Origin: Isurus oxyrinchus
Lineage: Eukaryota
Direction of reading: 5' to 3'
Assembly (NCBI GenBank): GCA_026770705.1
Contig: JANJGN010000041.1
Coordinates: forward strand, 6,696,001-6,760,000
Length of the DNA stretch: 64,000 nucleotides
Shown here in pieces: positions 1 through 64,000 of the stretch (the stretch's first letter is position 1; each line of letters starts with the position of its first letter). The notes under the pieces were generated by a model that did not search any database, was not told where the DNA came from, and worked only from the letters and a program-made list of their open reading frames with translations. The position numbers and the translations under genes were made by a program.

Positions 1-709
1 GAGAAATACACGGCGCACATCTTCCCTCCAGGTCATCACTCCGTCGTTCCAGCTTCATCCCTCACAAATTGTCTGTTTTGATCACTTGCAAAGGTTGAAG
101 CCGTCCATCTACTTCAGTCGCCTACACCCTGCAGACCCGCTACGGGCTTCCATTTCCATTTTCAGCACAACCACAATCATGAGTTCGGAATCAAAACATC
201 ACCTGAAACCAGTAACAGACGTTGTTTATTCATTCCCACTGAGCAACAAAGGTTAACAGATCCGAAAGCAACGTTTTCAAGTCACCAGCTGTCACACTCT
301 GTGGGTGTTTAATGTTGCTGGGCAGCCTCTTCAGAGAAAATGGTTCAGTGCAGCAGCTCGAGCCATGTTTGGCAGCGTCGATATGCAAAAATTATAAAGA
401 CAAAAACGTGAATGTTCTTGGTTAGTTTGAAGCACAGGAATTATGGAAGACGCTCGATCAGCAGATTAAAAGTCACAAATCTCTTTGAAACCTTTAGTTG
501 CAGAAGGGAGGACATGCAGGACGCAATGATTTCACGGAAGCAAAGGATGCATGAGGATAGAATGTTTTGACGGAGATTTGTGTTGGTCCATTGAACAAAC
601 GGCTGATTGAATTTCAGGCGGAATGTTAACTGCCAAAAGAGAAATCTAAACACTTAATGCGAAATTGTGAGCACGGCTTCCACCGCACACTTTTCGAGCA
701 AAGACGTGC

Positions 710-782
710 CTCACCATCGGTGAATTAAACCACCGTCTCCCGGGTGACAGGCGGGGGATACTAACCACGATACTAACGAGGA
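710..782 (-). pseudogene. tRNA-Asp(GTC) pseudogene
   Basis: Reverse complement is TCCTCGTTAGTATCGTGGTTAGTATCCCCCGCCTGTCACCCGGGAGACGGTGGTTTAATTCACCGATGGTGAG. It matches vertebrate tRNA-Asp-GTC, but the B box (GTTTAATTC) and acceptor stem are mutated. Confidence 0.85.
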
Positions 783-3101
783 CAGGCCTGCCACATGTCC
801 CGAGAGGCAGTGAGATTCTGAGTTGCCTTGACATTTCCATTTTGAAGCATGTTACCCAGTTTTCCAGCACAATTTATACATTTACCTTCCAACAAAATAC
901 ACCAGATGTATCATCCCTCTAGAAATTTATCCAATCGCGTCAGTTTCTCCCGCCATCCAGAAGCAAAGGTGCTTCTTCTTCGGCTTTTTGCCTCATTGTG
1001 TCACTCGCAAAGTCTCATAAGGAATTCTGCTTCAGGCGCTAACCTCCTGCAACCACGCTGCGTGCTCCATTTTCCATTATCCAGAAAACAGTCAGGGGGT
1101 GGGAATCAAAACATCACATGTAAAAGGGCAAAATAACAGGTTATTTATTCATTTCCACTCAGCAACATAAGCAAACATGTCGGAACAACGTTTCCAAATC
1201 ACCAGTTGGCGCTTTCTGAATTCTTCAAACTTCAGGGAACCCTCTTCAGAGAGAAAGACTCAGTGCAGCGGCAGGAACCATGTAGATGCAGAAGGCAGGA
1301 CTAACAGGGGGCAAGGAGATCAGGGAAGCAGAGGCTGCATGGGGGAAACATATTTTGATTCAGACTGTTATGGGGCTATTGGTACGATTATACACAGGTC
1401 TGTTTTCATTTCAGGCTGAATTTTAACTGCCTAACGAGAAGTGCATAAAGGCGCTGAGGATAGCCTGTTCATGGCAACATAAACAAATACGTCCGAACAA
1501 AGTTGCCAAATGACCGTTCTGATGAAGCCTCCGATGCAGTCGAAACGACCATCCTATCTTGTTCTAGACAGATGCTGTCAGGCCCTCTGATACTTTCCAG
1601 CAATTTTTCATTTTGAGGCAAATGACCTGTTGTCTCACCCAGCGGGCAGTTTGACACTTCAGAGGGAAGGTCTTACTTGCGACGCACAGACCATGCATGT
1701 ATCGAATAGTTTACCTCAGCTTTTAACATAATTTATTCTGAAGTGGATAGAGAGCGACTTCAAAATCCAGGAACATTTTAGCAGGCAGAACTTTAGATGC
1801 AGTAGTGTGAGTTACCAGGTGGAAAAGATGTGAAGCATTGCTGACAGAACCAGGGGATACTTGGTGAAACGTTGTTTTTATGAATGATTATCTTGGCCTT
1901 TTGAGGACACTGCACGCAAGGTTGCTGTTTCCTTCTGCTTGAATCCTTATGTTCTGAAAGGAAGAGTTCACAGACCATAAGTAATGAACACATTCAGGAA
2001 TGACTTGAAAGAAGGGGGAAGTGCGATAAAATGAATATCTACTGAAATAAGATATTATTTAACCTATTTATTGGAAGTAATGGAAATTTGCGTGCCTTCA
2101 AATGTTAATCCTTTAGTGAGACTGCCAGTTTGCAACTCACCCAAATGCAAAGCTGGAATCGAAAAGTTTATCTCAACATTAAGCATTGTGTATTCAGAAG
2201 AGGTTATAGAGCGGCGTTCAAAATCCAAGCACATTTTGGCAGTCAGCACTTTAGTTGCAGTTTTGTGAGTTCCAGGCAGCAAAGATTTGAAGCATTGCTG
2301 ATAGAACCAGGGGATTTTTTGTCAAAACATAGTTTTTACGCATGAGTATCTTGGCCTTTAGAGGAGACTGCATGCAAGGTTGCTTTTTCATTCCATTTGA
2401 ATTTTTATGCGCTCAAGGGAAGTTTTCACAGACCATCAGTAATTTACAAATTCAGGAATGACGTGAAAGTTGGAGGATGTGCGATTGAATGAGTATCTCT
2501 GGAAATAAAATTTTGTTTTTCCTATTCGTTGCAGTAATGGAAATGTAAGTGCCTTTAAATGTTCTTTCTTTACTGGGTTTGTCAGTTTGGACCTCACGGA
2601 AACGCGATGCCTTCATTTTATTTGGCATTATGTCCATCACAACTCTATTTCAGACCTAAGCAGCATCGGCTACAGGCGACATGCAGTTGTGTCCGTGCCT
2701 GGAAGGCGTCATCGTCAGTTTGCCTTGGAAGCTCATTGGGGCCGGGATGTGAAGCATTTCCGGCTCAGCAATTACCACAAATTCTTTTAAGGCTTGCGCC
2801 GTGTCGTCTCTAATGTCTGTTCTGAGTTAGTAAAGTGCCCTGGATACACATGGAGATGCGTTATTTTGGGAAAAAGCTGGAAGAAAACAGAATGATGGCG
2901 GAAATGGCAGATGATCACAGGAAATGTTGATAACAAGCTAATACAAAAAATTTGTTCATGGTATATTTTGTCAAATCTGCCTTCTGACCGAAATGCTCTG
3001 TAGATGTTCCTTAGGTCGATCACCATTTGGAAATGAAAACCGGTTTGCGAATCCAAAGCATGAGCAGGAGTTCCAGCTCGCACAAGGAGAGCATGGACTG
3101 C

Positions 3102-3170
3102 ATCCCCGTCGTGGACTTGAACCCTGGTCACCCGGGTGACAGGCAGGGATACTCACTATACTAACGAGGA
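3102..3170 (-). pseudogene. tRNA-Asp(GTC) pseudogene
   Basis: Reverse complement is TCCTCGTTAGTATAGTGAGTATCCCTGCCTGTCACCCGGGTGACCAGGGTTCAAGTCCACGACGGGGAT. It has a 3-nt deletion in the D loop/A box and T-arm mismatches. Confidence 0.85.
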
Positions 3171-5231
3171 GAGATGCTTCCCAAGGGAGCTAGTGTATTC
3201 CGACTTGCACTGAGATTTTCATTTTGAAACGGTAGTGACACAGTTTGCCTGCACAATACAGATAAGTAACTTCCATGGGGTTTGAACGGGATGCATCTAC
3301 TTTCTTGAAAATCGCGACATGACGTCAGTTGTTCCCGTTGCCCAGAGGCACAGATGCTTCTTCCTCGGCTGCTTCCCTCATTTTGTCTCTTGCACAGTCT
3401 CGGAAAGAATAAGCAAGAATTCCAGCCGTCCATTTGCTTCAGCCTATCTCCTGCAGCCACGCTCCCCTCTCCATTTCCATAATCCACACAAACCAAGTCA
3501 TAGTGTCGGATACAAAACTTCAGATGCAACCGGTGAAGGAAGACGTGTCTTTTTTTCATTTCCACTTAGCAACGTCAGTAAACTTGTCAGATGGAACGTT
3601 TCCAAAGCATCAGATGCTGCTCTCTGCATTACAAGTTTTTCTTCGACCCTCTTCAGAAATAACGGCTTAGTGTAGCTGCAAGATCCACGGACGTAAAAAG
3701 GAGTATGCACAATGGATAACAAAAAACTTGAATTCTCATGGTCAGCTTTCAGCACAGAAATAAAACAAGGCGCTCGATCGAAGCGTTAAAAATCTCGAAT
3801 TGCTTGAACCCTGTCCCTGCAAAAGTGTGGACCAGAAGGAGGGGATGAGGTCAGCGGAGCAGGGGCTACATGTGGATAGCGTGTTTTGATGCAGTGGTAT
3901 CCGAGACTATTGGATAGGGTTTCCACAAGGCAGTTTTCATTTCAGACTGAATGTTAAGTGCCTAAAGAGCAGTGCAGAAATGCGGTGGGGCTAGTCTGCG
4001 TACGGCAGCATATGCAAACATGTTAAAAAGAAGTTGACAATTGAACGTTTTGAAGAAGTGCGCCACAGAATCTTAAATTAAACCATTCCTTTCCTTTCAC
4101 AAGATACTCTCAGGCCAGCTGATCCTTTTTTCCCAACAATTCAGCTGTCTTTGAGAATTGACCAGTTTTCTAGCCCAGCCTTGAATTTTACATCTGCATG
4201 TCAGACTTGGGACAGAACTTCTTAGTTTGGTGGAACAAGCCATGAATGTCTCGGGCAAAGCTGAAATCGAAAAGTTTATTTCAACATCAAGCACAGTGTA
4301 TTATAAAGAGGTTATAGAGAGGCGTTCAAAATACAGACACATTCTGGTGGTCAGAAGTTCAGTTGAAGTAGGGTGAGTAACAAGGCGGCAAAGATATGAT
4401 GCGTTGCTGACAGAACCAGGGGATTTTTGCCGAAATTTTGCTTTTACACATGATTACCTTGGCCCTTAGAGGAGACTGCATGCAAGGTTGCTGAATTTTT
4501 CGCCTTGATTTTTTATATGTTGAAGGGAAGTGTTCACATACCATAAGTAACGGCCAAATTCAGGAATGACTTCAAGGAAGGGCGGAGTGCGATTGAATGT
4601 GTACCTTTTGAAATAAGATTTTACTTTCCTATTTGTTGCAAGTATTGGGAATTTACCTGCCTTCAAATGTTACTTCTTTACTTAGTTTGACAGTTTGGAA
4701 CTCGCCGAAACGCACTGCGTACATTTCTGTTCTCACTCTGGCCATCACAAGCCTACTTCAGGCTTGGGCAGCATCTGGTATAGGCGACGTGGAGTTGTGT
4801 AGCTTCCTGGAAGTTGTAGTCGTCATTTAGCGCTGGATGCTCGATCGTGGGCGGGATGTGAATGACGTCACCCTCATCGGTCATCGTAAAGCCGGTTTCT
4901 GTCTTGTGCCGTTGTCGATTCAAAAGCATGTTTTTCTTAATAAAGTGCCCAGGATAAACATTGGGTTGCTTTATTATCTGAAAAATGTTGCAACATCTAC
5001 AAGTTGGAGGCAGACAGCAAGATTAAGTAAAGGGCCGTTTGCCGACAGGGGATTTTGACATCCTGATTTTTCCACGAACTTTGCTCATGATGTATACTTG
5101 CAAATCTGCCTTCTGCCCGAATTGATGAGGATGTGCCCTTTAGGCCGATATTCATCAGGAAATTACAACACATTAGCCAATCAAAGTCGTGATCACTCCT
5201 TCCCCAGCGCACATTTGGAACAGCGAATTTT

Positions 5232-5303
5232 CGCCCCGTCAGAGAATTGGACCCCAGTCTCGCCAGTGGAAGGTGGAGATACTCACCACTATACTAAGGG
5301 AAT
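5232..5303 (-). pseudogene. tRNA-Asp-derived pseudogene (anticodon now reads TCC)
   Basis: Reverse complement contains TTAGTATAGTGGTGAGTATCTCCACCTTCCACTGGCGAGACTGGGGTCCAATTCTCTGACGGGGCG. This is a tRNA-Asp body with broken stems. Confidence 0.75.
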
Positions 5304-5405
5304 CAGGCCTGCAGCTGTATTCCATGGGAGCCAGTGATATTCCACTTTGACGTTGGATTTCCATTTTCTAGCAACATTTACCCAGTTTCCTGCACAGATG
5401 CGAGT

Positions 5406-5573
5406 CTGAGAACAATCGATGAGGATGTTACAACAATGGATTTGACTCTGAGAGCAACAGAATTAAGTTTTGTAAAAATGTATTTGAAAGTCAGAACAAT
5501 CGATTTGAATGTTGCAAAACTGTTTCTGAAACTGAGATCAATTGGTTCGAACGTTACCACAAAGCAGTCAATC
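5406..5573 (+). repeat. Degenerate 21/42-bp minisatellite (~8 units)
   Basis: Units such as ctgagaacaatcgatgaggat / gttacaacaatggatttgact / gtcagaacaatcgatttgaat recur with a 21-bp period and alternate at 42 bp. Confidence 0.6.
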
Positions 5574-5879
5574 TGGGAACAAGAGAGTGGAATGTACAAA
5601 GAAGGGACAGCGGTTTATCTAACAGTTTTAACCATATTTCTGCAGATGATTAGTCGATAACTAAGCCAAATGGATCCATTTCGGACCAGTGTTTTAATAC
5701 ATTTATTCGTTATTGTGGCTATTGTTTGTCCCCCAGTAATAAACCCTACTCCGTGAGAAATTGTATGAACGATGGTTGACACTGTTACATTTATAGCCAT
5801 TTAATCTGCCCTGTTTTCTCTTTTTTTCTGAATCTCTGCTTTCAATTATTAACTCGAGAATGCATTCTCAACTTCCTGA

Positions 5880-6440
5880 TGATCACGGTAGCTCACTCTG
5901 CCATCATTGCTTTTGCGCACTTCCTGCTAAATCATTATATGTAGACACTATACCTGTAATCCATGATTTAATGCATTACCGTCTGTGATGCTTAAGATTG
6001 GGAAGATGGCTGATATTGTCCACATTTCCCAGCAATAACGGTTCCTGAACCAGTTTCTGGCCAATATCTGATGCTGAACCAGACAGATCAGAACCTCTGC
6101 CATCCATTTGACCCTGATTGACATGCGCCCCCATATCATCACACTCACCCAGTGCTTTTCACTCGATCCCCAACATTATATGAGAACATCTACTCCAGAT
6201 CACCCGCTGCCAAGGCCTCATCTGTTCTTTTGGGAAATCCAGGCTCAACTTTTCTAATTCTTTTCCTGGCAACACCAGTTACAATTCTGTATGAGCAAAA
6301 CTCATCTAAACAACTGCTGCCGATATCCGAACTCTCACAAAACCTCATTCAACCACAGCCCTTGTGCTCACTGACCTCTTTCGCTTTGGCAACAACTTAA
6401 ATTTAAATTGTATGTTGTTGTGATCCAATTCGTCCATGTC
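5880..6440 (+). mobile_element. L2-type LINE, 3' RT fragment
   Basis: Decayed match to the L2 ORF2 C-terminal region (LNQTxRNLxxxFDP...RPHI...SRLxxSN.LLA...KLI.N.AA). Confidence 0.55.
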
Positions 6441-6454
6441 GCCAAGATTACAAA

Positions 6455-6960
6455 CATACGAACACAGATAATATGAGCAGATGTAGGCTATTTGGCCCAT
6501 CGAGCCTTCTCCACCATTCAGAGAATTCATGGATGATCTGTTTGTGTCGACAAATTTCAAACTAACCCCATTAATTTTGATTCATTTTCATTGAAATAAT
6601 ATATTGACCACCATCTTAACAATATTCAATGTTCAAGCCTCCACCGCCTTCTAAGGCACAGAGTTCCAAAGTCAGATAAACCTCAAGGGGCAACAAGCAA
6701 AAAAAGCACAAACTCATAAACTCTGTCCTGAAAGGACAAAACTTTTTCTTTATTAAATAGATGCCTCTAATTCAGGGCTCACCCAACACATGAAAGATGG
6801 TTTCCCAATGCCTTGTCAAAAGCTTTCAGGTTCATATACACTTCAATTATTTCACCCCTCCCTCCTGTAAAATGCTGTGCAGGCAAAGATGATCTTCCTA
6901 CGCTTTCCTCACAAAACCTCCCATTCACTCCAGGTGACAACCTAGTGAGCCTTCTCTGAA
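6455..6960 (-). mobile_element. CR1 LINE 3' fragment
   Basis: Begins with the reverse-complemented CR1 3' end (gagcag.tgtaggc.atttggccc.tcgagcct.ctccaccattca). Confidence 0.6.
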
Positions 6961-6989
6961 GCGCGGGAAGTAGACGTGGATAGAGGACC

Positions 6990-8320
6990 AGTGACAGATG
7001 CAGATAGCCAAATACACCATCCCATTCTCTCAGTTCCTTCGATTCCGTCGCATCTGTTCTGATGATGCCACTTCCAAAAACAGTCTGATATATCCTCCTT
7101 CTTCCTTAACCAAAGTTTTACACCCACTCTGGTTGACCTGGCGTTCAACCATGTCCGGCCCATCGCCCGCACATCCGCCCTCACACATTCCTCTCCCTCC
7201 CAGAACCATGAAAGAGCCCGCATGTCCTCACTTAAAACCCCACCAGCCTCCAGATTCAAAGGATTATCCTCCACCATTTCTGCCAACTACAGCATGATGC
7301 CAGCACCAAACACATCCTCCCTTCACCCCCACTAACGGCATTCCACAGGGAGCACTCCCTCCTTGACACCCTGGTCCACTGCTCCATCACCCACTACACA
7401 TCTACCCCACACATAGCACCGTCCCCTGCACCCACAGAACGTGCAGCACCTGCCCCTTTACTTCCCCTCTCCTCACTGTCCATGTGCCCAAACCCTCCTT
7501 TCAAGTGAAGCAGCTTTTCACTAGCACTTCCCTCTATTTAGTCCACTGCATTCGTTTCTCCCAATGCCGTTTCCTCTCCATTGGTGAGAGCAAACGCAGA
7601 CAGGGTGTCTGCTTTGCAGAACACCTTCTGTCTGTCTGCAAGCATTACCAGACCTCCCTGCGCTTGCTATTTCAACACTCCACCCTGCTCTAATGCCAAA
7701 ATGTCCGTCCTTGGCTTGCTGCATAGTTCCAGTGAAGCTCAATGCAAACTGGAGGAACAGCACCTCCTCTTCCGAATAGGCACTTTACAGCCTTCCGGAC
7801 TGAATATTGAGTTCAACAATTTTAGATCATGAATTCTCTCCTCGATCCCCACCTACTTTCCGATACTCCCCCTTTTCCCAATAATTTATGTAGATTTTTT
7901 TTTTCATTTCCCTCATATTTCCATTATTTTTAGTTGTGTTTCCATACATTGCTTTATCTCTACCTGTTATCCTTTTTTCGATTCTTCACCACCATTACAG
8001 CTATCTGGTATTTGCTTTTCCTGCTTTCTATCCTTAATTAGCACATTCCTTACATAATATCACCACCTTCAACACCTCTTTGTCCTTTTGTCTATGACAT
8101 ATTTTGGCTATCTGCACATATCACTGGCCATCTATCCAGCTCTACTTGTGCCACCCACCCTTAAAAAGCCTATATTTCACATCTCTTCGAATTTTACTTA
8201 GTCTGTTCAAGAGCCATACGGTTTCGAAACGATAACTGTATTCCTGTCGCAGATTCTGGAAACCTGCTGAGTTTTTCCAGATATTTTTCTTTTTCTTTTG
8301 GATTTCCAGCATGCACAGAT
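6990..8320 (+). mobile_element. Penelope-like retroelement, 5'-truncated (thumb, GIY-YIG endonuclease, 3' pLTR)
   Basis: Translates as IPFSQFLRFRRICSDD, then FTSTSLYLVHCIRFSQC..SIGESKRR..FAEHL and EEQHLLFRIGTLQPSGLNIEFNNF, with frameshifts. The pLTR-like tail at 8115-8320 carries a decayed hammerhead core. Confidence 0.9.
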
Positions 8321-8814
8321 TTTTTTTTTTGCTTTTAAGTAAGTTATTAATATCAAAATCCCTCAAGATAAGCAATTCTGCAAGATTCGTATAATTTTTC
8401 GAACTTGTGTAATCCATTGAGACCTTTCTTGAGCATTCCGACTACATGTTAATTCCTCCAATACAGTGATTCCCTAGTTTTCCAGGGCAACAGGCAGTGG
8501 GTGCCAAATGACATCCCCCCTGCTCCTGTATTACAGGTGTGAAAATAGAATGAATTGTGTTCCCCCCTTTCCCTGTGTAATAGGATCGACAGAGGCTGAA
8601 TGTCTTCCTCCTGCTCGTCTGTAGCAAACACAAGAGGGACTGAATAGCCTTCTCCTATTTCTGCAAAACTTGCTCGAGGCATTGTATACCTATTCTATTT
8701 CAATTCTAAAATGCCCGGCGCTCAGAATGACCTTTTCCTGTTCCTGTGTAAAAGGCTGAAAGTTGCTGAATGTCTCTTAAAATCAGTCTTAATGACTCGA
8801 GAGAAGGGACAAAA

Positions 8815-9110
8815 AAAATGCATCTGCTTTTGCTGATGATATAGACCTCAGCAGAAAGGTAAGCTGACTGGGAGAACAGAAAGGTAAGCTGAGGGGGAGA
8901 TATAGAATGATGAATTAAGCTGTCAATATGATGTTAGATGGAGTGTCAGGTGTTGAAGTGTGAAGTCATTGACTTCCACCCTAATATTATGAAAGCAGTG
9001 TATAATATTTAAAAAGTGTGAAACGCGATGGCTTGCGTGCAAAAAAATCAATTAAGAGGGCAGATGATACTTTGACATTATTTGAAAGAGGATTGGATTA
9101 AAGGAATAAA
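8815..9110 (+). mobile_element. CR1 RT fragment
   Basis: FADD motif (tttgctgatgat) followed by a decayed W.M.F...KCEV.HF segment. Confidence 0.55.
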
Positions 9111-9409
9111 TAAATATATATATTGTTTACAATTAGGCAAAAAGTAAGATTTGAATATAGCGCTTAGCGGCTGCAGTTGGTCAATCGGCACTTTTATCCA
9201 ACTCCACTATTCATTAAGGTCATAACTGACCTGCTAGCTCAATGGTCCTAAATGGTCCATAAACCTCCCTGCTCCACCAACTCTCTCTAATTCTTCATTG
9301 AATAAATTCCACGACATAGCATTCATTGTTTTCCACCAGAATGCCACATAGTGACGAAACTCTGGAAAAAAAATACTGTCATCATTCACATGTCTATGTC
9401 CTTATTATT

Positions 9410-10800
9410 CTTTTATGGTATGTTGGCATCGCTGTCCAGGGAACCAGTCACTGCCCGTCCGATTCACCCTTGAGAAGGTCGTGGAGAGGTACATTCTTGA
9501 GCCGTGTCTGTGCAGGTGGTGCAAACAAACCGATAGTTCAGTTAGGGAGGTAGCTCCCGTGTCTGACCCAGCGTCAATGAAGGAATGGTGATAGTGCCAA
9601 GCCAGGATGCTGAGTGGCGGCGAGGAAAACCTGCAAGTGCTGGTCTTCCATGTGCCTGCTGCTCTTGTCATTCTCAATGGCAGCTCTTCTGGATTTGGGA
9701 TTTACTGTCTCAGGTAGAATGGTGTGCACCTCGGGAGAATATTGTAGCTGGTGCACAGTGCCGTCACTATTCATTGGTAGTGGAGGGAGCACACTTTTTT
9801 TAAAGGGCTGCCAACGAAGCTTTGTGGTGGATGGTTTTGAGGTACTTGAGGGCTATTGGAGCAGCTTTGATCCGGGAACTCCTGAGTTGCGCATTGTAGA
9901 TGATGGCCAAGTATTGGGGAGTCAGTTCTTGAGTTACTCGCAGCAGATTTCCAAGCCTCTGGCCTGCTCTTGTAGCCATGGTATTTGTATGGTTACGCCA
10001 GTTCAGTTACTTGTTAACGGTTGTTCCTAGGAGGATGATTGAGGGGGTTTCGGCAATCAGAACATCATTGAATGCCAAGGGACGATGGTTAAATTATTTT
10101 GGAGATAAAAACTGCTTCATAGTTATGTGGCGTGAACGTTAATTGACACTTCTCTCCCCAAGCCTGGACAATGTCCAGACATTCCTACATTTGGGCATGT
10201 TTGAGGTGTTTGAGGTGTTGCAAATGTTCTGTCCATTGAGCAATCGTCATTGAACTTCCCACCTCTGATGAATGACCTGCAACTATTACTACCATATTCA
10301 TTTGTGCCAGATATGACTCCATCCGACGGAAAGTTTTCCCATAGATTTGCCTTGACTCCAGTTAGTTGAGGGCGCCTTGATGCCACAACTGAACAAATCC
10401 TGCTTTGATATTAAGTGCGGTCACTGTCGCATCACATCTGGCATTCAGCTCTTGTCTCCATATTTAGACCATGGCTGTGATGCTATTGGGAACAGAGAGA
10501 ACCTTGTGGAATCCAAACTGGGCCTCAGTGAACAGAGTACTGCTGACCAGATGCACTTGATGAGCCCTTTCATTACTGTCCTGATTATGAAATTGAGGCC
10601 GATGGGACTGTTAATCAATGCTTGGGTTTGTGCTGTGTGTTCATGTATCATGTCTCTGGGCGATTTTTCACATATTTGTGTAGATGCCAGTGTTGATCTG
10701 TACTGCAGCATCATGGGAATGGCATCATGGGTTCACAAGCCTTCAGTACAATTGCCAGAATATTCTCGGTGCCCAGCGTCTTGCAGTATCCAGAGATTCA
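9410..10800 (-). mobile_element. CR1-group (Zenon-like) LINE, 3' part
   Basis: Reverse complement of the common 3' tail (caccaccttctcaagggc...gccagcgatgcc.acat) followed by decayed RT sequence. Confidence 0.65.
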
Positions 10801-10834
10801 GCAGCTTCCATCTGGCGCATCATTGAGAGACTCA

Positions 10835-11950
10835 GACAGGCCTTGCCAAATTTTCTATTGAATCAGTGGAAAATGAATCAAATCCTCCCTTCGATTCACA
10901 TCTTCAGAAGTCAGATCAACCTAACGAAGCACAAGGAATATCTTATCTTCATCGCTCAGACCAGGGGTACAAACAAGAAGAAGCGCAACATTTATTGCTG
11001 CCATGCCCTTTACAATAATGTTTATTTTCTTTACCTGAGACCCCATCATCGAAATTAGCTCATTTTGAATATGACGTCCAAGCAAGTGCTCAGGAGTGCA
11101 TTAGTCTTTGAGGCTTGGGACATGTCCTTGCATAATAGGGTCGAATTTAGCTCTAATGTCAATTAATCCAAGAAATGATCCATTGTTGTGTTCATAACGT
11201 CTTGCATGTATTCAACGAAATTCTGAGTTATGATCAAGTAAGCGCTGAACGACGGCTATAATGCCTCTCAACGTTGATTGTCATTTTTCTTCACCTTGTT
11301 TATTTATCTCTGTGCTTAGTCATCCAATGCCTTCATTTATGGGAATTTTTGCTTTGTTTCAGTCAATTGTCTTGCGTTTCTAAAATGTTCCTTTGACAAT
11401 TCGATGACACTGCAAACTTTCATTGAGATGTTTCCAGGCACTGCAACATTCCTTTCATAATTTCCGTGCGGTTTCTGAGGCGTACAATTTGCAGCAGGAT
11501 CAAAAAAGCCGCATTAGCGATTTTTTCATGTACACCAGGCAATTTGTTTCAACCCTTTCCCAGTTTGACATTTCCAGTGAGGTTAAGTCTTCTGAAAAGT
11601 TTCGTTGTCACCGTGGTTTGGAAAGACATAGACACAGCCCATTATTTTCACAGCCCCTTCCTCAATGTATAGTCTATCGTCCTCTTGTTGAATAAATCTG
11701 GCCAATTTGCTTGACCATATATTACTTCTTCAGTGGTAAGCCCGGTGGAAGAAATCTCTATTTCATCAACCTGTTTATGTTTTGCACTTGTGTCCTCTTC
11801 CTTGGCTGCGATGGTACATTCGGTGGAGTGCATTAATTCAATATTTTGCAGATTTGCCGAAAACCTTTTCAAAGGCTTCTAGTTTTCCGAAAAACATTTT
11901 AGGCTCTTTTCATTCTCTGGTATTTTTGATGTCTTTTCTGCGGACCCGAG
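10835..11950 (-). mobile_element. hAT-family (ZMYM1-like, TTF zinc finger plus DUF4371) transposase relic
   Basis: Minus-strand translation with stops and frameshifts: NCLVY...LF*SCCKLY, WKHL...ELSKEH, LRGIIAVVQRLLDHNSEFR, NNGSFLGLIDIRAKFDPIMQGH, HIQNELISMM, CTPGLSDEDKIFLVLR*VD. Confidence 0.85.
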
Positions 11951-13344
11951 CGATATTTCCCCCATTTTCCCTGTCTCTGGTGGTGCTAACGTTTGTATCC
12001 TAAATACGAATAGGGCTGCTCATTTGTGTCACATAAACAGACACATTTCGAACTTACCCAGAAATGAAAGGTCACCTGCATTCGCAGATCATCCACTGCA
12101 GTCCATATCCCGCCCTCCAAGCGCGGTGCCAGGCGCATTCGCTACAATTTTCCATACCCAAGGCACAGCTCTGTCTACCACACTCTAACATCGAAGCACA
12201 GGCACCTTGGTCCCACCATTCTATCACATTCTTTAGGAGAGTGACATTTTGAGTCTATTTCCCCTCAATACCCCTTCTGCCAAATTGCATTACTTTACAT
12301 TGCAATACATTAAATTGCATCTGCTAACCCCCTGCCCATTCTGCTCGTCTCTACATGTCCTATTGCAACGGCATGGTATCATTCTGACTGGTTAACTTCC
12401 ACCCCACCATGTGTGCACCACTAACACATTTTGAGACGTTGTGCTGTAATCCAAGATACAACTGGTTTATATCGAGCAAAAAATATAACAAAGCCAGATT
12501 TGTATGGAAAGTCATTTGCTTCCATCATGCAGACTGAAACAAAGCAATGACAAATAGTTTCTGTTCTCTGTGCATTACCGAAATAGGTGCATTTGGAAAG
12601 CGACCCCTCCCCCTCCCCCTCCCACAACCCGCGCCTCTATCCTCCTTAATGAGTCTAAATGTTCTTTAGGAGCCTTCTCTGCGATACGTTGTCAATGAAT
12701 CTCTCAAAAGCCACTTCACCATGTATTCTCTGCATTAATCTTCTCTGCTGTGATATCAAAATTCAACTAGTTTGTTCAAGCACGTTCTTAGTTTAAGGCA
12801 TCGCATTACAAACCAGAGATCATTCTTAATTAAACCCAACAGTCTCCAATTCCTGGCTCTTCTCTTGGGATTCAGGGCAGGTTTAATTATTCTTTTAGTG
12901 CTGCAGCTGAGCGGTGAGAGCAGAGATTTAGAGAGAGCGGGGAGCTGAGCACGAACAGGTGATGTTTTTTTAAAAAAAGAGGGGGTGTTGAGGCACCAGG
13001 GCAGAAACGTAAAAAGAGCAGGAGCTGAGCTACCAGATGAGACATTTAAAAGCATCCAGCGAGATATTCAAAGCAGGTATTAGAAAGTGGCTGCTCCCGA
13101 ATAACAGAATTAAAAATATGGGGAGCTTGATTATCAAAACACAGATTGGAAAGTAAAAAGGCGATCTCCTCCCAAAGCAGAGATTTATAAAAGTGCGGGA
13201 GCTAAACAGGTAGAGCATAGTATCATAAGTAGAAGGAAGCATTGTCTCGGACATTGATTTGGCTATCGTAGTACAGAGCTGTCAGACTGGAGAAATGGGA
13301 ACCGCAGTAGCTGTGCAGCCACAGAGACAATGATAATTTATTAT

Positions 13345-14290
13345 TATTCATTAAGAGGGTTTTGGCGTCAATCGCTTGCACAGCATTTATTGCCTAGACG
13401 TACCTTGAGAAAATGGTGGTTAGCTGCCTTTTTGAATTGCAGCAGGTAACCCTACATCAATAGTGCTTACAGGGAGGCAGTTCCTGGAATTTGACCCAAC
13501 GACAGTGATAGAACAGGGATCTTTTTTCAAATCAGGCTGGTGACTAACTTGGAGTGGAACTTCCAGATCGTTGTGCTCCCATGCAGCTGTTGCCCATTAT
13601 GCTTCTAGATGGTTGCGGTCAAGGGTTTGGACTGTAATGGCTAAGATGACCTCGAGAAATCATGCAGTGCACCTTGCAGATAGTACATATTGGTGTTATT
13701 GTTCGTTGGTGGTAGAGGGAGTCTACGTTTATTAACGTGGTGTCAATCAAAGGCAGATTTGTCCCAGATGCTGCCATGATTCTTGACTGCACGCAACCAA
13801 GCAAGTGGAGAGTACACCATCACTATCCTACCTTGTGCTTTGCAGATGGTGGAAAGGATTTGGGGAGTCAGGAGGTTGTTACTCGCCACAGGATTCGTTG
13901 CCTCTGAACTGCAGTTGCAGGCGTTGTGTTTAGATCGCCAATCCAGTTCTGCTTCTGGTCAATGATATCCCTTATAATGCTGATAGTGCGGCTTTCGGCG
14001 ATGGTAATAACGGTGAATGTTAATGGGCGATGGTTTGATTTTCTCTTGTGGAGATAGACATTGCATTTTACTTTTATCGTGTGAATTTCCTTAGCCACTT
14101 GTCAGCATGAGCCTGAACATGTTGCATTTGGCCATGGACAACCTCATTACCTCAGGAGGCACCAGTGGTGTTGAGCATTGCACAATCATCAGTGAACATC
14201 CCGATTTCCGTCCTTAAGATGGCGAGAAGGTCATTGATGAGGGAGCTTAACATCGTTAAACCTCGGAAACTACCCTGATGAACTCCGGTT
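13345..14290 (-). mobile_element. CR1-group (Zenon-like) LINE, 3' part
   Basis: Same family as 9410-10800, including the 3' tail gcatttattgcc...ccttgagaa.atggtgg. Confidence 0.65.
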
Positions 14291-15884
14291 CCCTGAGGAA
14301 ATAAAAGGACTGGGAGCTGAACAGTCTGGGTGTATATTTAGAAAGTGCAGGTGCCGATAGGCCAGAGCAAACATTTTGAAAAGAGTGCTAGCTGAGCCGG
14401 CAGTGTGGGCAATTAATATTTCAGGCCCTAAGCAGACAGGGCGAAGATATCAGAAACACTGTAGCTGCTCGAAAAGACGGATCATGTATGTTTTGCCAAA
14501 AGAGGAATTAAATATTGACAATAATTGCTTTTCTTGCGAGCTTTGCCCCTCATGCCATCACTGAAACTGTCTTGCTTTTAGGGTTCAGTTATTGAAGGAC
14601 AGTCGTTGTATTTTTCTATTTAATGCATCTTTAATTGGCAGTTTTACTGGCCAATCATTTTAACGGGTGATTAGGGTGGTTATTCAGTAATGATCAAGAC
14701 GATTTTGGAGTTGTATCTGAGAAAAGCGAATGACCCAGGTAACAGGGACAAGCCGGAGGAGTGGCTGCCGGCTGCATCTTCCTAAAGATGTACAATAAGG
14801 AAAGGATGGGTCAATTGGTCTGCTTCTGTGCTGAAACCCGTCTATGGTTGCATTCTACGAACGGTATTTTAGTTAAGTACATGATAAGAATACACAATGA
14901 AAAGAATTGCAAAACAAATTTTCACATTTTATATGCGTAGGTATACAAAGAAGGAAGTTGACGGTAGGTGGATGTGTGATCAGACGTTTCTTGGCTGGGA
15001 CATCGTGCTGATATTTGGCTGAACCGTCACTCACTATATTGATGAATGATATCAAGATAAACATGTTAAAATAATCGGGAATTATGACAACAGCCATTTG
15101 GTGGCTGTGGGTGTGAAAGGACAAGTTAACATGAAACAGATCGTTTTGTGAAGGAGCATTCGAGGAGTAAGTAGCCCCGTTAATCGTGAAAACTTAAGTA
15201 GGACCTATCTGCGCCTTCAAATGAATTGCAGATAAATCGAATTTAGAATATTTGAATCCAAGATATGGAGCCAGCTCGCAGCCCGATGGATCATGGGAAT
15301 GAGTGATCAATTGCATCAATACCCGTCCTTTCACAAAACACGTGAGGACCTGGCCTTCCTTGTTGAAATCATGTGAGGTTTATGGAACTCTGAGAAGCAG
15401 CTTATTGTGCAACAGTCCCATATTTGGAGGGTGCCAGACTTAATGAAACATGTTATGAAAATTCCCCCTGGGTACCATTTGGTCCAGAAGAGACGTTGTA
15501 GGATATTTGTGACGTTCGTCTATGTTACATTTGTCGAGTTAACATGATACAATTGGTGATGTTTGGGGTGTTCTATTGTCGATCAGAACAAATGTTCCAA
15601 TGAACACAAGGCTGTCAGAATCTGGCACCACCATTCACCCTTTCAAACACTGCAACGCTAACCGTGGCTGCTCAGTAATTTTATCATTATTTGTATTATT
15701 ATTATCACAACTTACAATTCACCATTGATTACATTATACTGTGAAAATGAGTTCAATTCGACATTATATAATAAAAGAGCATTTTAGTAGGATATTATAT
15801 TATCCAGAGTGCTTAAACGTTGTTTCAAGCATTTTGCAAACATGATTTCTTTCAGGGCACACCGTTTTTGTCCCCCTGTAAAGG

Positions 15885-16789
15885 TCAATGGGTTTTCAGC
15901 AGTAATTTGCCAAATTTTAGGCACAGTTTCACAAGATACTGCATTCCACTCTTCAGCTCCTCCCTAAACCTAGCTTGTGTCAGCACATAAATGAATGTAT
16001 TTGTGCAGGAGCTGAGGGACCCAAGCATGAATCCAATTGACTCAAGCTCATTTGTGCCAGAATTCGATGTGATTTTTACATGCAGAGAGATAAAATATAT
16101 AACCGATGTGGTCCAGAGCACTATAAAGGTGCCAGTAATACTGAAGAGTAAAATAATGGACTTTCTTCGGCTTTCTATTTCAGAATCCTTCTGATGTTCT
16201 CCATTGATGCAACCGCGGAGACCCCTGCGAACTTTATTAGCCACCAAAATATGTCTTGCCGTCAAAACATTTAGTGACAAAATTAGAAAGAATGGAACAC
16301 CTGGGGTCAAGGTAAGGGTAAACAAGGCAAATGCGGCCCATTCAGCAGAAATGAAAAATGTCTGTTTTAGTACACAACCATGATTTACATTGTCCATTAT
16401 ATATGCAGGTTCATATGCAAAGTACCAGGGAATGTTTATCAAACAACTCAGTACACTCACCACTGATATGACAACTACCGCTGTTGTCTCCGTGCAATAT
16501 TTTTTTCGCAGTGTCTTACAACATATGACCACAAAACGATCGAAGGTGAACACGACTGTTAACCAGAAAGAGGCTGATATTGCTACATTAATCAGTGTCA
16601 CAGTTAGATAGCACACCGTGCTCGTGGTCAAGAATGAAACAGGGAAATAAATATTCAGCGTATTCTTCAGCATGACTTCAGCACAAACAACCAGGAGATC
16701 CATCGCGGACATGGCAATCATATAGTGGGTAATACATTTGGAGAGGCCACATTTTCCTCGGGAAAGAATCACAATCGTAACAACATTAA
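15885..16789 (-). CDS. GPR139/GPR142-like class A GPCR, exon 2 (end of TM1 to C-terminus)
   Basis: Open 905-nt exon after the acceptor ctctcttacag. Seven-TM hallmarks include VNVVTIVILSRGKCGLS, DLLV, WLTVVFTFDRFVVICC, RRKSIILLF and SSCTNTFIY. Ends at TGA 15885-15887. Confidence 0.92.
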
Positions 16790-19700
16790 CTGTAAGAGAG
16801 GGATAGAGAGTGCAGGAGGTTGATGGCACAGATCAACATGATTAATTTTCTTCCTGTTGCAGCAAGGAATCTTGCATTTGACCCAAAGATGCAGAGTTTG
16901 CATTTCGAGGCGAGCATGTTCTAAATGTAAACTGGACCTAGTGAAAGTGTATAGGGAAGAGAAACATCAGTTTATATTTTATCTTTTGATAGGAACATCT
17001 TCAACATAAACCTGCCAACAGTTGTAGAGAAAAGGATTGAGATTGCTGAATGTGAATGGGAACTGGACAATTTGAAAGCACACAAGTGGCTGGGCATGGT
17101 GAATATTAAAAGGTAAATGGGAGGTGTAAAGATTGAATTCATGTGTGCTGTTACAATGGGAAGTGGGAAATGAATGCACAAAATAAAATCTGGGCCAAGT
17201 AGAGTTATACTCTGGAAGACGTGGTGGTGCAATGCGAGGTCTATAATGTGCAAAGTACTGGGAAGGATGGCAGTGCTACAGGACTTACAGCTTGAAGGTA
17301 AAATATTGCCCAGGGCCACGAATATAACCTGAAAGATGGATGGTAAAAACATAGGGCCAAAGAATGTTCACTGAACTACATCAAAGAACAGCATAGACAA
17401 GGCCGAATGCCAGTTTGCACAGGAGTTATCACAGTGGCGGTACAATGACAATCAGTACAAAGTGACATTCTTATGCAGGCTCCCAGGGAGAAGTGTTATT
17501 CGGGAATGAGAGCTGATCAGTCATGTTTTTTAAGTCAGACTGAGTAACGTGAGATTGATATGCTTGATGGGCAATTTGCAGGATTATTTCAGGTGAATGC
17601 ATCGCTGATTCTTTGCAGAAACAGTGAAGCAACATTGCTATGCAGAATGGGTGCAGTCAGTGCTAATCAAGAAGGCATTTTAATGTCTGACTGGGAACGG
17701 TGACATTGCTATCAGAGTGAGTGGGCAATATTTATTGGCCATAGGGGAGAGTAGACAGGACAGCTTTTCCATTAACTGATTGGCTGCAGAACAAATCACT
17801 TTGTTGCTGAAAGGGCAGAACGGAGTCACTTGTATCTCAAGCACAGCATCCATACGAAGCGATTTGAAATGTGAAGCTGAAAATTGATTTTTCTTGGCAT
17901 GAAGTGCAAAAGACCATGATAAAGATTGACCGTGATGGGCACGTCGATTTGAGTCTCGAGACTAATATATGTTCAGAAAAGTGAAATTACGAATTGTCAA
18001 TGACCTGACGATAAAGACCTAACTGCTAACACACTCATGTTTAAATTAATTTTCTGTACAGCTTATTTCATTTCAGATTGGCCAGGCGTATGCAACCCAT
18101 GACTTCTAGCATTATTTGGTAAAATGCATATATCTTTTTTCAAAATGCAGCATTTTTTAGTGAATTAGCGAAGTTATTCAATGCTGCATTATTATACAGA
18201 AATTTAACTTAAAACACATATACTGATAACTGATTAAATTAAATGATCTATCAAAGTCAAGCCAAAATGATGTGTGCCTCAGTTAATCACGGTTGCATCA
18301 TGATTGCTTACTTACTAAATGATTGCTTACTGTTGCTTACTTACTAAACGTCCATTTGAATTTTGAAGAATAGATTTTCAAAGTGAATCTCACTGAACTG
18401 ATTTGTCGCAGCCACATATGTAATAATTTGACACGCACTTTTATTAAATTATTATTAGTATTTCGAATCAAATTAAATGCCTCTAGCCTGAATTTTCATC
18501 GAAAGTAGGTAACTGGCTCGCTGCCGTAATTTGTTTGTAGCTGTGGTTGCTATGCTATAGGATAGGATGTCAAGGCACTGGCAAAGGTGCAGAATAGCTT
18601 TCCGATTGAATTCTCCGATTAGATCAGGGAGGCACAGATTAGGGAATGTAAACTGCTCATTCCCAAAATAATGGTATGAGTAGATAGAGAGTACCAACTG
18701 TTTTCAAGGCTATGCTATATGGTGCAGACTGAACATAGAGTTTTCGCAAAGTTGAATTCAGGGAAACAACAGTGCATTGAAAGTCTATAAACGGGGTGGA
18801 GAAATAAAATTTTGAATCATATGAATTCAGTAATTGCTGGTTAATGATTTAGATGAACTTTGAATGAAGTAAGGCGAAATAGTCGGATAAATATCAGCAG
18901 CTTTTTACATTTTTGGAAAGATTGCAATTTGGCAATTTTAACCACACACGCAAAAAAAAATCTATTTGCGTTACATAAACAGTCCAGTTGGCAGCCTTTG
19001 AGTCACAATTCTCGAACTCGAATGCCATCATCAAACATTGATTGACTTAATGGAGCTGTTAAATATAATCACAAACAGCTTTGAAAATGCCAGGCAATGG
19101 ATAATAAATAAAGTTTGAGTTTCTCTTGACTTTGTAGACTGCACTGGAAAGGGTGGAGTCATTAGAATTCAAAGCTATTTTGACACAATTGCAGTTTAAA
19201 ATATGTCTCAAAATGAAACTTGACCTTCATTTACCCGATACCTGTTATTATTTGAGTAAACCTAATATATCTATTCCTACAATGACAAGCATTTAAACTG
19301 AGACACATAATTATCCGTGTGCTATTGTGATCTATACAAAGACTGTTCGTCAAGTTATCAACACTTGAAACTGTACTGGCGAGCACTGTAAATAAGGAAA
19401 ACGTTTAACAAGTACAGTAATTTAACCAATTGTATAATAAAGCAGCCAATGTTTGAACAAATAAATTATCAAAAGTATTATCCAATAACTTTTCAGTACA
19501 TTTCTAGAATTTTCTTCCGAATTAAACGTTGAAATGCCCCAGGAATTAACCATCCAATATATACCGAATGAAATAGTGATGCATCCAAAACATTGTCCGC
19601 TATTTAGCTAGCAAATTAAGTACACAGTCATTAAATATATTATCAACATTATTCCCTGCTAAATAAACTAGAGAAATGAACATATATATATGCTGCAGAT

Positions 19701-20171
19701 ATACCCATTGCTCTCTGCAAATGGAATCTGCTTCAGACCTGTTTTGCTGCTTGGGAACAGTAAAATGGAGCAGGTGCAGTGCACTTTGCTTTATGTGCCT
19801 CTTGGTGTCGTTACTCCAAACACCCATTTCTGAAGAACTACAGAGCGATGGAGCTTCCTCCCCGGTCCCAAATCCATATCACCTTAACAACAACGTTCTA
19901 TTCGCAATGTAAGTACAAAGTAACACTTTCCAAGGCATCTTTTGCATGCAAAACAGATCCTTAAGGGCACATTCATTTCAGTGAATTTGTGAATGTTGTG
20001 GCGAACGCACCAGCGAGTCTGATGCACTGAATCGCGTTTGTCCTTACGATGCATTGCTGAAGGCTCGATAGCAGCAGTTACACTCGAGATGTGAGACAAA
20101 TCCTGCGGTGCGGGTTCAAAACGCTAATCGTGATTTAAGATCATAAAGAAACATGACAATAAGTCGACAGC

Positions 20172-20897
20172 GGCCTGGATTTTACGTTATTCGGCAGCGT
20201 GAGATTGCAGAAATATAAAATTAGCCCTTTTCCCACTCACCTTCCCTTAGACCATCTCCTGCTCCACAATTCATTAAATTCCCACTGTGAGGAGGCATTG
20301 AGTGATACAAAATGGGCTCCCCATCCAATCTGCAGTGAAAGCCTGAACATTGTGAGGCAGAGTGTAATGCTGTGAACAGAAAGTCAGCATGGCCGCAACT
20401 CAACACCACCTGCTCTTAGAAACTGTTTTTCCAAAAGATGTTTTTTTTTTATTGAAAGCTCAGGCAAGAAACAAAAAAAGGGAAAAGTAAACATGAAGGC
20501 GCCGCCACCTTCCCCAGCACAATCTGTTGCTAAATTTAGTCATGGCCCCAGAGGCACAACCTCTCTTCCACGTCATTTTCGTCTCATGGTAGCTGCCCAG
20601 AAACATTTTTCTTCTCGCTCGTCTGGGCCACAGTAAGTGCAAAGCACGAATCAAGAAAGCATACAATTGTGCTTTTCTCAAACTCAATACCTTGTTAATT
20701 ACTAACTTGTAAAAGGCGGGCCCGCCCCTTCTCCATCTGCAACTGGGAGATTCATGGAGCTGACGTCATGATGCCCAATGCAGGTCATTGATCTCTGTAC
20801 GGATTGGGCATTTTGAGGGGTGTGGGTGGTGGGGTGTGAGGGTTTTGGGGGGTTTTGGGGGGTGAGGGGGTGCGATTTGCGGACGAAAATTCCAGCC
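20172..20897. mobile_element. Non-autonomous TIR element (PIF/Harbinger-like MITE) in the GPCR intron
   Basis: Ends ggcctggattttacgt and acgaaaattccagcc are imperfect inverted repeats. Confidence 0.5.
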
Positions 20898-21799
20898 AAT
20901 TCTTTTTGTTAAATATTTGGATATTCAAGAGTGAATTCAAAATATACGTTCTCTGCTGGAACCAGTATTCTCCGAAATAATTTACATTTAAACATGCATT
21001 GTGAAGTTAATCTTTCTTGAGCTGGAAGAAAATAAACAGCAAGTGCCGTCATTTCAATCCACAAAGTATATTAGTATTCAAAATTTAGTGATCATGCAAC
21101 ATTTTCTTATCTTTACATCTATTGACAAAGCTCAGAACTTTTATTTCCGTTTTCACTATTCCTTCTTGAAAATAAGGGCTCTCTATGCTGCAGTCCTTGT
21201 GAAGCGGCTGTAAACACAATGCTACAAGAGATGGAATTCCAGCTTTTTGACCCAGTGACAGTCAAGGAACGGTGATGTAGCTCCAAGTCAGCTTGGTGTG
21301 TGACCTGGAAATGATTTTGTAATTAAGAGGGTTCCAATGCCTCTTCTGCTCTTGTCCTTCTAGGCTTTCGTGGTCAAGTGCACAAAAGTAGGAAATTTGC
21401 CGACATTTGTTAAATGTCGACAGCAGCAGTGATCATACCTAACAACAATGCTTAACCTCATGAATTGTAAGGGCTACTTGCAGGCAGAACAGCGTATTCA
21501 GCATGAGAAAGACAGGTCCCATTGATCCCCCTACCAAATAACGATAGCTCAGCTCTGAGGTCCTGTCACAGTCGCCTTGATTGGTGGTGGAAATATCTGC
21601 AACTCACTGGTCGACGGCTCTCCACCAATATCCTCATCGTCAATGTCTGTGGAGCGCAGTACACCAGTGCATATACATGGCTGAAGAATTTGGAGCCACA
21701 TTCACCCTGAAGTGACGGGTGGATGAACCATCCTACCCTCCTCCTGCTGATGAGAAGCATAACAGATGCCGGTCATTTACAATGTGATTCTCGGCCCTT

Positions 21800-22290
21800 G
21801 AAATTAAGGAATGAATGAAAGAATGATATGAGGCAGAGGCTATGTGTCCTTTTATCTAATGCCAATGGTACGGGAGATCAGTGCTCCTCAATAAGCCTTC
21901 CTGTCGAACCTCATATCGTGCATCTAAAATAATGGCACCTACGTGACAATGTGAGCATTTTCACAGGTTTGCCTATCCACAAAAAGAGACGACAAATCCA
22001 AACAATCTAATGACAGCCCCATCTGCCGACACTTCATCATGATCAAAGTGATGAAAAGTTTCATCGACAATGCTTTCAATCGCCAGGTAATCGGCAGCAA
22101 ACAGCTCACTGACGCTAACTTGTTGCATCATGCGAGCTCCAGCTCTCGGTTTGCTTTGGTCCAAGGTGTTCAAAAGTGCAGTACTCATGAGGTGAGGAGC
22201 GAGCGGCAGTGTTTTATAACGAGACAACATTTGTCACACAATGTATCAAGGAGGGCTATAAGAATTGTAGTCATTAAGAAAAACGGGCAA
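21800..22290 (-). mobile_element. RTE-type LINE RT fragment
   Basis: ORF 21973-22230 contains VSVSELFAADY...FGFVVS, resembling RTE-type ELLFADD...FGLTIS. Confidence 0.45.
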
Positions 22291-22299
22291 CTTCGCCAC

Positions 22300-22960
22300 T
22301 GCTTGGCATCTTTGCAGGTGAATCATCTCAGCCCCATGACATCACTGCACAAGAGCCTGAGGGCAGTGTCCTCAGCTGAACCATTTTAAGTTGCTGCATC
22401 AATGAACTTCTCTACATTTTAAACAAAGAAGGAGGTTTGGTGTGGGGAGGAGGGGGTGGGGCAGTGCGAGGGGGTTGTTTCCGCTGATCACTGTTCAAAA
22501 GTTCAGCACCATTCACGGCTCAACAGATGCTGAGGAAATCCTTGCCCATGTGCATCAAGACCTGGGCAATAGCCAGACTTGTGCTGAAAATTGACAAGTA
22601 ATATTCGCCTCACACAATCGCCAGGCGATGTGCACCTGCACCAAAAGAATATCCAACAACATACCCTTGAGCTTTATTGATTTTACGACATCTTAAGCCC
22701 CCATTTTCAAAATGTTTGGGCAAACCATTGACAAGAAACTGTGACTAGGACGGCAGGACATAATCTGAAAATGCTGTGGTGCGCAACGCACCCACTGACT
22801 CTACAAACCCTTTCCTCCATCTGAAATGCACAAATCAGGAGTGTGATGGGAAACGCTACACCTGCCTAGATGCTGTATGCTGCAATAGAATTCAAGGATA
22901 TTGACTTAATCCAGTACAAAGCAGACAGCTTGATTTGCAAACATTCCGTAAACTTAATGA
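22300..22960 (+). mobile_element. CR1-group LINE RT fragment
   Basis: Decayed VPQGSVL.P..F, FADD-like and QDLGN.Q..A.NWQV.FA segments. Confidence 0.6.
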
Positions 22961-24102
22961 TTCAAGCTGTTTAACCTTATCTGAATCATTCCTATTACTG
23001 TTTTTAAAGTTCATATGAATCAGCAGCAAACATCTCAGCGAAATAATCTTATGTAAAAGATGAATTATCCATCCAATTTCTTGGTATTGCTCAATTGCAT
23101 TACTGCTTTCCTAAATACCATTATGCAACACTTTCAACGTGCACCATTTTTCATAGCCTTGAGAGCGTGGGCTACTTAAATGAAATCTCATGACATCACG
23201 TAGTATATGGGCAATGAGTATCCCCTCCTGGTGACCACCTCCCGTTATCCTGAGCGGATGAAACAATAATCATTAATGGCCGGCGTTTTGGGGAGTGACA
23301 AGAAAAAAAAAGTGCTTTACGTCGGGGACCTCGATGTCTGTGAGCAAGAGAGGATCAGTAGCACCACTAATGGCCGAACTGGCAGACTCATAACGATAAA
23401 TGCTAGATTGGGTCTTTGGCAGGTGGTCATGGAAATCACCAGGTGCAAAAACGTAATTGAATTCGCTCTACCAACCTACCCACCACATGTTCATGTATCC
23501 ATTCAGTGATTTATAGCGCAAACGAATTCTGCCTTCATATTGGGGCTTCCATCCATCGTGTTGTGTGAGACAACCATTGTGATAAATGGGGTGGGTTTCA
23601 TCTTGATCAAGAAATCAAAAGTGTGCATTCACGATGCACTGTGGACCATTAGCTGCAGCTGATTTGTGCACAACCATAATTTCTAACCCCATTGCTGTGG
23701 TAATAAGTATGTGATTTGAGAGGCATTAAGATCCGTTAAAAATTGGAAAATGGATCAAAACCATAGGCAAAGACTTCAAGTATTTCAGGTGGAATTTTGC
23801 AGAATGCGAATTTGGCTCTCTGCAGATTTTCACAGATTGGTTTGCACTTGATTATGATAATTATTCCTGAACCCCACCTGCTAAAAGACATTCCGTGAAG
23901 CATGAATAAGGTGTCAGTTGTGGATATCACGGAGTGAAAGACACAGCAACATGAAGGTTTCTGTTAACGTTATGGATAAACACACCTCCCTGCTTTGATG
24001 ACTCCCAACAGTAAAGGAACAATTTCATGTTATCAGACCTGGCGGTTGAGAAAAAACGTGAACATTCATTTATACGTGTAATGATTGTATTTAGGCTCTT
24101 AC

Positions 24103-24172
24103 CAGGAACACCAATAGCCGCGAGAACAGGATAGTAAATAGCTTCTATCTGGCGAAGAATCAGTTCTCCCAT
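24103..24172 (-). CDS. GPR139/GPR142-like GPCR, exon 1 (MGELILRQIEAIYYPVLAAIGVP)
   Basis: ATG at 24172. The 70-nt phase-1 exon ends CCTG|GTAAGA, and G+TT joins in frame to exon 2 (...GVP-V-NVVT), giving a 324-aa protein. Confidence 0.88.
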
Positions 24173-26149
24173 CTTTATGAGGAGATGCCTTTCCTGCAGA
24201 GATGGATGCACAAGACGGAATGAACGTGTCAGCTAAAACGTAGAAAACCTCTATTTAAAAAATTCACTTCAGGAAAGTAGGAGAAATACGTTAAAATCAC
24301 TGGGGGTTCGGAAGGAGGTGCCACATTATTTAATCTGGAGCACCAGGGTAAAACAGGCACGACAGCATTCGTAGCAGTGAACAGAAAAAAGCTGTTAGCT
24401 TTGGTTAACATGATGCACTTTAGTTAACTAATGGAACACCCGGCCGCTACGATCTAGAAAGAGAAAGGCAGCATGAACATGGGAAAGCCACTAGCTGAAC
24501 GTTCCACTCAAAGCCACTCATTGCCCTGGATCAGTACAGAAAAATATCGCCGTTCCTTCACTGTCTCTGTGTCAAATGAATGGAGCACCACCCTCCCCCA
24601 CCCCGCTAACAATACGGTGAATGTAACTACACCACAAAGACCGCAGCAGCTCACCACCCATTTCACAAGGCGAATTAGAGGAAGAAAAAAATGCTGGTAT
24701 TGCCAGCCTTGCCTCATCCATTAATTGAAAGGACAGAAATTTATATGGTTAGTCCCAGAGCATTTTCATAAACGTACGTTGGAAAACAATGAGCTACAGC
24801 AAATTATATCCTCGCTGAGAAGCGCTAACTCCTGTAGAAGCAGACACACCGAGCCTGTTGGAAAACATGAAATGTGGCAATCAGAGAAGCTGTTATGTAG
24901 AAAGCAGATAAATCCCCATGAGCGCATTCATGTCCCCTAAAGAAATCAATTAGTTTCAGTCATTGAACAAACAGGTTACATCAGTCATTCTCCTTCTGAA
25001 AGGAACCGTTTCGAAGTGAAACGGCTAACATTGGAATGATGTGTGTGGTCTATACAATTAAAGGGTCTATATTTTAACAAGCAACGGGTTGATCCAATAG
25101 TGCATATTCACGGCGGGAAATGAATGACCCACAGAGGGATGTTGGGCATGAAATTGTTACTAATTTAGATCAAAATGATTCGAGGAAACTCAATCGGCCT
25201 GAACCACCAGGACAAGAAGTTGGAAAATTTCAGATGTTCACCACTGATTTGTGCTTCGGGACACATTATATTTTCCAACAGGGCACATGACTGAAGTCTG
25301 TCTTTGTCATTTAATCTTCCAGAGGGAACTCATACGCTGCCCAGATCTTTCCGTGGATTCGTCTGGGAATGACATTTCTGTCAGTGACTTGACCTACATT
25401 CTGTGTCGTTGCACATAACTTTGCACCATTTTGCCTGGAAATTATAAGCGCAACTGTAGGACCTGGAAGGTTGATTATGGTGGTGACCTGATGTGCAATG
25501 GAAAGTGTATGTCGAAGGCTTTTGTTTTCTCACCTGATATATTTCAAAGTAAAGCGTTCAAGACAATCCGACCTGATACACCCTCAGTACTGATTCCCCA
25601 CGCAAAGCAATCCTCCTGCTCACCCACTCACATACTCCATCCAGAATGAACTGAATGAAAAACAATTGTTTGAATAAAATAATGGGATATCTAGAGTACG
25701 TCGCTGGAAGGGTATTCCACGCTAAACATTAAACTCTTGGCCCTTAAATTTCTTCTGCAGACCCTCATTAGCAGATGGATGCACTGATTATGATGAATCC
25801 GAATCGATGGCACCTCCGACTTTGGTGTGGGTTGCATTTCAAACAAGCACCAAAAACAGAATAGTTAAATTCAGTAGGTCATTCGGCCCCTTGAGCCTGT
25901 TCTGCAAATCGGAAGGCTCATGGTTTATCTGATCGGTGCCTCAGCCCCGCTGTCCTGCCTGTGTTCCCCCAACCAGCGCCGTACACCGGCCCCCTCCGCC
26001 ATCTCTCTTGCAACACACACTTATATCCTCATGACCCTATTCTCCCTGATTGGTCAATAAGCTATCCAACTCAGCCTTCAATATGCGACAGCCCTAAACA
26101 GATGATCAGTGTCATTTGCTCTTTGGTGATGGCGTCATAATCAGAACGA

Positions 26150-27040
26150 TGCAAAATGGTTCGTTTGTGTGAACCTATTTCCTGTTTACTTGTGGCGCTG
26201 AATAAGGCTTTTTAATGGCTCCAGCACTGTTTGTCATATTTGTGTCGATCATTCTCCAAGCATGCGCTCAAGCAGCTTGAAACAGGATTACACATATATT
26301 TCAGGACCACACGCAGCCTTTTTAAAGAGCAAAGATTAAACCCTTGCACAGAGGTTACAGAGGGAAGTCTTATTCGTGGACCAATGCACACTTATAGCTC
26401 AGTATCCGGAGATATTCAGGTGCGTGCTGAGCGCTTCGCTGCAAAGCCAGAATGTTTTCGATTGACAATATATTTGAGGATACAGATGCTGTATCAAACC
26501 ATTGCTGGTCATGTGCTCCAAGGTACCGCAGCCGCTTTGAACAATGCACTGCTCTGCTCAGTGCGGAATGTTTGCGAACTTGGCAGCATACAGTCCAAGG
26601 GCACAACCTGGATGGGCAAATTACCACCGCCTGACAAAAACAAGCTCGGCACTTGGCAGGCTTCACTCACTGATTTCGGCAAAGAAAACCTGGGTTTTCC
26701 CTCAGATGGAAGGTCGAGGCCTGCCTGGCAGTGCTTTTTATATCTTTTCTATATCAGTGCGAGACTTGCACAACTTTTCGGCCTCATAGAAAGCTAAAGA
26801 AAACTTTCCAACTTCACTGCCCATGAACCATTTCCAAAGGTTGTTGGCAGGACAAAATCCGCAAAACCGATAACCTTACAAAGTGCAGCATTCTTGATAT
26901 TGAAAATATATTCAATAGAACCCCGGTTCCCTGGGTAGGTCTTGTGGTTTATCTGGATAATGCCTACGTACCAATACCCACACTCAGTCAGCACGGGAAG
27001 CTCCACTACAGGATGTCTGAAATCTCAAAGCCAAACTCAG
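26150..27040 (+). mobile_element. RTE (BovB-like) LINE RT and C-terminal fragment
   Basis: APxLF..F, KHALKQLETGLHIYFRT..SLF...RL, and a later WQDKI...WVG.V..LD....P segment. Confidence 0.7.
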
Positions 27041-28096
27041 AGATTGCAAGCTGGATCCCAGTACATGGGGTCCTGAGGCCACCTTGTTAAAAGCAATGTG
27101 TTGTGCGTGCACCATATGCAGCATACAGCCGGTGCACCGGAATGCTGCTACTAAAATATGGGCTTCACAGGCCTTCTTCAGGCGAAACGCCCAATCGGGA
27201 TGGAGGATTGAGGTCCTGGGAAAGGCTGTGTTGGCCCCCAGTCAAAGTCAAAGTCGTGCACAAATGCTGCAGGTATGTGGTGGACATTCGGTACATGTTT
27301 CGATAAAGGGGTGCCTTTCCATACCTGCCTCTGCCACTAAGCATTTCTCGTTGAAAGGATGGCCAAAGGGAAAGGTGCCAGGCTACTCCCCAGGTCTCCC
27401 TAAAGCACGGGGGCTTTAACACCGGGAAGCGGGAGGAGAATGTTGCCGGACTTTTAGCCTGGCACAATGCGGTCCATCAAATCGAAAACTGCTTCAAGAC
27501 TCAGCGACTCAAAGGAGTGGTGGAAAGGCCGAGGCACAGCAAGTAAAAGTGAACCAACCTGGACCTTTGATTTCCACTCGTGAGTGCTGAAATCCTCTCC
27601 AATGGCGGATAGACATGTAGGTCCAGAATTGGAATCCTGGGTCATCTGAAATCACACTGAGCCGTAAGGACTTCATTGTAGGTACTAAGGGAATGCTACT
27701 GACGTCAATCAGTAGAAATATACAATTTCAGGAAGGTAGGGCACCTCCATATTTTCAATGGCAATATGGATCGTGCAATAACTTGTGGCCTATCTAACCA
27801 TATCCCCGCCACATGAATAGATACATTTGAAAACATGATTATGAACAAAATAACAAACATTCGGCATAACCAAATAGAGGAATCATCCAATGATTTCAGC
27901 ATTTGTGGAGAACAGGTTGAAGCACATTAAGGACAAGGAATCACGGGCAAAGATAATTTTTTCCGCCTGAACAGACGGTTTGTGCAGAATTTGCCAATCG
28001 ATTGTGCAAGTATAGACCTGATCTAATCACACTGACACTATTTTTTGCAGCGCTCTCACATGTTGAAGGACCGGGAAAATTAATCATCAAGATAGT

Positions 28097-28222
28097 TAGA
28101 CAGACAGACCAACAGACAGATAGACAGGCAAAACAGGTGCACAGAAAGACACATTCAAATGGATAGATTGATTTGAAGAGAGAGTTGTACGCGAGAGAGA
28201 GAGAGCGAGAGAGTGCGTGTGA
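28097..28222 (+). repeat. (AGAC)n/(AG)n microsatellite
   Basis: Direct inspection. Confidence 0.7.
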
Positions 28223-28257
28223 CAAATGGATCAAGCGAATGAAAGAACATGAGAATG

Positions 28258-29461
28258 NNNNNNNNNNNNNNNNNNNNNNNNNNNNNNNNNNNNNNNNNNN
28301 NNNNNNNNNNNNNNNNNNNNNNNNNNNNNNNNNNNNNNNNNNNNNNNNNNNNNNNNNNNNNNNNNNNNNNNNNNNNNNNNNNNNNNNNNNNNNNNNNNNN
28401 NNNNNNNNNNNNNNNNNNNNNNNNNNNNNNNNNNNNNNNNNNNNNNNNNNNNNNNNNNNNNNNNNNNNNNNNNNNNNNNNNNNNNNNNNNNNNNNNNNNN
28501 NNNNNNNNNNNNNNNNNNNNNNNNNNNNNNNNNNNNNNNNNNNNNNNNNNNNNNNNNNNNNNNNNNNNNNNNNNNNNNNNNNNNNNNNNNNNNNNNNNNN
28601 NNNNNNNNNNNNNNNNNNNNNNNNNNNNNNNNNNNNNNNNNNNNNNNNNNNNNNNNNNNNNNNNNNNNNNNNNNNNNNNNNNNNNNNNNNNNNNNNNNNN
28701 NNNNNNNNNNNNNNNNNNNNNNNNNNNNNNNNNNNNNNNNNNNNNNNNNNNNNNNNNNNNNNNNNNNNNNNNNNNNNNNNNNNNNNNNNNNNNNNNNNNN
28801 NNNNNNNNNNNNNNNNNNNNNNNNNNNNNNNNNNNNNNNNNNNNNNNNNNNNNNNNNNNNNNNNNNNNNNNNNNNNNNNNNNNNNNNNNNNNNNNNNNNN
28901 NNNNNNNNNNNNNNNNNNNNNNNNNNNNNNNNNNNNNNNNNNNNNNNNNNNNNNNNNNNNNNNNNNNNNNNNAGGTAGACAGANNNNNNNNNNNNNNNNN
29001 NNNNNNNNNNNNNNNNNNNNNNNNNNNNNNNNNNNNNNNNNNNNNNNNNNNNNNNNNNNNNNNNNNNNNNNNNNNNNNNNNNNNNNNNNNNNNNNNNNNN
29101 NNNNNNNNNNNNNNNNNNNNNNNNNNNNNNNNNNNNNNNNNNNNNNNNNNNNNNNNNNNNNNNNNNNNNNNNNNNNNNNNNNNNNNNNNNNNNNNNNNNN
29201 NNNNNNNNNNNNNNNNNNNNNNNNNNNNNNNNNNNNNNNNNNNNNNNNNNNNNNNNNNNNNNNNNNNNNNNNNNNNNNNNNNNNNNNNNNNNNNNNNNNN
29301 NNNNNNNNNNNNNNNNNNNNNNNNNNNNNNNNNNNNNNNNNNNNNNNNNNNNNNNNNNNNNNNNNNNNNNNNNNNNNNNNNNNNNNNNNNNNNNNNNNNN
29401 NNNNNNNNNNNNNNNNNNNNNNNNNNNNNNNNNNNNNNNNNNNNNNNNNNNNNNNNNNNNN
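28258..29461. other. Runs of N (28258-28972 and 28984-29461) separated by an 11-bp island
   Basis: Direct inspection. The five long X-containing ORFs across this interval are artefacts. Confidence 0.99.
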
Positions 29462-29751
29462 GATGCCGGAAATCCAAAACAACTTTCCCTGGAAAAACTC
29501 AGCAGGCCGTACAGCATTTGCGGAGAGAAAAACAATTAACGTTTCGAGCTTGTATGACTCTTCCACAGAAAGAAGGAATACTAGAAAAGAGGTGAAACAT
29601 AAGCTGGTTTAAGTGAGGGCGTGGGAAAAGTAGAGCAGGACAGAAGCCCAGTGATCACTATCAAACGGACTCGAAACGTTAACTGTGTTCCTCTCCACAG
29701 ATACCCCCAGACCTGCTGAGTGTTTTCCAAGTATTTTAGTTTTTGTTTTAG
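29462..29751. mobile_element. Inverted pair of Penelope pLTR fragments
   Basis: 29462-29655 is the reverse complement of the 8115-8315 pLTR. 29662-29751 is a plus-strand copy (ggactcgaaacgttaactg...cacagata..ccagacctgctgag). Confidence 0.8.
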
Positions 29752-30559
29752 TTACATAGATGGATGGATGGATAGATAGAAAGATGTGGAATTGACGGGC
29801 TGAAATACAAGTGCTTCTTGCAACCAATATCCGCTGTCGGATCATTGATAAAGGCAACAGTGAAGCAGAAAGGGGTGATTGTGAATGAAAAACAAACATA
29901 GAAACACAACGAATTTACACATGCGAGATGCAAGTATTGCACACCAATAAAACTGGGAATTTCATCTAACAAATCCCCCATAACATCAGATCGGATATGA
30001 CTTCCAGGAACTCTGTCAAAGCCATTCACTTCGGGTAGCAAATAATAAAATTTGAAGGATAACACGTTACTTGCGACAGGAACAAAAGCATCACAAATTT
30101 ACCGGGAAGAGAAAAAAATGGGAAAAATAAGTCCAAATTGATTCACCAGACCCGGAGCCAAGGGTACATTTTCCCTCTTCCTGGCATAAAACCCTCAGCT
30201 CTTTGCTGCATCAAATATGTAAACTGATAATCGAACTGGACAACACATTCAGTCACATAAATGTGTCTAAATACCATTATCAAAAATCCCTCGTGACAAT
30301 CGCAAAAATAAAGTGAACAATCTTTCCAATGAGGAAGAAGGATGGTAACAGGGGGAACAATCATCCATGTATAAGCTAGGAGGTTAAAGGTGACACAAAT
30401 TCCAAATCTAAGGCATACCAAATGGCAAGGGTCTGTGACAAGCTGGAAGATTGGGAACGTTTTAAAGATGAACAAAGGGTTACTAAAAATCATAAAAGAC
30501 CAAAGGAAAATTAGCGCCTCAAGTGAAGCGCCAGATGATAGAGCCGATCTGACCAGTGC

Positions 30560-31162
30560 TGTTTTAGGTTCAAAGTGAGGTAACAGGCCCATATCAACGT
30601 GTGGCGGTCCATAAAGAGATGGACAGTACAACTGAATGTGGATAATCTGGGCTAGGCCAAGATCCAAAAGGTTTTTTTTTAGGAGAAATTCAACAAGAAT
30701 GTATTGAAACTGAATGAATGACTTAACATCTCCACACAGCCCGTGCTAACAAGCACATTAACAGTTAAAGTTACCCGCTGAGCCTTGCACAGCCTTAGCG
30801 TCTGTAAACAACAGAAAGGCCTTGAGAGCCTGACTGGAGACAGAGGATGGCAACAACATAGATTAAGTGCTCTTTTCAAGCGACTAGGGAAGGGCAGTTT
30901 GTCCCAGCCAGGATAGGCGGTGACGTCTCTGCCGGGGTGTAAGAGCATCTAAGATATGATATCATTTCCGCCAAGAAGGGGATTTCAATATTGTTATTTT
31001 ACGGGATCAGTGATATATAAAATAGGCTGCCTGCTTGCAGTTTCACCGTGTGCTATCTCATCATTCCTTGAGATGGTTCTCTCCTTGCAATTGCTTGAAT
31101 AAACAATCGTGACCTGTATCTGAGCCTCCTGTCATCTGTTGGTCAAAGTTAGCACAGCAACA
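30560..31162 (+). mobile_element. Possible solo LTR
   Basis: TG...CA ends with an internal TATATAAAA (~31015) and AATAAA (~31098). No clean target-site duplication. Confidence 0.35.
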
Positions 31163-32169
31163 GCCCAGCGTGTTTATACATTGCAACGGGCGAAGTTAGG
31201 AGAATCAGGAGTTGGCGGTCTGTATATTGTCCACACACACGGGCAGTGAGCAGTTGGATCCTATCCTGTGAAGATTCATTAATTACAGATCCTAGCACCT
31301 TGTTCAATACAGTCAGACAGGACGGCAACCGCCTAAAAAAGTCAGATCCGTGTTGCAACCAAATATTAAACAGATTGACAAAGTGCTCCAAATATCCCTA
31401 GGAACCAGAACTCATCTGGTCAACATGCAAAGCATTATAGAAATGTTGCATTCCGGCTCTCCTTTAACATTTTACCCTATCCTGTAAAAATGAGTTCACT
31501 TTAGTCTCCAGCTAATTCCCGCACTGGGGTACACTGAAATATGTAATTCGTATTGATTTTGGCACAACAGGTCATTCGGCCCACCTAGCTCATGTAACCT
31601 GTAGGACGTGTGAGATTATTTCTGTCAAGGGTCTGGGAAGAGGGAATGAATAGAGGTGTGGGTTGGAAAATAAAAGGGGAAAGGTTTCAGAAGGACAAGA
31701 GGCACCAGTTTGGGGAAAAAAAATGATTTCTTTCGCTGAGGTTTGGTGGAGTTTGGGAGTATCCATAGGGGATAGAGTGGATGAGGAGGCTGTATCTCTG
31801 CGTGAATACGTCACTGGGCCTAGTGACAGAGAAAGTGACCTGATGACAAAAAATGTTTCTGATGCTGAACACAGTGCCAGGAAATTCCACCAGGGAAGTT
31901 TTACAGTCACCTGACTGCAAATCCATCTACAGCACTGCTGTTGTACCTAAATAATGTGGACTTCAGTGTTCAGCAAGGCGGCTGACCACCAGGTTCTCAT
32001 GGGTAAATAGGGATGGATAATAAAGTAAAATGGGCGACCCAGCGTCACTCATATCCCCCGAATGACTGAACGACCATAGCCTCGTTAAAATGATCACAGA
32101 TTTGAGTTCCTATATTTATCTGTGTATATTTATTCCGCTCAGTGAACGACTATATGTAAGTAGCACATT

Positions 32170-32480
32170 GAAAGAAAGAGAAAGAGAGACAATGAGATAT
32201 ACTGAGGAACGAAAATGGAGGATAAGTTGGAACAAGAATAGTAAAATAAATGGTGGTTCACAAACAGAGCGAGACGGAGCAAAAGAGAATCATCGAATAA
32301 AAGAGAGCAAGATAGTGAATAAAGGAAGAGGGTGAGAGCGCAGAGAGGGAGATGCAGAGTGAGAGAGTGGGATAGGGAGAGGAAGTAGAGAGGAAGAGAG
32401 ACTGAGCTAGAAGGAGATAGAGAGAAAAAAGGACAGCGACAGAAAGAGCGAGAAAGAGAGACAGAGGGAGAGAGAAAGAG
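32170..32480 (+). repeat. GA-rich low-complexity tract
   Basis: Direct inspection. Confidence 0.7.
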
Positions 32481-32559
32481 TTGAGGGGCAGGTGGTGGGC
32501 GTGGGCTGCGGGTGGGATGGTTGTTGGGGAGCAACACCGGGTCATGACAAATAAATACT

Positions 32560-33400
32560 GGCCCTGAAAAATATCCTGCCTGTCGCTGAATTGTTGAAAG
32601 CAACAATCACACCATAAAAGTGCCTGGCAATGAATGTCTACAGCAAGAGACAATCTGACCATTGCTCCTTGATAACCAATGGCAACACCATTGCTGTATC
32701 CCCCCACTATCATCTTCCAGGAGGTCAGCATTGACGAGAAACTGATCTGGACCAGTCACCTGGTACTGTGGCTGCAAAAGCAGGTCAGATGCCAGGAATT
32801 GCCTGTGCGGTTACGCACTTCCTGCACCACCCCCCCACCAAACCCCCCCCACAAATGCTGTCGACTACCTATAAGGCAGGAGTTTGACGGAACAGTCTCC
32901 ACTTTCAAGGATGAACGCAAATCCAAAAACACTCCAGAAACTCGTCACCATCCAGGACAAAGCAGCCTGCTTGATTATCATGCCAAACCAATCATTCAAT
33001 CCCTCCAGCACCGAGGCACAACAGCAACAGTGTGTACCATCTATAGGATTCTCTGCATCAAATCAACAAGATCGCTTCGACTGCACCTTCCAAGCTCATG
33101 GCCACTGCCCTCTCGAAGGTCAAGGTGAGCAGATAAATGTGAACAAGACAATCTTCAATCCCCTCGACAAGCCACAGACCATCTCAACTTGGAAAGACAT
33201 CAGTGTTCCTTAAACTTCGCTGGGTCAGTATCCTTTGGTATGACAATCACCCCCATCCACCACCCTCTAAAAACACTGTGGGTGTAGGTATACCACAGGG
33301 ACCGCAACTGTTCGAAAGTCAGCTCACCACCACCTCCACAAGTGCATAGGTATGGGGAATCAATTTCCCCCAGGCAGCGAGGCTTCCATTCCATGACTGA
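32560..33400 (+). mobile_element. CR1-group (Zenon-like) LINE 3' end
   Basis: IDEKLIWTSH, IQDKAACLI and SLQHR.T.A.VCTIY motifs, then the family 3' tail. Confidence 0.75.
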
Positions 33401-36400
33401 ATAAAAACAAACCCCCCACATGAGGAGTTATTGATCCATATGATAAACTGGTTGAAGAAGGCCTGGGCAGGAGGCAACATCAAAATCGAATTGATTGTAT
33501 CGCACAGAACTGGGAGCAATGTCCTCATGGGGAAAGTTCAGGTATCTTGGCGAAACTCAAACTGGCTGGTGAGTGGATGCTGACGATGCTCCGCTGTTGA
33601 CAAGGCTGAACCAAGACATGAAACAGCAGTTTAGCATGACACACAGTCTTTTACTAATGGTTGATGAAGCCGCTGCCTCATAAAACATCACCCAAGAAGA
33701 CAGTTGTGCAATCATCGATTATGTTGGACCGGGAGCGCGGGAGTTCTTGGTCAGGGTCATCCTGCTGGGCTGGGGGATGGGGAATGGGGAGTTTACCCCT
33801 CATACCTTAGAGGGGATGGGAAAACGGGGTGATGCCAAACTGAACCAGCTTTACCTCGAGAGAGGGGCAACAGCTTGATATGTTGCCTGCATTCCCCTCC
33901 CCCACTTCCCCTGAGGCAGACCCTCCAGAAAATCTGGACCCACGTCCGAAAGCCCACTTTACTAGCAGAACACCCAGTTCACAGCACCATTCCCATGTTG
34001 ATTAAAACCATTCCATAGTGTTTTACGACTCAACCCAGTGATATTTCACACTCAGCAATGGGCAGCCGGTCCAATCAAATCATAACCAGATAGGGAGTCT
34101 GTCCATTTCTGTCCCCGGAATATGATTGCATAGCTTCCACTTAAATAGAGCTAAAGTGTATACCACAGCACTCCCTGTGGTAGTGACTCCCACATTATCA
34201 CCTCTCTCTCTTGGAAAATAAGTATTCCTGAATTCCCTGTGAGTTTTATTGGCGACTGTCTTTTATTTTATTCCTCTAGTTATAAGCATCATCACTACAG
34301 CAAACGTTCACTCTGCAACCACTATATTAAAATATTTCATAATTTTAAATATACTGATAAGAGGACCCCACTCGGTTCATTCAGTCATTCCAGTCTCCCT
34401 CCATCTATCTCTATTTCATTCACATTGTTTCCAACATGGAGCGCAGTCCCTAACACACCTCTTGTGACCCTACATGTGTATTTGATGGTGTGCACGGTTG
34501 CAAGCTTATTAATGGCTTTCACAGGGACTAATGAAAAAAAATCGGTCAGTGGGTTGTGTTCATGACGATGCTCACCGCGTGTCCAAGTTCAACTCAAGCA
34601 AAATTCTAGGTTAAGCCTCGTTTTGCCTGAGGCGACATCTTGGGTCAGGCAGTTTAAATCATTGCCTCCTATGGGCATCAACAAAAATAGTGAGTGCTGT
34701 GTTCCTTGAGCATGCAGGGCAGCTCCTTTGGTTCACCGTGGGGTGGGGAGATCTTGGCTATTCGCATCTTGCTAGGTGGCCCCTTAGAGGACTAACGGGG
34801 TGGAGGGGAGAGGGGAAGGAGATAGCGACAGGAGGGTGAAATGGCATCATTCAACCCTGCTGGTAGTGAGAATCCCTCTTCCTCTGTTATATCTCCATTC
34901 GAATCTCCTCTGACAGTTACCAGCAGACTGCACTCCCTATCCCTTGGCAGAAGAGTCACCGGGCAGGGTGACGCTGTATGCCAGCAAGTCCACTGCACGC
35001 AAAGATGGTGCAAGATGCTCACAGAAAGTGCGAGAAGAATTTTGTGCTTAATCTGGAATTGGGTCGAACTGAACACAACATTCTCTGTGTCACCCTCAAC
35101 CGGCAAGTTTAAAATCATATAATTGCCAACCAAGATAAACATTAAGAAACAGCTTTTCAGGACCCATTTGAAACCTCACACCTAGGCGCACTCTTCAGTG
35201 TTTATCAAAACAAACGAGCGTTTTCTTTTGTGTGTACACTCGGCAATCGACAGCCTGCGCCTTGTCCAAACTGACCAGCAATGGGCTGTTGGATCCTGTC
35301 TTGTGATGATTCATCATTTTGCCATCATCACGCCTTTGTGGCAATCTATCAGGCTGGATGGCAAATGGCCGCCGGTCAGCAAATATTTAACAGGCTCATA
35401 AGCTTCCAAACACGACCCATATGTTTCCCAAGGCAGATGAAAGGCATTGAGCACTGTGCACACCAACTGCACAGAGCGCACACAACCTACCTTTTATCTC
35501 GCACTCATAACTGAGCGCAGCCTGGACGCCAGCCAATGCCAATATGTGGAATACAAATAGGGAGCAAAAAGAGCTGGAGAGAGTAAAGTCTAGGAAACCA
35601 TTCGGCCCATCGCTTTTTCGCAGCTGCAAGGCAGTGTGGGATCAATTGCATTTGCGGACATGGGAAGGGGGGGTGGATAGTGCGGAGTAGGGGAGACAGG
35701 AAATTGGGTGCTGTGGTTGTGAGTTAGAGCGTTAGAAGGGCAGGGGAACGTGGGGGAATGAAAGTTAGGCTGTGCAGTTGAGGGCGAAGGGGTAGACAAG
35801 GTCTCTGATGTAAGTGCAGCTGCAGGATGTATCCCAGTGACCAGTAACTCCAGGGAAAAATAATGGTGTCTCCGGACTCACTGATTGACTCACTGATCCT
35901 AAAACAAAAGGCTCAGTCACGACTTTCAACTGTGTCCCAGGGGATGGCAGACCGGGAATATTGTATGCCACCAGTTGCAAGCTCAATGCTGGGTTTCAGG
36001 AAGTGGTTGTCAGTTCTGCTCCTACTATATAAAACAATAACAATTATGTGTTGCGGCCAGCAAGGAATTCTTGGAATGGACGGAGGCCTAACTCGTACAC
36101 TTAAGAAAGGACATCTGCCCTCTTAACCCACTCTAACCTGCATGTGACTGCGGACCCACAGCATTCTTAAGACTTAAATGACGCTCAGAAATGGCTTCTC
36201 AAGTCACTCAGATGTTGTCACGCTGAAGACAAACAGGGAACCCGAACATAATTGGACAGGTCTGCAAGGGTTGAAGCTTGTATATTTCTCAAACAAACCT
36301 TCTGTTTGTCCTTCATACCTTCAGTACATCTTCAATTCATGTTACTCATGGTGGACAGGTGATCTAACCGCTGTTTGATGGCGTTAGACAGTAATCAGTG

Positions 36401-36779
36401 GGACATTTCCTTGGTTACCAAACACCAAATTGCGCGTATTTTGAAGTATTGAAATGCTGATATTCGTTTTCCCAATCCTTATTCTATGTTTGGTGTGTTC
36501 ACGTTGAAAATGAGAACACAAATTGGTGGCAGCATGCTTACTTTTTTCAAGATTTTATTGAGAGCTGTACAAGCCTCAAAACATTCAGATCCAGCTGAAG
36601 AACTGGTGCAGAAACGACGCCACTACCGATTATTCAGCAAGCGCATATCATCCGCTGGTACTGGTCAAATCCTAAGCATATGTCTTCATTCTGAGGCATC
36701 ACATCATCGAATAGGCACCAGTTCACTGTCAATGCTGCCCCTTAATAGATGTTAATTGTCATAAGAGAATGTTAAGCTA

Positions 36780-39700
36780 GCTGGTGAGTCATTAGATGTC
36801 CTATAAAAACAAAGGGTTGTTCAATGTGAACTTCAACAGGGACATGTGGACACGTGGCTACGTCTGAGACAGATGTACACTGAGTGAAGAGTTGAGAATT
36901 TGGATCAAATGGGAATTTGGGAAAGTGAGGTCAAGACGTGTTTCTTGTCTTATATTCGTCAGCTTCCGATCATTGGATCGTTTTCCTCCTTATCTCCAAA
37001 ATTGAAGAGTGCAACATTCTGGCAATGTATCTCTGTAACTTATTAACTAATTGGCTAATTAAATGCGTACGGTTGTCAGCAGTGGCAGGCTGGTGGTTTG
37101 CCATTATAGCAGCATGTACGTTTCGATGGAATACATTGAATACATTGAGCTAGATTATGATGTTGTGGAAATTGTCAGGCATTTGTAGGGAGACAATGGG
37201 GGGCAAATGTTGCTTGGACACTTTGTTCCAGAAGTCATTCATTCCCCTTAGGTTCGAGAGAACTTCAGGTTGGTCAATGGTCAGGAGGTTGGGTGCTTGT
37301 CTGTGTATAAGGGGACCCAGCACTGAGACTTCAAGGAGCCTCGGTCCATCACCTTTTCAACAGGTATGAAGTGCTTGCAACCTGTACAAATGGGGAGAAC
37401 CGCAAGGTAGATATGCGGACTGATCATTACGCAATGGTGAGGAATATCTTTCGAATGGGTGGAGCCAAGTGGAATATAGCAGTGATTGGAGGCAGTGTAG
37501 TCAGGGGTATATGTTGTGTTCGCTGCAATTGCTAACATGAGTCCAGGCTGCTGTGTTACTTCCAAGCTTCAAGGTTGTAGGCGACCTGCTCAGGCTGGAG
37601 AGGAGCTTCACGTTGGACGGACTGGATTCACTGGATCATTGTCCATGTAAGTAGAAAAAACTTTGGAACAGCTAGGAAGTATTTACTGCATAGCGATTGC
37701 GAAGATATAGACACGAGGTAAAACAGCAGAAAAAAGTGTTAACAATCTATGACTGACCAGTGTGATGTAAAAATTGGTGTAAGGCGAATACAATTAGGAA
37801 GATGAATAAGTGTCTCAAAATATAGTGTAGGCAAATGGATGCCGATGTAGTCGCACTGGCACTAGTACTCTGAAAGTGGGAGCTTGACCATTAGACTTTA
37901 ACCGTGCTGGTCCCAGTTTCAAAGCTATAGATAAAGTACTAAGGAAGTCGAGATGGTTTTAAAATAACTAAAGTGTGAAGAGACGATCTCGCAAAGTTGG
38001 AATAAATAAAATGCAAATGGCAAGACAATTTATCAAGGAAGATATAAAGGTGAAAGTAATTACTTAATGGAAGGAAGGAGATGTAATTGCAATGTATGGG
38101 CTGTGCTTGCAGGCAGAGACACTGTTTGGAAAAACGGTAATAAAACAATGAATTAAAGGCTCTGATTTTGAATGCCGGCAGCATTCGCATAAAAACACGT
38201 GAATTCTAATCTCAAATATAATTTAATATGTCTGGCCTGATAGACATTGCAGAGACATGGCTACACGCAAACCAATGCTGGGAACGGAATATCCTCGGGC
38301 ATGTGACATTCTGTAAGGACAAGAGGCTGGGAAGAGTTATTGGGGTAGTTCTGGTCATAAAATAGGCCGTTCGTCCTGTGCTGAGAAATGACTGGTGTTG
38401 TTAAGATCAAAATGTATAATCAGTTCGGGTGCAACTAAGGGACAAAAGGGATCAGAATACATTGCAGTGAGTTGTTTATAGTCCAGCCAAACTGCAATGG
38501 TAAGGCAAATCTCCGAATAAATCATTACTTTAGAGATGCTTGTATGAAGGGCTGAATACTAAACTTGGGGGATTTCTCTATACATACAGAGTAGGTTAAA
38601 CTAATTCCTTCTACTGTTTTGGGGAACGAATACTAAGAACATTTGCAAGATGGTTTTCTAGAGCAGCACATTGAAAACCCAAATAGTGAACGTGTAATTT
38701 CAGATCAAGCCTTGGGCAAGTGAACATTGCTCATTCATTCTGTTGATGTAGATGAGCCCTTAGGAAAGAGTAAGCGTGATATGATAAAATGTTTCATTAA
38801 GTTTTAATGTGCTATGTTCCAATCAGTGAAAAGGGGCTTAATATAATCAAAGAGAGTGTTAAGGAATTCGTACAGTGGGGGTGGAGGAGTGATTGGCTTT
38901 GGTAGATTGGAAAATTTTGCTGAAAGATATGGAGTTTGACAAGCAATGTCTAACGTTTAAGCAATGAATGCATACTATGCAACAGAAATACATTAATTTA
39001 ATGCACAGGAGTCGGGGAAGGAAAGTCTTCAAATCGCAGGGGAGGGCATGCGTTGGACGAGGCCTATTTGATAAATAGTAAATCTGAGATTTGGGAACAT
39101 TTTAGAATTCTGCTAAGGAGGACCAAGAAAAATAATAAGAAAGGGAAAATGCAAGTTGTGAGTAAACCAACGAGAAACATAAAATAAACCTTTGAATTGA
39201 TTCTGTATGTAAAATAAAGGAAATATTACCAAAAATAAATATAAGTTCAATTGCAAACAGAGTCAGGACAGTTTATTTGCTGTAGTAAGGAAATACAAGA
39301 GATTCACAAACACTTCGTGTCTGCCATCCTGGAGAAAAGAAAAATAACCATCCCAGAAATGATTGAGTAGCAGAGGGCTAGAGTATAAAAGGTTATGCCA
39401 GATTTTAATTCAGCTGAGAAAAAAGTATTAGGGAAAATAGTGGTGCTTAGAGTGCACAATTACCCTGGGCCTAATGGTCCATAGCCAGGAGGGCTGTAAA
39501 AAGGTGGCTGTCGAGAGAGCAGATGTATTGTAGGTGACCTTTCAGAATTCTCAGGAAGCTGTACCGATTGAAACGTAACCCTACTATTTTAGACAGGATT
39601 TAGGCAGCAAAGGGAACACAACAGGCCTTTTCTATTTTCACCACTGCTCGGAAAAATGCTCGAATCTACATGAAAGATTGTGATAAAACGATACATAGAT

Positions 39701-39900
39701 AAAAATGGTAGGATTGGGATAAGGCAACATGGATTTAAGAAAGGGAAATCATACTTAACTAAACTGGTGGTACTTTTTGAGGATGTAACTATTCAAATAG
39801 GTAACGGGGATCCAGTAACTTTAGATATTTTTGTAAGCTTATTGAAACACACACACATAAAGTATAGTAAGCAAAATTAGATCACATGGGTTGCCGGCTG
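36780..39900 (+). mobile_element. CR1 LINE, 5' half (ORF1 esterase-like region, APE, start of RT), decayed
   Basis: VIGxSVVRG..ESRLLC.LP (ORF1), NAGSIR...IAETWL (APE) and RQHGFKKGKSYLTKLVVLFEDVT (RT). Confidence 0.85.
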
Positions 39901-41079
39901 TCACCAAGCTTTTCAACGTCCCTTTCACCGTGACCCTACATTTGCCTCCCTTCGGATGATGATCAGGTTTTCTTTTGAAGGCCCCGATGGAATTTGCCTA
40001 CCCTCAATATCAGAAAATTCTTCCAAAATTGTAAAATTCTCTGTGCAAAATTATTTGCACTCCCTCAAATCACGTTTTGTTCTTCCCATTGCGAATTTGC
40101 TTGAATTGCAGTTAGCATGTCTTCGATCCTCCCTCCAGCTCCTTCTCTATTCTTCTTCTGTTGTGTCTCTGGTTATATCTCTCATACGTCCACACAACAC
40201 TGTCCAGATGGTTAAACATTTCATATTTAAACTGATTGTGGTTTGTTAAATATTCAAATCGGTTATTGTTAACCTGTCTAATAGATGTTGTGCCTCAGTT
40301 GGGTATGTAACTGAAAAGTGCCAATTAAAAATCTTGATGTGAAGGAGCCCTTGGGAAAGAGTGATCATAATATGTAAGAATGTTATGTTAATTTTCAATG
40401 TGCTGTGTTCTAATCAGAGGCAACAGTATTAAATCTAAAAAAAGGAATGCTAAGATACTCCGGGACGTGGGTGTTGATCCTCCACCGGATCTAAAAGTTC
40501 CCAGTGTGATCCCTCCTACAGAAGATGTGAGTACTTGAGGACAATACAAAACGAGTGTCGTACACTTTGATATCAAAATTGCTAAACCTTCCAACTATTG
40601 TATGGCACCTTACAAAGCGTAGTTGATTGGTGGGATGGAAAGCGTTTTCGAGAAGATGTGAAGCACACATGCATTGCTACGTGAAACTCTTCAGCAAGGT
40701 GTGAGCAATGTGCTGCCAGTCTGAGGGGATATTATCCGCAATATTGTCAGTGTGCTGAACCCAGGACTTTAAGCCATTACGTGCCATCCCGTGGAGTGAA
40801 AGCTAAATATTGGTATCTATGATCATTTCTGGAGAGCTCAGCAGACAAGAAGGACCTTGTCAATTCAGGTTGGAGGGAATTAGTGAATGGCCACACCAGC
40901 TGCACGATTTAAAACGGGGACAGTTGAATGGCAATACTCCTTCCTTTTTGTTAACATTGGGCACAGTTAGATGTGGCGGGGATTCTGAGGTTTGAGTTAA
41001 CCTGAACCGTTTTGTGTGGAAGCCTATCACACCTGCATGAAGTAATTTATTATCATTATTTAATTCATGGTGTGAGTGC

Positions 41080-41385
41080 ACTACTGGCAATGCTTTATTA
41101 CCTTGGTCAGCTCCGGAGACATTTCAGTAAACCACATATTGCTGTGGGTGTGTATTCACAGTAGAACAGGACAGGTGAGGACAGCACTTGTGAAACCAGA
41201 AAGAAGGGTTGTTCCAACAATCGACAATGGTGTCATGGTCACCCTTGGAGATTTATTATCAGTTATTCTGTTTTTCATTGAATTTATCCGTCTGCTGGGG
41301 CAGGATTAAAACTCAGGACACCAGTGCATTACTCTGGGTCACTAGGTCAATAGCTCAGTGACAATACCACTACACTATTCCCTCC
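41080..41385 (-). mobile_element. tRNA-derived shark-type SINE
   Basis: Reverse complement of the element at 55668-55985. Confidence 0.6.
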
Positions 41386-41399
41386 CCCAAATATACTTG

Positions 41400-42570
41400 C
41401 CGCTGTTGCATGTGCTACAGCTCAACTCTTCGCTGTTTCAGCATACCTGATGCTGCTCCTGACATTGTCTCTGCATTCCGCATTGTGCCATGTTTACACT
41501 CTTGATTTGGTGGTTATGGTGGATTGGGGTATATGCTGGGCCCTGATTGGTGATTGTGGTTCTGATACAATTCTGCTGCTGCTGATGGCCCACAGTGCCT
41601 CACATAGGCCCAGTTTAGCACTGCTAGTTCCGTTCTGAATGTAATAAATCTAAGACAGTGGTTGTGATGCTCAACACAGTAGAATGATTCCTCAGTGTGA
41701 AGACAACACTTCGGCTCCAAAGCTTTGTGCAGTGATCACTCCAGCTAAGACAACCATTGGCACATGCAACAGCGACAGTTGGTGAGGACAATATCGACAT
41801 GTTTTTTTTTTGCCTGCTGCTGGTTCTTTCACCAGTTGCCACAGAGCAACCCTGAAAGATATGTCCTATTATTATTCCTTTGGTTGGAGGTGTATGTGGC
41901 TAGGCCACATTTTCACTGCCAACTGTAAGTTGCCCCCCAGAAGGTGAGCAGGAGCCTTGTTCTTGAATCCTCGCCATCCAGCTTCTTCATGGCTCAGCCA
42001 ACTCGTGAGCCGTACCACTGCTGTGTCATTCCTGGAAAGGAACATCTGGGACTCACCATCAGAGTGCCATCTGCCATCCCAGTAATCCTTTAACTTGGTG
42101 TTCACCACATAGGAGAAACTATCCACCAGCTGAGGGGAGATGGTATTTGGGAAGAAGCAGGAGTCCTTCTTTCCTGTGTCTGAATGAATCTTCCTCTGAC
42201 CCAAGGCTCTGAGGAAGACTTACACGGACTCCAAATGTCCGTGGGTTTATTTCTTCTCCTCAGATGCTGTTAGATCAGCTTGGCTTTCCCAAATGTTGCT
42301 GGTTTTTCTGTCAGATTAGCAGCATCCGCAGTATTTTGCTTTTCTCCCCATTTTATATCTTTGCCCTGAAGCGCTGTGATGCACTGTAGAGTCTGAATTA
42401 AATGCTGGGAGCTCCACATTATTGCTCCACTGGATTGTCTGCCACTCCACCGTTACCCTGGTAGCCTCTGCCCTGCTCGTGGTGCAGGGCATATCCTGGA
42501 TTGTGCCGGAAGAGCTTGGGGCATTGGATGCAAATTGTGTGTGTCTGCGACCAGATCTGTCGTGGTATTA
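41400..42570 (-). mobile_element. CR1-group LINE endonuclease fragment 3' of the intact defensin, interrupted by later insertions
   Basis: 42400-42570 reverse complement reads as decayed IPGY.L.H.Q.R....GG (APE). 41400-41820 continues the same element. A Penelope pLTR piece sits at ~42208-42343. Confidence 0.6.
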
Positions 42571-42686
42571 TCCCATGTCAAAGCGGTCCTGCCATTTGTC
42601 GACCTCCCCCTTCATCCCCTGTCAGTGCGTGGTGATGTAAATGTGAAATGAGCAACGGACAAGAGAAGGTGATCAATGCAGCTGGT

Positions 42687-42692
42687 TTTATT
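42687..42692 (-). promoter_or_regulatory. Poly(A) signal of the intact beta-defensin-like gene
   Basis: AATAAA about 120 nt past the stop, in a GTGAATAAAAC..GCTGCA context shared with the paralogs. Confidence 0.75.
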
Positions 42693-42813
42693 CACAGGAA
42701 GGAGAAAACAGTGTGCCACGTGGTGCTGCATCTAGTAACTTACAGAAATGACAGTCAGCTTCAGTGGGAGCCTCAGACGGGAATCAGAATGGTACATGTT
42801 TACTTTTAGTGAC

Positions 42814-42932
42814 TCAATCCTTCATGCAGCACTTGAAGAAAGGAAGACATTTCTCTTTGACGCGGGTCTCAGCTCCCTTACAGCGGCGGAATCTGCATTT
42901 CCCTCCAACGCTGGGACATCCCAGTAAACTAC
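42814..42932 (-). CDS. Beta-defensin-like gene, exon 2 (mature peptide)
   Basis: Acceptor ctcctgtctcttcaccag, then (G)SLLGCPSVGGKCRFRRCKGAETRVKEKCLPFFKCCMKD*. Cysteine pattern C-x6-C-x4-C-x10-C-x5-CC, net charge about +7, no stops. Confidence 0.9.
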
Positions 42933-43706
42933 CTGGTGAAGAGACAGGAGGAGGTTATTGACGCCACGAGCCAGGAAAGTCGATTGTGGCCAAAACATGG
43001 AAAATGTGCACTGTTCCCCAGGTGTGGTCTATCAGAGCCACTTTATCTCTGCATTTTAATCAAGAGAGCGCCTCACAAATAGAAATGGTGGTTTGGGCTT
43101 TACACAGCCAGAATGAAAGCAACTTCTGTCGCACCTTCAATTTAATATAAAACCAATTAGTGAACTTAACAGGAACATGATGAAAAACAACTTATACCAA
43201 GCCTCATGAGCAGAGGGAGGGATTTCAGGGACATCTGAAGACACAGCCTCCAATGTTGGATTCACATTCTGACAGTATCTGTGGGGCGCAGGTATCCCCT
43301 CAGGGTTGTGAGACTGCAGGACACGACAGGGATGGAGGTGGAGACAACAAATGGGAAAGGGGAAATAGGGAAGGATTTGTCCACACGGTATTGTGTTCAT
43401 GGAATACATCACCAAGGGGTCGAATGCAATTGAGAAATACGTGGGGAAAAGGAGAACTGTTTCTATGATAAGCCTCGCTGCTGGTTATCTAAATAAAAAA
43501 AAAACAATTTTAGCGAATTGTGTGAAAATGCACAAAACTAAAATTGTTAGATTTGCATTTGGAAATAATTTTAACTGTTCTAGGCTGGTGGAGTAAAGCA
43601 AATATCTGTCCTGTACCAATTCGGTGTTAGAACAGTCTTGAGTGGTTGAAGGGACTCCTGTTCCAATCAATATTGCTCAAGAATCACTATTGAGAGACAC
43701 GCTCAC

Positions 43707-43797
43707 CTCCCAATTGCACAATCTCTTGGAGCGAGATAGAGAGAGTCTCTCCCAGCAACAGGAATCCAAGTACCACGAACAGAGCTTTCGACATCAT
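43707..43797 (-). CDS. Beta-defensin-like gene, exon 1 (signal peptide and short propiece)
   Basis: MMSKALFVVLGFLLLGETLSISLQEIVQLG. The 91-nt phase-1 exon ends GGAG|GTGAGC and splices in frame to exon 2 for a 69-aa precursor. Confidence 0.88.
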
Positions 43798-43845
43798 ATC
43801 CTGAGCTCCTGAGAGTCACAAGGAGATAACCAGACACCAATGTTC

Positions 43846-43905
43846 TTTATAGTAATTGAGCGACTGTTCACGAGTTAATAATAACACGCACGCAATGGGG
43901 ATTGG
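43846..43905 (-). promoter_or_regulatory. TATA box (43846-43851) and CCAAT box (43901-43905) of the defensin gene
   Basis: TATAAA lies ~50 nt upstream of the ATG and GCCAATC a further ~50 nt upstream. The TATA context is conserved in the paralogs at 53673 and 61697. Confidence 0.75.
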
Positions 43906-44209
43906 CTGCACTTTAACAGTGATGACGACGCAATAACTCTTCCAAGTCGGATGTGTGGTAATTAAGAGGGAGACAGGTCTGTGTAATGATTGAACTGGAG
44001 GTTTAGTAAACAACGTCACTGTGTTAGAAGTAAGAATCATATTGCACAAAATAAGGCCATTCTGGCCATTTAGCCTCTCTTGACGCTTAGCCAGAGCTAC
44101 CGAATTCTGCCGACTCTATATCTACTCATTCTCCATAGCTCTGTCATTTTTAAATTTTCAAATTCAATCATTTCAACAAGTGCATAATCTTCCATTATCC
44201 TTCCAGGAA

Positions 44210-46260
44210 GCACCGCTGGTGCATTTGTTTTTCATGACAAAGGACATTGAATAATGGCATTGATGTAGACCATCCAGTATCAGAAACGCTGATGCCCTTT
44301 CATATAAGGCTACCCTCTAAGCAAGTCACTTTTTGTGGTAGGTGTTGACTGTCTGGATTTCTTGCTAGATCGTCTGATCATCGCCTGTGATATGAATCTG
44401 CCTTTGTTATCACGTTCATTTTTCGGTATTTAATGCAGAGTGCTTGTAACCCAAATCTTTTCCACACCATTACGATGGCTGAACTCCAATTAGTGTGACC
44501 AGGCCCTATCCTGTCGTGTTGAAGCAGAAATTGAATTTCCTCCTGCACTATTGGTAATTTTACTGGATTTCATCTCTAATCGTGTTGCCTATTTGAAGCT
44601 TAGTTCCCCACCTCAGTATCATGTACAGCCGAATATGCATTCCCCAATTCTTTTGCAATAGTTTTTTTAAATCACTCTGACGCTTTTCTGGAAGGTAACC
44701 TAAGCACAAATTTATGTTCCTCAGTACTTCCTCATTATGCATTTCAATCAGAGGTAGGTCAGGTTCAGAATCCTTACCCTTTGCCTCTGTTCCCTTACTT
44801 ACAACTACCTCTACCCTTTCCTTTTTATCCTGTCTGTTAAAAATGTGTTTAAGCCAATTTTAATGATGCACCGGCCGGCTCTTCCTTCTACCTGGGGTAC
44901 TTTACTACACAGATTACCACACTTAGCCGCTTTTCCACCTGGTAAGGCCCGCTAACAATTGGCTTCAAATCTGGAAACAAAACTAACACTTTGTCCACAG
45001 CTAAAAAACTGCGAGCCTTTGTCCTTTCAGCTGTATTTTCCTTCGTCACTTGCTGAGGTATAACTAACATTTCCCTGCATAGCTCAGATGCCTTCCTCAA
45101 TCTTTCTTTGAAATTCGCCACATGATCCAAAAAAGTATTATCTGAATTTTGCCCCACGATGTTCGCCTGAATCATTGCCTGACGATAAATTAACTCAAAA
45201 GGACTGAATCGTTTTGACACATTAAGGATGTCCCTATAGGAAACCAAAAAGAATAAAATCCCTAGAAAATAACCATGTGGATAGTCTTGAACACATACGC
45301 TAATTGTAGCCTTAATGCAGTGTTACCACCATTCTAAGGCACACTGTGATTCAGGGAGATCCGCTGACGTCATAAACTGTTATATTCCTTGGCTGTCCAT
45401 AACTTATCTACACAGCTGTGATATGAAATTCGAACCCTGATCCAACTGTATTTCTTTTGTTAATCCATATCTTATAATACAAAAATATTTACTCCACTTT
45501 GCTGCACTTTTCCTTAAAGGCAAGCTTCTGGAAATCTCTGGACACATATATGAGTGTCAGTAAGTACAGATTACCACTTTTAGCCTGAGGGAGGTGTCCT
45601 ACACAATCAATCAGGAGACTGTCAAATGGTTCCTCAAACGCTCGCATTTGAAATAAATGTGAAGGTTTAACAGCTGCTACAGCTTTTCCTTACAACTGAC
45701 ATATGCAACATGTTTGACAGAATTTGTGTACATCTTCATGTAATCAAGTCAAATAGATTGTTTCCTTCATTGTCATTAGCTTGGATATTCCTAATTCCCA
45801 CATTTACAGCGATTGGAATTTAATGAGACACTCTCAAAATTTAATTCCAGTACACAGAAGGTGTCACTACTTCGTGCACTACTGTCCACTTTCCATCTCC
45901 ATGAACAAGACGCTGCTTCCATTTCTTAATTAACATTGTTCTGAATGTAAATACACTCTGTAATGCATTCTGCTTCAATTTCAGAGTAAACGGTGAGGTT
46001 TACCTGCGTTATGTGTGGGCATTGCATATTTAGCTCCACTAATGAACTGAATACTTCAGTCTCATCCTCTTCAACCCTCTCATCCTGAGCAATATTTTCA
46101 AGGATTGATCCAACCAATTTAATTTCATCATTGTCTGACTGTCTGTTAGATTATTCCACTTCTTGTGTAAATGTGTTCACCTGTGGTTCAGTCACCACAC
46201 AGTCTGGGAGCACTAGGATTCTCTTTCTTTTCAACCTCTGGTGATTCTGTCTCAACAGGT
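44210..46260 (-). mobile_element. Ty3/gypsy LTR retrotransposon relic, Gmr1-type order (integrase before RT)
   Basis: On the minus strand the integrase comes first (AFEEPFDSLLIDCVG, EIQLDQGSNF, FSPFELIY; ~45850-45150). RT follows (VQEEIQFLLQ, NWSSAIVMV, LCIKYRKMN.ITKADSY, DLLRG; ~44620-44215). Confidence 0.85.
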
Positions 46261-46334
46261 TGTTCTACTACAATAGGCTCTTACAACACAGCAGTTGATA
46301 AAGACTTATTTGTCAAAAAGGAAAATTGAACAAC

Positions 46335-47085
46335 TGTCATAGCCTATACTGGTATGCTTGAGATGCAACTCTGAATTCAGAAATAAAACCATCAATCTTC
46401 ACGAGGTGTTTTATGTAAAACTAAAGTAAATATTTATTAAATTAACAACAAATTGTAACGTATAGACATGTAAACAAATTATTAACGTAATACATTTTAA
46501 ACAATTTCTCAAATTAATTGCTCCCAGGTAAATTTTCACCAAGGCACCAATAGCTAATAGACTTTGTACAGACAACAGGCAAAGCACATTTGAACTTACG
46601 AATTCAAATTGTGGTTCATTTCAATTTGTTTCTTCTGCAGAAACAGCTCCAGGCTGACAGGATGGTTTGATCTTATCTTCAGTAACTCGTAAGTACAAAC
46701 TAATTTCTGCTTAAATCTAGCTTTCCCTTTGAATGCAAATTTTCATTTGCTTTACTAGTTTTTTTTTTAAATACCTCTATTAACAATAATCCTTTCATTC
46801 CACCAATTTTATTAGCAATATAGTGACATTGCTTGGTGTCGTATAGCTAGGAGCAATATTTACCCACTCTTTGAATGGTTTGTTCAACAAATATGAATTC
46901 CATTTTCCCTTTTACTGCTTCTCTTTATCTAACTAAAATCGAAAACTACTATACATCAATCAACCAGCCTGGCTGGATTTTATCCAGTTAAGATACACAG
47001 ACACAAAGAAAGACATCGACACCACTACTTTCCCAGTATGTAAACAATTTCCTCTAACAGCATAGACATTAATCGCTTCATGTCA
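46335..47085. mobile_element. Possible solo LTR
   Basis: TGTCAT...ATGTCA near-inverted ends, AT-rich, next to the gypsy relic. No target-site duplication seen. Confidence 0.35.
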
Positions 47086-47364
47086 AGGCATTGTCATTAC
47101 CTGTCACCCGGCCATATAATTCCCGCGACTAAAATGTACAATGCATGGCCAATTTCTGTACCACCCCCACAATCACATCCCCTGATTGCAAATCATTTTT
47201 GTAAAGTCACTTGATTCAATGAAATAGTTTGAAATTAGTGTCTTAACTTCATCTGCTCATCTTTGTTCCACAAACCATAAAACATTTCCTAAACAGAAAG
47301 CTGTGCATATCCGTTTTGCACACTTCCTTAAATCGTCTTTAAAAGCAAATTCTTCATAATTCTC

Positions 47365-47500
47365 GATAATAAGCCAAGCAACTATCCTAGTTGCCTTGTG
47401 CCTCCCATCTACGTGCTGACCCTCGGTGAGATCCTGCATCATCTATGAACTTTGGTCAGGGTTTTATGGCTCTGCCACAGTGTCTCTCCACCGGCATATG
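47365..47500 (+). pseudogene. Decayed promoter and exon 1 of defensin pseudogene A
   Basis: ccttgtgcctc matches CCTTGTGACTC in the 5' UTR of the intact gene. No usable signal-peptide frame or donor; exact exon limits uncertain. Confidence 0.4.
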
Positions 47501-47664
47501 TGGGGAAACATCTTCATCACCATTCACTCTCCTAGGACAGTAATGACCTGCAGGGAGGGAGGGTACCTATCAGCCTGGCCCGTGTTTCAAAACCATCCAT
47601 TGCCCCTCCTCCTTTATGTAGAATGTATGGCATTTCCCTTGTGCCCAGTCCCATCTGCATAACC

Positions 47665-48371
47665 CTTGGTTAGACTAGACTTGGAACATGGTGCATAGTT
47701 CTGGTCTCCCTATCCCTCTGTTTGACCACACCTGGAGCACTGTGCACGGTTCGAACCTCCATGTCCCTCGGTTCGACTACAACAGGAGCCATGCGCACAG
47801 CTCTGGTCTCCACACCCCTCTGTTAGACCACACATGTAGCTCTGTGTACAGTTCCATCCGCCATATGAATCAGTTATACCACACTTGGAGCACTGCGCAC
47901 AGCTCTGGCCTCCATATACCACGGATGGACCACACGTAGAGAACTGTGCACAGTGCCAGCCTCCATTGAACTCGGTTAGACCACACTTGGAGCACTGCGC
48001 ACAGTTTCAGCCTCCATATATCTCGGATAGACCACACTTATAGAACTGTGCACAGTGCCAGCCTCCATTTGGCTCGGTTAGACCACACTTGGAGCACTGT
48101 GCACAGTTCCAACCTCCATCTCCCTCAGTTAGACCACAGTTGGAGCACTGCGCACAGTTCCAGCGTCCATATATCTCGGATAGAACACACCTAGAGAACT
48201 GTGCACCGTTCCAGCTCCATATTCCTCGGTTAGAGCACACTTGGAGCACTGTCCACTGTTCCAGCCTCCATATCAATTGGTTAGACCACATTGGAGCAGC
48301 ACGCACATTTCTGGTCTCCATATCCATTGGTTAGACCACAGCTGGAGAACTGTGCACAATTCTGGGTTCCA
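47665..48371 (+). repeat. 51-bp CR1-derived minisatellite, ~14 units (intron of pseudogene A)
   Basis: Unit approximately GGTTAGACCACACTTGGAGCACTGTGCACAGTTCTGGTCTCCATATCCCTC, starting at 47668, 47719, 47770 and so on to 48329. Confidence 0.92.
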
Positions 48372-48451
48372 GGGAATTTGGTTACATGGCAACCGGGTGT
48401 GGCAGAGCTTTGAAAGTTGGTAACAATGAATTATTAATTTCTGTTTCCGAG

Positions 48452-48570
48452 GACAACGCAGAGAGTGTGCTGATTTTGGAGGCGCTTGCAGATTTGTCCG
48501 ATGTAACAGATATGAGAGGCTGTTTTAGGCATATTTCATATTTTGGCTCACCTGCTGCATAAGAAAATAG
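48452..48570 (+). pseudogene. Beta-defensin-like pseudogene A, exon 2
   Basis: 119 nt, same length as the intact exon: QRRECADFGGACRFVRCNRYERLF*AYFIFWLTCCIRK*. Premature TAG at 48526 and Cys4 lost. AATAAA at 48705-48710. Confidence 0.88.
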
Positions 48571-48829
48571 TTGTCTAAACATAACATGTCCCTATGTGCG
48601 ATATGCTCATGGCTGCGACTGGTGCTAACTGTAATTCCATAAATCCTGCTCTGATACATTCTGAGAATCCAGTGACCCCGGCCCACTGCTTTCTGTAGCA
48701 TGTGAATAAAACTGGCTGCATCGATCACTGCCTCTTGTCCATGTCTCAATTCGCACTCAGATCGGTGCATCACCATATCAGCATGGAATGAGGGGAGGTC
48801 ACGTAATGGCAGGGCCACATTGACACCCG

Positions 48830-49660
48830 GCTGCTCCTACATAATCACATTGGAAGAATCATAACTGAAAAGGAAATGTCACAGGCTCATCGCCCACATC
48901 CCAGGATAAGTTATGACCCACTGAATGAAAAGTTCTTCCTGACGTGCTGGCACAGGGAAATCCATAAGTGTAGGCTTGTGACAGGAGTGCTCAGTAAAGA
49001 CTCCAGTCTCTCTGATGTCTCAGGAGAGGTAGGCAAACAGTAGAAAGGGAGCATCTTGCTGACTCCCACATACCATTTTCCAGAATCTGTTCAATATATA
49101 CTCCTCCATGTTAAACACAGCATGGAATAAGCACTGAGCATATCAAATGCACATAATGTTCTCTGCTGTGGCACCGGCATGTCCATCACCAAGAGTGGCT
49201 CAGGGTCACCGTTACAGACCTAAGTGTCCGAGCCCGGAATGGCAGAATAGGCCTGAGGCAGGTGAACCAACAAGAGGGATGTTTCTACACGACATCATCC
49301 TCAGCAATGTACCTGCTGCAGTTGCATCAGTCCCTGACAGTGTTGATAGTAACGACCACCAAACAGGCCTTGTGACGACGGAGTCCTGTCTTCGCACTGA
49401 GGACAGACTCCATTAAATTCTCTGGCAATCATTGGATTCAGTGGGATAGATTCAGACCAGATCACACAGTTCAAATCTCAATATCCCCAACCCGTCAAGG
49501 GCCATCAGCAGCAGCAAAATTAAATTCAAATACAACCTGCAAATGTCATTGCCTGGCATATTCCTGACACCATCATAACGTTCAAGGCAAGGGATCAAGC
49601 CTGATTCACTGAAGAATACAGGAGGGAGTGTCAAGTGCAAGGCCAGCATATCGAAAAGAA
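48830..49660 (+). mobile_element. CR1-group LINE APE fragment co-duplicated with the defensin unit
   Basis: EPTRG.FL.DIILSNVPAAVASV.DSV.SNDH motif. Confidence 0.75.
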
Positions 49661-49839
49661 AATGATGTTCTAACCTTGTTTGGAATCACCTCATTGATAC
49701 ACTCGTGTAATTATTGTTACACACGATAGCAATTCTACTGTGCATAGTGTTATTGATGAAATTCTTTGATATGTAGGTATTATTGGAATGTTGTTAAGAT
49801 GCCTTTGACTTGGCTTCTCTTTAACAGTCCACTGCTTTT

Positions 49840-50380
49840 ATGTAGCTTTAAGGAGAGTACAAAGAGGAGGTATGAACTGAGATTGCATTTAGCCACATTT
49901 GGGCCCCAGTGTGTACAGCATCAGAATTAAGCAGGAGCCAGAACGTGTATGCTGACTGGCTAGAAGAATAGCCTGAGGAATCGATTTGGAATGTGATGGG
50001 GAATATGGAGCAGGACAGTCAGGAGCACTCTGCACTTGGAGAAGAATGAAAATATAGGGTACAAACAGAGGTTAGATTGTTGTACAGAAGACAGAATCAC
50101 TGTGCCCTTGGTCAAGAATCTTAATTATTCGATTAGATTAGAGCGAAGTTGGTTATGTAGAAGATATTCCCGCTGCTTCGTTGTTCTCGGAAAGGAACAT
50201 GTCGACACACAAATGGTAGCAGAGAGTTGGAGCTCTCTTCCACAAATAGCAATTAGACTAAAGAAGATTAGACTAAAGAACTCTAAACATGAGATAGATA
50301 GATGTTTGAAAGTCAAATAATTTGAGGGAAACGGGCAAAGGCAGGTTTATGGACACAGGACATGGGCTGGTGTGCACCAG
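49840..50380 (+). mobile_element. CR1 LINE 3' fragment
   Basis: Decayed CR1 ORF2 C-terminus (V..W.SLP..A......KxEIDR.L). Confidence 0.55.
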
Positions 50381-50389
50381 TCAGTCTGC

Positions 50390-51260
50390 GGATGCATCCA
50401 TGAGTTGTAGGCTGTTGCAGATGTTAACACATGAAGGATAATTCAGGAGCTGACCATTCACCAGAGTAGCCCAGCCAGATGTTGTGCAGTGCACCCAGCT
50501 TTGAGCGGGTTGAGTGTGAGAAGCTGCTTCAGGCACAGGGTCACAATCCAATAGCCCATCAGGTATCAACTAAACAAGATCTGTGTCGGGCTGCTCGAAT
50601 ATGTTGGACAACTGGATGGATTCACGGGGACGATGAGAGTTCTTTTTGACTGTCATCGTATTAGAGGTCCAACTGGTCCTGACAGGGAATGGGAGGAGAG
50701 TGTTAGACCAGAGAGGTCGGTGTCAGCTGTTGGAGGAGGAGAGGGGCAGGAAGGTGAGCTTGAGTCAGTCAGATGTGCCTCTGCAGTGCATCGCTCCTCC
50801 TCTGCAGCGCATCCTTCAGAATCTCCAATGCCCCGTCCGAGAGTCTGGGCCCCTGACCAGGACTGCCATTTAACCGTGTGCTGATTTGTGCCAGCGTGTC
50901 CACTGCCCCCATTCAGTGGAAGTGTGTTCGAGGAGGGCACAAATGCTGCCCCGTGAAAATTGTGTCTGATCAGCATTTGACTGTTCAAGGGAACAACAAC
51001 ATCCGGAGTGTTGCCCCACAGACTGTCCGATCAATGGCCTGACATAGCCACGCTCACCGAATGATACCCTAAAGCCAATGGCTCAGACTTCCCCATCACC
51101 GTCCCTCGGAAAAATCATCACCAGTGGCAGGGCCAGCTCACCAGATTTGACAGCCCAGTGGGATACAGTCAGAAAGGGTTGGGCCTGCGAGGACTCAAAA
51201 TTCAACGCACATCTAGTGGAACCTCATGGCACTGGGTCAAAGGATGGGGATGTAGTCTCT
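50390..51260 (+). mobile_element. CR1-group LINE, ORF1 end and APE start
   Basis: Decayed LKI..xNI...PDIATLTE..L....PD..ITV.G...GGG segment. Confidence 0.5.
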
Positions 51261-51272
51261 ATTTGGCACGGT

Positions 51273-51306
51273 ATATCTATATATATATATATATATATAC
51301 ATATAC
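51273..51306. repeat. (TA)n microsatellite
   Basis: Direct inspection. Confidence 0.85.
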
Positions 51307-52984
51307 CCTACTGCTAAAACATGTCCTTGCATTATTTCACAGCATTAGATAAATTCATCTGATGATATGTGGACACTCATAAGTTGCGTGATTGCACATT
51401 GTCCCCAAAGGAAGGCAGTGATCTTCTGGATCATATCCAGGGACAGCTCATTCCTACCGGAGTCAGATAGGATGGCGAATGGGGAAAGGGCAGTTCCAGT
51501 TCAGGGGCAAATTAACAACCAACCAGCAGGTGACTAAAATTGGAAGTATTTAACCATCAGTGCAGATGTGGAAGGCAGGGTGAGAGAGAGAAAGGGAGAT
51601 GGGGAGAGAGACAAGGATTTAGCATGAGCAGAAGAAGGAGGTGGAGAAGTCGGAGCAAAGGTGACAAAAATAGCCAAACAGGGGAACAGAGCGTGAAGAT
51701 TTATCTCCATTCCTAACACCATGGTGGGGGTATCGACACCACACGCACTGCAGCAGTTCAAGAATGCGGCTCCCCCAAAACTTTCTCAAGGGAGAAATGA
51801 CTGATGAGCAGTAATTTTGGACCCAGCCAGCGAAGCCCACGTCCCTTTAATGAATGAAAATATGATCAAGAGATAGCAATCGAGATATGGAGATGAGAGA
51901 GGGAGGGACTGAGCAAGAGATTCAGAAGGGGATGCAATAAGGAAAGAGGTGGAGAAACAAATACGCGGGTTTGGGGGAGAGAGAATGCGTGAGAGAGAGA
52001 AATGGAGAAATAACTTGCAAGACAAAGAGGGAGGGTGACAGTGAGTGTCATTTGGAGGACCATAGCAGACACAGTGATGCCTCTAGGAGTGTTACATTTA
52101 CCTGGGCACTTTGTACTAGGGGGCAGTCACATTATTCAGGACATGGTCTTCTGATTCGATCAGTGGCAAGGGACAGGAGGGTGTGCCTGCGAGTGAGGCA
52201 GGCATGGGGAACTCAGGAGGAATAAATGGAGCAGCCTCAGGGTTCCTGATTGTGCAAGAGGCTCTGGCGGCCTGTAAGGTTGGAAACGGCGGCTGTAGAG
52301 TGCAGGGGGAAAGTGGCCATGGCACCATGGCAACCGAGAGCTATTCAAGCTGTGGGAGTTTGTAGGAATGCTTGGTTTTTGTGGATGTGCAGCCAAGGGC
52401 ACAGGCAATGTAGTTGAGAGCAGGAGTCTGGAGGGCAGTGTGTTGCATGGCCAGTTCACGGCTCTGGGCTGGACAGGGGATTTGGAGTGGGATGAGGAGG
52501 GTCCACTGTGTTTGGTCCACTGATACATTGTTTAGACACATTGATCCCGGAACCACTGGTCATTGAATCCAATAACTACATCACCGCCCCTTTGGGGCAC
52601 TTCGTTGCTGCTGTGTCAACCTATTGACTGTGGTGGGGAGGCAAGTTCAGGAAATGCCTAGGACACACTTGCATCTTCCCCCAGCAATGCAGTCACTCAC
52701 CCACAGAATCGGAACTCACATCCTTGGTCCCAAAGGCCAGGGCCATCACCATCCCCAGAAACGGCCTGTACCCTCTAGTGGGACAGGCCCTCAGAGGTCG
52801 GCATGTACTCTCTCTGGATGCCTCCAAGCATTGAGTTCAAATTCGATGACGCCTCGATGCATTCTGTCCAAGACAGGCCAGGAATTCTGGAGAAGCAGGT
52901 TAACAGCAGGTTTTACTGGAGTTAAGAACACGGCGATGAATTAGTGTTGAACTGGCATTTCTTCTGTCAGGCGGGACACACTGA

Positions 52985-53135
52985 ACTCAATGTGCCCGCA
53001 GCAGGCTCTTCAAACACCAGTGACATAATAGCCAGATAATCTGTATCATTGATACTAATCGCCAGATTAATATTGGTCCCATGGCATCAGGTGTAACTCC
53101 CCAACTATTCTTTCACTAGTGGCAGTGGGGTATAT
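52985..53135 (-). mobile_element. DeuSINE-like (SacSINE1/AmnSINE1-type) fragment
   Basis: Resembles the reverse-complemented Deu core (ccagataatctgt...aatattgg.c...aactcccc..ct.ttct). Confidence 0.5.
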
Positions 53136-53139
53136 TCGA

Positions 53140-53450
53140 GGGTGATGGATTGGGATATCGGTAGAAATGTATTGATGATAATTCACAAAGCAACTGGAGG
53201 GATGATGAACAGAATGTCTTTATGATGCAGCGAGCTGTTGTGAACTGGAATGTGCTGCCTGAAAACGTAACAGAAGCACATGCAATAGCACCTTTCAAAA
53301 GGGAAGTTATATGAATAATTGACAGGAAAAGTAATGACAGGGCGATGGGGGAAGAGAAGTTATGGGGGAAGCATGATTCGGTAAACCTCTCAATGAACCA
53401 GCAGAGACAAGATGGGCCAAATAGCCTTCATCACAGCTGAATGATTCTTA
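53140..53450 (+). mobile_element. CR1 LINE 3' end
   Basis: F.QR.V.NWN.LPE.V.EA..I..FK.E motif followed by the 3' UTR. Confidence 0.65.
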
Positions 53451-53672
53451 AATTTTCACAGTGAAGAATTCCTTCAATCCTTCACCTGGTCAATCATTAC
53501 ACTTTTCAGTGTCTCTGCTGATTAATAAAATCCTTTTTGGGAGGCAGATTTAGACGTGGATTCCAGTTAATGTCAGTCTCAGTTAGTAATGTGTTCCTTT
53601 GACGTGCACAAGGTTAAACCAACACTCACCGTGTGTCTGCAATTATTAACGACAAAATTCTCTGTCTGTTCA

Positions 53673-53791
53673 TATAAAGAGCCTCCGTATACCAATCATC
53701 TCACTGTGACTCTGGCGAACTCAGGGGATGAGGTGGAAAGCACTGGTCTCGGTGGTTTGACTGCTGGAGCTGGTGGAATCCCAGCGTATCG
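53673..53791 (+). pseudogene. Beta-defensin-like pseudogene B, TATA box and exon 1
   Basis: TATAAA at 53673 and ATG at 53728: MRWKALVSVV*LLELVESQRI. It aligns codon for codon with the intact exon 1 (GGA changed to TGA). Possible donor GTAGGT at 53792. Confidence 0.8.
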
Positions 53792-54464
53792 GTAGGTTAT
53801 CCAAAGAGGTTATCTCAGAGTTGTCAAACTCTAGAAACATTCCCTGGAACAGGAAAAGGCCATTCAGCCCCTAAACCATGTACACTCATTCAATTGGATC
53901 ACAGCTGACAACTGTCTTAACGCCAATGGACAATTTTCGTTCCATGACCATTAAAATCCTGTCCAAACAGAAAGCTGTCAGTCTCTGTGTGAGCCTTTTT
54001 TTCAAAAACTGGACAATTTATTTTTAATGACCCAACCTCAACTATTAACCACCGAGGAGCTGTCCCTTGGTGATATCTTGAATTAATCATACAGAATGTT
54101 TCCCAATGTCTCCATTGTCTCATCCCACTCTCTCTCTGACATCTCCTTTAACCCAAACAGCCGTCCAGATACCCATGCCGCACAAATTCTGCCCTCCAAT
54201 CCATTTGAAATATTAATTGGCCTGCCATTGGTCACGGTGCCTTCAACTGACTGGGACCAAGGCCGGAAGTTCCCATTGTAAAACTATCCAACCCTCTCTC
54301 CTCCCTGGTGATAGCCCTTCAATCCACCATCTTCGAGTTAGCGTTGGGTCACGTTCCACTAATCCCTGTTGATGTGACTCTGTGTCAAATCATTTTTCTA
54401 ACATGCTGTCTTGAGGCACCGCGTGAAATTTCATAAAGTTGTTGCATAAGCTGCATCATTCTGA

Positions 54465-55068
54465 TTGTACACTCTTCAGGACTCCATATCCCTCGGTTAG
54501 ACCACAGATAGTGCATTGTGCACAAATCTGGTCTCCAATGCACTTGGTTAGAGAGCACTTTTAGCACTGTGCAGTTTTGGTATCCATATACTTCAGTTAG
54601 ACCGAATTCGGAACACTGTGCACATTTCTGATCTCAATATCCCTCGGTTAGATCACACTTAGAGCGCTGTGCACAGTTCTACCCTCTGTATGCCTCGGTT
54701 GGACCACACATGGAGCACTCTGCACATTTCTGGTCTTCATATCTCTCGGTTAGAACACACTCGGATCACTGAGCATATTTTTGATCGCCAGATCCCTCAG
54801 TTAGACCACAGTCCGACAATGTACATAGTTCTGGTTTCCACACTCCACGGATAGACCACACTTTGAGCACTGTGCAGAGTTTTGGTCTCGACACCTCTCG
54901 GTTAGACCACAATCGGAGCACTGTGCACAGTTCCCTCACCATATCCCTCGGCTAGACCACAGTTGGAACACTGTGTACTGCTCTGGTCTCCATATGCCTC
55001 GGTTAGACCACATCTGGACCAATGTTCACATATCTGGTGCCCATGTGCGCACTTTAGCCCACAACTGG
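54465..55068 (+). repeat. 51-bp CR1-derived minisatellite, ~12 units (intron of pseudogene B)
   Basis: Same unit as 47665-48371. Confidence 0.9.
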
Positions 55069-55137
55069 TTCAGGTGCATGTGGGTGCCCAACGGTTCTGA
55101 CCAGCGTCACTAATGAGCTCTTTCTTTCTGTTTCCAT

Positions 55138-55265
55138 ACCCTATCGTGCTGTGTGATGGGGGTGGAATGTTCTAGAGAAGACTCCCATGTGAAGATTGTG
55201 ATGCATACAGGGCCAATGGGAAATGCAGCCGCCCCTTTATATTCAGGAGCTGCCAACCGCTTTGA
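55138..55265 (+). pseudogene. Beta-defensin-like pseudogene B, exon 2
   Basis: PIVLCDGGGMF*RRLPCEDCDAYRANGKCSRPFIFRSCQPL*. The Cys2 position is TAG, Cys5 is AGC and the acceptor is mutated to CAT. The 3' UTR is homologous to the paralogs but its poly(A) signal is mutated (~55403). Confidence 0.72.
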
Positions 55266-55667
55266 GTAACCCAGAGGCAGGATGTCCCACTGCGAGACCT
55301 GCCTGAGGCTCCGACTGAAGCGAATTGGAATTTCTGTCATTCAGGCTCTGCTACATTCAAAAGGTCCAGTGGCCAATGATCCAATGTTTTCTGAATCATG
55401 TGCGTAAAACTGGCTGCGTTGAACACCACTTGTTATCTGTGTCTCATTTCTCATTCAGGTTGGTGTATCAACCTACCGACAGGGAGTGAGGGGAGGTAAG
55501 GTTATGGCCGGGCCATACTGTCTTTCTTTAGATCCAAAACAGACACCATCACAGTGTCTTTCCTTATGGTTAATGCCCCAGGTTCACCTATTGCGATCCC
55601 TGTGTACGTTCTGCCACACAGACCCTCAAAATCTGAAGGCACAGTGGTAGAGTTCGGGTAGGAGAGG

Positions 55668-55985
55668 TGCAATAGTGATATTGACAGTGGGCTGGTAAGC
55701 CAGAGACCCGGGATGAAACTCTGAGGACCTGGTTTCGAATCCCACCACGGCAGCTGTTGGAATTTCGAATCAATTAATTTCTTTAGGTAACAATTCTAAC
55801 AATAACCAATGGGACAATTATCAATTGTCATAAAATCCCATTTTGTTCACTAATGTTCTTTAGGGAATGAAATCTGCCAGTTTCGTCTGCATGTGACTCC
55901 AGCTGCACAGCAATTTGTCTGATAACTGAAAATGGCCTCTGAACTAGGGCAATTAGGCTTGGACAATAAATGCCGTCCTCCAATT
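55668..55985 (+). mobile_element. tRNA-derived shark-type SINE
   Basis: tRNA-like head with a B box (ggtttcgaatccc), conserved body (gttcactaatgttctttaggg...catgtgactccag) and a LINE-shared tail (agggcaattagg...caataaatgc). Confidence 0.75.
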
Positions 55986-56029
55986 TTAAGTTTATAATGT
56001 AATAATCGAGCCGACAACCTTGCCTGCAG

Positions 56030-56580
56030 CATCTATAAAGTCTCGAGGCAACAGAAAAAAACTCAGGAAAGAAAGGTTCCTGTTGATTTCTGATCGCCAA
56101 CCCCACCGCTCGTGGCATCAGGACTGAAAAGAGACAAGGGCACATCATTCTGATTCCTACCCTCCTTCCCTTGGCTGATCAACCTGTTCTCCTCCATGTC
56201 AAACAACAATTGGGATACATCTGAACACAAGGGGACACAGGATGTCATCTATATGAAGGGAGAGCGGGTGCGGACTTTAATTGGTGTCACCAAGAGTTGC
56301 TCAGTAACTTCACGCCTGACCATAGTCGTCGAGCCCTGAAGGACATACCTGTCAAACCTGGCCTGCGACAGGAGGTCAGAGAACCAACAAGAGGGGGAAA
56401 TTTCACTTCACCGGGCCTCAAAAACCTACCTGCCGCAGTTGCCTCAGCTCAAGGCGGCATGGGGAAAGGTGACCACCGCCCAGCCCCTGTGAAGATAAAT
56501 CATCAGGAGACATGCCATTATGTTGTTTGGAATTCCCTTTGTGATAAACGGGATAGATTCAGAGCAGGTCCAGCAGCTCA
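56030..56580 (+). mobile_element. CR1-group LINE APE fragment (same unit as 48830-49660)
   Basis: GDFN-like segment, GLRQEVREPTRG and GKGDHR. Confidence 0.7.
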
Positions 56581-56769
56581 AAGGGAGGGTGGGGGGGGGG
56601 GTGGTGTGGGGGGGTGTGGGGGTGGAATCAATGAGCCGAGTTGGCTCACAGGGTGATATGTGTGTGGTGGGAGTTGAGGAAAGAATCATTGCATCTGGTT
56701 GAGGTGGCAGCTGGTACGTGATTTCAGAGTGTTGTGTATCTGACTGCAGGGGGCCTATTGGACTTTGTG

Positions 56770-57050
56770 GTTACTGTGAGTATTAGAGTGTAAGATAGCT
56801 TTTGTAACATGTGCTATCCTCACAAATCTGTAAAGGTATAGTTGTGGGCAAAGAAATATTGTAACATAGATCAACGTTTCTTCTTTAACAAATGTTTTGT
56901 TCTTTTCTTAAAAGCTCATCTGCTGTCTCCAGTGACTCTCAGTCGCCCCCTCCACGTACCTGAACAAACAAGTAAAAGTTAGTGTCTATCAAGTTCAGTT
57001 TCAGACTGGGATCACTCTTATCCAGCGGTAACCTCAGCTAGTATTAAAAA
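56770..57050 (+). mobile_element. Possible gypsy LTR 3' fragment
   Basis: Resembles the U5-like end of fish gypsy LTRs; recognised from memory only. Confidence 0.3.
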
Positions 57051-58652
57051 GATGGCATTGGATGTAGTCTGGGTTTGTGGGGTCATCAGTGCTGAGGAGT
57101 AACAGTGACCCTGCAGCAACATTGCTTACTGACTTGGCGGAGTCTTGAAGGATCTATCAGACAGGCTGGAAGGAAAATAAGGTCACTGTCCTTCATTGAA
57201 CTCGAAAGCCTGCTTGGGACTTTTCCCTGTTCCACTCCATTCGATTCTTGCGGGCTTTGTTTAGCTTGGGCCTGGTTATGTGCCCCCTTCTGTGCTGTTT
57301 CAGCCTGGCACTTGATGAACAGCAGCAGCTTCAAAATCTAGCTCGTGTTTCTAGCTTTTGCATGTGTTTTTCAGAGAGCACCTGCCTTTCTAAGCCCCAG
57401 TGAGCAGGCAGCAGCCAAAACCTTCTATTTCTCTCCACTTCCATCTTACAGTAGCAGGCGGTGAGAGAACTAACAAGAGGAGGACAACTTGCTTGGCCCT
57501 GTCCTCGCTAATCTAACCTTGAGCAGATTAATTTGTCCATGACAGGTATCGGCAGCAGTGATTGGCACAGAGTCTTTGCAGGGGAAAAGTCCAGTCTTCA
57601 CTCTGAGGGCACCTTCCATGGTGTTGTGTGCCACTCCCAAATGTGTCCGGCAGCGCAAAAGTGGGCATCCATGATGCACTGAGGGCCAGCTGCCGTGGAG
57701 GCAGGATTGAGCGCAAACCCAATCTGTAACCTCGTGTCACAGCGCAAACCTCACTCTCCGACTGTCTGTGGGTGCACAGGCAACAGATGGGCTGTAGCGG
57801 CACAGGGAAGCAGACCGCCAGCAATTTCTCATGGGCAGGTAGGAATGGTCAATAAATGGTGGCCTCGGAAGTGGGACACACAATCCAAGAATGGATAGGC
57901 GAAGGAGATGAAAGAGGGCGGAATGATTGTTGCTTTTCACATTGCACCAGTTCGGGACACCATTCTGGCCATCCTTGCAACACGTACTGCTCTGTTGGGC
58001 TGCTTATCAGCCTGTAAAACATTTGCTTCGATCACGGAACTGACCGGCCACCAATAGCCATGCCGTCTGACAGCTGTGAACATGGGCGCCAGGATCTGGC
58101 AGGAACTATTCGCTCCAGCACAGGGCTCCAGCTGCTTCCCAGCCGCCTGTGTGTAAAATGCACAGGCTGGCATTCATCAAGATTGTGAGAAATGTGTGAT
58201 CTGAATCCATGTTGTGACCATTGCCTGGGGACCTTAATAGCCCTGGGCCACAGAAACCTCTCCATTTTACAGTTAAATATTAGCAATAGATCTCGCTCCT
58301 GTTGCAATTTAAAGAAGGGAGTTAGCTTTGTGTTACGCCCTGTACAGCAGTGTTCCCTAAATGTTGCACTGAATAGTCTGACGAGACATTTTAGACTCGG
58401 TCCCATCGCCTGAGTCTCCTCTACCAGTGAACATAATTTGTGCTTATCAGCCTTACTTGTTCATCTTAACACCTTGAATACTTCTACACAACTATTCTGG
58501 AACATTCCAAAGTCCAGGAAGCACAAGCATTATTTGTGTAATCTCTCCCTGTCTGTTACCCTTCTAGCCCATGTATCATTTTTGGCAAGCATTTCCTGCA
58601 TTCCCTCCACGCCCAACAGCTCACATTAGGGTAACTTGTCTGCAATTGCAGC

Positions 58653-58700
58653 GTCTCTCTCTCTCTCTCTGTCTCTCTCTGTCTCTCTCTGTCTGTCTCT
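58653..58700 (+). repeat. (CT)n/(CTGT)n microsatellite
   Basis: Direct inspection. Confidence 0.85.
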
Positions 58701-59699
58701 CTCTCTCCCTCTCTCTCTGTCACCCCACTCTGAAATAAGAGAGTGCCTTTCAGAATTAGCCAGCCTCAATGAATAATTCTCAGATGAATGGGACTGTGAA
58801 TTAATAAAGACCGTACGTCAACAATTTCTCAGCTGTTACCTTCAATCGCTGGGATGCAAACTATCTGACCCTGGGGATTTGCCATCCTAACGTCCCATTA
58901 TTATCTCTACTTCCGTTATCTTGCTTATTCGAGCTCTTTCATGTGCATGATTTTAAAAATTCTGTCATGCTATATGTTATCTTCACCAGAAAGGCCAGAA
59001 TTTGTTGTGTGTTTTTAGCATTTTTTTTTGTGATTCTCAACCAATGAGTGCATCCCGAGAACATTCCACCCTTAGCTAGTACCCTGGTTTGACCATTCTC
59101 GACCAATGGGGCGAGAGACTCTGACTTTCCTAAAACAAGCTAGCTTTAACCTCTGCCCATCCCTTACGATTCTAGCCCTCAGTCGACCATTCTAGCCAAT
59201 CGGCATCCAGTTTTGGCTTCTGGTTGACTGATAACGCTAGACTCTCCAGATCCCACGAACAAAATGTATCCCAACTGCAACCTCATTTCCATTCTGTGCT
59301 GTCTTTTCTCCTTAAAGTTACGCTGCAGCACTTTACCATTTGTAGGGTTGCCAACTATAGGTCAAAATAGTAGTATTCCAAAATGTGTAGGAATTGAGAT
59401 CGTACATTTCTCAGCTGATAAGAAGGGGCATTGGCAACTGAAGCCTGAACAACTAGAGCAATGCATCAATGCGGTGACAGCTCACAGGGTTGGCTCGGCG
59501 GTTTTGCCTGCTGATCTTCATTCCATCGTCTCCTGCACTCTTACACTGAGTTTGTAAGTGGGAAACATTTTGCTTTTGGGTTCTGCAGAGTCTAGAATTG
59601 CCATTCAATAGATGGCAAAACTGGAAACCAACTTGAGGCTAGACTGTTGTAGAAAAATCAAGATTTCTCATTCCATTGTCCAGGATCCATGCTTGTTTT

Positions 59700-60240
59700 C
59701 TTGATTTAAAGGTAATGGTCGTGGGAGGGTCAGGAGTATATCGGGCCACAATCATGCAGATTGTGTCTGAATTTAATTCTGCTGCTGGTGACGGCCCAGG
59801 TCGTCTCATGTATGTTGAGAGTTGTGCTGTGTGACCTCTTCTGAATCTATCCCATTGAAAGCAATGCTTGTCACAAAAGACAATGGAGTGTGTACTCAGT
59901 TTGAAGACAGAGGTCTGTTGTCACAAGGGCTGTGTGGTGGTCATTATTAGCAACACTCTCAGAGAGATTTGACTCTGCAGCCGTTGGTTTGGTGATGCTG
60001 AGGTCAAGTGGAAATTTCCCTCTTGTTGGTTCACCTGTGTCAAGCGTATTCTGTCTTACAGGGCTTGGCCATGACCTGATGACATTGGCAAAAATTGAAG
60101 ACTCCAGTGGAAAGCCCTTCCAGCTGCATAGCAAAGTGGCACTGCCGGTGGAAAAGGGGCATACACAGGAATGGCGATGGACACATCTGGGAAAATGGCT
60201 CTGACGCATGACTCTGTGAAAATGATTATGTTGGAGCTAC
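59700..60240 (-). mobile_element. CR1-group LINE APE fragment (same unit as 48830-49660)
   Basis: EPTRGKFPLDLSIT..AAES...SVANNDH. Confidence 0.75.
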
Positions 60241-60497
60241 AGGACCTGAATGTGGCCCTGCCATTGACGGACCTCCCCATTCCCTTCCTGTCAATGTCAG
60301 GTATCAGAGTGAGAAGTTAGAAACCTACAGGAAGTGGTGCTGCCAGTTTTATTCATATGATTGAGGAACCAGTGGGTCAGGGGGCACGGGGACTACACAG
60401 TCCGTGGAGCCTCAAGGCGGTGCTTGAATCATGGGCCCTTATTTCGGGCTGTTGTCGCTGGCCTTGGCTGCCAACCACTGACTCCTTTTTCTCTGAC

Positions 60498-60617
60498 TCG
60501 CTTTGCCATGCAGCTTTAAAACAACCAATAGAGGTCGTTGCGATTCAAACCCTCGTTTCTGCGGCAGTGCCCAGATCGCCAGTTGCCCATTAATTCCGTC
60601 ACATGCAACGGAAAAAC
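60498..60617 (-). pseudogene. Beta-defensin-like pseudogene C, exon 2
   Basis: Acceptor ttctgcatttcag. The 120-nt exon is the 119-nt intact length plus a 1-nt insertion: FSVACDGING/NWRSGHCRRNEGLNRNDLYWLF*SCMAK. Cys2 is TGG, Cys5 is AGC, and the old stop is now CGA. AATAAA at 60348-60353. Confidence 0.78.
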
Positions 60618-60769
60618 CTGAAATGCAGAATGAAATCCTCTGTTGATGCCACCAGTAAGGACCCTCGACTCTCGCTCAACCACTTCTTATTTATCACTCT
60701 CAAAGTTGAATGCCCTCTTTCATAACCATACCCGATATTGCATCTTTGCCAGTTTGGTCTGTGAGGTAT

Positions 60770-61252
60770 TGCCAATGGACATGGAGAATAGAACAATGCA
60801 CAGTGCTCTACGGGAGGTGTAACCAAGGTAGATGCAGAGCGGAACTGCACCCAGTGATCCAGTTGTGGTCTAACCAAGCGATATGGAGACCAGAACTGTG
60901 TACAGTCCTTCAGGTGTCGTCTAACCAAGGGATATGAAGGCTACAACTGTGCACAGTGCTTTGAGTTTGGTCCAACCAACGGAGGTGGAGACCATAATTG
61001 TGCACAGTGCTCCATGTGTTTCAACCAAAGAATATGGAGGCCGGAACAGTGCATAGTTCTCCAGGTGTTGTCCAACCAAGGCATATGGTGACCTGAGCTC
61101 TGCACAGTGCTCCACGTGTGGTCTCACTGACAGATATAGAGACCAGAAAAATGCACAGTGCTCCATGTGTGATCTAATTGGCGGATATGGAGACCACAAA
61201 TGTACACTGTGCTCCAAGTGGGGTCGCACCGAGGGATATGAAGACCTGAACT
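60770..61252 (-). repeat. 51-bp CR1-derived minisatellite, ~9-10 units (intron of pseudogene C)
   Basis: Reverse complement of the same unit. Confidence 0.9.
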
Positions 61253-61568
61253 CTAATTAACAACTACAAATTCATAGATTTTTGCTGCAATTTTAAGATT
61301 CCATCGGGTCAGATGTGGAGGCTGGAGCAAAATTAAACAAAAAAATAAACAGTATAAAAACATGTCCTTATTTTGCGAGCATTCCCACACTGAGATTGGA
61401 AGCTTTGTGTAACATGGTGCGGTTCATGTTCCAGAACAAAGCCGGATAAATTGATTTAAAAACAGATCAAAATGATCCAGTTGAATGGCAGCACGTTTGA
61501 TTGGGTGATTGGCCTACTTCTATTCCTGTGAATGGTTTCATAGATTGGCGACAGAGAGGTTAGCTAAC

Positions 61569-61704
61569 CTCCCTAAACATACTTTGTGGCGATGATGTGT
61601 CCCAGCATCAGGAATACAATGACAAAGAGCTGTGCTTTCCTCATTTTCCTATGAGATACTCACAGCTACAGTGAAGTGTCTGGGCTACAGGAGCTCTTTG
61701 TATG
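61569..61704 (-). pseudogene. Beta-defensin-like pseudogene C, mutated TATA box and exon 1
   Basis: CATACAAAGAG at 61694-61704 and ATG at 61644: MRKAQLFVIVFLMLGHIIATKYV*G. The 76-nt phase-1 exon ends GGAG|GTTAGC, like the intact gene. Confidence 0.8.
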
Positions 61705-62317
61705 AACTCAGAGTATAAACTGTAGTTAATGAGCACACATAGACACCCATACAGACACGCTGAGGATTGGCTCCACCTTGGGCACATTGAAGGGATAGGT
61801 CACTCACTGAGAGGAACAGTGACTAGCAACAATGTGTAAATGTGCCTCGCAAGGCAAGTATGTGTCAATGAAAAGAGACCGCCCTGTGTCAGCATTGAAC
61901 ATGGGAAGGTTTATAGAAATATCTTTCTGCGATTAAGATAAGGATAATACAGCAGAGAAGAGGGCCATTCGGCCCATTGTACTTATGTCGCCTCCCTGAA
62001 GGAACTATCCAAGTATTCCCACGCTTCTTTCCTCTGTCAATATGCCAGCTGTTTTAATTGGCCCTCATGATCCACCCTATAGCGTCACGTGTCCCCACAC
62101 CCACCATTTCAGTACCCGTTCGCTTACACAGAATCTACTTTCCAATGTACAGGTCGCCAGAGAATAGTCAGCAATGGATTCTCTTCCTGTTTGCGAGCTG
62201 ACACCTGTGGTATCCCCTTAGGATCTGCGACCCTGCCTCCCAACACCCACACCGCCACCAACACCCACAGCCTCTACTCCACCACCCCTCACCCTCCCAC
62301 AGCTCCTACACATTACG

Positions 62318-62725
62318 CGAGGGAGAGAACATAAAGGTAAGGATGATATGCTTCAGTTATAAAGGGCATTGGAGAGAATGCACCTCGAATACTGTATGCA
62401 GTTTTGGTCTCCTTATTTAACTAAGGATGTAAATTAATTGGATGCGGATCGGAGGAGGCTTAAGGGATTGATACCTGGAATGAGTGGGTTGTCATATGAG
62501 GTAAGATTGGACACACGGGGCATGTTTCCAACGGAGTTTAGAAGAGTAAGGGACGGTTTGATTGAAGTATACAAAATCCCACTCTGCCTCAACAAGGTAG
62601 ACTCTGTGCCTCAGAAGGCAGTGGAGCTGGGCTCAGTCAATATTTTCAATGCTGAGTTAGATGTATTTCTGTGAGGCAAGGAGACCAAAGGTTCTTAGGG
62701 GTTATGGGTGTAGAAATGTGAATTG
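62318..62725 (+). mobile_element. CR1 LINE 3' fragment with internal deletion
   Basis: LIPGMSGLSYEVRL...EFRRVRDGLIEVYKI; close paralog of 63130-63790. Confidence 0.85.
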
Positions 62726-62824
62726 AAAACAGAAAATTCTGGAAAGAACCTCAGTAGCTCTGACAGCATCTGCGGAGAGAGAAACAGCGTTAAAGTTTCG
62801 AGTCCCTATGCCCCTTCTTCAAAG
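62726..62824 (-). mobile_element. Penelope pLTR fragment with decayed hammerhead motif
   Basis: Reverse complement reads TTGAAGAAGGGGCATAGGGACTCGAAAC...CTCTCCGCAGATGCTGTCAGA. Confidence 0.7.
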
Positions 62825-63129
62825 ATTAGAAGGGAACAAATTAACCTTAACATATCCGCTATATATACAAACCTTGAGCAATGGAAAGGGTGCGCCTGGA
62901 TTCCCTATAACAATCTAATATTTATGTGTGCCATCGTTGCACTTCTCCAGTCCCCAGGCAAACTTTCTAGCCAATCGGAATCGAGTTTTGGATTCTGCTT
63001 CATGCTATTGCTAGACTCACTGGCACACACATACGAAATGCTGCGGTATTCCAGTAAGGCTTTTAATCAGATGTCAGCTAAAAGGCATTGAAGCAACATT
63101 TCAATCTTGACATTAATTTAAGAAGGCTA

Positions 63130-63790
63130 ATGGGATGTTAGCTTTCATTATGCGAGGGAGAGAGCATAAAGGTAAGGTTGATGTGCTACAGTTATAAAGG
63201 GCATTGGTGAGACCGCACCTCGAACACTGTCTGCAGTTTTCGTCTCCTTATTTGACAAAGGATGTAAATTCCTTTGATGCGGCTCAGAGGAGTTTTAAGG
63301 GATTGATACCTGGAATGAATGGGTTGTCTTATGAGGAAAGTTTGAACAGACGGGGCATGATTCCACTAGAGTTTAGAAGAGGAAGGGGCGATTTGATTGA
63401 AGTATACAAGATCCCGCACTGCCTAGACAAGGTAGACTTGGGAAGGATGCTTCAACTTGTGGGTGAGAACAGAACTAGGGTCGGGGAGCAACGTCTCAAA
63501 ATCAGGGTTCGCCTTTTTAGGATGGAGCTAAGAAGAATTATCTTATCTCAGATGTTTGTGTGGCTTCGGGACACTGTGCCTCAGAATTCGGTGGAGTTGG
63601 GCTCAGTCAATAATTTCAATGCTGAGTTAGATATAATTTTGTGAGGCAAGGTGACCAAAGGTTCAGAGGGGTTGTGGGCGTAGATGGGAATGTGGAATTC
63701 AAGACACAAACAGGTCAGTTGGATGGCACAGCAGACTTGAGGGTCCGAGTGGCCCACCCCTGCTTCTACGTCCTTTCTTTGTATGTAACA
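63130..63790 (+). mobile_element. CR1 LINE 3' end
   Basis: LVRPHLEHCLQFSSPYLTKDV...LIPGMNGLSYEE...RGDLIEVYKI followed by the 3' UTR. Confidence 0.92.
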
Positions 63791-64000
63791 TTCCAATAAT
63801 ATATTCCCATTAAGCCGTTTCATTGCCCAGCTTATGTAGAGCACAACTGCTAATGTCAGCCTCAGCAATTAGTGCAATGTGTCAATTAGGTGATGTTTAA
63901 CAAGGTGAGACCCTAATTCTTTTAGTTATGCCGGGGTCTGCTCTTCAGATCCTCCCCTTGTCTTTTCTGGGAACCAAGCTTGTTCCCTTGGCATGATGGT

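What the first reader, a model, noticed from the sequence alone, without database searches (positions are those of the whole stretch)
42687..43905. Intact two-exon beta-defensin-like gene missed by the ORF track
Seen in sequence: CCAAT, TATA, a 91-nt exon, a 774-nt GT-AG phase-1 intron, a 119-nt exon and AATAAA, all on the minus strand. The spliced product is MMSKALFVVLGFLLLGETLSISLQEIVQLGGSLLGCPSVGGKCRFRRCKGAETRVKEKCLPFFKCCMKD (69 aa). Established knowledge: a signal-peptide exon, phase-1 intron and C-x6-C-x4-C-x9/10-C-x5/6-CC cationic exon is the vertebrate beta-defensin architecture, and such short genes are often missed by annotation. Inference: this is a secreted antimicrobial peptide of a cartilaginous fish, a lineage where I know of few characterised beta-defensins. 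It lacks the usual Gly of the GxC motif before Cys4 (KEKC), so it may be a divergent subfamily.
Basis: partly seen in the sequence, partly recalled or inferred. Interest (0 to 1): 0.92.

Follow-up and report, generated by a model that had tools for sequence, protein, structure and literature searches.

The report
Intact beta-defensin-like gene in shark
A small two-exon gene in a shark genome looks like an undamaged member of the beta-defensin family of secreted defence peptides, sitting beside three dead copies, but there is no evidence yet that it is expressed.

Summary
On the minus strand there are a CCAAT box, a TATA box, a 91-nt signal-peptide exon, a 774-nt GT-AG phase-1 intron, a 119-nt six-cysteine cationic exon and AATAAA, at the stated coordinates.

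The cysteine pattern occurs once in the window. It appeared in 4 of 300 (loose) and 1 of 300 (strict) random sequences.

Beta-defensin kinship is supported but sub-threshold:
- Pfam Defensin_beta is the only family hit, at E 0.71 and 10.4 bits against a cutoff of 21.
- The only PDB sequence hit is avian beta-defensin 3, E 0.018.
- The single-sequence model has three strands, and nearly all of its structural neighbours are defensins.

Three decayed paralogues lie in the same window. A neighbouring receptor gene shows that the genome is elasmobranch.

No RNA run was found. The runs I laid are unspliced DNA of a sequence about 5% diverged, which keeps the frame and all six cysteines. Expression, disulfide pairing and antimicrobial activity are untested.

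First readers of this scan noted similar clusters 0.9-5.5 Mb away in this genome. I did not check those notes.

Verdict: a probable new member of a known family, of moderate interest.

The parts
43901..43905 (-). CCAAT box, about 108 nt upstream of the ATG
   Evidence: Read and found by the motif scan. It is kept in copy D and altered in copy C in alignment A2.
43845..43851 (-). TATAAAG box, 54 nt upstream of the ATG. The implied transcription start is near 43820 (inference).
   Evidence: The homologous box is present in copy C and mutated in copy D.
43707..43797 (-). Exon 1 coding part, 91 nt. It holds a tandem ATG, one Lys, an 11-12 residue hydrophobic core, small residues at 18 and 20, and a short pro-segment.
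   Evidence: One search gives the translation (30 codons) and the sequence. The signal-peptide reading is by eye only, with no predictor run.
42933..43706 (-). Phase-1 GT-AG intron of 774 nt. It holds one unit of the 51-bp repeat at about 43002-43040.
   Evidence: One search shows the donor GAG|GTGAGC, the polypyrimidine tract and CAG|G. One search shows the repeat unit matching 48070-48108 at 82% over 39 nt.
42814..42932 (-). Exon 2 coding part, 119 nt including TGA. It encodes a six-cysteine cationic domain with spacing C-6-C-4-C-10-C-5-CC.
   Evidence: translation; Pfam; PDB sequence; protein atlas; model and fold searches; charge and pI.
42687..42813 (-). 3' UTR ending in AATAAA at 42692-42687
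   Evidence: The UTR and downstream sequence are homologous to copies B and C (70% over 148 nt and 66% over 175 nt).
48452..48830 (+). Paralogue relic B. Exon 2 has an in-frame TAG and Cys4 replaced by Phe. Its 3' UTR carries AATAAA at 48705-48710. A 51-bp array lies upstream at 47664-48362. No exon 1 was recognised.
   Evidence: tblastn E 8.5e-4; sequence; array and UTR homology; alignment.
53610..55455 (+). Paralogue relic C. It has a TATAAAG box, and exon 1 from 53728 has a stop after 10 codons. The 51-bp array is at 54475-55038. Exon 2 lies at about 55140-55268 with TAG at the Cys2 position. The polyadenylation signal is mutated (55403-55408).
   Evidence: homology and sequence; alignments.
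60255..61780 (-). Paralogue relic D. It keeps the CCAAT box but its TATA box is mutated. Exon 1 from 61644 has an in-frame TAG two codons before the donor. The 51-bp array is at 60816-61252. Exon 2 lies at about 60505-60616, is frameshifted and has lost cysteines. AATAAA is at 60348-60353.
   Evidence: sequence; array; alignments.

Best explanation
This is a real, structurally intact member of a locally duplicated, rapidly turning-over beta-defensin-like gene family of an elasmobranch. A TATA/CCAAT promoter would drive an mRNA of roughly 380 nt (inference). Exon 1 would encode a signal peptide and a short pro-segment. A phase-1 intron would be removed. Exon 2 would encode a domain of about 38 residues with a net charge of about +7 and six cysteines. 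That domain would fold into a three-stranded, three-disulfide beta-defensin fold and be secreted as a host-defence peptide. What is shown: the anatomy, the paralogue family, beta-defensins as the only detectable relatives, and the predicted fold. What is inferred: transcription, splicing, signal cleavage, the C1-C5/C2-C4/C3-C6 pairing, and membrane-active antimicrobial or immunomodulatory action.
For: Anatomy: it is complete and in phase. Chance: the cysteine pattern is unique in the window and rare by chance, at 4 of 300 loose and 1 of 300 strict simulations. Sequence: the only Pfam family at E<=10 is Defensin_beta, aligned over positions 5-35 of a 36-position profile. The only PDB sequence at E<=10 is avian beta-defensin 3 (7lzl_A, E 0.018, 18.8 bits), with all six cysteines aligned. 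The three listed ESM Atlas clusters are all beta-defensin, scoring 0.87, 0.83 and 0.76, the first sharing 188 of 256 features. Fold: the best AlphaFold2 single-sequence model has pLDDT 75.8 with strands at 10-14, 23-27 and 32-36. Of 23 Foldseek PDB rows, 14 are beta-defensins, 5 alpha-defensins, 3 defensin-like toxins and 1 unrelated; the top row is AvBD3 with prob 0.97, TM 0.61 and rmsd 1.6 over 29 columns. In a search independent of Foldseek over 48,161 chains, 26 reached Z>=2: 13 beta-defensins, 6 alpha-defensins, 5 cnidarian cysteine-rich peptides, 1 big defensin and 1 unrelated; the top is human BD-2 at Z 4.2. Family context: three homologous units in the window share promoter, exon 1, intron repeat and 3' UTR, and each carries two or more disabling lesions, while the focal copy has none. 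Among copies, the exon-2 coding part is the most diverged segment (35-51% identity), against promoter 58-64%, exon 1 52-65% and 3' UTR 53-68%. That is the pattern expected of defensin paralogues. Constraint: under neutral decay only 1.1% of simulated copies at 10% per-lineage divergence, and 0.13% at 15%, keep the ATG, frame, GT/AG and six cysteines. A sequence about 5% diverged in four runs keeps the exon-2 frame (0 gaps) and all six cysteines. Published gene structure: a phase-I intron just 5' of the cysteine domain is the feature shared by beta-defensins and big defensins (PMC7203481, passages).
Against: The Pfam score (10.4 bits) is below the gathering cutoff (21), and E 0.71 is not significant. 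No relative was found among 22-70 aa proteins of the 5.8-billion collection. The phmmer scan of 1.84 billion representatives gave only 2 hits at E<=0.001, both unrelated repeat proteins. No RNA run holds the locus, and no spliced joint was seen. Three of the four copies in the window are dead, so this family dies often. All 7 coding differences from the diverged sequence are nonsynonymous, and the coding part differs by 7/119 against 14/288 for the whole contig, so neutral drift is not excluded. Four of the 5 AlphaFold models had pLDDT 45-55. No Foldseek row reached E<=0.001, and the highest VIA Z is 4.2, below the level the tool calls distinctive. The Gly before Cys4 is missing. No NF-kB consensus lies in the 600 nt upstream.
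Confidence: 0.6

Rival explanations
1. It is an intact-looking but silent copy: a young or dying member of a birth-and-death family. It is no longer transcribed, or only at trace level, and has simply not yet acquired a disabling lesion.
For: Three of the 4 units in the window are pseudogenes. No RNA holder was found and no joints were seen. All 7 coding differences from the roughly 5% diverged sequence are nonsynonymous, and the coding part diverges as fast as the intron. At 5% per-lineage divergence, 10% of neutral copies would still look intact.
Against: The other copies are 35-68% identical to it, so the split is old. At 10-15% per-lineage divergence only 1.1% to 0.13% of neutral copies remain intact. 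The CCAAT box, TATA box, donor, acceptor and AATAAA are all consensus here, whereas copies C and D have mutated boxes. The lack of RNA evidence reflects a lack of RNA runs, not a negative result (one search says so).
Confidence: 0.25
2. It is an expressed beta-defensin-fold peptide whose main role is not killing microbes. It could be a receptor ligand (chemokine-like or melanocortin-like signalling), a reproductive-tract peptide, or a toxin-like channel modulator.
For: The fold neighbours include crotamine, sea-anemone neurotoxins, APETx1 and helianthamide as well as defensins. A member of a GPCR family that is hugely expanded in elasmobranchs lies 26 kb away. No NF-kB consensus lies in the promoter.
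Against: The best sequence and fold matches are classical antimicrobial beta-defensins. The net charge of +7 and pI 9.5 fit membrane-active peptides. Proximity to the GPCR may be chance and nothing links the two.
Confidence: 0.12
3. It is not a beta-defensin relative at all. It would be either a chance ORF or an unrelated cysteine-rich peptide family that converged on the same cysteine spacing.
For: All sequence statistics are sub-threshold: Pfam E 0.71 and PDB E 0.018. No library-wide homologue was found. A single-sequence AlphaFold model may simply echo the cysteine pattern.
Against: The pattern is expected 0.003-0.013 times per window by chance. It also comes with a phase-matched signal exon, promoter, polyadenylation signal and three paralogous units. 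Non-cysteine residues also align with avian beta-defensin 3, at 48% identity over 29 columns in the Foldseek alignment. The intron phase and position match the family's hallmark.
Confidence: 0.03

Closest known systems
Avian beta-defensin 3 (mallard AvBD3, PDB 7lzl) and other avian and crocodilian beta-defensins
   Same: It is the only PDB sequence hit (E 0.018), with all six cysteines aligned. It is also the top Foldseek row, with prob 0.97, TM 0.61 and 48% identity over 29 columns.
   Different: The C3-C4 loop is one residue longer here (10 against 9). The Gly two residues before Cys4 is Glu here (alignment). Recalled, not tested: avian genes are usually described as having four exons.
Mammalian beta-defensin genes (for example human DEFB4/hBD-2 and hBD-4)
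   Same: [quoted passage not shown] These are the top VIA-align neighbours, at Z 4.2 and 4.0. The genes are clustered, with the mature-peptide exon diverging fast (the mammalian pattern is recalled).
   Different: Sequence identity is only 22-26% in the structural alignments. The lineage is cartilaginous fish.
Teleost beta-defensins
   Same: These are secreted six-cysteine cationic peptides of fish, with a prepropeptide of 60-77 aa and a mature peptide of 38-45 aa (PMC3978493). Here the product is 69 aa by count.
   Different: Teleost genes have three exons and two introns, with the cysteines spanning two exons (PMC3978493). Here a single exon holds all six. The net charge here is about +7, against the +1 to +5 quoted for fish.
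Invertebrate and amphioxus big defensins
   Same: They share the phase-I intron immediately 5' of the C-terminal cysteine-rich domain (PMC7203481). The C-terminal domain of oyster big defensin appears among the fold neighbours at Z 2.2.
   Different: There is no N-terminal hydrophobic domain here. Exon 1 encodes only about 30 residues of signal and pro-segment.

Membership tests
Vertebrate beta-defensin (Pfam PF00711 Defensin_beta) | Six cysteines spaced roughly C-x4-8-C-x3-5-C-x9-13-C-x4-7-CC (range recalled) | tested here: met
   The spacing is C-6-C-4-C-10-C-5-CC. It is the only match to the pattern in the window.
Vertebrate beta-defensin (Pfam PF00711 Defensin_beta) | Scores at or above the Pfam gathering threshold | tested here: not met
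   It scores 10.4 bits, E 0.71, against a cutoff of 21. It is the only family reported, and the match covers positions 5-35 of the 36-position profile. Only exon 2 was scored, because the joined product was not searched.
Vertebrate beta-defensin (Pfam PF00711 Defensin_beta) | Signal-peptide exon, then a phase-1 intron just upstream of the cysteine domain | tested here: met
   Searches show the structure. The intron falls 5 codons before Cys1 and the split codon is G|GT. The hallmark is described in PMC7203481. The signal peptide was judged by eye only.
Vertebrate beta-defensin (Pfam PF00711 Defensin_beta) | Three-stranded antiparallel beta-sheet fold | tested here: inconclusive
   The model has three strands and pLDDT 75.8, but it is a single-sequence model and 4 of 5 models scored 45-55. 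The neighbours are almost all defensins, but with Foldseek E>=0.24 and VIA Z<=4.2.
Vertebrate beta-defensin (Pfam PF00711 Defensin_beta) | Disulfide pairing C1-C5, C2-C4, C3-C6 | not testable with these tools
   Model coordinates are not readable here. The test needs disulfide mapping or NMR of the folded peptide.
Vertebrate beta-defensin (Pfam PF00711 Defensin_beta) | Cationic mature peptide | tested here: met
   The exon-2 peptide has 10 K+R against 3 D+E, and pI 9.5.
Vertebrate beta-defensin (Pfam PF00711 Defensin_beta) | Conserved Gly in G-x-C before Cys4 (motif recalled) | tested here: not met
   The residues before Cys4 are K-E-K, where AvBD3 has G-R-C. The G-x-C before Cys2 is present. 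Relic C keeps G-K-C before its Cys4 equivalent (read by eye).
Vertebrate beta-defensin (Pfam PF00711 Defensin_beta) | Tandem or inverted gene clusters with birth-and-death turnover and a fast-evolving mature exon | tested here: met
   There are four units in 19 kb, one of them intact. Exon 2 is 35-51% identical among copies, against 52-68% for the other parts.
Vertebrate beta-defensin (Pfam PF00711 Defensin_beta) | Expressed, with antimicrobial or immunomodulatory activity | not tested
   No RNA holder was found. The laid runs are unspliced DNA contigs.
Big defensin | N-terminal hydrophobic domain preceding the beta-defensin-like domain | tested here: not met
   Only 30 residues (signal and short pro-segment) plus 5 residues of exon 2 precede Cys1. 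No Pfam big-defensin hit was reported.
Alpha-defensin | Cysteine spacing starting C-x-C, with 1-6/2-4/3-5 pairing (recalled) | tested here: not met
   Cys1 and Cys2 are six residues apart. Alpha-defensins appear only as lower-ranked, shorter fold matches of 28-30 aligned residues.

The most novel reading that the evidence does not exclude
This locus is part of a large, unannotated, multi-cluster beta-defensin array in an elasmobranch. That would place beta-defensins before the split of cartilaginous and bony vertebrates. It would also make the two-exon layout, with all six cysteines in one exon behind the big-defensin-type phase-1 intron, the ancestral jawed-vertebrate state, and the teleost three-exon layout derived. 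Bolder still: the rapidly diversifying peptides could be ligands for the co-located GPR139-like receptor family, which is massively expanded in elasmobranchs.
Probability: 0.4. Interest if true: 0.65.

Novelty: new member of a known kind. Interest (0 to 1): 0.45.

Why it matters
[quoted passage not shown] A 2019 comparative-immunology review lists only transferrin, squalamine and kenojeinin as elasmobranch antimicrobials (PMC6795676, section 14 read whole).

A real shark beta-defensin family would fill the gap between amphioxus and invertebrate big defensins and the beta-defensins of bony vertebrates. It would bear on which exon-intron layout is ancestral. It would also give comparative immunologists candidate peptides that must work in a high-salt, high-urea body fluid.

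Its presence is not surprising on evolutionary grounds, and this copy has no expression evidence. The value lies in annotation and in making the question testable, not in overturning anything.

Tried and rejected
Homologue retrieval led nowhere.
- The word-indexed search with exon 2 found no candidate.
- The exhaustive phmmer scan gave two hits. P0001 is a repetitive product that looks like a sequencing artefact, and P0002 is a long repeat protein. I rejected both as unrelated.
The genome and metagenome collections of the search for related loci hold no vertebrates, so I did not use them.

RNA evidence was not obtained. The run search listed 11 runs. Six hold 0.22-0.23 of the words and none of these is on record as RNA. 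The five guessed RNA runs hold next to none. At first I thought a share of 0.22 might mean a spliced transcript. Laying four of the six holders (X1-X4) refuted that: the contigs cover the intron, cross both splice sites unspliced and show no joints. They are DNA of a sequence about 5% diverged, whether orthologue, paralogue or haplotype I cannot tell.

A promoter scan for NF-kB, AP-1, ISRE, ETS and Oct consensus sites found none. It found only C/EBP-like, STAT-like, GATA-like and HNF1-half matches, which I do not treat as evidence.

A competing ORF on either strand and any Rfam RNA were considered and rejected. Exon 1 alone hit no Pfam family.

On whether this is in print: searched the held library. 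None of the listed titles or abstracts reports a chondrichthyan beta-defensin. In one search only the first 2 of the 30 listed rows hold 'defensin' together with a shark or skate name, and neither reports one. Most subscription journals in fish immunology are not in that library, so prior publication is not excluded. I requested no supplementary files.

The joined 69-residue product was not typed, searched or folded. Each exon was handled apart.
Full report
OBSERVATION. I read 42500-44100 on the minus strand and translated each exon apart. All claimed elements are present:
- CCAAT at 43905-43901 and TATAAAG at 43851-43845.
- A tandem ATG starting at 43797.
- Exon 1 at 43797-43707 (91 nt: 30 codons plus one base).
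- A donor GAG|GTGAGC.
- An intron of 774 nt (43706-42933).
- A 20-nt tract with 18 pyrimidines ending CAG|G.
- An exon 2 coding part at 42932-42814 (119 nt, 38 codons after the split codon, then TGA).
- AATAAA at 42692-42687.

The split codon reads G|GT, so the intron is phase 1 and the product has 69 residues by count. All searches used exon 1 or exon 2 alone.

IS IT MORE THAN CHANCE? A six-frame scan of the 64-kb window for the beta-defensin cysteine pattern finds this site only. In 300 first-order Markov simulations of the window, 4 held a loose match and 1 a strict match. That is before requiring the adjacent acceptor, a phase-matched hydrophobic leader exon, or the TATA and AATAAA signals. 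No other ORF of note overlaps: all 17 ORFs of 40 aa or more are under 100 aa. No Rfam family lies in 40000-64000.

WHAT THE PEPTIDE RESEMBLES. The exon-2 peptide has 38 residues, 6 Cys, 10 K+R against 3 D+E, and pI 9.5.
- Pfam: Defensin_beta is the only family, aligned over profile positions 5-35 of 36. It scores only 10.4 bits (E 0.71) against a cutoff of 21. Exon 1 hits nothing.
- PDB by sequence: the only hit at E<=10 is avian beta-defensin 3 (7lzl_A, E 0.018, 18.8 bits). All six cysteines and several non-cysteine residues are aligned, with one gap in the C3-C4 loop.
- ESM Atlas: the three listed clusters are all beta-defensin, scoring 0.87, 0.83 and 0.76. The first shares 188 of 256 features. 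All three scores are below 0.9, which the tool treats as a lead only.
- Structure: a single-sequence AlphaFold2 run gave one model at pLDDT 75.8 with strands 10-14, 23-27 and 32-36. The other four models scored 45-55.
- Foldseek against the PDB: no row reached E<=0.001. Of the 23 rows at E<=10, 14 are beta-defensins, 5 alpha-defensins, 3 defensin-like toxins and 1 unrelated. The top row is AvBD3 with prob 0.97, TM 0.61 and rmsd 1.6 over 29 columns.
- VIA-align, independent of Foldseek, against 48,161 representative chains: 26 chains reached Z>=2. They are 13 beta-defensins, 6 alpha-defensins, 5 cnidarian cysteine-rich peptides, 1 big-defensin C-domain and 1 unrelated. The best is human BD-2 at Z 4.2.

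Each statistic is weak, because the domain is tiny. They all point the same way and nothing else competes.

LIBRARY-WIDE SEARCHES WERE BLANK. A 40-residue contiguous reference (six intron bases added) found no protein of 22-70 aa sharing three 5-residue words. phmmer against 1.84 billion representatives returned two hits at E<=0.001, and both are unrelated repeat proteins. The same collection holds NCBI-annotated proteins of many sharks and rays. It also means I have no independent shark homologue.

THE GENE IS ONE OF FOUR UNITS. tblastn and blastn of the focal unit against the window, followed by reading and aligning, show three further units.
- Unit B (+ strand). Exon 2 lies at about 48452-48571, with an in-frame TAG and Phe at the Cys4 position. 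It has a homologous 3' UTR with AATAAA. No exon 1 was recognised.
- Unit C (+ strand, about 53610-55455). It has a TATAAAG box. Exon 1 stops after 10 codons, exon 2 has TAG at the Cys2 position, and the polyadenylation signal is mutated.
- Unit D (- strand, about 60255-61780). It keeps the CCAAT box, but its TATA box is mutated. Exon 1 has an in-frame TAG two codons before the donor. Exon 2 is frameshifted and has lost cysteines.

The introns of the three dead units hold 8.6-13.7 copies of a 51-bp repeat. The focal intron holds a single unit.

Pairwise identity among units is 58-64% for the promoter, 52-65% for exon 1 and 53-68% for the 3' UTR and downstream. It is only 35-51% for the exon-2 coding part (the pseudogene exon borders are approximate). 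The mature-peptide exon is thus the fastest-diverging part of the unit, as is described for defensin paralogues (recalled).

A neutral-decay simulation, with exons kept apart and indels at a tenth of the substitution rate, leaves the following fractions of copies with ATG, frame, GT/AG and six cysteines intact:
- 10% at 5% per-lineage divergence.
- 1.1% at 10% per-lineage divergence.
- 0.13% at 15% per-lineage divergence.

Given the depth of divergence between units, the focal copy was probably under constraint for most of its history. This is an inference and depends on the assumed rates.

TAXON. The 314-codon ORF at 15885-16829 (-) is a rhodopsin-family receptor (7tm_1, E 4.3e-19). Its best relatives are from Cetorhinus maximus (80%) and Carcharodon carcharias (79%). 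All 120 listed hits come from sharks or rays and most are named GPR139-like. The window is therefore elasmobranch, probably a lamniform shark or close to that order.

READS. The run search listed 11 runs. Six runs of one coded organism hold 0.22-0.23 of the sampled words and none is on record as RNA. The five guessed RNA runs hold next to none.

I laid four of the six holders (X1-X4). Contigs cover exons, intron and flanks, cross both splice sites unspliced, and show no joints. They are DNA and differ from the window by about 5%, for example 14 of 288 letters and 0 gaps for the contig over 42738-43025. I cannot tell whether they represent an orthologue, a paralogue or a haplotype.

Seven differences fall in the exon-2 coding part. 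All seven are nonsynonymous: S1T, V8S (two letters), F14L, R16L, A20G and E26K in exon-2 numbering. None touches a cysteine or the frame. With 23.3 synonymous and 90.7 nonsynonymous sites, this fits either diversifying selection or drift and is not significant either way.

Summed contig depth over exon 1 and the promoter is several-fold higher than over exon 2. This suggests that more paralogues share the leader exon. There is therefore no evidence on transcription at all.

MECHANISM. The most likely reading (confidence about 0.6) is as follows:
- A TATA/CCAAT promoter yields a short mRNA.
- Exon 1 gives a signal peptide, cleaved probably after residue 18 or 20 (by eye), and a short pro-segment.
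- Exon 2 gives a cationic domain with three disulfides and three strands.
- The domain is secreted and acts on microbial membranes and/or immune cells, like other beta-defensins.

Only the anatomy, the family context and the resemblance are shown. The rest is inferred.

RIVALS.
- A silent copy not yet broken (0.25).
- A defensin-fold peptide with a non-antimicrobial role (0.12).
- Chance or convergence (0.03).

COMPARISON WITH WHAT IS KNOWN. The two-exon layout with all six cysteines in one exon matches human beta-defensins. It differs from teleosts, which have three exons with the cysteines spanning two (PMC3978493, passages). The phase-I intron just 5' of the cysteine domain is the feature that links beta-defensins to big defensins. 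[quoted passage not shown] A 2019 review of fish immunity names only transferrin, squalamine and kenojeinin for elasmobranchs (PMC6795676, section 14 read whole).

Six full-text searches listed no paper reporting a chondrichthyan beta-defensin. The library lacks most subscription journals, so I cannot claim it is unpublished.

Membership tests gave this result:
- Met: cysteine spacing, gene architecture, cationic charge and cluster behaviour.
- Not met: the Pfam threshold and the Gly before Cys4.
- Inconclusive: the fold.
- Untested: disulfide pairing and activity.

I therefore call it beta-defensin-like and a probable new member. I do not call it a proven member.

EARLIER NOTES OF THIS SCAN. 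First readers had already noted this four-unit cluster and the 51-bp repeat. They had also noted several similar clusters 0.9-5.5 Mb before this window. I confirmed the first. I partly confirmed the second: the arrays are real, but their proposed CR1 origin was not tested. I could not read the distant clusters.

No signal-peptide predictor was available and model coordinates could not be read. I requested no supplementary files.

VERDICT. The finding is a new member of a known kind, with interest 0.45.

Noticed in passing
window 15885-16829 (-): An intronless 314-codon rhodopsin-family GPCR ORF (7tm_1, E 4.3e-19). The search found 1700 proteins at E<=1e-20 among 3203 candidates. All 120 listed are from sharks or rays, mostly named GPR139-like, so the family looks hugely expanded in elasmobranchs. 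The ORF lies 26 kb from the defensin-like gene.
   Followed up: partly
window 47664-48362, 54475-55038, 60816-61252; single unit at about 43002-43040: A 51-bp minisatellite is expanded to 8.6-13.7 copies in the introns of the three dead defensin-like units. It is present as one unit in the intron of the intact gene.
   Followed up: partly
window about 43870-43880 (-), with homologous positions in units C and D (alignment A2): A short ATTAAC-containing element between the CCAAT and TATA boxes is invariant in the three aligned promoters. It matches an HNF1 half-site consensus on the opposite strand. Its meaning is unknown.
   Followed up: no
window 43634-43903 compared with 42738-43025, in runs X1-X4: In the DNA runs of the roughly 5% diverged organism, summed contig depth over exon 1 and the promoter is several-fold that over exon 2, with many contigs at 90-95% likeness. 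This suggests many paralogues share the leader exon.
   Followed up: no
window 28258-28972 and 28984-29461: Two runs of N (1193 letters in all). They explain the low GC and the long artefactual ORFs in 27941-29612.
   Followed up: no
window 6001-8000: A strong negative GC skew (-0.361) in one 2-kb bin, far from the values of the neighbouring bins. I did not examine it.
   Followed up: no
protein P0001 (representative library): The top phmmer hit is a 417-aa product made of an exact repeated unit. It looks like a translated sequencing or assembly artefact rather than a real protein. It is a reminder that short cysteine- and arginine-rich queries attract such junk.
   Followed up: no
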